The notes beneath the pieces are model-generated. The model was not told the origin of the DNA. It worked only from the letters and a program-made list of their open reading frames with translations, and did not search any database. A stretch of 64,000 nt of DNA from Glaucostegus cemiculus (Eukaryota), in contig CDPCPM010000062.1 of NCBI GenBank assembly GCA_976551045.1, positions 4,588,001-4,652,000 of the forward strand, given 5' to 3'. Both the position numbers and the translations under genes were made by a program. Positions 1 through 64,000 of the stretch are shown piece by piece; position 1 is the stretch's first letter; each line of letters begins with the position of its first letter.

Positions 1-3000
1 ATCACAGCAAGGAATTTTACGCGACGTTTTGGGGATTTTAAAGCATTCAGTCTAGATAGATTTTAAATAGAAACCACAGGAAATTGTATGTGATGTTGTG
101 TAATCTGTCTTTCGCTGAGGGCATGCAAAACTATAACTTGATCTTCATTAAAAAACGTTAACTACCGCAACTTTTCATTTTAACATACAGAATTACAGAT
201 AAATTCCACAATCATGCAGAGAGTACGCGATTTTATGGTGCATATTATAGAAAATGGTTCCTTGGAATTATTAATTGAGAGGTAAGCGGATTCCTTAATT
301 AGCCGATCTATTTTGTTACATTTACATTCACTTAATATTAGGTGCCTGATGATCAACCTTAAACTATTCATTCTCTGGTGCATTTTCCAAATGCACCCGA
401 ATCAACAATCCGGGGTTTACAGTTTGCAACATGAAAGCTGATTTGTCAAAATGTCGTGGGATTATAAAATTCTACATTCATCACATGATGCGGCCGAACC
501 AATCACAGCATGCTATTGCAAAATCCAACTGAGCATTTGTTGGAAAATACTTGACGAGAACCACCCACATTGTGTCTGATCAAGGCTGGTTTAATTATTA
601 CTTTTCTAGATGCATCTCGTGTAAAATTGCGGAATGTCTGTTTACGGGGAAGAGAACGAAATACTGTTTTATTAGTTATAAGTAATCATTCGGTGCAGTC
701 AAAACAGATAATATTTACATGAATAACCGACAATTAACACTATTTCCAAATAAATTAATGCAGTGTAATATTTTATTTCGGTTGTTATACGTTTTGTTGG
801 GCCTTAAGTAACTCAAATACAAAGCGAAATCAAATCAAAGCGCTGCGAAGTCCTTAAGCAATGAAAGGGACGCTCAGAGCTGTCAATTTGTCCAGTCATT
901 TCTTGTTATTTATTTATTGCAAGATAAAGAGTTAAGCAAAATTAACCGTATAGTTATCTCTGTGATAACCACAGGGAAGCAAAGAATGCAATAATTTAGA
1001 ACTGGCATTTCGGAATTCATTCAGCCTTCGGTTCTTGAAAACGTTTGGTGCCAATATTCAACCTTGAACTGTAGATCTACACTTGGAATAAATGAATACA
1101 TTTTAATGACTTCAGCGGCAACCACGAGCGAATAAGTTAATTCATTGGGAAAACGATAATGCATTTTGGATTACTGAATCTGTGTTACGGAATATCATCT
1201 GTAACTCCGATGTAGTTCTTAGCGAGAAGTTCGCATGCATTATTTTAGATTCTCAAAGAAAAATCATATCACATAGTACGAAGCAAAGCATTAGGAATTA
1301 TATTTAAAGATATTTATCATCTGTATCATCTATAATTATAACAAAGCCATTCGTTCTATGATGAAAGCTATAAACCATTTTCGAAAACTGAAGTCGTATT
1401 AAGACATAGTTTGGATTTAATTTCGCTTATTGCCACTTTTAAAAAATATATAACCATTCACCTCACCGATTATGTGTTCTGCCTGCAGCCTGAATGCTCA
1501 TTTATCTTGATATAATGGCTTACTTGAATTGTTTCTTCTCTTCACCCCAGTGAAGCCTTATTATCTATTCCGGAGGCAGACAGAATTCGCTGCGTGAAGT
1601 ATATACATGTATATACATGCTACAAAATGCGTTTTTCCCGTTTACTGCTGAGTACAACTTGTCATCATACAATTAAACGTATCCAGAACGAACGCTCTTA
1701 ACAATAAGAAACACTGAAATGTATATTTAATGTTTATGAATTGCTTCAAAAGAATATTAAATGCAAAATCCCTATTGAATTCAACGATGGGCTAAGTAAC
1801 TTGGATTTTTAACTAACTGTACTATTTGCACTCAACTTATTGTATGTGGCTCTTTGAAAATCGCGTCAAATTGACTTCAAAATCGTTGATTTAATTTTTA
1901 AAATTGTCATCAAATATTATTGCATCACTTCAATTCAAAAATAAAATTGATTTTACTGAATGGAAAAAAATCAAATAGAGCCTTTGTGTTATAATTTTTG
2001 TTTCTAATTACATAAAAATTACTTGAATGTACATAAGTAGTTGATTCATTGTTTTACTCTGATTTATAATAGATTCTACGTGCAGTTCAAAAATAGGGTG
2101 TACTGGATTTGACATTGCTGACAATATATGTTGGAAAATGGAACACTTTGGAAATAAGACACCATAGCATTGAAAAATTAAGTCGATTAGGTATCTTGTA
2201 TACCGTGCATAAACGAAACTGAGCTTCATAAAATAAAATATTATATAATACATAAACTTCTGATACAATCACGGGTATTTTACTTTGCGGTTTCTGTACC
2301 ACAGAATAATAGATGAAAAGGATTGCTTGCTGCATTTTAATAGGTGCATATCAACAAGTAAACTAACCTTTAATAGATTTGCAGAAAATATGTGCTTATT
2401 CATATGCATGCGCAAACATGCAGGATTTAAACGAATAACGATTAAGGTATTATTTTTGGCAAATTATGGCAAAGAATTTTCCACGTGCAGAATGCGCCTT
2501 TGGATAAACAACTTTGTATAATTTCCAAATAGCATTTGCAAAGATTAAGGTAACATGCGTCTTATGTGTTACAATTCATTTCAAAGGGACGATGTATTTC
2601 AGTTCACTAAAATCCTTTCAAATCTTGATTTAAAACAGAGTATATTTATAAACGCAATCTACATTCTAGAAAATTACACGTGTGATTAAATCAGTATAAT
2701 TACATTTAGCATTATAAATTCGCACACCCAAAGTATTCAGAGTATATTTGGTATGATAACTTGGAATTTCTTTCAAATCGCACCCAACTATTCAATTTAT
2801 GAGATTTTTTTTCCTGAGTATTAACTGAAAGTTTGAACTCAAATGTATTATTATACATGCCAACGTCAAATGTGTGCCTTGAATAAAGACAATATTCGTA
2901 TAAAACTTAAAGCAAAAATATTTTGTTGAAAGATTTGTATTAATTATTTCGGAAAGTAAATCTAATTTCTGCTAGAGCTTATAAAGAATTGCATTGTGTT

Positions 3001-3642
3001 CCGTGATACGTTTTTACATCGACTTACCAGTCAGTCGTCCAATAGTGCAGTGGTGTTCTTTAATGTTTTGTCAGAATAATACAGATAGAAATGTTCCTCC
3101 CTGTACACATTTTGTCCAACTATTATTGTGAAGTGTTATTTATGCATCTCTATTCGGAATGTGAAAAGGCTCTCACTTCTTTGCTAATGTGATTTGTTTT
3201 TAAATACTTCACGAATTAGCAGTAAAATGTTTACTTCCCATCTCTAGATGGGGCAGATGGGTTCCAGTAGTAACTTCATACGTAGTTGTGTCAACAAATA
3301 TTATTTAAAAGCAGAAGCAGCAAAATAGTGGTTTGAACTTTGCCCATTGATCTCAAAACATTTATTACGTTCTGCAATCGGGATAACAAACAAATTTATT
3401 TAAACGATATTCCGAACTATAGCCTCCAAAGTAATTTACACAACTCTTCAACAAAGCACAGAATAAATGCAGTAGCAATTCGTTAATTTTAGCTTTCATG
3501 AAATAACGATGTTCACTTCGTCTTTGACGCATGCAGTCGCGGGCCTGTCCTGTTGTTGACATTTAACATAATTTCAGCATTTCACTTTGTATCTTATATA
3601 TTCTTTCAGGTAAAGGGATTGAGACATTTTGTCATATTGCAG

Positions 3643-5526
3643 ATTTAGTGAGCACATACGCGACGTGTGTGGGTCCTGAATGTTCAACTGGGAGACAATT
3701 GCATCACGACTTGGAATTATGCTAACCCACCAAAGATTAGGTGCAATTAGGAGGTTGCCGCTTCTGTGTTTATCTGAGTATACCAACTGGGCACTGGATT
3801 AACGTGAGGCTACGGGAAATGCTCCGAACGCACCGCACCTGTGAATTCTGAGGCGGCGGCTATCTATTTGAAAGGCTGAGGATGAGAGCGCTGCAAGAAT
3901 TCATCTGAAAATGAGGGAATAGTTCCATCCAGATTTTACGCCATGTGGAGGTGGATAGTGTACCTTTTGACCAAAGGAGTTCTGAAATTCCGATCTGTGA
4001 CTACTAGCCAAGTTCAAAGTAAGGAGCTTTCAAGTTCAAATCCGACAGTGGAGATGAAATTTGCCATACCTTGTAGATATTTCAGTATTGAGTAAGGCTC
4101 GGCTTGGCTGATATACTGTAATTAAAGGGTGAGTCAAATTAGCACGGAACATCACTTTTTTGTTTGTAGTTTCGTGGAAAAAATACTGCCGAAATTCGCC
4201 GCTGAGCTATTAATTGGTTTTTACTCAAGCTTCCTATCTTTATACTTCATGAATCTCGAAGTTCTAAACATAGAGATGAAATGCTATTGTGTCAAAGGGG
4301 TAACTCTGTAACTTCTTAAATTGTGTGCGCTGAGGTTGAAACTAACCCGTGATCTCAGCAATGCATCTCAAATACACGTTTCTTGCAAAAACGATAATGA
4401 ATTAATAGTTCAAGATAAATTCGCACATCATAGACTTAAAAATGCTCGAAAGCGAAACATAGTGTTTATTTGTAAATAAAACGCTAACTTTATGATGGTT
4501 GGGTCCAATTGTTCGAAAGAGAAGCCTCAATATTAATTAATGATCCATTTATTTTGCCGTGGTGAACTTTAAAACCACCGCTGAAGGTTCTTCTCCCCAC
4601 CTCCCACCTCTGCATCAATGGACAACTTGGTAACTTTGAGCTTTAGGTTTTGGGATTTATTGGAAAAAAATGCACAAATTGTCACTATGACACATGCTAT
4701 AGAATTTTAGAATTTCATTGGGAAAAAATGCAGGTTAAAATCGGAATCAAGATCATCCATATTTAGCAAAGCAGCAGCGGGGTATTCCGAATGGCAAATG
4801 CAGCAGAAGCACGGAAACCTTTCATAACATAAGAATTTGATTTCGGAGAATAAGACAAACTTCTCGCAAGCAAATAAAAATATAAAATGTCCATTTGCAA
4901 CTTACGTTGCGGGATGCGTTTTGGTTCCATTGCCTTTTTGTTTTATTAAACATTACCGTGCTGCGCTGGCTTTCATGGGGCACAAAAAGTATACTGGAAA
5001 AACAAGTTGAAAATATTATTTTTGCTCAATTACTGGCCACAATATTCAATGTGCATTGTATGTGATGTTCATTTTAACAACCCTATTGCAGTTCAACAAA
5101 AAATTAAAATAAAAAAAACCCGATAGAACTCTGGCATTGTTTTCAAATTCAAGTACAACAGTTCGCTTGGGTGCTTTACCCTTTTAATTCTAGACCTGTT
5201 CCTTTTTTACCATCTTTAAGAGAATGTTTTTTTTTAATCAATGCAACGCATCCTTCTATTCAGCTGCGAGTTTCTTCTAGTATCTAACTGAACTTTGTGC
5301 AACATTTCGGAGGCACCAGGCATAAAAATGGCGGCCGGTTACCGCTGTATTGTCACTGTCAGTGCCAATGAACAAGGGGACACAACAAGCGAGCACACAA
5401 AACAAAAACAACGTGGATTTTCGTTCAAAGGTAGTGCACTCTTCCGAAGCCAAACGTCTTCGTTTTAGATTTTGGAACTCGGAATATCTTTGGTTGAAGA
5501 AGAAGAGAAAAAAAATAAAGACATTG
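3643..5526 (+). pseudogene. Decayed HoxA12 relic (exon-1 remnant ~3643-3780, possibly extending to a donor at 4092; homeobox remnant ~5350-5526)
   Basis: Frameshifted blocks read S-E-H (3647), C-V-G-P (3666), N-V-Q-L-G-D-N (3679), Y-A-N (3718) and Q-L-G-G-L-P-L-L-C-Y-L (3744). These resemble the Hox12 N-terminus (HoxC12-like MGEH..[14 protein letters not shown].PN...QL.[8 protein letters not shown], recalled). The ORF at 5350 aligns in register with the Hox12 homeodomain (Q12, A14, N18, V22, E33, W48, R53, K55, K57). Same strand and collinear position upstream of HoxA11. Confidence 0.7.
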
Positions 5527-7310
5527 CAGGCCTCCCTAACCCCCCACCTCCCCAATCATCAAGAAAGAATGTTTTTATTTGTGTTGATTTCACACCATTG
5601 GATCAGAATGAAGAGTGGTATTGCTCCGATTTTTAAACTTTCGCAGTTTATTGTATCAATTCCAAAACCAGATTATTTTTGACGTAGTAACTTAAACTAG
5701 GTATTACATTAAAATGGAAAAAATCCGTTAAAGGACCGTAGTTACAGTCGTTGAAAGATCCCAGACTAAAATTCCATATAACACCAGGAAACATCCATTG
5801 CTTTTTCTGCGCGAAGATGCTTTTTGTAATTTGTCTTCTAGGGGGACAAAAAGAAATATTGCAGAAGTGTTGAAATACGCCGCGTTAAAAGATTAAGCTT
5901 GGGGCAAAATATAGCAAAATGCTCTGCTGTTATACGCAATTAAGACATATGTTGCTTCATTTGCCAGCTATAATTACGGACCAATTTAATTCGTGGGAAG
6001 AAATGAAAAACTAATGCGACACAATTCCTTGTAAAACCTGCAAAGAACAACATGGCTGGCCGTTTTCATTCCGTAGTGATTCGGTTTACAGTGATAGTAT
6101 AGGTGCTCTTGCTGAAAAAAATATAGTTTTCGGTTTTTCCATATGTATAGTGAGACTTGAAAATGAATGAATCCAAACACGATAAAATGTATGTTCATTT
6201 ACTGTCCCAGTCCGAGTCAATTAATGACACAATTTGCAAGTGGCGGCAGGCCATGATCCAAGTATTTATCTACTTTTCAAGACGATCAATAGATTTAAGA
6301 TGTTTTCGTGCTGGAAAAAAAGATAACTTCGCATGATCTAACTCTTGTTTTTGAGAAGTATATTCATTTCGCTTGTACAGCGTTTTTTCAAAGTTGAAGT
6401 TCAATGTTAAGTCGGTTGCACGCTCTTGCAAAGCACTCGTGAAACTCCAATGGAAACTTTGCCTAACCCCTATCTTATATTGGCGCTATCTCTTGTTAAC
6501 AAACTTTGAAACGGAAAGTTTTGATCCGATTTCGTTTCTAACAATATCTTCGACAAAGCTTCGAAGTACACCTCACTGTGAAGAAATTCAACTGCATCCG
6601 GGTCTCAGCTCTCCCACGGAGTTGGACTCCTGCAGAAAAATAGCCTGCGCCGCAATAATTCACTGATCTCCTTAAACTTCGGCATTTACATTACATTTCA
6701 TTCCCATCAAATATCAACCAAATGGCCGCAGTTTGCGTTTAATAAAAGATCAACAAGGTAGGTACATTTATTTTTTGGAACTATCTTTAGCATTGCCTAT
6801 GTTCTTGAAAGCTTGCAAGATCAATAATTTAAAAAAATAATTCAATTTCATCCTGAATCTATAACTAAAAACCAGCTATTAAAACAAGGCCTATACTTAC
6901 TGCAGAGGAAGTATGATAACTGAGAAATACAGAGGGCTGGAAAATGGCGCAGCGATTAAGATAGTGACTGCATTTTAGCTCATTTTCAGCTTTATTTAAA
7001 CGGAAACGCAATCGCAACTTTCCCTTTTTTAATTTGGAAGATTGTTAAATAGCTGTAACTTTGCTTTGTTGTTATTTTTACAAAATTATAGGCATATTGC
7101 GTTAAAGCATACAGCAATCCATGCACGCAAAATCCAGTCCTTTCGTAGGAAAGAAATTAGATTTTGACCCACTGGTAGTAAAAACGCGCAACATCCAGCT
7201 AAAAAGCTTACTCTTTCAAAATTCAGTCCGATTTTTATCAGACAAAGACCGCGTCCTTGTCGCTTTTGGGAACGCCTGATTGCTCACGTTAGCTGGGAAT
7301 GTCAGGGATT

Positions 7311-7326
7311 CCATGTAGGTGGCGTC
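7311..7326 (+). promoter_or_regulatory. Candidate CTCF motif upstream of HoxA11
   Basis: ccatgtaggtggcgtc is a partial match to CCASYAGRKGGCRS. Confidence 0.3.
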
Positions 7327-9559
7327 TTTAGCTAACCCCTGGTCAGCTACAATGTCTATGCCGGCGTCTGGTAAAGCCGGTTGTCAAAACTGCTATTAAA
7401 ACCACAGGTCAGGCTAAACCGCTCTCGGTTCTCGTAGGAGGATTATATTTAGTTATTTTATGAAAAGCACAGTGTCGGAATTTGTCCACTGGTATCGGGA
7501 CAGATCATGTCACTTACCCACTGGAGTTCTTAAAAATCACGAACTTCCACATTTTATATCTGCAGTTTTGAGCACAGTTACTAAATCTATCCCATCGCGA
7601 ATCGTTTTTAAACAGCTGAATATGAATTAATTTGGATCTTAATTTCAAACTGTCAGATATCACAGGATAGCTTCACCTTTTCAATCTATTCCGTGCATAT
7701 ATATTTTTAATTGTACATAAGTTAAATAAAAATGCAAATGTGTACCAGAGTCTATTGTAGAGATAGGCGCTTGACCAACGGCTGAATTGCACAAAGAATC
7801 TTAACACTGAATATTGCAAAGCCTTGTTACAAATTATGGCTTCGAAAATGCTATTAATATTCTCGATGTTTTAGGAATCTAGCACTACATTTGTATAATA
7901 TAGTCTTATTTTTATACCTAGTGATTTATTTGGTTGCGCGGCCCAGAAAAATAAGTATAATCTGCATTTCGAGTATTTTGCAGACTTTTCATAGCAGTGC
8001 TGTGCACTTATCATAACGAAACAATCAGAAAAAAAGATTAAATTATTAACTTGCAACTAACACGGTTGCTCGTAAAGATACTGTGCACGGAACTTAATTT
8101 AGAGTTAGGTCTTTCTGGCAAATGTTTATGGCAAAGGTCCTTATCCCCAGGAAACCTGTTTGTTTTGGCACTGCGCGATTGTTTTTGGAACAGCAATAAG
8201 CTAATATGTGACAAATTCTTAAAGCAAAGTTTAACTTCATCTCTTATCTATGGTACCATTCTTTTCAACAGCACCAGGATTCATTGCATGACTTTCAAAC
8301 TCTTAGTGTGTATTTAAACCATGCAGTTTGTTAGACGGTGGTAATATATCTAAATAAAACGCACTTTATTGGAGGTTCTTTAATTAATCTTTCCCTCACC
8401 AAACTCAGACCATTGTTTATTTAATCTGCAACACATTAAATATAACTCTGCTGCTTATTCATGTGACTTTGTTGAGGTTTTATAGAAATATAGAACAATG
8501 CCCCCACGGCCAATGTCAAACAGATTTTTATTTCGCTTTGTTCACGCCTTGTTTCGTCCTAAAACTTTTTTTTTCAAATAATTGTAAGTGTTCTGTCTTG
8601 AACAACATGATCAGAAGAACTCCGCCTGAAATGTGAAGGCTGGTTAAATCTTAGACTGCGTTCGGTAATATTTCTTGAACTCCAGCTAAATGGATACCGG
8701 ATTTATATAATTGTGCTGAGAGGGCGCCGGTTTTGTATGTGGTGTTGAACGTGACCATGCCCCATTTGTCCTCAAATCAGAAGCACCATAACAATTTTCA
8801 GAAACACAGTGGGCAGATTCGTGCGGATTCAATTTTTATGATGAAAAATAACCTAATATTGATTTGGATACAGTCACAAAGTCACAAACAAGCCCACATC
8901 CATTTCGAACTTGTCGCCAGTCTAACTTATCCTCCTTAAATCTTGGTGGGGGCCTACAACTTATTCTATGCTCCCATGTTTTATTTTTGTGGAAGGGGGA
9001 GGTGGGGGGGGGCAGAGGATATTTGGCTTGAATATAGAGGGGATATTGGCGGATAAATCAAGACTTATTCATTTAAAAATATGTTCTCACCATATTTGCG
9101 GTAAGATTCTGACACAGTTTTGGTTATTATTTATCCACACATTCACAAATGTTGTGTCGCCGAAAGAAATGTGCTGCACGTTGCCTTTCATTAAAGTGAC
9201 AAGAGAAAAGATAAGGGGATTATTTTCCAATAAAATGTCGAAAGTTCCCTGGTTTTTTTTTTCCTCCAGTAGCAATGTGTATGTGTGATAATTCGAAAAT
9301 CGCGCTTTAAAAAAATAAGCAGTGTTTGATATATATTTTTTGCTGCGGAAATCGTTATAAGTTATTTCCATGTCTACTCTTGGTTCAAGTCAGCTTGTTG
9401 GAGAGACATGAAGTAAATGTGCCAAACGCGTCTCTGGTGTGAAGCTTGAACACCTTCACAGTATTATTCGAGCTTTCCTTCCCCCGGTTTAGAAACGTGC
9501 AGAGCTCAGTTGTAAAGAGCTTTGCGCTCCTGGTGCGAGGGGGGGAATCCAAAGTGATG

Positions 9560-9700
9560 CATGTCAATTTCTCCAGGCATCTGGTCACATGACTGGCTTG
9601 TCCCTGCGATGTATGGAGATACATTTCCACGTCAGCTTACGTTTCCAAATTTTTACTCCGCGGATCAGCTTCAAAGAGGCAGCAGCATCTAAGGACCATG
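9560..9700 (+). promoter_or_regulatory. HoxA11 proximal promoter / 5'UTR conserved block
   Basis: GTCACATGAC E-box, CACGTCAGCTTACGT CRE-like pair and CTTCAAAGAGGCAGC immediately 5' of the start; this layout is typical of vertebrate Hox11 promoters. Confidence 0.65.
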
Positions 9701-9752
9701 TTTAGCTGTGCGAATGCAAGCTATTCTTGCGCTAGGGGACCCCAAGAAAGCG

Positions 9753-10362
9753 ATGATGGATTTTGATGAGCGGGTTTCTTGTGGCTCTAATCTTTATTTG
9801 CCTAGCTGTACCTATTATGTCTCGGGCCCGGATTTCTCCAGCTTGCCTTCTTTTTTACCCCAAACACCGGCTTCTCGTCCCATGACATACTCTTACTCGT
9901 CTAATATCCCCCAGGTTCAACCTGTGCGAGAAGTTACCTTCAGAGACTATGCCATCGATCCTTCTAATAAGTGGCATCACAGAAGCAATCTCCCCCATTG
10001 CTATTCCGCAGAGGAGCTGATGCACAGAGAATGTCTGCCTGCCAGCACCATGGGCGAGATGTTAATGAAAAATAGCGCCAGCGTTTACCACCCCAGTTCC
10101 AACGCGTCTTCCAGCTTCTACAACCCGGTGGGTAGGAACGGTGTCCTGCCGCAGGGATTTGATCAGTTCTTCGAGACTGCCTACGGTTCTAGTGAGAATC
10201 AGCAGTCGGAGTATTGCGGGGAGAAGAGCCCAGGTAAAGTGCCGTCTGCGGCAACTTCAAGTTCGGAGACTTCTAGGGTGTCGGTGGAGAAGGAGACGAG
10301 TCCAGGGAGCAGCAGCCCGGAATCTTCTTCCGGCAATAATGAAGAAAAAGGCAGCAACTCTA
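9753..10362 (+). CDS. HOXA11: HoxA11 exon 1
   Basis: [67 protein letters not shown] are Hox11 signature motifs; phase-1 donor TCTA|gtaggt at 10363. Confidence 0.96.
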
Positions 10363-10419
10363 GTAGGTAGAATCAGTGCCTACTTATGAAGGAAAGTTTT
10401 GCGATCTCGCGCGCTGCTG

Positions 10420-10525
10420 TTAAAATTTTTATGTGCTGTTTTATAAGCATATAAGGGGGTTTATGGATGGCCTGTAGATTTCCCAACAAAACTTTTTTTT
10501 ATATAAATGACAGGATCACGTGTTC
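10420..10525. promoter_or_regulatory. HoxA11 intronic conserved element with clustered TTTAT (Cdx/posterior Hox) sites
   Basis: tttatg, ttttataa, tttatgg and tttatataaa clustered, plus a CACGTG E-box, at the 5' end of the intron. Confidence 0.5.
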
Positions 10526-11516
10526 CGCTCTGAAATTGGCCGTGAAATAACACCAGCCAATCCCTGCATTAAAATACCTCAAGTAGCACCTCAAAAAGTG
10601 GATTTTGGATTAAAAATCTGATCATTTAAATTATTAGGTGTGCATTCATAAAAAAAATAGTATTTTGGCCGCTGTGATCCATGCGTGTATTAATACAGCT
10701 CACAAATTCTATAAAACACGTGTTGACACAAAAACTCTATTTATAGGTTGTATTCAGTTCCATAAGTAACCGCTTTAAAACATAACAGGACAAAATGACG
10801 TTTTTAACAGCAACATAAACAGTTCAATACCTTTAGTACGGAGCTTTCCATCATAAAAAAAAGAACTTATTTCAGGACCGAGTGACCATATTTTATTTAA
10901 TAATCACATTTTATAGCTGGACGTGTGGTAAACCCAGCCTTAACGCTACAGTCTTACTTCTGGAGGTTGCTTATGTTGACTTTTACAGCACGGAATATCC
11001 ACACTGCAAAGCCCCCCCTCCCATTAAGGAAACTAATTCCAGTTTCCCAGCATCCGTATAATGATAGGTAGATTTAGTATGCTGAATAATATAAAACGTC
11101 TTGCATTTCGCTTATTTTGTCTTTAATGCTCTCATATTCGGGCGTCTCAGCTTTCAAAATTATTTATTTACAAAGAGTGCAGCTAGCCTCTGGATACAGA
11201 AAGCCCTTTTGTAATTTCAAGTATCTCTTTGGGAAAGGGAGTATCACAGCTTCAACTTTAGAAGTTCCACAACCATTCTGATAATCGTGGCAGCCATCTT
11301 TTGTTCCAAGGCCCATTCAACATGTGAAAAAGCGCTTTAATGCTTTGGCGAACTTTTCTGTATCTCAAGCACTGGTGGAAAACATAGTTGTAGAAAAAGT
11401 AGGAACCGCATACAGTTTTTCCTGTTCACGGCAAAGTCTATATTATCCTCAGAAAAAATACTGGCTTCACTTATTTACAGCTATCAATGTTTTAACGCAC
11501 TGTTTACCTGTTACAG

Positions 11517-11749
11517 GTGGCCAGCGTACACGTAAAAAAAGATGTCCCTATACCAAGTACCAGATCAGGGAGCTGGAGAGAGAATTTTTTTTCAGTGTCT
11601 ACATCAACAAGGAGAAGCGCCTACAACTTTCCCGGATGCTCAACTTAACCGACCGGCAAGTTAAAATTTGGTTTCAGAACAGGAGGATGAAGGAAAAGAA
11701 GTTAAACAGGGACCGCCTTCAATATTATACTACGAATCCATTGCTCTGA
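11517..11749 (+). CDS. HOXA11: HoxA11 exon 2 (homeodomain); spliced protein 280 aa
   Basis: Acceptor ttacag|GT; [76 protein letters not shown]. The frame joins exon 1 (610+233=843 nt). Confidence 0.97.
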
Positions 11750-11964
11750 GATTAGACTGAGTTTACAAAGAGGCATTCCACCTTCCTAACTTCTACGATG
11801 AAATCGGCCAGGCCAGAATGCAGAGGTAAAAAAAAAACTCAAGTTCGAGTTTGTGAGCAGACACTTTAGTACAGCTCTGACGGGCCAGACAACTTTCCAA
11901 AACTAATTAGGACGTCTAGTTTCAACTTTAAAAAGTAACTGGAATGAATGTTCATCGTTGAATT

Positions 11965-11981
11965 CACACACACACACACAC

Positions 11982-12035
<54 letters not shown>
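11965..12035. repeat. (CA)n microsatellite in the HoxA11 3'UTR
   Basis: About 35 CA units with one CG interruption; AATAAA follows directly at 12037. Confidence 0.95.
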
Positions 12036-12038
<3 letters not shown>

Positions 12039-14731
12039 TAAACTCGTATACGTCGTCTATGTAATTCATACAGAGAGTGTCTCTTGAGATTAACTTTGAG
12101 ATGTCAAGGTGAACGTTTGGACTTAGTTAAGCAAAACTGATTTTTTAATTCAAGAAAGAAGGCAGCTTCTATACATGAAGGACACGTGTACTGAAGCTCT
12201 GGGAGAAAGAATTGACGGTTGTGGACCAGCTGCAATATAAAACTATTTTTAAAAATAAGGTGATAAGATGCGCATGCTTTAGATTAGGAACATTACAGTG
12301 GCTCTCACTGCCAGTCACGATTGGATATATGTTTGTTACCTTTTTTTGCAACTGAGCCTTCAAAAGGAGGGAAGTTAGTGCAGCAGTTCTACAAATAATG
12401 CCTGTTTATCGCTGCTTAGCCGACTAAAACTTGTCCATTTGAAAGGCGGATGACGACTTCGAATCTCTACAATAGATCCACGTTTATTTCCATAAATAAC
12501 AATCAGTGCTCCCCATCCCCCACCCCCATAATTATCCCAAACGAGAACATGCATGCAAATATCCAATTTGAAATTCATAGCAAAAAGAAACACCGTTTCT
12601 AATGAGTGTCGAATTTATATTAGTCATTAAAATAAGCAAGTGTGGTTAAATTCAGTTTAACATGTAAAAATCTGTATATTTTAGCTTTGGCCTCGATATA
12701 TAAACACCTTACCATTTAATACATAGCTTGGAATAATAAGATATTTGAAAACCGGCTATTTTATGCTCGCTGAAGCAATCCGTGTGTGTTTATTTGTACT
12801 TGATACATTGTGCTTCGTAATTTTCAGATGCTGTTTTTACTTTTAACTTTTCAAAGGGAAGGGATGCTACCCGTGATGGCATACTTGAGCACAAAGTATT
12901 GTAAATATTTCGCTCTTTTGGTACAATATGAATGTGTATAGGAATTGGGGTTAAAAGCTGCTGCTCATTCATCTATTCTTTTCACGGATTCCTTCAAAAG
13001 ATGACAAGTCTGCAGTATTTACAATATTGAAGCCATCTTTATCCGTGTGAACCAAAGACAGAAAAGTATTTTCATTAAACACATAAGTGTTTTATTGCAC
13101 AATGGTAACATTTCCTGTACATTCACCATATAAGCTTTTTATAGGCCGATATACCTATAGGCCGTATTGTACAAAAAATCGCCCACACGTTACCTGACAA
13201 CATATACCAGCCCCCAAATCACTTCTGTTTATTTTATCAATTTAATTTAAATGTTTCGTTGTGGCCTTTGTCATTAACATCATCAGAATAGCTTATTTTA
13301 TTGTTCATTCTCATAAAATGACAGATGACAGCGGTTGGCTGCTCGCCGTTATCTTTATTTTTGGTAATTCTATTTTATTTTGCAAAACACTGAAATGTAT
13401 TAAAAGGCTGGAATATGCATCACACAAGTGGTGTTTTTTTTACATTAAGCATTTAGGTTTCGAAAAAGAACACCAATTCGTTTAAGAGCAAAGTCTTAAT
13501 CAGATGCTGTTTAATTAAATGTGATATCGACATTTGCTTAACATTTGTATATAATTTATATTTATCAATTTGACTAAAGTGGGGTAAAATTGCATGTCCA
13601 CGTTCAGAGAGCGCACAATTGGATTTAATGTGGAAAAAGTAATTAAGGTGCTTTTTCTTGAGGGCGAACTTTGTTGGGTATTCAAGCCGAAACTAAAACA
13701 CCTGCAAAGTATTGTATTATTGTTCGTTTCATGTACGTAATAAACAACCATTAAAGCTGGAGAACATTCCACATCTGTCTACATACATTGGTACGTTTTT
13801 CTTTAGTTTATTTTCTGGAAACTAAGACATTCAGATCAAATTTCGGACAATGCAATTTCAGTTAGCTTTCCCTTAGCTCAAGTTATAGTCCTGTCACGTT
13901 GAAAGTCGCATGCTCATGTTAACAAAATTAGACAAAATGTCAAAAATTATATTGGTTTTAAATTTATTCTGCAAAAAAAAAACCAAAAACTCTCACTGGG
14001 GAAATTTTGCGAATCCTTGCTCTCGGTTTGGCAAATGTTCGACTACGTTTGTTTAGATACATAAGGACGTCCACCAGAAGAGATTGCAATACATTTCAGT
14101 TGTATTACAATATCTTTAATGCTGGTTTTCATTCTGTTTTCCTGGTTGTTTCCTGGCTTTGAACTTCTGTTGCGCCGTGGACGTCACCTCTAACCTTGGG
14201 GGTGAAGGGATAATCAGCCCTGAAACTTCCATTCTTTGGTCAGACTCCCGCCGGAGGTGACGGGAGACCAAAACAAATTATAAGAGATTGACCAAGTACA
14301 TTGGCGGAGATCCTAGCGAGACATGTTCTCGTATCATGGAAGTTTAATGTTGCATGTGAGGTTGTTTTAATAATGAATGATACTAACCGTGATTAAAGAT
14401 ATGAGTTAGCTTTTATACCTGCAGAAGAGGGAGTTAAGACCGATGTGGTAGCATATTAAGGGGCTGTGGCATTCAAGGCAAATGACATGGGATCGTCTCT
14501 GTTGCTGTGGTTACAAACAGCGGGACAAGTCATAAAGTCCTTTTTTAATTGTAGCTATCTGTTTTTTTAATATTACCGCAGTAGATTTAAAATTCCAAAT
14601 GCGGCGAGCATAAGCAAAATTTTCGAGTTTAATTGTTCTCCCTTTCTAGATATCGTTTTGCGTTCGTTCAATGTTTCTGCATAACTTCGGCAGGGAGCTG
14701 TGACAATGAATTCTTCCAATTGGACACACAG

Positions 14732-14747
14732 TCCACATGGTGGCGCC
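14732..14747 (+). promoter_or_regulatory. Candidate CTCF motif (A11|A10 interval)
   Basis: tCCACATGGTGGCGCc has two mismatches to CCASYAGRKGGCRS. Confidence 0.45.
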
Positions 14748-16670
14748 ATTTAGATCAATGTCAAAGCCGCTTTGGGGCAGCAAGAAAATATAAGGAAAAA
14801 TACTTTGTCGCTGTTCCAAAGTGCGAGTTTAAAGAGAGGTATGTGACTTTTCGAAGGCAAATTTTAAACCGAACCTCTCTGTTTGACAAATTAAATCCAA
14901 TGCATATTGAATGTCCAAAAGAGCTCAAAAATAACAGGGTTTTTTTTTTGCTAACAGAAGGTAGGTGATCGGGTTCCATGCAGATACGACATGGATACTT
15001 CAACTGAGAAATGTTACCACACAATTATCAAGGAGGAATTCAACAGCTAACGTTACAATTAGTGTGAGATTTGAATTCGGGTGGAATTTTTTTTAAACTG
15101 CTCTCATTTCATTAAAAAAATAAACATCTGAGAAAGAGAAAGTGCACGGAATTGTCTTCAGATACAACAGACTTCAAATGACTTTTGAAAATAGGTTAGA
15201 AAATACAATAAACTTGTTTCTTAAATAAACCACGAAAATGTTTTACAATAATAACAATGCAAAATGTGCTTTGTTGAATTTGCCAGTTAAGAAGGAAAGG
15301 TTTATATTTGGAGTTGAATTTCTGGTATTCGTTCTTTTATTTTTTCCTCCCGTTTTTGCTTGATATTACATGATTTATTTTATCAACATAATACTACTTA
15401 TTGGACACCAAGAGATATTATCTTAACATTTCATCGGCAATGTTAAATTTCATCCCCCCCAAAAAAAAAGAACATAATGTAATTTTTAGACATATGCTGG
15501 AGAAATGACCATATGTATTTTTCAAAACGTTCATAGGGCTTAAATGTGCTCAACCGCTGATGTTTGATTTAGTATTTAGGATTCAGAGCATTTCCGTAGC
15601 TTATCTATTCTCTGGTCTGGTCCGTTTCCCATTTATTATTTACTTTTTTAACGAAAGAATAAACATATATTCTTTCATTGAAAAGTAACAGTCAAATTAT
15701 CACAGTTTTATCTGTTTCTTAAATATTGATTGAATGTTTAAACTTCAACCGAATCATGTAACTCGGCTAGATTTCCTAATTTGCCCACACTGTTGTTTAT
15801 ACGTTTTAGCGGGGTAGCGCCTGTTCAATTAATTGTGCATTTTTAAATTATGACGAAACATTGTAAAACATTTTGTGCATATTTTTCCAACGTATATTCG
15901 ATTATTTTTCTCGCACTGCTTAATTTTAACAGTTAGTGTATAAATTAAATTAATCTACTTCTGCAGATTATTTCTCTTATTTATTGATATCTATTGACCA
16001 TTTTGTGTTTTTAACATAGACGACTAATTAACAAGTGGGTGCGAAGTAATTTAAAATTGGCCAAAATTTATCATCAATTTGGAGCATATTAAACTAAAAT
16101 TAAGTGCGCGATTGTATACATTTTGAAGTACATTTCACATGAAGATTATACTTGCTGATCGTTTCTTGCGGGAGATCGGAGGTTAATTTTGTCTTGCACA
16201 GCCTTGCTTTCAGTAACGATGGCCTATGTTAACTAGCTCGGCTAAACAATGTATAAACATGATACTCGTGACAAATATTATTGCGTTAGATTGTTGTGGT
16301 GGATACGAGTACTGTGGTTTTGTTCATTGCATGCTTGGCTGTGTATTTGTAACCTTGTGCGACTGTGCTAAGCTAGTAAAAGGTTTCGTTAAAACGTCAA
16401 TATTCATTAATTATTGGCTATGGAATTTTTCAGCTAAATTGTGAAAAATTACCTTCTTTATATATTTGAATAATTCAGCCAACCTATCCTGTCCCTTTCA
16501 CTGTATTCCTTTGTTTCAAACAATGTAACAAAATGGCAACTTCCAATTATTATCTTCTTATTATTTAATGACGTGTTATCAAGAATGTCATGAAATGTAT
16601 TCCTATCAAGAATCAGTACAACTTCAATATTTAAAGCATACCATTTGGAAGCTGAGACAATCTTAGGCCA

Positions 16671-16686
16671 CAGCGCCCTCTGGGTC
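16671..16686 (-). promoter_or_regulatory. Candidate CTCF motif (A11|A10 interval)
   Basis: Reverse complement GACCCAGAGGGCGCTG matches the 3' core of the CTCF consensus. Confidence 0.4.
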
Positions 16687-18635
16687 TAGAATTAGTACTT
16701 GCACCTCAGCACAATAGTTATTCTGTTTTTGGGTGCTGTATAAAGTGTGTTCGGGTATTGCAGTGCTAAATAAATTTAATAACCAGAATCTAATAAGGCA
16801 ACTAAAAATAGATCTTAGCTTCGAAGGGCAATTTAAACGTTCATGTTTGCCCGAACGATATATGCAGAATGTCAATGGTAGCCTATTTGTTAAAGGCCAG
16901 ATCATTAATAAGAGACAATTTCCACAACTGTTGTTTCCTCTTGTTAGGGAGATCAGGTTTTCTGCTTCAGAAACTAGTGCATTCTAGTTTTCAATTACTG
17001 AAATTCGGTCTTTCGAGTGTGAGAAAACATTAACCCTTTGATTAAATAGCTGATGATTTGATTAATATTAAACTGGATCAATCTCGAAAATAAACTGTGG
17101 AAAGAGTAGGCATTGTTTATGTGAGTTTGCCAAAAATATAGAACATTGAAGGATGAATTTTAAAAAGTACGATGAGCTAAAGAACAAACATAAGCTCCGT
17201 GTCCAACTCCCCAACTCTTCGGAAAATAAAACAGTTTAGACAAACCGAAACTGCTTATTTATTTTTAAAAGGTCAATTTCTTCTTTTTTTTCTATTTCTA
17301 ACAAAACACTTTACAAAAATGATTCATTGTGTACAGTTGGCTGCGTGTTTGAACCGTTCACATCTATTTTTACAAATCACTCTTTTACCTATCCCTTTGC
17401 AACAAAACTTTCGCTATGTTCGCTGTAAGCCCCTGAAAGAGGGTACCAATATGCCGTAAAGTATTTCGCAAAAAGAGAGTTTATTTCTCCGACAGTAAAT
17501 TGTAAAATATGATAGAAGTAGTTACAGTCAGTTCCTTATCTGAAAAGATGGGAGGGGGTATAGTAATGAAAGTTAACTATTTATAAACAGAACCGGCATG
17601 TGCACACTTCATAGTTGAAGAAATTACCATGTATTTTGCCTTAATAAGAAGACAATACTAGATTATAGAACGGCTTTAAATTGAACATTAATGCCACGAA
17701 TCCTTCATTGTCTGACGGTATCAAGTTATTGAATGAAACGTTTTAGACAGAGTAGATTACTGATGTGAAGAATTTGATGCGATTGTACATTTTACGCCAA
17801 CTCTTTATTTTCAACGTGGTGCATAACATGGACCTTTTTGGTTTGTGACTCGACCCCTGCTGCGTCACCTTCACCGTGGCCTGTGTAACTGAATTGCCGC
17901 TTTTTTTTTGTTATAAAGCCAATGAGCTATTCTGCCAGCGTGAAAAAAACTCTCAGACATGTACCATAAAGAACATGGATAATAAAATCCAAATCCGTTA
18001 GTCAGATTATTGCAAATCCTATATTTAACAAAAAAAGTAATTTAAAATAAATGAAAATCATCTATGTATTTCAGCAAAATCTAATCAAAACCTCGTTAAT
18101 TTTAAAGCCACAAAGAATAATATGAGTTTGCGCAATTCTGTATTTATTTGCATGTATTTTGCATGCGTGGTTTCTGCATAATTTGAACAATTTTACCTGT
18201 AATCTCTAAGAGGAAATTAACATCAGGATTATTCAAGATCTCGTTTCATTAAAAAAAGATATCTCAATTCACAATTCGGCACAGCTATTTACTCTATTCA
18301 GTTTATATAGTAGATTTTAAAGACCCCCACCCTATTTTCATCTGAATATGTTTTGGATTGTTAAAATGCTGTTCTCAATGAGCAAGCCTAAATTGAAGTG
18401 TGCAAGTCTTCACTATAAATACAAGCGCTTGATTTCACTCATAAAAACCTTTACCTTGTGGAATATTGTTCATTGTTCACGTTCAAAGTCGATTAATTCA
18501 TTTGAAATTGTACAATCCAATCGCATTTTCTCAGCTTTTTTTTTAATTTAAAAAGGGGGATACCAGAGTTTAATTGTACATAACAGTATAATAGCTGATC
18601 TGAAACAAGATTAAAATAGCACAAATGGATTAGGT

Positions 18636-18745
18636 CTCCCACGTTACAACAGGGTCTGCACATCAAAAAAAGTACTTCATTGGCTGTAAAGCGCTTTGGG
18701 ACGTCCCGAGGTTGTGAAAGGTGCTGTTTAAATGCAAGTCTTTTG
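18636..18745 (+). mobile_element. 3' tail fragment of a Deu-domain/L2-partner SINE (SacSINE1/AmnSINE1-like)
   Basis: ttacaacag..aagtacttcattggctgtaaagcgctttgggacgtcc.gaggttgtgaaaggtgct..taaatgcaagtctt matches the remembered 3' end of shark Deu-SINEs. Confidence 0.75.
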
Positions 18746-21096
18746 TCTCTGTTTTAAATTGTTCGAGGCATGTTTACGGAAGTCTATTTAAGCAGGCAAT
18801 TGAAAAATACTATTATTAATATTATTTTATTCCAAACCATAAAACAGTCACGCGTCCATCCTTGTTATTACTCGACGTTTCATTCAATCCTGTTGTTCGA
18901 CTTAGGCATTCTTTTTTTGTTTTCTGGCTTGATTTCCGTTTATTCTGCATTGAAATTTGGGTGTAAACGATGCATTTAAATTGAAGTCTTAGGCTCACGA
19001 TTATTTTTAGATTAAATCAATATACAAAAAAAAAGTCCCAAAATAAATATAGGTGTTCCCGCAACAGTGCTGTGGCGACAGTTAACTAGATTAGTTAGGA
19101 CTGTCGATTTAGTGGACGATAAGATTTAGTGAATTTTGATATCCTTGATTTTTATATTTTCTTGCCTGCGATCGATCGGTGTTAGTTTGCATTTTAATTG
19201 TTAACCGTATACAAAGTTTCTGCTGCATAACTTTCTGAAATTGTAGAATAGTGTTTCTGTTTCAAAGTGTTTTATGTTGTGTGCATCAGATAGAGAGAAA
19301 CGAAGCACTTTAATTCCGCTGGTTCTCAGTCTTATATTAGGTCAGCCTCAGACTGACATATAAGTCTAGGAAAATATCCTTTACCTGTACATTCTGATAG
19401 GCAATTGTATTGGGATCTCGGAATGGTTGCCTGTAAAGCCATTGAATGCATAAGCAGTTAAAGGGTGACATTCTTTTCTTTATCTTTGAGACAAAAAGCA
19501 ATTTATCTCGTCGACTTCCCCAGCAATCTTAGAGAGTCACAAATAACTGCTATTACTTTTAAAAAGGGCGATATGTGTTAACGCAGAGCCTGCAGCTTGT
19601 AACTATCTGCTCTGGTTCCCTGTACGAAAAGATCTCACTGCGTACATACAATGGCCGATACACTTGAAGGGTGACGAGTTTTGTTTTGAAGTTCACAAAG
19701 TGTTGGATAGATGTTGTTACTCCAAAAAAAGAGCTAAATAATTATAAGCGATCTCATTCAGTGCTGATAGCGGTGAATATGTGAGTTTTCTCCTTGGATC
19801 TTTATCCGGAAAAGAGTGAAAGGCATCCAGTCTGGCCTTCAGTCTTAAGTTCACGATCTAGGCTAACAACGAGTCCGAGCTGTGAGTGGGCATCGCTTGC
19901 TCAGTTTAGACATTGAAATCGCTTATTTACTGAAGAACCACTATTCGCTCCACTACTATCTATGTTCCCCCCTTTTATCACTGACTGGAAAACATATTAT
20001 TTACCTCGTTTGCTGCAGCGATTCAAGACGTGTGTTTATTGCTTACGCGTTGATGGAGAAGTGTAGAAATCTTGAAATACCCACGATCGAAATAGCTTGG
20101 CGCAAAGAGATTTGTCTTCGTTATTCTTTCTTATGTCAGATAGAACGCACTAATCGCCACAAAAAGTACTGTACAACTTGTTCGGAATTATGCACTTTCT
20201 ATAGCCTATTTCTTTAGTTTATTTTCTTCTCTAGCCAGGTTCCTGAAATATACGATAAAGACATTTCATCTCCCCAAACTCCTCGGCAGAGTTAACCACA
20301 TTTCTTAACTGTTACCAATGTCGTAATTAACAGTCACGTACACCTTAGAAGCAAGAAAAGAAACTTCTTTCCCGCAAATCCTTGCTGCTTCAATTACTTC
20401 CTGGTGTGGGTTTTTTAAATGTGCACATGAGACACACGGCCCTCGCTCTATTCCTATCCATAAAGTTGAGAAAGGCCTGTAGTGTCTTAGAAACTGGAGA
20501 AACCAATCCACTATCCCCATTACAGTTTTACTGGGAAATTGGGTTATAGACGTTTAAACCTTTCCAAAAATACACCAATAAAATTATCCAAATATGGTAT
20601 CAATTTATTAAGCAATGAAACATTTACCAAGAGAACCAGATAAATATCAAGCCTCCAACACATAAATGCGCCGCTTGTTAGCATTGGTGTACAGTAGCCT
20701 GAACCTTTATATATGAGACTCTGGCAGAGATGGTAATTGTTATTTTTCCCCATTAAATCTTCGTCTGCTCCCATGATCATACGTGTCATGGGCACAGTGG
20801 GACTGCAAAGGGAATATTTTCAAAATTTTCGATACAGAACATTCAGGTTTTTATAGGTTTTCTGGACGGCCGTGATAATTCTAAACAGTCGTTTGTGCTT
20901 AAAAAACAAGCATGAATAAGGAATCCTCCGAGACGGCCCCTTAACAAACACGATGCGTGTAAAGCCGGCCTTCATATCCCGCTGACTTTAACTGAAACGA
21001 TATTTTAAATAACCTGCTTTAGATTAACAACATTTTCTGAGCTTTAATCCAGCGCCAGAAGTTAAAATAACTACAATTGGAATAACAGTGCAGAGA

Positions 21097-21146
21097 TGGG
21101 GGTGGGGGTGGCGGTGGGGAACGGGGTGGGGGTGGGGCGGCAGGGT
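21097..21146. repeat. G-rich (GGGGGT)n-like tract, potential G-quadruplex
   Basis: Multiple runs of 3-5 G separated by short loops. Confidence 0.6.
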
Positions 21147-22544
21147 GAACATTTTGATTGCGGCTTAAAGATGGCTCGTAGCAAAACACAGTAATCTTAC
21201 AGATTGAACATTACATCCCAGCCTGAAAACTACATTTTCGGCGTCATTGCTCGCTGCACTTTATGACAGAGATGGCCGAACAAAATACATTCAGCATGAC
21301 TGACACACAGAAATGTTTCCTATTCAGATCTACAATCATATATATTGGGCAGATATGCCACAAATGTACCCAGTTAAATTCTTACCTTGTATTGGACCAA
21401 GGGTGAGTCCATTCTATCTTTCTGTATGTGTGTGTGTGTGTATGTGAGTGTGTGTTTGGGAGGGGCACGTTATTGTTTCATTAATTTCTATAACAATCCA
21501 CTAATAATAAGGATAATAGCCTTAGTTTCTGAATAATCATCTTTCACCTTAAATTGGGGGAAAAAGCTCACCAATCGAAGGTCACACTACGACACTGAAA
21601 TAAAAAGGTAGGGCATTTTTTTCCCCCTTCTTTGGCTTCATTTCTAAGTTATCTTTGAATGGGACGGAGTGACAAAATCTGGAGGGAGCTTCTGCTTCGC
21701 GCTTTGTTTTAAACTTGATCGAGTTGTAGTTAAGACGCTTGTAAATTTTATTTAACTGTAATGCATTCTATTTTTAAGACGAAATGATGAGGTCGATTTT
21801 ATAGATGTGGTAAACGATGTATACTCTGGCCCAGCCAGTCGAAGAACAGATGATAAAGTACTTGGAAGGAAATGTTTTCTATTTCTTGAAATTGTAAATT
21901 GGTATGAAATATCAAGAATTGTCATAATTCAGTCACACTCAAATATACATGCTGTAGAAATAGGTGGCTGGATACAAAATAAGTGGTTGTTTTATTAGTT
22001 TGTTGACTCCGACCTTCTACACTTAACCTACAGAGCTACTGTAAGTTCCATTAACCCAGTACACTTCAAACTACAAAGGGCAGATATACAATCACGGATT
22101 TGTATTTCAGGAGTGATTCTACAAGGAATGGCAACAGAGGTAACAATCAGTAAAGACCCAGTGTGGATCTGAGTTACAGTGATTACTCTGAAACTGTTGC
22201 AGCAGCCGGCTGGGTAATTACAATCAGACCCGTGAAAGTCAAGATTACTTATGTTTTCTCGCGTGTATCCGTCTGTGAACCTCAACGCCTGATTAAAAGT
22301 GTATAACATAGAACTAAAACTTTGTTCTTTTTGTCAACTGCATGTGCGTATAATTAAAAGTATGTAAATAACCACTACTTTGAAACAGTTGTGTAGCTTC
22401 GCGTTTTGCTGAAACTTGTAATATTGAATTACATTTTGTGCCCTTCTATTATTTTACTTGAAGGACGTGATTCTAATAAAGTAGAACTGAGTAAATAAAG
22501 ATGCATTTAGACGCTTTTGCAGTTTACCGAATACATATGGTGAC

Positions 22545-22728
22545 CTTATTGCAGTTCTGGTGACGTAGCCCGGCCATGAAGGAGGGGCTTATGCCCAGTT
22601 CTGCCTTTTGATTGGCTCGTCCCGCCTGTCGTGCTGCGGAGGTATCTCTAATCATATTCAACGTGTTTGCACAAGAAATGTCAGCCTGAACTGGATATCT
22701 TCTGCTTTCGCCAAATTACCCCACAACA
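22545..22728 (+). promoter_or_regulatory. HoxA10 proximal promoter / 5'UTR
   Basis: TGACGT CRE, inverted CCAAT (gattggc) and a conserved leader ending at the ATG. Confidence 0.6.
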
Positions 22729-23488
22729 ATGTCATGCTCAGACAGCCCGGCTGCAAACTCCTTTTTAGTAGATTCTCTGATCAGCGTGGGCCGTGGCGGG
22801 GAAGGGACCTATTACCCCAACAACAGCGTCTACCTGCCGCCTGGCTCTGATCTATCATACGGCATCCAGAACTGTGGACTTTTCCCATCTCTGAGCAAAC
22901 GCAGTGAGAACAACTCTCAGAGTATGGTCCTGACTTCTCATCCCTACATGAGCGGGATGGAGGTCTGGTCAGAACCTCCCAGGTCCTGTCGCATGGAGCA
23001 ACCTGCAACCCAGCAAGTAGCAGCATGTTCCTTCCCCCAGAATATCAAAGAAGAAAATGCATATTGCTTATATGATTCTGAGAAATGTCCAAAAAGCGCG
23101 GCAGCAACAGATCTTTCCACGTTTCCAAGGCTAACATCAGATTCGTGCTCCAATAGTGACACTACTACTAGCGGCGGGGTTCCTGTGCCCGGCTATTTCC
23201 GTCTGTCCCAAGCCTATCCGGCATCCAAACAGACACTTTATAACAACACTGGGCAGGTTGGGGCCTCTCCATTCGTGCCTCAGTCCCAGATCCGTTTTGG
23301 AACACCCCCTTCTTCAGCTTCGACCCCGAGTGAATTGGGGAGAAAAGGAAGCGATGGGACATCCCCCGGCCATTTAACTTGCGGTTCGGAAAGAGAAGAG
23401 GCAGAGGCTCCGGCTTCTTCAGCAAACGAAGAGTCTTCTCCAGTCCCTTCAGAAAGCAGCAAAAACTCTCCTGAGAAGGAAACAAAAG
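22729..23488 (+). CDS. HOXA10: HoxA10 exon 1
   Basis: MSCSDSPAANSFLVDSLIS, PPRSCRMEQP, CSFPQNIKEE..YCLYD and VPVPGYFRLSQAY motifs; donor AAAG|gtaggt at 23489. Confidence 0.96.
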
Positions 23489-24944
23489 GTAGGTACATGA
23501 GAGACAGTGGGCGATTTACAGAGCTAGCAATCCGAAATGGTTAGACGTGGCAGGTACAGCCAACAAGCCTAACAAAGGGGGGTTTATTTTGACCTTGTGA
23601 ACTTTTTATTTTTGGGCGTGAGCTATGCTGTAAAAATTAATGCGTACTATAGTTTATAGCATGAGCCCACGCTCCGGAATCAATTGTACTCACATTCTAA
23701 ACTTGTCAGATAAGTTACAAACCACGAATCCTTTCTGCAGTTATTTAAGTGTACCGCATAGAAGCACATATTTGCACACAGAGTCCAAAGTAAATAAAAG
23801 ACAGCCAATAAATAATACTCAAAGGAACCCAGGGACGTTTTATGATCTAGCGCGTCTTTCCAGAAAAAGGTTCAAATAAAAAATAGGAAAAGTTTTCAAA
23901 ATAATAAAAGATAATTCTGTCATATTTTGCTACAAGACAATTTGATGCTATTAATTCAGTATAAAATCATTCCTCGTGGGATTTTGTTTAAAAAATATGA
24001 AAATAGATGTTAAAAGGCAGATTTAGGGGTTGCCTAGTTTTTCTCTTACTGTATTTAAAATTCATCAGTTAACTATATTGGAGCACCACAATAGAAAAAT
24101 TAAATGCCCACCGATCATTTCGGTTGTAACTGTAACGAACTTCCGAAGAAAACACTTGAATAAGTTAGTTCACGTGAAAAAAGTGAGGAATTGAAAAGGC
24201 AAGAGACTTAAAGCTTTCAAGTAAAGAGGAATATTTTCGATCTGTTACATCTGGAGTTATTTGCTCAAACGAAAAATCTCGCTTAATCTCCTTATATTAT
24301 TGGCATGGATGAAGATAGGTTTTGTTTGATGTGAAACGGAAAAATAGGGTAGAAAACTTGAAAGTTTGATATGATAGCAGAGGGAAAGACACACCTACTG
24401 GTGTTCAGCAAAATATTGAATTTTATGATAATTACAGGAGTATTTTTCTTTTAGTGAATATCCAACTGCATTGGTATTAATCAAGCACCTTGAAAGGGAC
24501 AATGAATGAGACTCTTGCAGAATAAAATGAAATCAATCTGACAGTGTCACTCTAAGTACATAGATTCTTGACAATTGTTTAACATATATCTAATACTATT
24601 AAAATAAATTTTCAAACTAATTTCATCTTCATCCTAAAAGACCCCACGGTTCACTGTAATACCACATAGTCCTCCAAATCTGTTTAAATCATGAAATAGT
24701 CCAAAATGTGTTATTTTTTTATGTGAACATACACCAAAGGTATTGACAAATACGGAAAAATGGTACCATACATTCATAAGATTAAAAGTGAACATTTAAA
24801 ATAAACCGAAGATGCAGCACCTTGAATATTTCATATTACATCTAAAGATATTGTACCTATTTTTTGGCACAATACCATGAAGAATATAGGTAAAAGCATC
24901 CATTTTATCACAAGTAGGTTCCCATTGAAATTTTTTTGATGAAA

Positions 24945-25085
24945 CTTTCTTTTCTCTCTCTGGAATCTGTTTTCTCTCTCTCTCTCTCTCTCTCTCAATC
25001 TCCCTCCCCCCCCCTCTCTCTCTATCTGTCTGTCTGTCTCTTTGCTTTCTGTTTCTTTCCTTTGCTTTCTGTCATTTTTACCTAA
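24945..25085. repeat. Long (CT)n/(CTGT)n pyrimidine tract before the HoxA10 acceptor
   Basis: About 140 nt of near-continuous pyrimidines ending at cctaatag|. Confidence 0.85.
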
Positions 25086-25088
25086 TAG

Positions 25089-25363
25089 GGGAAGTGAAAG
25101 CTGAAAATGGGGCTAACTGGCTGACTGCAAAGAGTGGCAGGAAAAAACGATGCCCTTACACCAAACATCAGACCCTGGAGCTGGAGAAAGAGTTTCTTTT
25201 CAACATGTACCTGACTCGAGAGCGTCGCCTAGAGATTAGCCGCAGTGTCCACCTGACTGACAGACAGGTCAAAATCTGGTTTCAAAATCGCAGAATGAAA
25301 CTCAAGAAAATGAACCGTGAAAACAGGATTCGGGAGCTCACAGCTAACTTCAGCTTTTCATGA
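25089..25363 (+). CDS. HOXA10: HoxA10 exon 2 (homeodomain); spliced protein 344 aa
   Basis: Acceptor tag|GG; [86 protein letters not shown]. Confidence 0.97.
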
Positions 25364-26214
25364 TAAACACAGACACTGGTTTGCATATTTTAGCCGGACA
25401 CCGGGAAGTTGTGCTAGTGTTACTGAAAGACTAAAAACTTTTCCACTTACCTCTGACTTCTCAGCCCTGTGCTGATTGTAGATAAATACGATTTATGTGT
25501 TTTTTGTTTTTATTTGTGGCGCTAGTCTGTTTCTGTATCTATAATAATAAGTGTTGCCATCGATAAAGGCATGCACAGAAGTTATCGTCCTATATGACGA
25601 TTTTCCAAACAACTGCGGAGGGATAGGGTTGGGGGGGGGGGGGGGTGGGGGGTGGGGAAGCAGGGTGGTGAACATGTCAACAATCATTTAATTGTGCTAG
25701 TTACCAATTATCAGCTAAGTAAATCGAACATTGTAATATTTAAATACATTCTATGCTGTTAAAATAGTTCCAGGATGATGTTACTACCATATACCGACAT
25801 GTTGATAAAAGTTAAATGTGAATATGCTGTAAAGTGTGTTGTTACATAAATATATCACATGCCATGAAAGGAAGCACCATTAGCACATTTAAATGTGAAA
25901 CATTGTTGCAATCACGAATAAGTACAGTGTCGGACCTTTTATTCAGTGCCGTCGATTCACTTTTAAAAGAAAATAAAATCAACTAGAATTGATTCATTTT
26001 GGTTTTGAAAAGATGAAATACTCTTACTGGAAGACTCAGATTATGCCTAGTCCTACTGCTGCTACACTGTGTACGTTAACAAAAACTTGTGTTTTCTGGA
26101 AGATGAATAAAACGTATTTCGTCGGAGTCCTTTGAGATAGGTATATGCACATTGTTTTCACTTCATTTTGTGTTCGGTGTTTTTTCTTACCTTTATCTGT
26201 GGAGGAAGTTTACT

Positions 26215-26400
26215 GCAGGAATGGTAGGTTTAAAGGCTGGCAATTACCGTTGCAATCTATTTAAATATTACCTAGACGGTCGTAATTTGTCTGGGCTATA
26301 TAGCAATGGTGCTGTAACGTTTGTCGGCTTTTGTTGAGTTTTATGACTTGCTAGTATATCTGGGTTGTTGCTGTCTTGGACGAGTGGTTTCAGTTGAGCG
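26215..26400 (+). promoter_or_regulatory. Conserved block 3' of HoxA10; likely promoter of the miR-196/HoxA9 long transcript
   Basis: TATA-like gctatatagc, TTTTATGA Cdx/Hox site and downstream donors gaag|gtgaga (~26563) and atag|gtaagg (~26614), about 0.8 kb upstream of the miRNA. Confidence 0.45.
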
Positions 26401-27208
26401 AACAGCCACGAAGACAGAGGAAGCAGAGCACCGCTCGGATGTAGGAAATTGATTTTCTTTGAACAAAATGCACACCAGATCTTTTAACCTGCAAAAATCT
26501 ACAGAGTTTGAAGAATCGAAAAATCCTAGCAGATAAGACATCTGGAAGCATTCACGAAGAAGGTGAGATCTGTATGAAGAGCGAAAACCATTATCCTATA
26601 TTTAACCCAATAGGTAAGGGATCATTTCTAACAAACTTGCTTCGTTAGTATATTTTGAATGTAATCAGCGGTGCTAACAAAGAAAGTTAAAGCTACTGTG
26701 TTGTTTATTTTCTTTGGGGAGGGGGGACGTGGGAGAAGAGAAAAAGGAAAATATATCTCTATTGACTGTGTCATCTGATTAGCTCTTTTCTTCGGACAAA
26801 CCTTGAACTCGTGATTATTGCAGTGCACACAAGTTGCAATGGCTTATCATTACTGGAATGAATGACATGCATTCAGATCGCGTGAAATCCTGCACAGTGA
26901 TAATAAAGAACCCCGCCATATTTAGTGGGGACTAACAAGTATTCTCGTGCTGAATTTGCAATTCAATTTATTCATTTGAATTGGAATTCGGCATTAAAAC
27001 CCCGAAAACCCCTCAAGTATTTGGAAAATAATTTCAGAGACAAACAGCTTTGCACGTTGAAGGAGTGCCTTTCGATTTTGGTAAATGCATGCAAGGTTTT
27101 GACGAGAAGCGCAATGATTGTGACCTCTATGTGAGTAAGCTTGTTGAATGTGCATTTAGATTGCCCCCCTACTCATGTACAGTGATAGGAATCTAAAGAA
27201 CTGAGATA

Positions 27209-27293
27209 GAACTGACCTGTGATTTAGGTAGTTTCATGTTGTTGGGGCTAAAGTCTAACTCTACAACACGAAACTGCCTGAATTACTGCAGTT
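27209..27293 (+). ncRNA. MIR196: miR-196 precursor (HoxA-cluster copy, positional ortholog of miR-196b); mature 27225-27246
   Basis: TAGGTAGTTTCATGTTGTTGGG is the mature sequence; the 3' arm ctacaacacgaaactgcctgaa pairs with it; located between Hox10 and Hox9 as expected. Confidence 0.97.
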
Positions 27294-30200
27294 ATCGTCA
27301 TCGCCAGTGAGTTCTTGTGCTGGTTTGGACAGAAACCGCAGATACTAAAGTAACCACGAAAAAGTAAAAGCTTTTGGTTTGATACGGCCAACCATAAAGT
27401 GGCACGTTCTGTAATAGGAATAAAACCGTGTAATAAAAGGACATGGTAGATAGTTATTCTACAAGTTTCCACCCTCCCCCTCCGAAATTAATGCAATGGT
27501 GTATTTGTTTTTAAAAAAAAGCACAAGTTAATCTTCTTTATTTTGCAAACTAACGCTGGATTGTGCTTTCCGAACAATGTGATGAATTGGGATTTCCTAA
27601 ATATAATATTTTATACGAGACTTGTTTATTTTTCCTAAGAAGGATCAAGTTCATGTTTAAATTAAATATGATCCATTTCGATTTCCTTCAGTATGTGTGC
27701 GCTGTCGAACCATTATTTGGAAGTGCCGGTGTTGGTCCGCTGTATTCTACTGCGGATTGCTGCAGTTACATACGTACGGCGGCGTAATCGATGCATTGCA
27801 GATTTCGATTTTGTTAGTGATAAATATCCCACAATGATATTAACATTGCCAAAAAGTCACATATTTGTTTGGTACGTTCTGTGCATGGCTCACGTTGTAA
27901 CTCGGGGAGAAAATCTGAAATAAAAAGGGTCCTTGCAGAATGATTTAGGATACGCGTTTTAAGCATATGTATTCTACCATGTGCAAGACAAAGAAATTAC
28001 TTGAAAGGCACAAGGCCTCGGTTATGATCATTACATGGCGCCTAGGCGCGTAATTTTGTTTTGTTCTTGGAAACAGCGACCTCGGCGGAGTGTAGTGGAA
28101 GCGCTGCTCCGTCGGTGGCTCATGCTCTGCAGAAACTAGACTAAACACAGAAAGCAGACTTGTCCCATTATATTGGGCTGTTTAGATGAGACAAACAGAA
28201 GCTTTAATCTAAGCTAAGCAAGTAAACAAGCACAATGGTACTTTATTTTGTTGGCCTAGTTAATTGAACATTCATTAGAATTAAACTATTTAAAATGGAC
28301 GTTTCAATGTCATTATGCAAAATAAGGATCATAAGTAGGTAGCTTCTTGCCCTATTTTATAAATACAGAATTAAATTCATTGTATATAACACGCATATTT
28401 GGTGATTGTTCCGTGGTAAAATAAGCAGAATAAATTAATCGAGAAAAAGTGGAACTTGCACATTGTACAAAGGAAATGTATTTATACTCAATTTTCCATA
28501 TGTTTGTGTAAACGATTTGAAATTAGTTTTGCAAGTAACCTACTGATACTTGATTCAAATATGTCTAAAGACTCGTCTGCGGTATTAGATTGTATCATCC
28601 AGCATGTTGGATGTTACGTATAGCAGAAATATTTATCTTGATTATTTTCTCAGTTAAATATAAAAGATCTTCCGAAAAAAAGTACTTTGTTATTCCACAG
28701 CAGGTTCATATTCTCCCGATGCCGCTGTGCCACCTTAAACTATCGTCGGCATGGTTTATTGACCCACGAAGGAAGTCAAGTTTGTACTGGTCAAAACATC
28801 CTTTCTGGTAACTGCCGGGCCCTCTTTAAAACGCTCTGCAACTCGGCCCTTTGACTGAACGCATTCCCTTTCATTTGTCTGTATTCTATAGTCTAAATAC
28901 TTTGCTAAGAAGTTGGAGATGTTTCTTTAATTATTATGTATCCGAATAAATATCGAATGGTGTTTTATATCAGCAATATTATTAATACTTTTTACCAATG
29001 TAATGTCCTTCATTCATGACTTATCTGACAAATCTAATAGTACAAAATTATTTTATGTTTGAAAATCATTCTGGTTACACCCTGAATTGTAATATTTGTG
29101 CGTTGATTGCAATCATCTCCGAGGGTGATATGATTTATAATCTTATAAAAAGGGAAACAGCGACAGTTCTGTCCTTCCTTTCATTAACGTTAAATAAAAA
29201 GTTCGCTTTCCTGTTTTTCCAAGGAAAGACCGGTACATGCAGTTCATCTTTACCGTTCTAAATTGGGTATTTAATTACGGATTGCCGCGAATGAACTAAA
29301 ATGTGATTCAATTATTCGTAAACACGCAACACCCCAATATAATGTTTGGTTTCTCGGATTATAATCAGATATGACTTGTCTGCAGCTAAACACGAGTGTT
29401 TAGTTGTGAAGCGATTAGACCAATTTTGATTCCTCCCGTATGTAGACATCTCCAGGCTTCAAATCATGTAGTTTGTATGTGGTTTGAATCTTTGTCAAAT
29501 TATTTTGCTAACAGCAAATTAGACACAAAACCGATGAAAGATCTTTGTCGTCCTCACGCACTGTGTCTCTACAAATTGGGCTCTGAAATTTCACACAGAT
29601 GTTATCTGAACGGAAATAAAGGCGTCAGCGTTATTTTAAAAGATAACGCCGAAAAGCCAAAAGAAATTCCACATTTATTGGCTGTGTCAACCTTAACATT
29701 TTATCAGTTAGGTTTATTCCAGTTGTGCCAAATACTTCAGGCTACAAGGTGTATTCAATGAATGTCCCATTTGTCCGGGTAATTCCATAAAGCATTGAAA
29801 TAATTTTTGAGAAAGCATCGGTATAATACTTTTGACAGAACTTTCATTGCTATAATGTATGCACGAATAAAGAGGTGCTACTTATTTGCAACAAACGCAA
29901 TTCCAAGGAAAAACAGCATATCAGACCAAATCAACACTGCACGAAAAGGGCTTTATCCTTGATCCACTCGCCTTGTTGTACAATGAGATATGATAGATCC
30001 CTCTATCAAATATATATTAAACTTGGGGTGGATTGATGCATTGCTGCATCCCTCTGTGTTGTTGAATACTCTGCATCGATGCTGCATTGTGACAATTTAT
30101 TGGAGAACTTTAGCATCCAAGAACGGTAAGGTATTTTCTCTCTCATTCTACTGTTCTTTTTTTTAAATATCCTGGCTTGAGAGCTGCATCTTGCAAATAA

Positions 30201-32839
30201 CATATGAGCTTCCCGTATTGAACGCCTGAACAAAAGTCGAAACTGAAAATCTAAACCGGACACAACATCAAAATTCGTAACTATATTTTTTGGTGAGGGT
30301 GGGGGAATGGATTAGGCATGGGGGGGGGGTGGAATTAAGTTATCATTACACTACTGGTAACGAATTCAACTATATCGTTTAAAATCAAGCATTTCATACA
30401 AACTATAAATCTTTAGGATCACAGCTAGACGCGGCACATTCCAACTTTTGTTTTAATGGTTAGTCGTTTTTATAAATCTCCTTGAAGAAGAAAAAAAACC
30501 TTAATTTTAATGAGATGAACGGCTCTTTTTAGCGAGGTGCGGATTCAGGGCCCCGTGGCTTCACTTTATATTTATGTAAAAAAATCAACATTTGAATCCC
30601 AATTTCAGACCAGCTGCACAGGAAACGCAAAACGTCTTTTTTTTTCGCCCTGAGGCTTCAACACTGGACTTGAATGGTTCTTGATTCTGCTCTAGACCTG
30701 ATCACTCCACCAGTTTCACTGTAACATTGCGCTGACCAGATACTCATGCCCGCACGCCAGCGACGGCTCAGGCGCCCCAACATCTCCCCCCCCCACATCA
30801 CCACCACCGCCAACAGCCACAACAACTCACACTTTAGTCCTCCCCCCCTTCCACCGCACCACCCACCATACCACCCAGAAAAACTCTCCTTCCCGGCTCA
30901 CTCTCCCAAATGGTGCAGAGTCAAAGGAGTGTGGAGAAGAAAATATGATTATTCAGAATTTTATTTTTGAAATAAACCCCGGGAGAAAGGACGCTGCATT
31001 TCAGATATATGCAACCTTTGTGCACTCAGCCGATGGTTGTGGGGTTGAGGGCAGCAGTGTTAAGGAGGGTCTATGTGGGAGCAAGATTCTCACCACAACA
31101 GCGACAGCACGTTGGCTTAAAGTGGCATCTGATAATTGCCTTTGTTTCATCACTATTTCTGTGTTATCAGATTGAACGCAACAGTTCAAGTACTTCACTT
31201 TAATTGCGGAGAAAGACGTTGAATTTTTACGTTGTTGCTACTGTCGAGGTACACCGAGAGATTTTTTTTTCTTCCAACTTCATTTTATGCAGCAGATTTA
31301 ATTTTTTTCCACACATATAGTTGGTCGAATAGCCGCAAACGAAGATAAAATTAGAACTCAAACAATAAGGCTCAGTTGCGAAGCGACAGCTTCAGCGGCC
31401 AAATCTAATTACTTGGCCTGAAAGGTCCAAGGGTATTTTTTAAAAATAAAACAAAACTGGGCTCGGTGCCAGTCATTTAGAATAACTGTTATTAATTCTT
31501 TCACAGATTCCGAGATGCTGCTTACGGACAAATATATTTTAAAGGGTGTCCCATTGAGACACAGAAAAACATTACCATTTTAGTCTGCGAATCTAGTGCA
31601 GGGAAGCCAAATAAACAAACACGTTGACATCTGATCATTAGGCACAAAATAAAATATTTCTCATTGGAATAGCAACGATAAGTTATTCTACGCGAAAATA
31701 ATTATAGCAACGACTGCCACTGATTACGAAATATTTCCGAAGTTGTTTCATCGATTTTATATTAAATATAATTACACGTTTATTTACTTAAAAACTGGAC
31801 CAGGCCACGATACCGCCCTGCTGAAATATCCCTTATATTAATTATAATATTGTTAAGTAAAACCATCCTTGAGACGTACATATTCACACATATAAAACAT
31901 AACGATAGAACGTGTGTGCGTGAGGAAGAGAGAGGAGGGGATAAGGTTAGGCCCAGTTAAGGTTTTAAGCACAGTACTTCGTTGTAATATTTAATATGCC
32001 GAGAAAACAGAAAAAGGTAGTAAATGAAGCCATCAATACGGATGCTGGCGAAATCCAAGGAATTAGGCCTCTTACGTTCTCTGTTTACTATATTTCTAAC
32101 GGTTTGCTTTTATTTGCCATTGAAAGGAATCTATCTTAAGCATATAAGAGATGAGATTTCCAAATACCGTCAGTGAAGGAAAGCTTTGCAATTTACGCCC
32201 GGACAATCCGCCAGAGAATGAATGGAAGAGAATGTCCACGAATCCGAAGAGCAAGATGTGGGAACTACTGGATTTCCGAACAAATTAATATCATCCGTAC
32301 ATCTGCATCTGTCAACCAAAATAGCACGTTGAATGCGGAAGTCGTAATTAATTATGGTTTATTGTAGGTAAAGAGTCGTTTTGCAACGGCTATAGTTTGC
32401 TAACATGTAGTTTTATTGCTGAAACTGTTATAAAACGGAGATTGACACAGTGGGTTTAATGTGCGTCTCGTTTTTAACACGAGAGATGCCTAGCAGCTGC
32501 AGGTACTCTCGCCTCTTCTCAGAGGTAGCCTTTAAAACTTCGTTAACGATTTTTATTTGCTAAAAATGTATTTGAATTTTAGGGTTTTGTTTTTACAAAA
32601 GCATGAATAATAAATACCTTCCCGGTCTCACTCTTGGTTGTTTTTTTTTTGCAGTTTATAGTTTCACTCTTTCCATAATGTTTTATGAGAAGGTTAACGA
32701 TTATAAGGTGTTCGTTAAAAAAAAACGAGCATCTGATGGGAAGATTGATTATGATATAAAGTAGTCCCCTAAGAAAAGAAATTCAACCGAATATATTCTT
32801 GCATTTCAGTAGGCAGAAGGAAACCGGCGTCTTTATATA

Positions 32840-33099
32840 GGACTGATTATATCCCGTTGCATAAAAAAACATATGGAGTTGCTATATAAAATTATGACTA
32901 TAAAAGATTGACCCCGCTGCAAGCTTGCGGATTGATTTATATTTTATTGTTGTTTTTTGAATCACGTGGGTGATTTATCCAATGGCGTGGAAGTGCGCCT
33001 GCACCATATTAGCGGACTGTACTTGTCCCGGCGGTAAGTTGTTATATTGAAATCTGCTCTTTCATATTTTCAGAGGCGCTTGCTGTGTCATTGCCGAGA
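32840..33099 (+). promoter_or_regulatory. HoxA9 promoter / leader
   Basis: Clustered ATAAAA/TTATGA sites, TGATTTAT Pbx-Hox motifs, CACGTG E-box and CCAAT; an acceptor-like catattttcag ends at ~33073. Confidence 0.6.
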
Positions 33100-33640
33100 A
33101 TGTCGACATCGGGGACTATCAGCAATTATTATGTCGACTCCCTTATAATGCATGAGAACGAGGATCTGCTGTCGTCCAGATATGCGTCGGGTCCTCTGGC
33201 TCAGTCCTCCAGGCAGGCAGCCCTCGCTGAGCACCCCGATTTTTCCCCATGTAACTTCCAGTCTAAAGCGACCGTGTTCAGCACGTCCTGGAACCCGGTG
33301 CATGCTCAGAGTTCTGCCAACATGCCCGCTGTTTATCACCCGTACATGCACCAGGCACCTATAGCCGCCACGCCTGATGGTAGGTACATGCGCTCCTGGC
33401 TAGATCCTATGCCGGGGACCCTGTCCTTTCCCGGGTTACCTTCCAGTAGACACTACGGCATCAAACCTGAGCCTGCGGCTGCCCGCAGGAATGACTGCAC
33501 TACGTTTGAAACACACACGTTAGCCCTCTCAGAATACTCTTGTGGAGCATCTCCTGGTGATAAACGTCTGGCCGAGATTTCCTTTTCTGACAATAATGGA
33601 GAGGTTGAGTCAAACGCAGATAAGCTCCACATGGATCCAA
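33100..33640 (+). CDS. HOXA9: HoxA9 exon 1
   Basis: MSTSGTISNYYVDSLI, FSPCNFQSKATVF, DGRYMRSWL and RHYGIKPEP motifs; donor CCAA|gtaagt at 33641. Confidence 0.96.
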
Positions 33641-34305
33641 GTAAGTATGGAAATCTCACACCTTTTTTAATTTTACTTTTCTATCTACGGATTATAAATT
33701 GGAACCTTTTTATATACCGGATTTATTCATTACGTAGAGAAATTTTTAAAAATCCACCTATTTGTTTCCTATTATCCGTTGTGTGTATGTGTGTATGTGT
33801 GTGTGTGCATGTATGGATTAAAGGTCTTTGATGAAGGTTTACATTGTACATTTTAGGCATTGCCAAGAACAGAAACCGTGTATTTACTGAACTAACATGC
33901 ATTCGTTACAATAGAGGAAGGGGAAGATATTAATTACAGACTCCGTAATTCAAGTGCATCTGGTGCAAGTAAATGTGATGGAGATAAGTTCACTGGAAAG
34001 ATAAAATGCATGCAATACACAATGCAAACAAGCAACATTTTACTTTTCTTAACAAAGTCCCTCAATACTACACTTTTATCTCGTTTTTGAACTCTATTCA
34101 TAAACTCTATTCATTGAACAGCACCATGCGTGTCAGAGTTTCATAATCTTTATAAACATATGAATTTGCAGTAAATAGCTCCATGAGTCCAGAGTTCCCC
34201 ACCCTTATTTTTAATCTGTAAAGGTGTTTTGATTCTGAGAATATTACAATATTTGACCAACATGGGAAGGGAAATATAGTAAATGTGTTTCCTTTACACT
34301 TTCAG

Positions 34306-34547
34306 ATAACCCTTCCGCCAACTGGCTGCATGCAAGGTCTACCAGAAAAAAACGCTGCCCTTACACCAAACATCAGACATTGGAGCTGGAAAAGGAATTC
34401 TTGTTTAATATGTACCTCACAAGAGACCGCAGATACGAAGTGGCCAGGGTTCTCAATCTCACCGAACGGCAAGTTAAAATCTGGTTTCAGAACAGAAGAA
34501 TGAAGATGAAGAAAATTAATAAGGAACGACCGAAAGACGACCGGTGA
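34306..34547 (+). CDS. HOXA9: HoxA9 exon 2 (homeodomain); spliced protein 260 aa
   Basis: Acceptor ttcag|AT; [79 protein letters not shown]. Missed by the ORF track because this frame has no start codon. Confidence 0.97.
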
Positions 34548-37010
34548 CACGGATTAAAATATCTTGGAAGAGAAAAGGACTAATTCACAATTGCAATCGA
34601 AACAGACCCTGCTTAGAAAGACATTATGAACATTTTATCATGCCATTAGCACAAATTATTCCTTTGCCAGTTCTGGACTACACTTGGTGGAAAAGACTAA
34701 TACACTTGTTAGACGGGAACCAAAGAGGGAGACATCTACGGCAAGGTTAAGTCTGTGGCTACGGAATCTACCTTTACATGAAAACTACCTTCTCTTAATC
34801 CACCGCTATTCTATGCGGACAGTAATTCAGTAATACTGTATTAGTTTAATATTTACTTGTTTTACACGCAGCAAATGAGGCTGCCTATATACTTGAATCC
34901 TTGTGTCTGTTGTGATTATCTCTGTGACTGGGCCTCTGTGCTTGGGCGGTGTCTGAGTAAAGATCGTGTAAACAAACAAAAGAAAAATCTCAATTCAACT
35001 CAGGATGTTTAATATAAAACTAACAGGCTGTGTGTTGGATATGAAATGTTATTTTCGTGGTGAACTTGGGACATATATTGTATTATTTTCACTGTGAATT
35101 AACTTGTAAAAACGCCGGGCTTTATGCTGTCTTTGTGAGACTGAGTAACGGCCTTGCCTGGATGCATGACGACTGTGTTGTTCTTCAGCAAATATATGAA
35201 ACTGAATTGCATAGAATGCTAATATAAGTTTTATTTAAAAGAGCAGCGCTGAACATACTGCTACACGATACTATTGTCTATTGTGATGAAAGCACGAATA
35301 AAGTTCTCAAACACTTTGTATTTATCGGTGTTGTGGTGCAAAGAAAAGTATAAGATTTGGTTTAAAACTACCTATATGTATAACTAGTAACTACCTATGT
35401 TTTGTGTGTAAATGTCACTCTTAAAACTGTCTAGATGCATTTATGCGATGAAAAAAACAATATTGTCAATAAATGTAATGTGTACAATACAAGGAAAATA
35501 TCTGGGTGCAATAGAAAGAACACATACCATTAATGTGTTTTAAATGGGGTTTTCTTTGGACCTGCCGAGCTAACACATTTAAACTTGTGTACACGTTTGA
35601 AATGAATACCTCGTGTCATATTGACCAAACTATACTGTTTGTAATGAAATGTCATTTTATTTGTTGTCTAATAAAATATATGTTTCACTACATAAAACAT
35701 GTTTTCACTTCTTAGAATCCAGTGTATGGAGACGCATAGTACTCTGCCCCCGTCTATATTTCATCAAATCCCCCTTAATTTCAGAATTTTCGAAACTCGT
35801 CATACTCGCAGCATTTTCAAAATATCCACCAGTCTCTTTACGAATGCTTGAGATTTGAAACATTAGAATCAACCCCCAAACTTTACAACAGCTGGATAAT
35901 GAAGTAAAAAGAATATATATCAATTTCAAGAAAAGAATCCCGTTTACTACTAACATTTAGTCTCTAATGTCAACACACAGTTTTGTAAAATTTAGCGATA
36001 ACTTCAACAAAAGCTATTAGACTTCCTTCCAAAGTTCTGGCATTCAAAATCTAATCCAATGTTTGGGTCTCCTGAAATAAACATGGGATGTTCAGCTGGT
36101 AACTAAAACTAGAGCAGAGTTCGAGGTTTCTCCGAGAAAAGGAATCATAAACGGTGAGGTAGCAACTTTGTTTTGGAAGCGGATTTGATGACGCAGGGTC
36201 TGAATACATTCGAGCTTAACGCCCAGTTATCACCAATTAACCCGAGAGCCTGCAAAAGTGCACCAACAACTTGTATTTGTCGCTTGGCCATGCTCCCATG
36301 CGGCTGGCTATTTATAAGATTTGTTGTGGGTTACTTATGCAAGAAATGCAGTACTTTTACTCGAAGTGGAAATGGATAACCTTGATCCGGTTGCCTGTGT
36401 AAAATAAATCCAATGTTATTGGGATTTAATCATATTATAATGAAGTGAATAACTATATATATAAACAAAAAAATCAGCTTGGCACCCATTCTTGCCGCCA
36501 TTTCTTTAACAAATCAACACAAAAGAGTCGGAGCCTTTGAAAGCAAAGAAAGTTAAATTAGTCTTAAGCGTTTCACCACTAACAAAAAGTACACGGTTTG
36601 ACCATTTATGCAACTTCTTTTCTGACTGTAAGATCCCTAGTAACTTTTTTAAACCCCGAAGACAGTTTGGATGGATTTAGTGGAATTCAAATGATTTGGA
36701 ATTTGGACGGAAAGGCCCGAGTAGCTGCAAGTCTTGGCAGTGGCTGTCGTTAGTAAAATTCAGAGTGGTGTACCGCAATAAAAGAAAATGACTGCTGTAA
36801 GCGTTTATGGGGTGTAAAACGCTGGAGGTTAAGGGGCGAAGTACATAAACAGAACTCTGACGATCGAAGTATTCTTCGTGTCTAGAGCAAACACGCGAAT
36901 AGGGTTTACAGTAATTAAAATAAATTTTTATTATGATATTAAAACAGTTGGTAAATTGAAATTGCTTTATTTTATTTTTAAGTGTTCAGTCTGGAGGGTT
37001 ATAATGTTGC

Positions 37011-37026
37011 GACGCCCTCTGTTGTT
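37011..37026 (-). promoter_or_regulatory. Candidate CTCF motif (A9|A7 boundary)
   Basis: Reverse complement AACAACAGAGGGCGTC; the position corresponds to the known A7|A9 CTCF boundary interval. Confidence 0.5.
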
Positions 37027-37035
37027 GCATATGGA

Positions 37036-37195
37036 ACTTCAAAGACTAAACAGGGAGACTTGCAATAAAATAAAGGGTCTGGCAAGCCGTCTGGAATTCA
37101 GGTTTTAATGAGTTTACAACTGTCCAGCTACAATCAGTATTTTTCCAGGGAAGGCCATCCATTTGTTTTGTCTGGCTGCTTAGACAAAAGGGTCT
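37036..37195. promoter_or_regulatory. Early-enhancer-like block (TCF + Cdx sites) upstream of the HoxA8 relic / HoxA7
   Basis: acttcaaag (TCF/LEF), caataaaa (Cdx) and CTGGCAAGCCGTCTGG..ggttttaatgagtttac, which resembles the remembered Hoxc8 early-enhancer core. Confidence 0.5.
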
Positions 37196-38735
37196 GCGGA
37201 AATAACGACCTTTATTAGTCTCGTCTCTAACGTGGGCCCCTCACATATCTCTTTACCAATTTATTGCGTCTAGTGGAAAAATAACCGATATTTAGTTATT
37301 TTTAAGCCTGCTTTAAAAATGCTTGGTATTAAATTTGGTAGATCTAATAAAATACCTGAGTAAAATCGATAAAGTTATTAGATTCCACACAGTTAGAAAA
37401 AGCTTGCTGGGCATTCAAAGTCGGCGATTTCTTCGTAGCAAGATCGCTCTACGGCCAGAAGATGGCAGCATTAATCCACAAAAGAATTTAAATAGAGTGC
37501 CGCCAAGCTGCCAAAAAGTGCAATAACTACTATATGCTGGGATTTATTTATACAGTCGGCTGTAAATAGGATGAAAATATCTACGACAAATGACACTTGT
37601 AAAATCGGACTGTGGTCGATGGAATATATTCATTTTGAATCCATCAACTCATTTGTGAACAGATGAATTCCACTTCGTGCAGGGTCTCAAAAACCATTTG
37701 TACTTTAGTGTTTTATTTTTAATGTGCAATAAGACGATTTAAATTGATTATCTTCCACTCCATTCCTCAGTCTTACTGTGCTGTTTGCAATAATGGAGGG
37801 CGATTAAAAGTTACTTGAAAACGAATCTTTAATATCCGTACATAAAATGGTGCATATAAACTACGTGCATGAATACGTACGCTTATCCACGCAAATATAA
37901 CAGAAATGCATGTATTCAGACAGACACGCATGCAGTTACATGCATACGGTTGCATGTACATCGTTTATGGTGATTTTGTTTCCTTCAAAAATAGCAAGAG
38001 GAATCTAGATGAATGTAACACACAGAAGGAAAGCAAAATCTGTATGATAACCTATATATTTTGCAATTAGATTTCGTTGTTATAATATATTTAAAAAATC
38101 AACCCTAATACCAGAAAAAGTTCGTCCATTTATGAGCGTTTATGTGTGTGTATATATCTTCCCTTTATCTGTATAAAACGAGAGATTTCTGAAATATGAT
38201 TTTATTTTATATAAACGCAGAAAACTTGACAGAGCAAAGTTGATATTTCAGTGCAACAAAAGATTTAAATATAGATAATTATTAAATAAGGACATCGTGA
38301 AATGCCCCATAAATACAATTAGCTAAGCTTTAGAATTCTCATGAAATCATCAATAATTCAATTAAATTTGACAATGGTAACCAAAAAAGATGATTTAAGA
38401 GGACACACGTTTGTTTTTTTATATATACTGTCACCTACATAATATTTTATCGTTGGGTCAAACTGCGACGTTTAAGCATATAATTTTTAAAGGGCAGTCT
38501 CTATAGAAACTCCCCCATATTGGTCTTGGAATGAATGAAGGGGTGGTCGGCACCAAAGAAAGTCCATTTGTTACAAGAATCGGAATATTTGAATAAATTC
38601 ACCCAAGTTTATTTTGAAAGTCAAAATCGCGCAACTCCTTTATTGGTACCATATTTGTCTTTACCTTTTTTGGGGGAAAAAAGGGGTCTTTCACCACGAT
38701 GAAAAGTAGTGTATATGGATATAAAAGTTCGTCGA

Positions 38736-41055
38736 ATGATAATTATTTCACGATATATTTTCCAAAATGATGCTGGTGATTTTTATATATTTAAACGTCT
38801 ATCCGTATGCGTGTGTTTGCACATTCTTGCCACAGCGCAATGCTAATTTAGGAAGACCAGGCTTCCATTCCTCTTAATAAGCTGCACAGAGGAACGTGGA
38901 AGTTTTACAGCCATATAATAGATTCCAAACTACAGCAAATGACTTGTAATGGAATTGATATAAAGGTATTTCAAAATACGCTGACAGACATGATATATAT
39001 TATTATTCAACCGCATTTCAAATATATGCTCTGTGATCAAGTGCTCGTTGCTACTTTGTCTATTGAAGTGTAAAGTTCCCAGCTGCATCTTCAGTATGAT
39101 CTGTTGCTGCGCAACATAATCTTAATGTTGCATAAAGTCTTTTTCATGTGTTTGCAACCAGCTTCCAATAACACTCTAAAAATATATTAGAATAACATGA
39201 AAAAAACCTCATAATTGAACGGATAGGATTTCCAAAAATACAGCGTTCCAGATGTTGTGAAATTTCCCAAAATTTCTGCAAAACACTATGTTGCTCTCCA
39301 ACATTTTGAATTTGTCCTTCTGTCTCGTTGTCCGTCTGCCTCTCTGCCTGCCTGTCTGCTTTTCTATCTATCTGTCTACCTATCTGTCTGACTGTTTGCC
39401 TGTCTGTCTATTTATGCAATTGAGAAATTGTTTGTAATTGAATATTTATCGATTTTCAATCGTGTAAGATCAAATATGCCAAAACTGCTGAATACATAAC
39501 AGCAGCATTGCTTAGAGACCAGCAATACTTGCAAAGCTTTATTAACCACATTTTTATTTCTAAAATAATTGGCAATATTTGGAGTTACAGCCACAATGTT
39601 TTTATATAATCGTATTAACGTGAGTCTTGCTTTCTCTGCTTCCGTGCTTTATTCAGTTCGATCTGTTCAAACGGTGCTGCGAAAAATGCATTCATGGATT
39701 CCTGGTAATAAAAAGAAAATAAGAATTTGGTGTTGTTGCTAAATAAACAGTATCAGTGTTTTATAAGCAATGTTACAATCTGATTAGATAACCGAATGCA
39801 AGCATACTTCAGATGTTGGACAGACTATTATAATTTGTACTATACTTATCAACATTTACAACAAAGTCCGTGCGGTCGCAATGATCAAAGTACAACCGTA
39901 CGAAGAAACTGGCAATCCTGGGAAATGGAGAAATAAAGTGTTAAATAGTTAAAAAAATACTTTTGCCAATTTCCTGCCTCACATTATTTGGAAATGAATT
40001 GATGGCACTTTGAGGAACGTCGGTGTTCTAGGCGTATGTTTGACTTCAGCTAACAGCCTGATTTTTTTGTTATTGTTGAAGGAGGGTGGCTTGGATGAAA
40101 TGCTGATTTTATTCTGTTCAATTACATTACTTTTCATTCAATTGCCCCCTTCCATTGACTCGTATCTTCCAAGTTTTCGTCGGAGATCAATTATTTCCAA
40201 TCTTAGAACATTCGGTAGCGGCAACCTATTTTCAGCGAGGAATGTTTAGACTTAGAAAATATGATTTTATTTACACATTATGTGATGTCTCTCCTCTGCT
40301 CGACAATGCTATGCATTTTTCTGATTAATTTGAATTACATTTCTTTTTCTTTTATTTTTATACATTCTGCTGACATCCCGCCGCTCTGCTAAAATCTTTG
40401 ACAGCTCGACTTCGGATTTATTTTAAGTTATTTGTAACGTAGGAAAAGTTTAGAACACAAAGCCATCTCTCAAAGCGGTTCCTGCAATATTTACATTAGC
40501 ACGCCGTTTCGTTTTAGGTATGTACAGGAAACGTGGAGATTACCGACAGTTTTATAGTCTGGTGGTATATCAACCAAAGAATATTCTTTAACGACCGAGG
40601 GACGAATGCAGTCCAATAACCTCCCGATAAAACATCCTCGCTGGTCGAAAGCCTTTCTGCATAGAACTCGCACTGCAACTACCGGAGCGACCCAGAGTTC
40701 AAAAAGAAAATAACATTTAATAATATGAGAGCAAATGCTTCCTAAAGGATCTCAGATGCAAATGCAGAAACATATTTTATTGTAACTATCCTTTACTTTC
40801 AACGTACCAGGTGCATCGTTGCAAGACTGTGTATCTGCTGTATATACAGTGGCCTGGGGTTTCTTGTCTACGTATAACATCGAAAAAATATAACTATTAA
40901 TCTTGTGCATTCGGCTAGTGAGCAACGAAAGCCAAAGTAGAATGACTGTCGCAATTGCAAGGGAACTCGTTTCGGAGACACCTTCCATGATCTAATGAGA
41001 GAATTAGGAGACAGAGAGAGAGAAAAAAAAGTTGTAAAACAGAAGGAGGAAATGA
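38736..41055 (+). pseudogene. Decayed HoxA8 relic (exon-1 remnant ~38736-39150; homeobox remnant ~41004-41055)
   Basis: ATG..TAT TTC..TTT TCC AAA..GCT GGT GAT (M..YF..FSK..AGD), Y-A-C-F-A-H (38806) and N-L-G-R-P (38845) match Hox8 MSSYFVN.LFSKYK.GE..YDC.FAQDLGGRP (recalled). TTA GGA..ACA GAG AGA GAG AAA AAA AAG TTG TAA AAC AGA AGG AGG AAA TGA matches [19 protein letters not shown] with stops. Confidence 0.75.
39318..39411. repeat. Degenerate (CTGT/CTGC/CTAT)n tetranucleotide repeat
   Basis: ctgtct/ctgcct/ctatct units in tandem. Confidence 0.8.
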
Positions 41056-41924
41056 TGCCGGGTTAAATCCCCTGCGGGGAACTCGTCAGAATACCTAGCA
41101 ACTCCAAGAGGTTTTGCACAGAATAGCTGTGGTATTGAAACAGCGGAGGAAATGCGGCAGTTCACAAAATGAAATTATGCATTTCAGTAAATCAATACAC
41201 AAACATAGACGGAATCTATAAAAAGATGGAGAGTTCATAGCAGGAGCTGATTTCACTGTGACGCCCCGCCCAATCTCCTTGCACCATTACTGCGGTTTAT
41301 ACCTTTTTTGCATTTCCAGTCCCCACTAAAACCACGCAGATTATCCTGTAATCTAGAGATTAGGTGAATCCTGATCATTAATTCCATAGGGTTACAGTAC
41401 CACAGTGTCCCAACCCCTCCCCCAATCCCATCTCCCTCCAATTTCGTACAGGGTTTCATAATGCTGAATAGCAGCTACCTCTTGCACAGAGAGCGTGTGG
41501 AACAATGGGAGAGGGCTTGTCTTTTAATTGAAACCATGTAATTTTTTTCAAGCAAAGTGCAGAACATATTTCTGAATGTTGATCTAATGTGACCATCAAT
41601 TTCTTTCTATGCGTAAATAATGCTTATTTCCAGAAGTTAAACCAACGTGTCTCCATTTTTTATTTCTGTATCAAAGAAAACCTTTCATTACATTTCCAAA
41701 TTGATCGTGCATCTCATTTTCACAAGCGTTGGAGACATACCTGCGCTCTGGAAATCCTCACATGCGTATGGGGGATTGGCTTGTCAGGAACTTGTTAGAA
41801 GATACTTACTTTTTGAAAGTTCCACTACCTACCTATATTAATAATGCAATCTTTTATATGATTCTTGCATAATTTATTTTGAAAATAGTCAAATAACATG
41901 ATATTTGCCACCTGTGATGTGAAA

Positions 41925-42092
41925 TGCTATTGGGTGACGGGATCACATGGTCGGGTCACGTGAATAGAAATAAGTCGGGCCGGAGGAAAATGGGTGTTTG
42001 GTGTAAATCGGGGGTGTAATGCTGCCATATATCACGCTATCTCGTAAAACCGACACTGAAGAGTCTCGGCCAACAAATCACCAGACAAAATT
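41925..42092 (+). promoter_or_regulatory. HoxA7 promoter / 5'UTR
   Basis: CACATG and CACGTG E-boxes, repeated GGTGTAA, ctcgtaaaa and the ACAAATCA leader motif typical of central Hox 5'UTRs. Confidence 0.65.
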
Positions 42093-42486
42093 ATGAGTTC
42101 GTCGTATTATGTGAATGCTCTTTTTCCCAAATATACGGCGGGGACATCCGTTTTCCAGAACACGAGTGGCTTTACAGAAGCAACTTCTTGCGCTTTTGCA
42201 GCGAACTCACAAAGATCGAGCTATGGAGCGAGCGCGGGCGCTTTCCCAACTCCGATGGCCGGGCTGTACAATGTTAACAGTGCAATCTATCACGGCCCTT
42301 CCATGTACAACACAGGTTATAACCTAAATTCAGATTCCTACAACCTGCGCTGCTCTGCCTTAGACCAGAACATTCCAGTACTTTGCAGCGATCTGAGCAA
42401 ACAGGGTTGCGAAAAATTGGATCAGACAAACGTGCATCCTCAAGCAGAGAGCAATTTCCGGATTTACCCCTGGATGAGGAATGCAG
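42093..42486 (+). CDS. HOXA7: HoxA7 exon 1
   Basis: MSSSYYVNALFPKYTAG, LCSDLSK and NFRIYPWMR hexapeptide; donor GCAG|gtatgg at 42487. Confidence 0.96.
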
Positions 42487-42569
42487 GTATGGGACATCCG
42501 AGTAACACGGCTATAGGAGACGTGCAAACGGCCAGTTAAGATGAGAGCCAGTGCCTCCTGAAAGTAGTT

Positions 42570-42682
42570 TAGAGTTTTAATGATAGCTACGGAACAGTTC
42601 CTCAAACGCATGTGGCATTGTATGCAGATAGCAATCATAAAACTTTTATTGCACAATTAATCAGTACAATCCTCGTAAAAGC
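42570..42682. promoter_or_regulatory. HoxA7 intronic homeodomain-binding cluster (HB1-like)
   Basis: ttttaatga, catAAAActTTTATtgc, caattaatc and ctcgtaaaa clustered at the 5' end of the intron. Confidence 0.5.
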
Positions 42683-43279
42683 ACTCGACATCCGCTCATT
42701 TAAAGTTAACAGCAAGCCACATATTGCTTATTTACTCACTTTTATCAACATAAATAAGTTTTTTTAAAAACTGATACGCGGGAAACAATATAGTCTTGAG
42801 CGAATGGGATGATATGTTCCATGTCTAATGTAAGTTTGCAGATAAAACACTGTCGAGAGACTGAAGAAATTATATTTTACCTCAAGAAAGATCCCTCGAC
42901 CCCTGTAAAGCTTCAACTCTTATAGATGTGGGTTCGTATTTAAATCGCACCAATTTAGTCCTATCATGCAAGCGTTCTGCCCGGATTTGTGTGGTTCTTT
43001 GCTGGTGTTGAACAAGTCAACACACTTGAAGAATCTTAAGTGGGAGTTTAAGACTTGTTACCTGTAATTTCTAGCTCTGAGCCGTTAGCATTGACGTCCC
43101 TTATCTTGTGCCCTAATGTTATTTTACTCAAGATAATGGACACCGATACTTAATTACAATACTTACAGACCACAGAGGCCTCCACTGAATCCTTGCTCTT
43201 TAAATACCCAGCTAGAAGAGAGAAACGCTTCGATCAAGATTGTTTATTTGCCTCCTAAAACAGTCCATCGCTGTTTTAA

Positions 43280-43675
<396 letters not shown>

Positions 43676-46164
43676 AACGTCCAGCTGCTGCCTGAACTGT
43701 GCGAATGTACAAAGCTGTTTCCCAACAGCTAACAATGACATTTAACTACCTAGCCACAACCGTGGACTATCAGAAAGATGCTGTGCATTGCCATTCATGA
43801 TACTACCTATACGTTTCAATAATCTTCTGAAATAAATAATAAAATTACTTTCTCTGATTTGGTTTTAATAAAACAAAATCCAAAATCTTGATCGGCGTTA
43901 GTAAAATGGGTTCAGAATAAGTTCTTTTGGTACTAAAGTGAAAGTCAATGGATTTAAACCCTTTGCCCGGTCGCCACAGATTTTCCCGAGCTAATCTGAG
44001 AATCTCTCATTGCAATAAAACACAGAAAGGAGCACAATTCTGAACCTCTGCACTCTACGTATATAAGGGAATGGGACTCCGATTCTGGGTCTCAGATAGT
44101 GGAGCGATAGGAATAATATGAGCCGAAAAAAAACAAACTGTAGCCATTGTTGTATTTAATTCACTTCATAAGATATATCTCATGCACTGAGCTATTTATC
44201 AAACTTATTTTATCTTCATTAATTCGCATTCTAAACATATTTTAAAACATTTCTGCACACCATTCACAAAATGAGAACGTTGTGATTTTAGGATCTCATT
44301 TCCAGTCCAATCAGAAACCAAGTATACGAGCCACCCTGTCATGTATTACAAGAACTGATCAGAAAACTAACTCACCAGTAAAATAGTTTATTTCTGATCA
44401 ATTCCTGATTTTTCTCTACATTGTTTATTGTGTTCCGAGTATGTCTTTTATTTCATTTATGTAACGTCCCCACTAAGGGTATAAAACAATGTTTTGTTTT
44501 CACTTGGCAATTAAATGTAACTACCTAAACCACAATAGTGGACATCTTGCACGTTTAATGGAAACTACCTAAATGTTTTAATTTAATATTCGTTTCTAGA
44601 CAGAGAATGTTGTTCTGAATTCTTGACTTTTCTCCCTTCTTATAACAGTACCATAATATGAGAGTAAAATAGTGAAATATATTCCGATATGTGTGTATTT
44701 TAATGAGGTGCGTATGTAGTCACTTTATAACAAGAGAATAGTGAATACTACCTAGATGCCCGTTTACGTTTAACGCAAATGGAATCCTTTCGCAATATGC
44801 TTCAATACTATGCTGTAAAAAGCAAAATAGTTGCATTAGGAGGCAGAAATTGCATTATTACTTTTTGATGGGTGTCATTAAAATATGTACTTGCTAAAGA
44901 TTTCAATAAACCTTGTATTATTGAATGATGTAATCGTGTTTCTTTAAGTGTTGTATCAGTTGTCTTAGACATGTGTACTGTGTAAATTATAAAAAAATCT
45001 AATAACCAAATGTAATGATAGAAAACCCGAACTGCATCGTCAGCTGAATATATTGTGGTTCCATATTCGGTGTGGTATCTGTCAATCGAAAGTTTGCCCT
45101 GTAATCTGTGTATGTGTTGTTCAATAATAACCGATGTTAAAGGTTTAAGGTGCAATCTATTGAAAATATATATATTCGTTCTCGACATGTATACTTTGAA
45201 TGGAAACTGTGTAAGAAAGCAAAACTCAAAAACATTAAACGGTGCTTGAATAAACATGGTCTCGATTTCTTGTCTGAGCCATACACCACCAAATGAGTAG
45301 GTATATGGTTCGTTATAAAGGTATGGGTTGCATAATTACTAACAATAATTAAATATAAGGTGTTTGAAAAATTATACACACTTCTTCATACACCGTACAT
45401 CATCTTCCAATTATCTGATTTTCATTATATAAAATGAAACATACCCTTAAAACACCTTATTGCCAATCTTTATATTAATTAAAGCCTACGTTAGAAAACT
45501 CGATTGTTAAAACAGCGTAATTGTGATGAAAACTGGCCAGATGTTTTATTTTGAGCACGACAGTATCAGACGGGATGCATTCGAATTGGGGAATCTGGGC
45601 AAAAAGTTACAACTGAGTAATTAGCATTTGATTCCAAATCGTGCCCATTTATCAATCTGTGAGCACTGGAAGGAAACATTTTAAAAAAATGAAACAATGT
45701 TGTATTCGGACTCAGTATAAAACACAAATAGGAAGTGGGGAGAAGAGCCGCGTGCTCTGTCATCGGCGACCTTTGAACGAATTTTCGGGCAAGTGCATCT
45801 TTATATGTTATGGATGCAGAGCGGCCGCGCATCCTGAATCCGAATCACAGAGTATGAACGAGCCAGGGTTCATTTTCTAACTGCAGCATACTAAAGTAAA
45901 ACGGAAAACTGGAAAGAAAAATATGGATAGAAAGCTGCGGTTAAACGTAACACCGACTTGATGCGCTTTAATAACAGCCTGGGTCCAGAAACAGCACTGA
46001 CCTGCATAAAAAAAATCCCACAAATTACAGATGGATATTATTATCGTGATAACTTGTCTTCGGAAACTGAAAAATTATGTTTAAACTGCGGAAAAAATCT
46101 TTTATAATTTCGCAATTTTAACTTGTCTCTTTGTTAAAAATGGCGTCTAGGACCTGCCTCCTAA

Positions 46165-46750
46165 TAGTCATGGGGAAATGTCATAAATCCGTTGTTGTTT
46201 TATGAAAATTTACAACTTTGCAATAGAACTTTACGAGTTGTTCGGTTTTTCCATTGGCCGTTGAAAGTCATGTGGAGAGTAACCGTGAACATGAACTTTT
46301 TATAATTTCCCTTGCGACTATAGAGCTGCATTCTTGTGCTAAACGCGTCTTGGTTCGGATGTGAGAGCTTTGGAGGCTTTTTTTTTCCCGACGCATATTT
46401 TGTTCTTTTTCTCCCCCCTCCCAGCGCACTGATTATTGCCCGTGGAGCCGCAATACATCCAAGCTTTCAGCACAAATCTCATGGCTGGCAACCGCGAATT
46501 CCTCCACAGAAGATGGAGCATTGGACTAAAAAGCGCCGGCTGCTATCCGCAGGGCAGTTTCCTGCAAGTCGTCACTAAACGCCGCTGGCGGAATGCGAGA
46601 GCCATTGGCCCGGGCTGAAGCTGAACGGACAGCTGTCAAACTAACACGGACTCTTCGAACACTCTCACTGGGGCTGAGTCAATCCTGCGCACGGCCTGTG
46701 CAGTGCCCGGGAGAGCCAGCCCGAGAGATCGATTCAGTTGCAAGGTAAGG
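46165..46750 (+). promoter_or_regulatory. Conserved A7-A6 intergenic element with CpG-rich putative non-coding first exon
   Basis: gtcataaatc, ttttatgaaaatttacaac, tttacga, inverted CCAAT (ccattggc) and ttttataa, followed by a GC/CpG-rich stretch ending in a strong donor caag|gtaagg (46745). Resembles the four-cluster conserved Hox7/8-6 element. Confidence 0.6.
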
Positions 46751-47629
46751 CCCACTGGTCATTCGTCACTGTGCAGTTCCGTAAATAAAGAACCCTTTAA
46801 AGATATTATGCTAAAACCTGCTTCCTAAAATTCTTAATTTGTCAAAGTTAGAGCATATGGTCCAAAAGGGTCAACGACATTCGGAATATGTAATTCGAAA
46901 TATCACATTGGTAATACGTTTTTTTTTAAAAACAATTTGAGTGTTGTTACTGGCTTCTTTCATTCTTTGGAACTGTGAAATATGTTTTTTTAATAAAAAG
47001 TGTGAAAAATGCTATTGACGCGGTGCGTTACGGCTGATCTGATCGACAACTGGCTTATTGGTTGAGAAAAAGAGAGCAATTATTAGGAAGTAAAACATAT
47101 TGCTTGATCGATATTGTTTTTAAGAAGATGCCGTATAGTAGGAATTCCGTGTTGTTTTAACAAAAGGGTTTTGCACATTTTATGGGGCAAGGAAGCTACA
47201 TCCACTTAAGTTTAAAATAAATAAGGTGCCGGTTGCAACGATGGCGACCGGTTATTTTCACCAATCAATTGATTATTTGATTTCAATCGTCTTTCATCAA
47301 TGCATAATTTTGCTTTAATGTGCTATATTTTAAAAAAATTCTGTAATTTCTTTGGAAATTATCTGATAGCAACCTAACGAGCGTTCTGTGCTAGCGTTAA
47401 CTTGGAGACGCCATCCGTAATTATTAGCGGTTTATTGCTGTGCTGAAGTTGATCATGAATGGAAAGAAAAGATCAAAGGCGTCCTATTTCGGGTGTGAGC
47501 AGACAAAAGTGTCTGTTATTGTCGGAGCTTAGCGCGGCGGCTGTCTTTCTGGCACTGAAACAGTGTTGTCTGACCTAAAATGTGAAAATGTGTGGATATT
47601 GATGTTTGCTATTAGTTTTTGGACTCGAT

Positions 47630-47645
47630 GCTGCCATCGTGTGTT
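47630..47645 (-). promoter_or_regulatory. Candidate CTCF motif (A7|A6 interval)
   Basis: Reverse complement AACACACGATGGCAGC is a partial match. Confidence 0.3.
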
Positions 47646-50600
47646 TGGAGTGTGAACAAACCTGCGCTCGGGGCAGCACAGCGTCTCTTTCTGGTCATAT
47701 GTTGCTGATTAAATGGTTGAGTTCAGTTCTCAAATTAACTGTTATGTAAGTTGTTTTGTGGACTCGTCCAGTAATCATCATTTTGCTTACATAATATCCG
47801 AATGTCCTGAATTCGATTCAAGAGCTCGGTGAAGCTCATTTACACGAAATTAATGTTTTAAATTTGAAACGGCTACAACTCTGAGCGTTCAGTTGCGCGC
47901 AGAATAATAATAACCCCTGTGAAGTGTATGTTTGGCAAACCATTAGGAACATGTAAAGATTTTGAATGTTTGTACATTAGCAAAGAATTTCCTACATTAG
48001 GTATTGAACTCTATTTGATCCTTAGTATTGTTTATGCCAACGGCAGAAGGTCGTTTGAACATGTTTGTGGTTTGAAATAGAAAATTAGATTTAAGAAGGA
48101 GTCTGTGATTAAAGAAAACTAAGAGAAATATACCGGTTTACTGTAAATCAATGTAATTCTAAATAATAGACCTAAATTGTAATAATAATCCGTGGTTAAG
48201 ATGGTAAAAAGACCTTTTAATGCTGGCATGGGTGCGAAAGAAGCGTGAATTCGAATTCAGCGAAGAATTAAATTAATCCAGAACTTTAAAGTAAGTTACC
48301 AAAAGCAGTATTTTCGATTAATCGAGAATTCAGTGGACAGACAAGTTTTGTTTAAAATACTGCAGGCTGAATTAATTTAAATACTCTGTATAACGCAGAG
48401 GCTGCAAATACTACCTTTAATCATTTAAATACTTCCTAGATACGTTGCGTTTTTCGAATGTGTTGCAATTATTAGAAAAATAATTAGGAGATTATTGTAC
48501 TTCTCTGCATTACTTGCAATTTAAAAAAATGCAACATGTAAACGAGAAATGATGATAGCAATGTGTAATACAATGTGCCAGGTATGTTGCCATCTTGAAT
48601 CACGGCCTCATATTTCGCAGTTTCAGAAGCTGTATTGTTTTGTTTAGGAAGAAGACGATGCGTGATTTAATATGTTTAACTGTTATTATATTACAAAATA
48701 TTTAATGGTCAGGGCAGCGATTGTTGCATTTTAAGTTAACTACAAGCGCCAAACCAAGGCCCCAAATATGTCTATTAGGCCAAGAAAAGCGAAAGGCATT
48801 TATGACTGGAATTACTTCTGCTGCAACTGTTTAGACTGTACTAAACTTAATCACCCCCAGAACGAAAAGTCTTGGCCAAAAATTCCCTCTAATTAACTAG
48901 ATGATAAAATCTAATTTACATATCTGTGCGTTTGACAGTACTCTAACTTTGATTTAAAAATGGATTTCAAAAGTGTGAAAATTCCTAGCATTGAATTCTA
49001 GTTTCAATGTGTTCGCAGTATTTTGTTTAATATTAGCATTGGAAAGGTCTTGCTGTGTGAAGGAAATGCAAATACGTCAACGGAAAGACTAAATCGGAAT
49101 GATAATATTTTAACCTTTCCCAGACCAATTACCGTCTAGTTCTAAGCTACAACAGACGGAAATTAATTGGCACTGTATCTTCTACAAGATGCATGTCAAT
49201 TAAAAAAAAAATGAACCGAAAAGTGCAGTACAGTATTTAAATTGATCTGCGTTGTTTTCCGTTCAAAAGACAAGCAGAAATTGTTACTGTTTAATACGTT
49301 TTCTGAGTTCTTCGGTTAAGATTTACCCAGTCTGTGTTCATACTGTCATTATATTGCCTTGTTTTATCCAGTTTTCCTAAGACATGGTCCAGCAGCAATT
49401 GTGAAGTGGTTATTAACTATATCACCTAATAGGAAAATAATAGGTATAGGTTACACATTGTTCATCTTAAAATAACATATTTTATCTTCACTAACTTGTG
49501 AAAATTTCCCTTTTTAAGAGTGCAGTGATAGTGGTGGGAGGGGAGGCGAGGGAGGGGGTCTTCAAAATTCTGCACTCATGCTTGAGGCACGAATAAACGA
49601 AGGCTAAAAATATTATCCAAAACAAATCATAAACAGGACAGAACAAGCGTGGATGAGATAATTTCAAATTTATTAAAATCTTATGTACAAATGTAAGAGA
49701 AGGCCCACATGAAGAATTGCATCACAAGGTAGCATACTACAGAACAGTGACTGGGGAAAGCGGCAAGCGTCGGCCTTTCACTAAGAGGATTCGAACTAAC
49801 GTGGTCTTGCACATTTCCCTCCATACTCGTGTTGCATTTATACTCACACCTCCAACAGCTACAGATTTGGGTTTCAGCAGGCATTCTGTGTGTGTGTGTG
49901 TTTTTAGCCAGTCTATATTTAGGGAAGAAAGAGAGATGTAAGGATTCAGTACTGAAAATTAACCTATCGAGGTATTTAACAACTTGCAATAAATGAAATT
50001 TCATCCTTCCCAAAAATACATTTCTAGCATTCGAAGATGTGAAATTGTCCGACTACTAAACAACCGCGTTTATCACTCGCCGTAACTTGCAATCATTGTC
50101 CTATAATTGCTTTGTTTCGAGTTCGGTTACAGGATCTGTAAGTATATTTACCATAACAGTTAAATTTCCCCTATTAAAATATATGAACACACACGTTGTA
50201 TATATGCATTGTTTACACCAGCCTAGATATTTCAATCTCCATGTTACTATTGTTGACAAGAAAAGAAATCTAACGAGATAATGAGATCTTTAGTAAGGAG
50301 CCCTTGGCTTCCGTCCTTTCACTGCGATCTGATGCCGCGCTCAGGGCACAGTAAGTGCTCTCTTATTCCAAAACACAAATGACTCCATCGAGATGTTCAA
50401 AAATGCCTAATTATTGCAAAAGAAACACTCCACTATTTTATGGTCGATAAAACCTTAACAGCGTGCAATTATGGAAAATCGAAGTTGGGATTTGGGGAGT
50501 ATAAGCAAATTTCAATCGCGTGTAATTAAAATAACATTCTGATGGAAGGGAACCCATATGCAGACATATCAAGTATACAACTGAGCTTCTGTGTGTTTGC

Positions 50601-51623
50601 AGGTCGGTTGGACGTTTGAACAATCTCCGTGAACGCTTTGTTAAATACTTTTCTCTCGAAGTACTGTAGTGTTTATATACTAAATGCACATGTAGATGCA
50701 AGCACGCCTTAATGAACAGCGCTGATGCAATAACAATCACTCCCACACACAATTACTGTGAAATCTTTCAAAGCTGAGATATGGCGTTGTGCTCTTCTGT
50801 TGGGATTTTCTTTACAAGAATATCAAAATTAAATCTATAAATCATCACCCTGAATACATACTTTTATTGCTATGTTCTTTCTATTCTTCTTTTTCACCAG
50901 GGTGAATTTACTGAAAGCAGAAAGCAGGGACTATTGCTGTTTACCATTTCAGTACTTGTAGACGCTGTTCTTCTTTACCGTATTTTAAATAGTCAGAGAA
51001 ACATTATTCCTGAGACTGATTTCTGATGTTTTCCAACTAGTCTAACCCAAGCTAACAAAAAGGGTTATTGTGCCTGTAAAAAGAAACATCCAAATGGAGA
51101 CTGAATGAAAAGAATTAATCTATCCTTACAACTGTTATTTACCTATCTAAACAATCATGTGCATCTACATATAAAAGGCATCTACTGAAATAATAATTTG
51201 TTACTCTATTTCTTAGTTTCTATCATCTGTCTTCTAATCACTGTTGATCCAGCTATTGTTGAATACGTAATGCAGAGTCATATTTCCATGTGTTAAGACT
51301 ATATGAAATATGCATGCATAACTATATCCTGTAACATAGTAGGGTTCTCATTGGGCCACTAATATTCTATTAGAACCACCTCTGTTATAGTTCAGAACTG
51401 ATTTGGTTGTTTGTAACTTTGCTAGCTCAGTCGTCGGATCTCCAGGGAGTTTTTTGAACTAAAGTCGTTTTCTATTGGCCAGACACTGATCAGCTGGTTA
51501 TATTTGCTGCTGTCGCTTTGGCGCTCGGCCATCCTGAAACAAACCACCTCGATGACTACTAATAGCTAAACCACATTGTGTACTAATACATAACAAATCA
51601 TATTACTACAGAGTGTGGAGCAA

Positions 51624-52053
51624 ATGAGTTCGTATTTTGTGAACCCTACTTTCCCTGTTTCACTGCCCAGTGGCCAGGACTCATTCCTCGGACAGATCCC
51701 ACTCTATACAACGGGCTATGATGCTCTAAGGCACTTTCCAGCTTCCTATGGGGCAACCACCCTCCAGGAGAAGAGTTACTCGTCACCTTGTTATTATCAA
51801 CAATCCAATTCAGTAATAGCCTGCAACCGTGCATCGTATGAGTATGGAGCTTCTTGTTTCTATCCTGAAAAGGATCTAGCCAGTATCTCGCCATCCGGTA
51901 GTGGAAAGCATAGACCCCAGGATGACTTCTTTTCCTCAGACCAACATTACAAAACAGATTGTGCGCAAAACAAAATTTTAAGTGAAGAGGGAAACGACCG
52001 GAAGTACAGTACTCCAATCTATCCTTGGATGCAACGAATGAATTCAAGTTCCA
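51624..52053 (+). CDS. HOXA6: HoxA6 exon 1
   Basis: [43 protein letters not shown] and [11 protein letters not shown]; donor TCCA|gtgagt at 52054. Confidence 0.96.
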
Positions 52054-52186
52054 GTGAGTATATTTTAGTAGAATACTATATGTAAAAAAAAACTTTACCT
52101 ATACAGATACTTAGTTCCAACTTTACTAGAAAAGTGCTGCATATGTTTAAATGGAGCACTCTGAGTCGAATCGGAAAATTGAATAA

Positions 52187-52513
<327 letters not shown>

Positions 52514-54197
52514 GAGCGCAAATTCAAAGGAAGTTGTCCTGGGCCTTTCTGTTTGGTAGTGAGTTATTGTGTGCTCATTCCGCTAAACAGTTCAGAAAAA
52601 AAATAATCGTATATCTGTTTGTTTTCGTTGTTCCTCCCCTTGAGCTTGTGTCTATGTATAATTGGTAGAGGAAGTCTTCAAATAATTCGCATTCCATAGG
52701 ATACAATAATTATACGGTGTAGGATTAATTGTTTTATAAATGCGAAGTGTGAATGTTTCTGCTTCTCTAGTCGTTACTATGTGATGGGTTGCACCACAAA
52801 TAATGATCCAATTGTTTCAATGGATAGTTTGCTCCGTAGGTATAATTTGACAGTCTTCAAATAAATGAACGTAGTAGATATGCCCACTTGCTAATGATAA
52901 ATATTGCATTGTATATGTCCATAATTTGCCTCAATTTTTTTGTTATTTTTGGCTAATTAAGAGGGCACAATATTCAGTTAGGTCGTCCCATCTTTTCCCT
53001 ACAAAGAAAACAATTATATTTGCTTTTATCTTGACATTCGTAGGATAAACTAAGCTTGGTTGGTAACGTTTTCGCTTTAAATTGAAGTTTTGAGGATAAA
53101 ACGTCTTAAATATATATTAAGATATACATTAATATATAAATTTAAAAAACAAGGTGCCCGATTTGTAAGAATTTAGCCTTTAACAAAAGCTGCCGAAAAC
53201 TTTTGTATTAAATAAGCTGTGAAAGGAAACTTAGCACTGTGAAATTGATCGGTAGATGTCCTTGTTTCAGAGAGAGAAAAAAATGGACTGTATACGTGGT
53301 AGGAATGACTATTTGGTTTCTGGGTCCATTAAATAGGGCAATTTTCACTAAATGCACAAGTAAAGACGTAGCTAGAGTCGGGTTTAAATTATAAAACATT
53401 CTTCATGATATTTATTGCAGCAAACCTAGTAATAGTGTCGGGCACAAAGCTCATGTTTTGATTAGGTGGATGACTATTTGTAAAGTGCGCTGCCTTTTGT
53501 TAGATAATGTACAGCATTTGCTAATCGAACCAACACAAAATGCTGTGTAAAAACATTATTTCCACGTAAATTGGGCACAAATCGACGTTTATATTCCAGT
53601 CGAAAAGGGGTTCTGGTTTAGGATGTAATTGTAATAAAGTGAATTGGAAAGATTTAAACGCATTTTCAATATACGTGACATGAGTTTTAAGAACGCGAAG
53701 ATTGGTTTGAGAGTTTAAGTGCGGGGTGGCTTCGAAATTTCCGCAGATGCACGAAGAACTCTAACATAATGAGCTATGTAGACAAAATATTTTTTTAAAA
53801 CAGCGTAACAGATGAAAAGAATTAGCATTTTGATTCTGTACGATACCATCCCTCCCCTGAACTAATCAGCGATGATACCAGAAGCGTACGAAAACCACAA
53901 GATGCATAACTAAAATTAAACCTAATTTTTAAAATTTCAAAACAAGCCAGTTACTAAGAAAACGTCGAGTCTTATCTGTATCAACATCAGCGCCAGCTTT
54001 TTAAAATAACAGCTCTTTTGGATTAAACAAATGTACTGTTGTGCGGCGTGGATTTTTTTTGAAAGATGCTCTTCTCATTGGTTTATGTGATTTATTCTAC
54101 GAAATGTAACGGTTAAGTTTGAAATGTGTGGTAGCCTTAATTCGACCCGAGGCCGATTTCCCCGTTCATCAGAACCACAGTCACACAGCCTCTGTCT

Positions 54198-54211
54198 CCA
54201 GAGGGTGGCGC
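54198..54211 (+). promoter_or_regulatory. Candidate CTCF motif (A6|A5 boundary) in the CpG-rich HoxA5 upstream region
   Basis: CCAGAGGGTGGCGC has two mismatches to the consensus. Confidence 0.45.
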
Positions 54212-54332
54212 GCAAGGACAACCCAAAGCGAGTGCTGGGAGCAGCCGGCGCGCCCCCGTGCGCGCGCCCCTCTTTCTTTCTTCCTCGCAACCTTCCAGTT
54301 TGTAGCCACAGTGCACGGATTTACCTCTAGAG

Positions 54333-54472
54333 NNNNNNNNNNNNNNNNNNNNNNNNNNNNNNNNNNNNNNNNNNNNNNNNNNNNNNNNNNNNNNNNNNNN
54401 NNNNNNNNNNNNNNNNNNNNNNNNNNNNNNNNNNNNNNNNNNNNNNNNNNNNNNNNNNNNNNNNNNNNNNNN
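54333..54472. other. Assembly gap (140 N) inside the HoxA5 promoter
   Basis: Run of N characters. Confidence 1.
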
Positions 54473-54531
54473 GACGCACAAACGACCAAGAGCCACAAAT
54501 CAAGTAAAAAATAAATAAATAAAAAAATCAA

Positions 54532-55111
54532 ATGAGCTCTTACTTTGTAAACTCATTCTGCGGTCGCTATCCAAATGGCCCGGACTACCAGTTACATAAT
54601 TATGGAGATCATAGCTCGGTGAGCGAGCAATACAGGGATTCTGCAACGATGCATTCCAGCAGGTACGGCTACGGTTACAATGGGATGGATCTCAGCATTA
54701 GTCGTCCAGCATCTAACCACTTTAATGCCAGTGAAAGATCTCGAAGCTACTCTGCAGCAGCAACAACAGCGGCAGCAGCAGGACCAGAAGCAGGAGCAGA
54801 CACCAGGTACAACCAACCTGCCACGTCCACTCAGTCTCCTTCACCTGACCCTCTGCCCTGCTCCGCCGTGGTCAGTCCGCCTGCCAGTGACAACCACCCC
54901 GGAATCAAAAACTCCATAGCAAGCCCAACTACCTCCTCAAATTCCAGCAGCAGCAGCAGTCAGATCAGTAGAGATGGGGTTGGCACGTCGCCTGGTACTG
55001 AGGATGAGACCCCGGCCAGCAGCGAACCTCCAAGTTCACAGAACGGGCAAGGCACAGCACAGCAGCAGCCTCAGATTTACCCCTGGATGCGAAAACTGCA
55101 CATAAGTCACG
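54532..55111 (+). CDS. HOXA5: HoxA5 exon 1
   Basis: [38 protein letters not shown] and [14 protein letters not shown]; donor CACG|gtaaac at 55112. Confidence 0.97.
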
Positions 55112-55544
55112 GTAAACTCCCTCCTCTTTCATCCTTGCATTAGTGGAATCTTAAATTACTTTACACGTTATAAATCAAAACGCTAAATATATACGCTAAG
55201 ATTTCTGTTATGGATCATAATATTTCTAAGTTGTAATTATATTTGGAACTATATACGGGATGGGATAATATTAGTAAGGGATCCAGTTACGTATCAGTAA
55301 TGTATGGGTAAAGAGGAATTGTTAGAGTGAAAAAGGTGTGGTTGATAATGGGACAGCTTCGTCCAAGTGGAGACTTCAACATTTTGTTCCAGTTAAGTTT
55401 CTAAAGTCATTTTGCTATCAAGGCATAGAAAGAGCGCAAAGGTTAACGCTGACAAGCGGATGCTAGATTTCAGTCTTCTGCATTCAGCTTGTGTTTATTT
55501 TTTTGTAGTGTATTTCATTTTAGACAATGTACTGATTGCACTAA

Positions 55545-55838
<294 letters not shown>

Positions 55839-57284
55839 TCAATAGAAGCAATGGGCAGTAGCTGACCAATTAGCATAATGTCAATACAGTACTGACTTCC
55901 AAAACTCTTTCCCCGTGTTACTTCTATGAAGAAAAGCATTTCCATGTTGCCGTATTCCAATCTTTGCATCGTTAGTCTGCTTTCTGGTCGTACTGTTGCC
56001 TGTACAAGTCATTGCTTACAGTATATTGTCTAGGAATAGGATAGCCTTGTGAATTATAGCTGTTTTAACTTATTTATATTAATACAAGCGGTATTACTTG
56101 AAGTAACTGTATAAAATCGTCCAGTAAAATGTAATTATGTGTTGCACTCTGCAAAAAAAGTGTATGTATGTGTTAGTGTTGCTAAATGTCAAAATAGCTC
56201 CAAGCTTGCAATACGTATTTAATTTCAGATCATCGTCCTCTGTATTTGATATCGTAGTGTTAAATCACTGAAATGCTACCTATTCTGTGTTATTAGTGAG
56301 CAGTGAATTTTGTGAAGGGTATTGCGACTTTGAACTGTATGTCTATGCTGTGCCTTTGTATGACTTTGCACGAATTCCAATAAGTGGCTCTTAGCGCAGC
56401 GTCGGTGTATGTTTTTTGTGACAAAGGATAACTATAAAGCCTAAAAGACTGGCAGTTTAAGAAATTAGTGATGAGCTTTTGTATTTGTTTTTAAAACTGA
56501 CTGGAAGTTAAAATAAAGTTTCTATAGTAACTTTCCTGCTGTTTAGCCTCCCATATAAGTATTTCTCTTACGTTTGTTGTCTTGTGAATTAAAATATTTC
56601 CACTGCAAACGTTTAGCATAGTTTTTGTACAAAACTCTTAAAAGAAGTAAAAGTTTGGCCTAATTTTTATAACTTTGCCCATTTCTCCAGATGAAAATTT
56701 TGCAGATTGGTTTACCACAGGGATTCAAGTTGCGCAAACTTATAAAGACGGGTCTGTAACAAACGCATTTCAAAATGTATGATTATTGCAAATGGCGGAA
56801 TTCGGTAGGAATTAGTACAGTGAATATTTAAACGTGGTGCTATATTGTAATTTGGTGCTTTTACGCATTTCGAAGTGAATACGTCCGCCTCTTGAATCCC
56901 AGTCCTTGCGCCCTGATTTTTGCGCACCATTTACTCAACTGTTCTTCTCCTGCTTAAACGCCAATTTCTTTGCTGCTGCTACTGCTGTTCTTGCGTTTGA
57001 ACCAACCTTTTTTATAGACCTGATTTCTCTGAAACTCTATAGTGTGGGCCTGAGGAAAAATTGCACGCTGAAGCATTTCAACCACTTTGTTCCGCAGGTA
57101 GGCGTTAGCCACGATCCCTCAACTCCCCTTCTAAAGTGTAGCGTAAACCTTTTCCAACAGGTATTTTCACTTTACAGAGTTAACTTTACTTACCGCGTGA
57201 AAGCAGGGCAGAAAAGTCACCTCTTAGCTCCTGACAGCAAGGGGGATCAGCACTTTCACCCTTTCTGCTGAGTGAGTGCTTGTC

Positions 57285-57656
57285 CTTGAAAGTTATAAAC
57301 AGTAAACTTTTATACACCTCAGTTCCGGCTATATGACATTTGGGTGCCAAATGAATAGGGTTTTGTCTATGAATTAGATCGTAAAATCATCCATAGCACA
57401 GACTGATAGCCTCACTGGCTATAAAAAATCACGTGGTGTCATTAAAGTAAGTTTTATGGTTTTGGGGAGTTGACAACCAACAGTATATTCTACATAACAT
57501 ATAATCTCACTGACGCTGGACTTCATTTGGCTCCTTTGCAGATTGCGTGTGCAGACAGGCCACTCAAATGGCTAATCTTCTTGTTCAGAGGACTATCCAC
57601 AGCTCCACAACTCCAGTATACAGGAAAGTTGTGTTTTCTTGCAAGACAAGGTAAAT
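57285..57656 (+). promoter_or_regulatory. Conserved element 3' of HoxA5 (Cdx-site enhancer / distal promoter with putative non-coding exon)
   Basis: CATTTGGgtgCCAAATG inverted repeat (57337-57353), cgtaaaa, ctataaaaa, CACGTG and ttttatgg; donor acaag|gtaaat at ~57651. Confidence 0.55.
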
Positions 57657-59503
57657 TTTGTTGAAATATTATCGTTGCAATTCGCAAAGAAATTTGGCCC
57701 AGTAACACAGGCCTTATGTAGCACCCAGAGTGCATTGAGGCAGAAATTAGTCTGGGTAAACTACGGGTTAGTTTCTTATTGCGTTCAAAGGAAGCTTCTA
57801 TTTTACAAACCAGGTCGAAAATAAAGAAAGATAAAGAAAGGGAATAACTTTGAGAGAGGAATATGGGTTCCATTAAAAAAAAATGTGTGTAACAGGTTTT
57901 TGGAAGATACGAGTAATTTTTACCGAAAGCTTCTGTTATTGTTCAATACTTCATACTGCGGATAGGATTTTTTCCCGCAAGCTCAGATGTGCTATTTTAT
58001 TTGCTTATCTGTGATTTGCTTGAGGGGAGTTTATGCGGCTGTTGTGACAAGTCCCTGTTGGTGTTGTTACAAAGTATATGTTTCAAATGTATTCATTGTC
58101 ATGCAGTTTAGGAACTTAACGGGCACTGATACTTTAATGACTAGGGTGTAAGTGTGGCTTGAGGAGTTCCAACATAAACTCAGTCTGCACACATGATCTG
58201 ATTAAGGTACACAAACTGTATTACATGATTCCTCCACGTAACCAAGCAAACCAACCCCTCCCCCCAGCCCACTCCTCGAAATTGTAATTTTAAACTTTTA
58301 TGGCGACAATCATCATTCTTTTGAGGAATGAAAGTAGAAGTAATATAACTAAAGATGTTACTGCAAATAATAACATCCTTACGACCTAAATTTAGGCATA
58401 TGTGCGACAGAAACACCAGATTTATTAAAAAAAACATTTGAAATACAACCAATTGAAGAGTTCCCGCAACTTTAACTCTAATTGTTGTAACAGCAACATT
58501 GGTTTTGGTGAATTGCAGGTTTCCCACAGTAGTGGCTGACGAACCATAAACTTTATGACCGATTTTTCATTCTTTGAAGCTTCCGCTAGTCTAGTGTGTA
58601 GATGGAGATTTACATGTATAATCTAAGGAAGAATGCTTGAAGATAGTACTTCTGAACAACGGAAGTTTTCTTTTCAAATTGAGAACAAAATTCATTAGCT
58701 CCTATGGGTATTCAGTTTTCATTTATAATGTCAAAGCTAGCTTATAGTATAAGAAGTGAAGATAATGGGCGGCCACTCGATTAAAGAGGCTGAAAGCAAT
58801 TACCCTCTAGAACTTACACTCAAAACATTCCACTGCAATTAGGTCCGTTTTACGATGTGCTATAAAAATCCAACAGTAAATAAAGGAAATCAGCCCCTGT
58901 ATCAGTACAGCAGTTCCGGATCGGCCATGTCAATCGCGTCAATCTGTTGTAATTTCCTTTGTATTAGTTTACATTTAAATATGACAGTTTAATATATCAT
59001 CTGTCCAGATCACTTAAAGGCTTCTTATAACAAGACAAAACGATCTTTAGTTTGTCAGTGTTAGAGTGGCGTTCAGACTAACATTACATATTACTTGTAA
59101 CAGTTACAATTGATTTACTTGCAATTGCATTCCTAAACATTAGTGATAATGTGTTATTTCGTTTCAAACTACTCAAAGGTTTATGCACTTGATATCATTT
59201 GCTGAACTTGGGGAAACATTTCATTTATAAAAAAAACAATCGACATTTCAAACTGGGCAAAAAAAATAGTTGGAGAGGGGGACATAATATAGGGTTAAAG
59301 GATTAAACCTATATATGTTATCTGAAATGTTAACTGCACACAACTGTGCAATGCAGATATTCTTTGGGGACCAATGATACAGAATGGTTTACGGTGCTCT
59401 CCTATAAGTGCAGACCATTGAGCTTTCCTCAGTAAGGTATCTATAGTTTCCTCCACTGCCTTCCTTCTACATTTAGTAAACCGTGTGTGTACATGTGGGT
59501 GTA

Positions 59504-59553
59504 AGAGAGAGAGAGGGAGAGAGAGAGAGAGATGGGGAGAGGGAGGGAGGGAG
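59504..59553. repeat. (GA)n/(GGGA)n purine repeat
   Basis: Direct inspection. Confidence 0.85.
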
Positions 59554-59747
59554 GATGCTTAACTAGTTTCTGAGGAGAACTGTGTGTATTTGCCTTTCAG
59601 AGGATTTCTTTCAGAGGTATGAGGCTGCCATTTTACGTGAACGTGAACAGATACATTTTTTTTAGATCATGGGTTCATTACTGAAGCGTCCTTTACAAAG
59701 TCTTCTTCAAGAAGACCCTTGTCCAAAGACATAGCACGCAGTGCAAA

Positions 59748-59761
59748 GGTTCAGTGGGTCA
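59748..59761 (+). promoter_or_regulatory. Perfect DR2 retinoic-acid-response-element consensus
   Basis: GGTTCA gt GGGTCA fits RGKTCA-n2-RGKTCA. Confidence 0.45.
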
Positions 59762-62150
59762 AACATAAATTATCAATAAATTCAATTTCTGACAGGACAG
59801 AATATTTTGTCTGAAATTGTAGTGAATGAATTTCCCTCCAAAAAAAGCTGTTTCGCAATTTATAACTGGGATATAAATTCAAAATCTTTTGTTTTCTTAA
59901 ATTAAAACCATTGGATAAGTTTTAGTTGAGGCGTTTAATTCAGAGCTTTAACGTATCATATCTTTACTCTTTAACACGTCATCTCATTAATCAGCGGTTA
60001 AAATTAAAAGCAGCTTCTGTACGGTTCAGCCAACAATTCTCTTATCGCGGAAAAAAATATAAATGCAAAACAAATGAAAAGTTGTGAGTGGTAAAGAGAT
60101 GGACGCCATAAAATCTGGAATGCGACGTGCTTACGTTTCGTCTGTGCTAAGGGCATCGAAAGGGCACCACGTTCTTCAATTGCAATCCATGCTAGTTTGT
60201 CTTTGGCTAGAATAGAAGTTTCCCTAAGATCAACAAATGAGATGCTTCATCTAATCCAGAGCAAGTTACAAGGATTTTAATGTAGTTAGTTTTTTTATCT
60301 ATAAAATTTATGCACTTTTATATTTTGTGAGACTGCGAAATATTTCTCGAGCCTCTTTCAGCGGATCTGGTGTTGTTGTTGTTGGTGGTGGGTGGGTGTG
60401 TAGGTGGTGGGGGGGGTGAAGTGAGAAACGACGGCTGGCAGTATTGAGATTTCCTATTTATGATTAAAGTAAGATAATTGACTTGGCGTTTATTACAGCA
60501 CAAAATAACTTAAAAGAGGGAGTGGTAATATTCCTTCTGTTTATGATACGTTACAGTACAGCTCTCCAAAAGGAGCAATAAACATAAATGCATGTGTGAT
60601 AATATTATCCACATGATAGCCTAATTTATCAGTTCAGATTGCCTAGCAAGCTGCAGAAGTGTTTCACCGATTGGTTTCCATTTTCGGTTGTATTTGGTCT
60701 ATCTATCTGACTCTTAGCGACGCAGTTAAATGGAATCTCTGAATTGTAAAGATGAAGGACGTTAACAGAAAGTAACACACATATGCTCTCAGGACTTCCG
60801 TCATGTTCACGTTTTATTTCTTTATTTTGTATGAAGTCCCTTGGCACGTTCATGGAATTAACTGTGTTTCAGTAGAGACAAATAATGATCTAAAGAAACA
60901 GATTGTTACTAAATGCGCTGCCATGAATTTTTCAGCCGTAAAGTTTTGACTGCAGTATGACCTTGTAGAAATAGAGAACTTGTTAAGTCTTCCTGAAATG
61001 GTTTCATTAATAACCGCTGTGTTTACTGGAATGGAAGATATTGTAATAAACGGCTGAAGGATTACGTTCATATCATTATGTCCTGCTACACTTGGAATGG
61101 GGGGAAAACAGGTGAACCCACTGAACAAATCATGATATCTTTTATTTTGTTACCATAGATGTGTCCTTCATAAAATAAGGGGGTGGGGGAGCAAATATAG
61201 TTATCAAGCACACCTTTTTTAAATAGGATAGTATTATCCAAAGATTAAAATAGCAACCTGAATTACTTATGTTTATGCATTTGTATTTGTCAACTTTCTG
61301 GTTTCTCTTGAGGAAGAAAGTGGTAAATTGAAACAATCTTTTAGAGGAAGTTCAATTAGAATCAATACGCAAAAGAAAATTTAACAAAGTTGATGATTTT
61401 CCCGCCTCCTTTTGATATTTTATGTTTGCTTCCTCTAGTACTTGCAGATGCGACGTAAGCTAATTAATAATGCATTTTTTTTCTTCAGAGCGAATCATTA
61501 AAGTCGTCCGTCTTTAGCAAGGAAGGTTAAAAAAAGCGCCCCTCTTTTACAAAAATATATAATTTGGATCGGGGATTATTTCATTGTTAGGGGGATTTTC
61601 GTTCCTTAAATCAGAAAGGGCATGTTTTCAGGAAAGAAAGGGGTATCTGCACACTCTGCGACTCACCAGCAGAGCTCGCTTTAGACCAAGTTCACAGTCA
61701 GTATTAGCATTGACTGGAAGCTCACGTATCCATTGTTCTATCAGTATAACAGAAAAGAACGAAAATGATAAAGTAAACTCATGCTAAATTGATCTGTTTT
61801 TTTTGCTATGCTATCTATAATTACATCGGCTGGCCGCTGCAATGATAAAAAACTTACCCACTTTGGCACATCCAACAAAATAAAGGAGCACTCGAATAAA
61901 CAGCTTGCAGACTGTTGAGGTTCATGCCATTTTTGAGATTAAAGGAACGTTTCACTTATGGGGAAACGGGCTGGGAAGGGGTTGGGTGTGGGACAGACGG
62001 GGAGGGGGTGGGGTCCACTTCTTTCGCTTTCCCAAACTTGAAATTAGCAGTACATCATGAAAATAGTGAACGAAAGGGGATATTATTTAGTCCTCAGTGG
62101 TGCTTTGAAAAAGGCTCCCTGTACGGTGGTTGGCAGGGCGGTACAACTAT

Positions 62151-62179
62151 AGGTCAAAAAGTTGAGGGTCAAAAGTTTA
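62151..62179 (+). promoter_or_regulatory. Tandem nuclear-receptor half-site array (RARE-like)
   Basis: AGGTCA aaa AGTTGA GGGTCA aa AGTTTA. Confidence 0.5.
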
Positions 62180-64000
62180 CGTTTTGCACGACTTGTAATC
62201 ATCTGCTCAGACAGAGTTTGATGTCAATGTTATAGCACGATCTTGACTATCAGCACAAAAGATAAAATAGCTTTGAGTTACCCGTGTATCATGCTATGGA
62301 CTCCAGGTGAACCCTAGCGACTGAACGACCTCAATTACTGACGAAAGGAAAGAAAAAAATGCTCTTTTCATGATCGAGACACATTGTATTTCATATTGAA
62401 AAATCGACCACGGTATTTTTCCTATCTGCTGTGTAAATGTAGCAGGTAAATCTTTCATAACTGTGCAAAAATCAAGAGACTTCTCTCTGAAAAATAATTC
62501 AGATGTTTTATTTAAGTTCGCAGTTTTCTGCATGGAATTACTGCTTTTTAGGGTTTCAAATATAGCAGCAGTCTGTCTGTCGAATTCCACTATACAACAG
62601 GGTACACAATCCACCCCAAGGCAAAGATCGACATCAATTAGATTTAGATTCATAGAAACCTTCTTAAAAAAAAGAAATGTAGAACAACTGCTGCTAATTT
62701 AGAATTAATGAACATTTCACAAGTACATATGTTTGAACTGACATCTAGTTTAAATCATAAAATTATATAGGTATGTGTCCTACTCTATATTTCTTTCAGT
62801 TCCGTTTTGTTCACTTCGATAGGAGTGTAGCATTTGGAAAAAAAAACTACGTCTAATGCTGTTTAAAAAAACTTACGTATTTCCTCAAATACCTTTATTT
62901 ATTTGAACAACTATTTGGCTATGCCTTACGTTCTTATTTTATCACCTCTAAAATATATTTTAGGAATGATATATACATCAGCCAGCATTAGAACTATTAT
63001 AGGTTAATGGTCAATGCTTAAAACGTATTCCAAATTAATGTTAGCCGTGCTTGCAATGTTTAAAGTAAACCACTAAATCACGGAAGAAGGACAAATTTTG
63101 TTTAGGGCATTAAATCCAGATATAATATTTTACACAAAATATAAGCATTGAACTGCACCGTTACCGTTTGGTGACACGAAAGATAAAGATCAGTCACGTC
63201 TTAGTTAAATATACTGCTAGAAAATATAAAACCATGTAAAAATGTTTGTTACATCTCTTGATTTTCACTGTATTTAGCAAATTACGAGTAACGAGTTACA
63301 ATGTATTTCGCAAAACAGTATTAGCATTCTACCTTGGAACTGGAGAATGTGTGCATTCGAAAATCATTAGCATACAGGTAATAGGTTAGTTAAAAAAAAA
63401 CAACAGCAGTTGCAGAGATAAACGAAAATAATGCTTGCTAAGAGCAGGCCAAATTGCACAGTCCGTATACCGAAAGTTTGCAAAGGAAAAACCATTTCAT
63501 ATGCGATACGAAAACAAATGCATTATTCAGTAGGTCAAGAAGCCATCTTTACTCGGAGTCCATATAACCTTCTCCCCCCTCCAACCGTCCCCCCCCCCCA
63601 TCGCATTCCCCTTGAAACTTACAATATTCCTTTAAAATACAGATTTCAGCATACATTTACTTCATATATACTTGGATAAATAGGAGTAAAACTGTTGCTG
63701 GAGTAAGAGACGCACTCAGAAAGGTGGCGGATTTTGGTGAAAGAGAAGAACGGCACGTTATAGTACAATCAGTACGAATGTAGAGAAGACAGGAATCCAT
63801 CATGCATACATTGACCCTTTTTTTCTCGCTGAAAAAGACGGGAAACTTATTTTAAACGAATAATTTCGTTTTGCAACGTTGACACTTGTTACTAGAATAG
63901 TTTATAAGAAATTAAATCGTATTTTTGAGCGGCAAAACAATGGATTAGGAACACTCGATTGGTGAAATTAGGAAAAAGGGCTTCGTGTCACAATTTTAAA

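Follow-up and report, generated by a model that had tools for sequence, protein, structure and literature searches.

A borderline helix-3-like patch in the HoxA8 slot of the Glaucostegus cemiculus HoxA cluster

Introduction

Callorhinchus milii is described as carrying HoxA14 and HoxB14 pseudogenes in the section of its report considered here (PMC3707753). According to an excerpted account, mouse and human lack Hoxa8 in their cluster (PMC3394115), and the skate and horn-shark HoxA comparison has no mention of Hoxa8, a pseudogene or a remnant (PMC2746220). The excerpts of PMC2080641 and of bioRxiv 10.1101/2024.07.20.604409 likewise hold nothing on remnants of A8 or B11. A literature search gave no report of a HoxA8 or HoxB11 pseudogene, with most subscription papers and all supplements outside its scope; supplements of shark genome papers may bear on both. 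To our knowledge, HoxA8 is absent from all jawed vertebrates. A HoxA8 pseudogene may have been reported from horn shark or striped bass, which would concern the same slot between A9 and A7.

Hox pseudogenes in slowly evolving clusters are already known, and the gain from a patch that has no coding potential is historical. HoxA8 has so far been just a gap. A real remnant would show that it once stood as a gene of its own following the genome duplications and then decayed where it lay, and would be of use in ordering the early Hox losses. Here we analyse a patch upstream of HoxA7 for which such an origin was predicted from the letters of the DNA.

The HoxA cluster of the window

The window, that is, the whole stretch of 64,000 bases analysed, is the HoxA cluster of a cartilaginous fish with A11, A10, A9, A7, A6 and A5 and without A8. 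Its six homeoboxes are all intact and lie on the + strand at 11528 (A11), 25136 (A10), 34341 (A9), 43451 (A7), 52274 (A6) and 55608 (A5); the gene names, except HoxA7, are our assignment from homeodomain sequence and gene order. HoxB8, HoxC8 and HoxD8 are intact in the genome and HoxA8 is absent from it. The genome also keeps D2, D5, D14 and B10, which is the pattern of cartilaginous fish according to the portion of PMC5054437 considered. An expanded HoxC cluster is kept as well, with intact HoxC6, C8, C9, C10 and a Hox11 on short repeat-rich contigs (G000:C993 and C1164). Two non-coding blocks upstream of the patch are conserved with the HoxB9-B8 interval (Table 1) and are likely to be ancient regulatory elements. 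A metagenome search with HoxA7 exon 1 as the query gave zero matches, and no named shark HoxA7 was among the results of the protein search.

The candidate has Hox9 and Hox7 as its neighbours and shares the strand of the cluster, which has no intact Hox8. It was placed about 1 kb upstream of HoxA7, and indeed the codon of N51 (41038) precedes the HoxA7 start by 1,055 bases. The distance from Hox8 N51 to the Hox7 start in the same genome is 1,690 bases in the B cluster and, measured to the aligned start position, 1,323 in D, so that the candidate is shorter and of the same scale. Slot and strand therefore fit HoxA8, with a slightly short spacing.

Table 1. Features discussed in the text; positions given without a contig are those of the window.
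Feature	Position	Strand	Remarks
mir-196	27216-27289		within the HoxA window
HoxA9 gene	33100..34547	+	5' neighbour of the candidate; homeobox 34341-34520
Non-coding block, likely regulatory	36741-36833		79% over 95 bases with HoxB9-B8 interval, E 2.5e-14
Non-coding block, likely regulatory	37009-37118		63% over 119 bases with HoxB9-B8 interval, E 0.027
Expected place of Hox8 exon 1	40098..40740	+	faint, inconsistent likeness only
Predicted acceptor, YS and EK..FNP anchors	40790..40904	+	letters there; homology unsupported
Helix-3-like patch, homeodomain positions 38-56	41004..41055	+	gap of 2 bases behind LG, lacks one codon, two stops; with the tail to 41073, sole part with signal
Tail CRVKSP, in frame	41056..41073	+	loose likeness to Hox8 tail NKDKFP after a 12-base gap (Viterbi)
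Weak collinear alignment to HoxB8 3'UTR	41088..41618	+	293/480 identical; 2/200 shuffles as good
miR-196 8-mer seed match ACTACCTA	41824..41831	+	probably not a Hox8 3'UTR relic
HoxA7 promoter block	41926..42100	+	synteny anchor; common to HoxB7 and the likely promoter relic downstream of HoxD8
HoxA7 gene	42093..43675	+	exon 1 42093-42486; exon 2 from 43443; homeobox 43451-43630
HoxA14 relic	G000:C62 ~4,577,870-4,578,040	+	locus L042/L043; 10 kb before the window, 7.5 kb upstream of A13
Fossil posterior-Hox homeobox (candidate HoxB11)	G000:C197 ~420,690-420,900	+	L045/L047 region, outside the window; acceptor-like TTACAG
HoxA7/B7-like promoter block (likely HoxD7 relic)	G000:C33 26,040,176-26,040,344	+	L034/L035; 1 kb after HoxD8; 66-69% identical, 0/500 shuffles
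Hox-profile peak, B13-B10	G000:C197 ~428,500-428,740	+	12-16 bits
Hox-profile peak, B13-B10	G000:C197 ~439,100-439,320	+	12-16 bits

The helix-3-like patch

The letters on which the original prediction was built are correct: TTAGGA stands at 41004, one G follows, and the frame from 41011 reads TEREKKKL-stop-NRRRK-stop, ending at 41055. The reference for this reading is the corresponding 19-residue segment of B8 and D8. The patch carries inactivating lesions, namely the stops at 41035 and 41053 and the frameshift after LG, and W48 is missing. It cannot encode a homeodomain and is non-coding, and no function is indicated for it. The tail, which the prediction had overlooked, raises the whole-exon score from -6.4 to 1.5 bits, and by itself is not significant (76-94 of 150 shuffles are as good). 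The Viterbi alignment of the whole exon is identical at 82 of 160 positions and has long gaps.

Tandem Repeats Finder detects no array at the patch, Rfam has no family there, and 40600-41300 is single copy. Two other organisms have contigs that cover the region and are about 95% identical (132 differing letters in 3,000 bases and 119 in 2,080). Seven letters at 41017, inside the GA run, are absent in one of these relatives and kept in the other.

As to paralog identity, LG distinguishes group 8 as was claimed, since B8, C8 and D8 of this genome have LG and its Hox4-7 have LC. The profiles do not bear out the assignment to group 8: in local mode PG5 scores 8.7 bits, PG8 7.1 and PG7 6.1. Among 30 single genes D8 is the best match to the patch, B8 the 6th and C8 the 22nd. 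As the profiles do not single out group 8, a Hox8 assignment would rest on position.

Likeness and chance

The patch stands above chance at a borderline level only. Pairwise local alignment of 40701-41200 to 30 homeoboxes of the same genome, with 300 shuffles, reaches significance for none of them (shuffles as good: 140 for B8, 16 for D8, 67 for C8). The check named in the prediction, a nucleotide profile HMM (nhmmer --max, four own-genome profiles, A9-A7 interval), finds nothing significant; 41031-41054 appears with E of 37-52, bias of 10-14 and negative bits.

Scored over the whole exon by a pair-HMM with a decayed B8/C8/D8 profile, no + strand site between A9 and A7 exceeds the patch at model distances 0.3 and 0.5, two of the three used. 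The prediction was to fall if composition-preserving shuffles scored equally. The outcome is mixed. In glocal mode the score is equalled by 1 and 24 of 300 dinucleotide shuffles of the 500 bases, in 5-18 of 300 trials with a codon-shuffled profile, and by 17-67 of 300 block shuffles which retain the purine patch (6-22%). With control-tuned settings 15, 36 and 23 of 200 shuffles are as good. In local mode 11-135 of 300 shuffles are as good. The reversed sequence scores slightly below the forward one (-1.9 against 1.5; 4.2 against 7.8), which we do not count as evidence. Simple repeats were masked in the later profile scans. Two HoxB matches to the D14 profile, of 12-29 bits, were dropped, being GATA microsatellites.

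The likeness is strongest where the segment was chosen by hand. Positions 38-56, picked post hoc, rank 1-2 in 414,592 bases of Hox DNA and are equalled by 0-2 of 100 shuffles, block shuffles included. Similarly, the patch is the best match in 418,844 bases to the degenerate pattern TER+FQNRRMKW, itself drawn up post hoc, with 0 of 400 in three types of shuffle. Ranks of 24-29 are obtained with positions 31-60; positions 1-30 are without signal, scoring under 67-90 of 100 shuffles. Selection was corrected for by allowing any piece of 12, 19 or 26 codons and comparing with real 1.5-kb Hox tiles; the candidate score is then reached by 14 of 249 tiles, the candidate's own included, which places it in the top 6%. 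With the settings (distance, gaps) tuned on two controls the candidate ranks 16 (glocal) and 29 (local) in the 414,592 bases. By our arithmetic from the ranks, p is about 0.05-0.10 within the slot where HoxA8 is expected, and about 0.25-0.5 when the A9-A7 interval is taken as a whole.

Simulated decay makes the expected appearance of a relic clearer. A whole exon at 0.4 substitutions per site is obvious, and at 0.8 or above it is indistinguishable from noise, while uniform decay leaves a strong helix-3 patch next to a 5' half without signal in only 0-3 of 50 runs per distance. Since the patch-only pattern is rare in simulation, a relic would need in addition a deletion or loss of the 5' part.

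The flanks of the patch

The original prediction extended the homeobox upstream to 40790 by an acceptor, YS and EK..FNP. These letters are present (taccag ends at 40810, TACAGT is at 40845, GAAAAA at 40882, AAT at 40899), and they are not collinear with Hox8: the spacing from N23 to L38 is 105 bases against 45 in B8 and D8, 60 too far, and that from YS to EK is 37 against 27, off by 10. Collinear likeness over the whole homeobox from the acceptor onward thus fails, with positions 1-30 blank, the anchors misplaced and an identity of 82/160. The span 40790-41055 is unsupported as one homeobox, and any signal is confined to 41004-41073.

The results for exon 1 are mixed. Its 3' thirds align at 40603-40740 for B8 (3 of 300 shuffles as good) and C8 (8 of 300), D8 fails (162 of 300), and the alignment of the 5' thirds is not significant. 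The pair-HMM score of exon 1 is equalled by 1 of 120 codon-shuffled profiles and by 28-49 of 120 block shuffles. After correction for composition, 52 of 714 tiles are as good for B8 and 556 of 713 for D8. A joint model of exons 1 and 2 ranks 15-24, and exon 2 alone at its best distance ranks 8, so there is no gain from exon 1.

Downstream, the likeness to the HoxB8 3'UTR is reached by 8 of 1427 tiles one way and 150 of 1427 the other, and after correction for composition by 74 and 123 of 713 and by 89 of 793 (10-17%). Real paralog UTR pairs are barely detectable themselves, so this test has little power. A chain of helix 3 and UTR, anchored at a chosen start that is uncorrected for, is matched by 10 of 793 and 12 of 791 tiles and is not counted as evidence.

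The miR-196 seed at 41824 exists as an 8-mer, while its proposed descent from a Hox8 3'UTR is unsupported: 769 bases separate it from the patch, whereas the sites of B8 and D8 follow their stops by 366 and 403. An extended miR-196 site of the type following the B8 and D8 stops is missing at the expected 370-400 bases downstream of the patch, the only near-match being GCTACCT at 419, and neither AATAAA nor ATTAAA occurs in 41056-42093. The block around the 8-mer shows a weak alignment to the sequence that immediately precedes HoxB7 (24 of 300 shuffles do as well), and the 8-mer arises in 12 of 2000 local shuffles. The window has 11 miR-196 seed matches against 2.3 expected by chance, eight of them just downstream of A9 and A7 and three elsewhere. 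The eight comprise three at 34784-35396 downstream of HoxA9 and five at 43745-44753 downstream of HoxA7; miR-196 sites in the HoxA7 3'UTR are described for skate and horn shark in the part of PMC2746220 considered.

Other relics in the genome

The HoxA14 relic follows the opening part of the HoxD14 homeobox collinearly over about 160 bases. It is equalled by 0 of 500 pairwise shuffles and by 0-1 of 300 in four nulls, and ranks 1 in 414,592 bases with the tuned settings. A + strand match about 350 bases downstream of it may be its helix-3 exon. HoxA14 is intact in coelacanth and lungfish, as stated in the excerpt of PMC3038165, which makes its loss younger than that of HoxA8.

The HoxB fossil is flanked by intact HoxB13 (369,707) and HoxB10 (444,950). 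It best matches D11 and A10, not Hox12 or 13 (0 of 200 shuffles each), scores 13-18 bits with 0 of 100 in three nulls, and ranks 1 or 4 in 414,592 bases. We consider it a candidate HoxB11 pseudogene. It is clearer and more interesting than the HoxA8 patch and deserves more follow-up. Pairwise tests of the two further peaks between B13 and B10 are weak, with 3-13 of 200 at best for the one at 439,100-439,320 and none for the other.

The block downstream of HoxD8 stops at the position of the start codon, where both an ATG and any detectable coding sequence of Hox7 are lacking, and is likely to be a relic of the HoxD7 promoter. Between A13 and A11 no trace of a Hox12 gene is seen, and between D8 and D5 none of a Hox6/7 homeobox (D7, D6).

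The HoxA14 relic and the HoxB fossil, which are the two controls, are each preserved mostly in the 5' half, so that incomplete survival of a homeobox is nothing unusual. Their existence makes an A8 relic more probable beforehand, but the patch is much weaker than either of them.

Discussion

We suggest that the odds are balanced on whether 41004-41073 is the last recognisable piece of HoxA8 exon 2, an eroded remnant of helix 3. The near-even odds follow from two quantities: such a match has roughly a 1-in-10 to 1-in-20 chance of occurring in the slot, while about 1 in 4-5 of the anciently lost Hox genes examined left a clear homeobox trace. In favour of the relic are the right slot and strand, the top whole-exon peak, the rank of positions 38-56, the place in the top 6% of tiles, the in-frame KFP-like tail, the survival of other partial Hox fossils in the genome, the single-copy state and the presence in two other organisms. 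Against it are the nhmmer E values of 37-52, the non-significant pairwise alignments, the ranks of 16 and 29 where the controls rank 1-4, and the blank positions 1-30. The purine richness, the long gaps of the whole-exon alignment, the lack of a preference for paralog 8, the missing W48, the rarity of the patch-only pattern in simulation, the failure of the exon 1 and UTR tests after correction for composition and the seven letters absent from one relative weigh on the same side.

A slightly less than even chance is given to an ordinary intergenic GA/A-rich patch that mimics helix 3 and was picked by a reader seeking Hox8 there. The codons of QNRRMKWKK are themselves purine-rich, so such likeness can come by chance, and the purine fraction of the patch, 0.85, is the maximum of the A9-A7 interval: none of 730 sampled 60-base windows equals it. 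With 13 other tiles of 249 scoring as high, about one match in four would be expected somewhere in the interval, and a GATA microsatellite reaches 25-29 bits with the same scorer. Beyond the chosen 52-70 bases all tests are negative or inconsistent, and the true fossils of this genome score far better. On the other hand, the patch has the orientation of the cluster and lies within the 1-2 kb where Hox8 would be expected, block shuffles that preserve purine content fail to reproduce the chosen segment (0-2/100; 0/400), and the state at 41017, common to one of the two relatives, is not a private expansion. We regard it as very improbable that the patch stems from another homeobox than that of HoxA8, such as one left by a local Hox5-7 duplicate, or that it is maintained as a regulatory or non-coding-RNA element of the HoxA7 upstream region and resembles helix 3 incidentally. 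The PG5 and PG7 profiles match the patch as well as PG8 does, but there is no second copy, no flanking likeness to A5-A7 and no Rfam family.

If the patch is indeed a HoxA8 remnant, we propose the following course of events. HoxA8, redundant with B8, C8 and D8 after the genome duplications, would have been inactivated and lost early in jawed vertebrates. Its DNA would then have decayed in place, slowly and unevenly; exon 1 and the 5' two-thirds of the homeobox would have been lost or eroded past detection, while the purine-rich codons of helix 3 remained legible. The mutation rate of sharks is low, 7 x 10^-10 per base per generation in the portion of PMC10587355 considered, which makes the survival of such an old relic plausible.

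More broadly, it may just as well be true as not that the shark Hox clusters still preserve legible traces of genes that vanished before jawed vertebrates arose or soon afterwards, with helix 3 of HoxA8, a Hox11-like homeobox between B13 and B10 and a HoxD7 promoter without its gene. If true, this would be direct sequence evidence of once fuller duplicated clusters, pruned gene by gene via decay in place.

The HoxA8 relic, if real, is a further case of a known kind of Hox pseudogene. Like the Hox14 pseudogenes of Callorhinchus milii, as the excerpt presents them, it would be a decayed homeobox remaining in its cluster slot. Unlike the Hox14 relic of the present genome, which is collinear over some 160 bases and beats every null, the HoxA8 patch has 52-70 bases and is borderline. 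It also resembles the caecilian psi-HoxD12 (PMC4470032) and the bichir HoxA7 pseudogene (PMC1845163), which are, in the parts of these papers considered, relics in Hox clusters of slow evolution, recognised when aligned with intact orthologs. However, those two have intact orthologs in relatives, whereas HoxA8 is comparable with its paralogs only.
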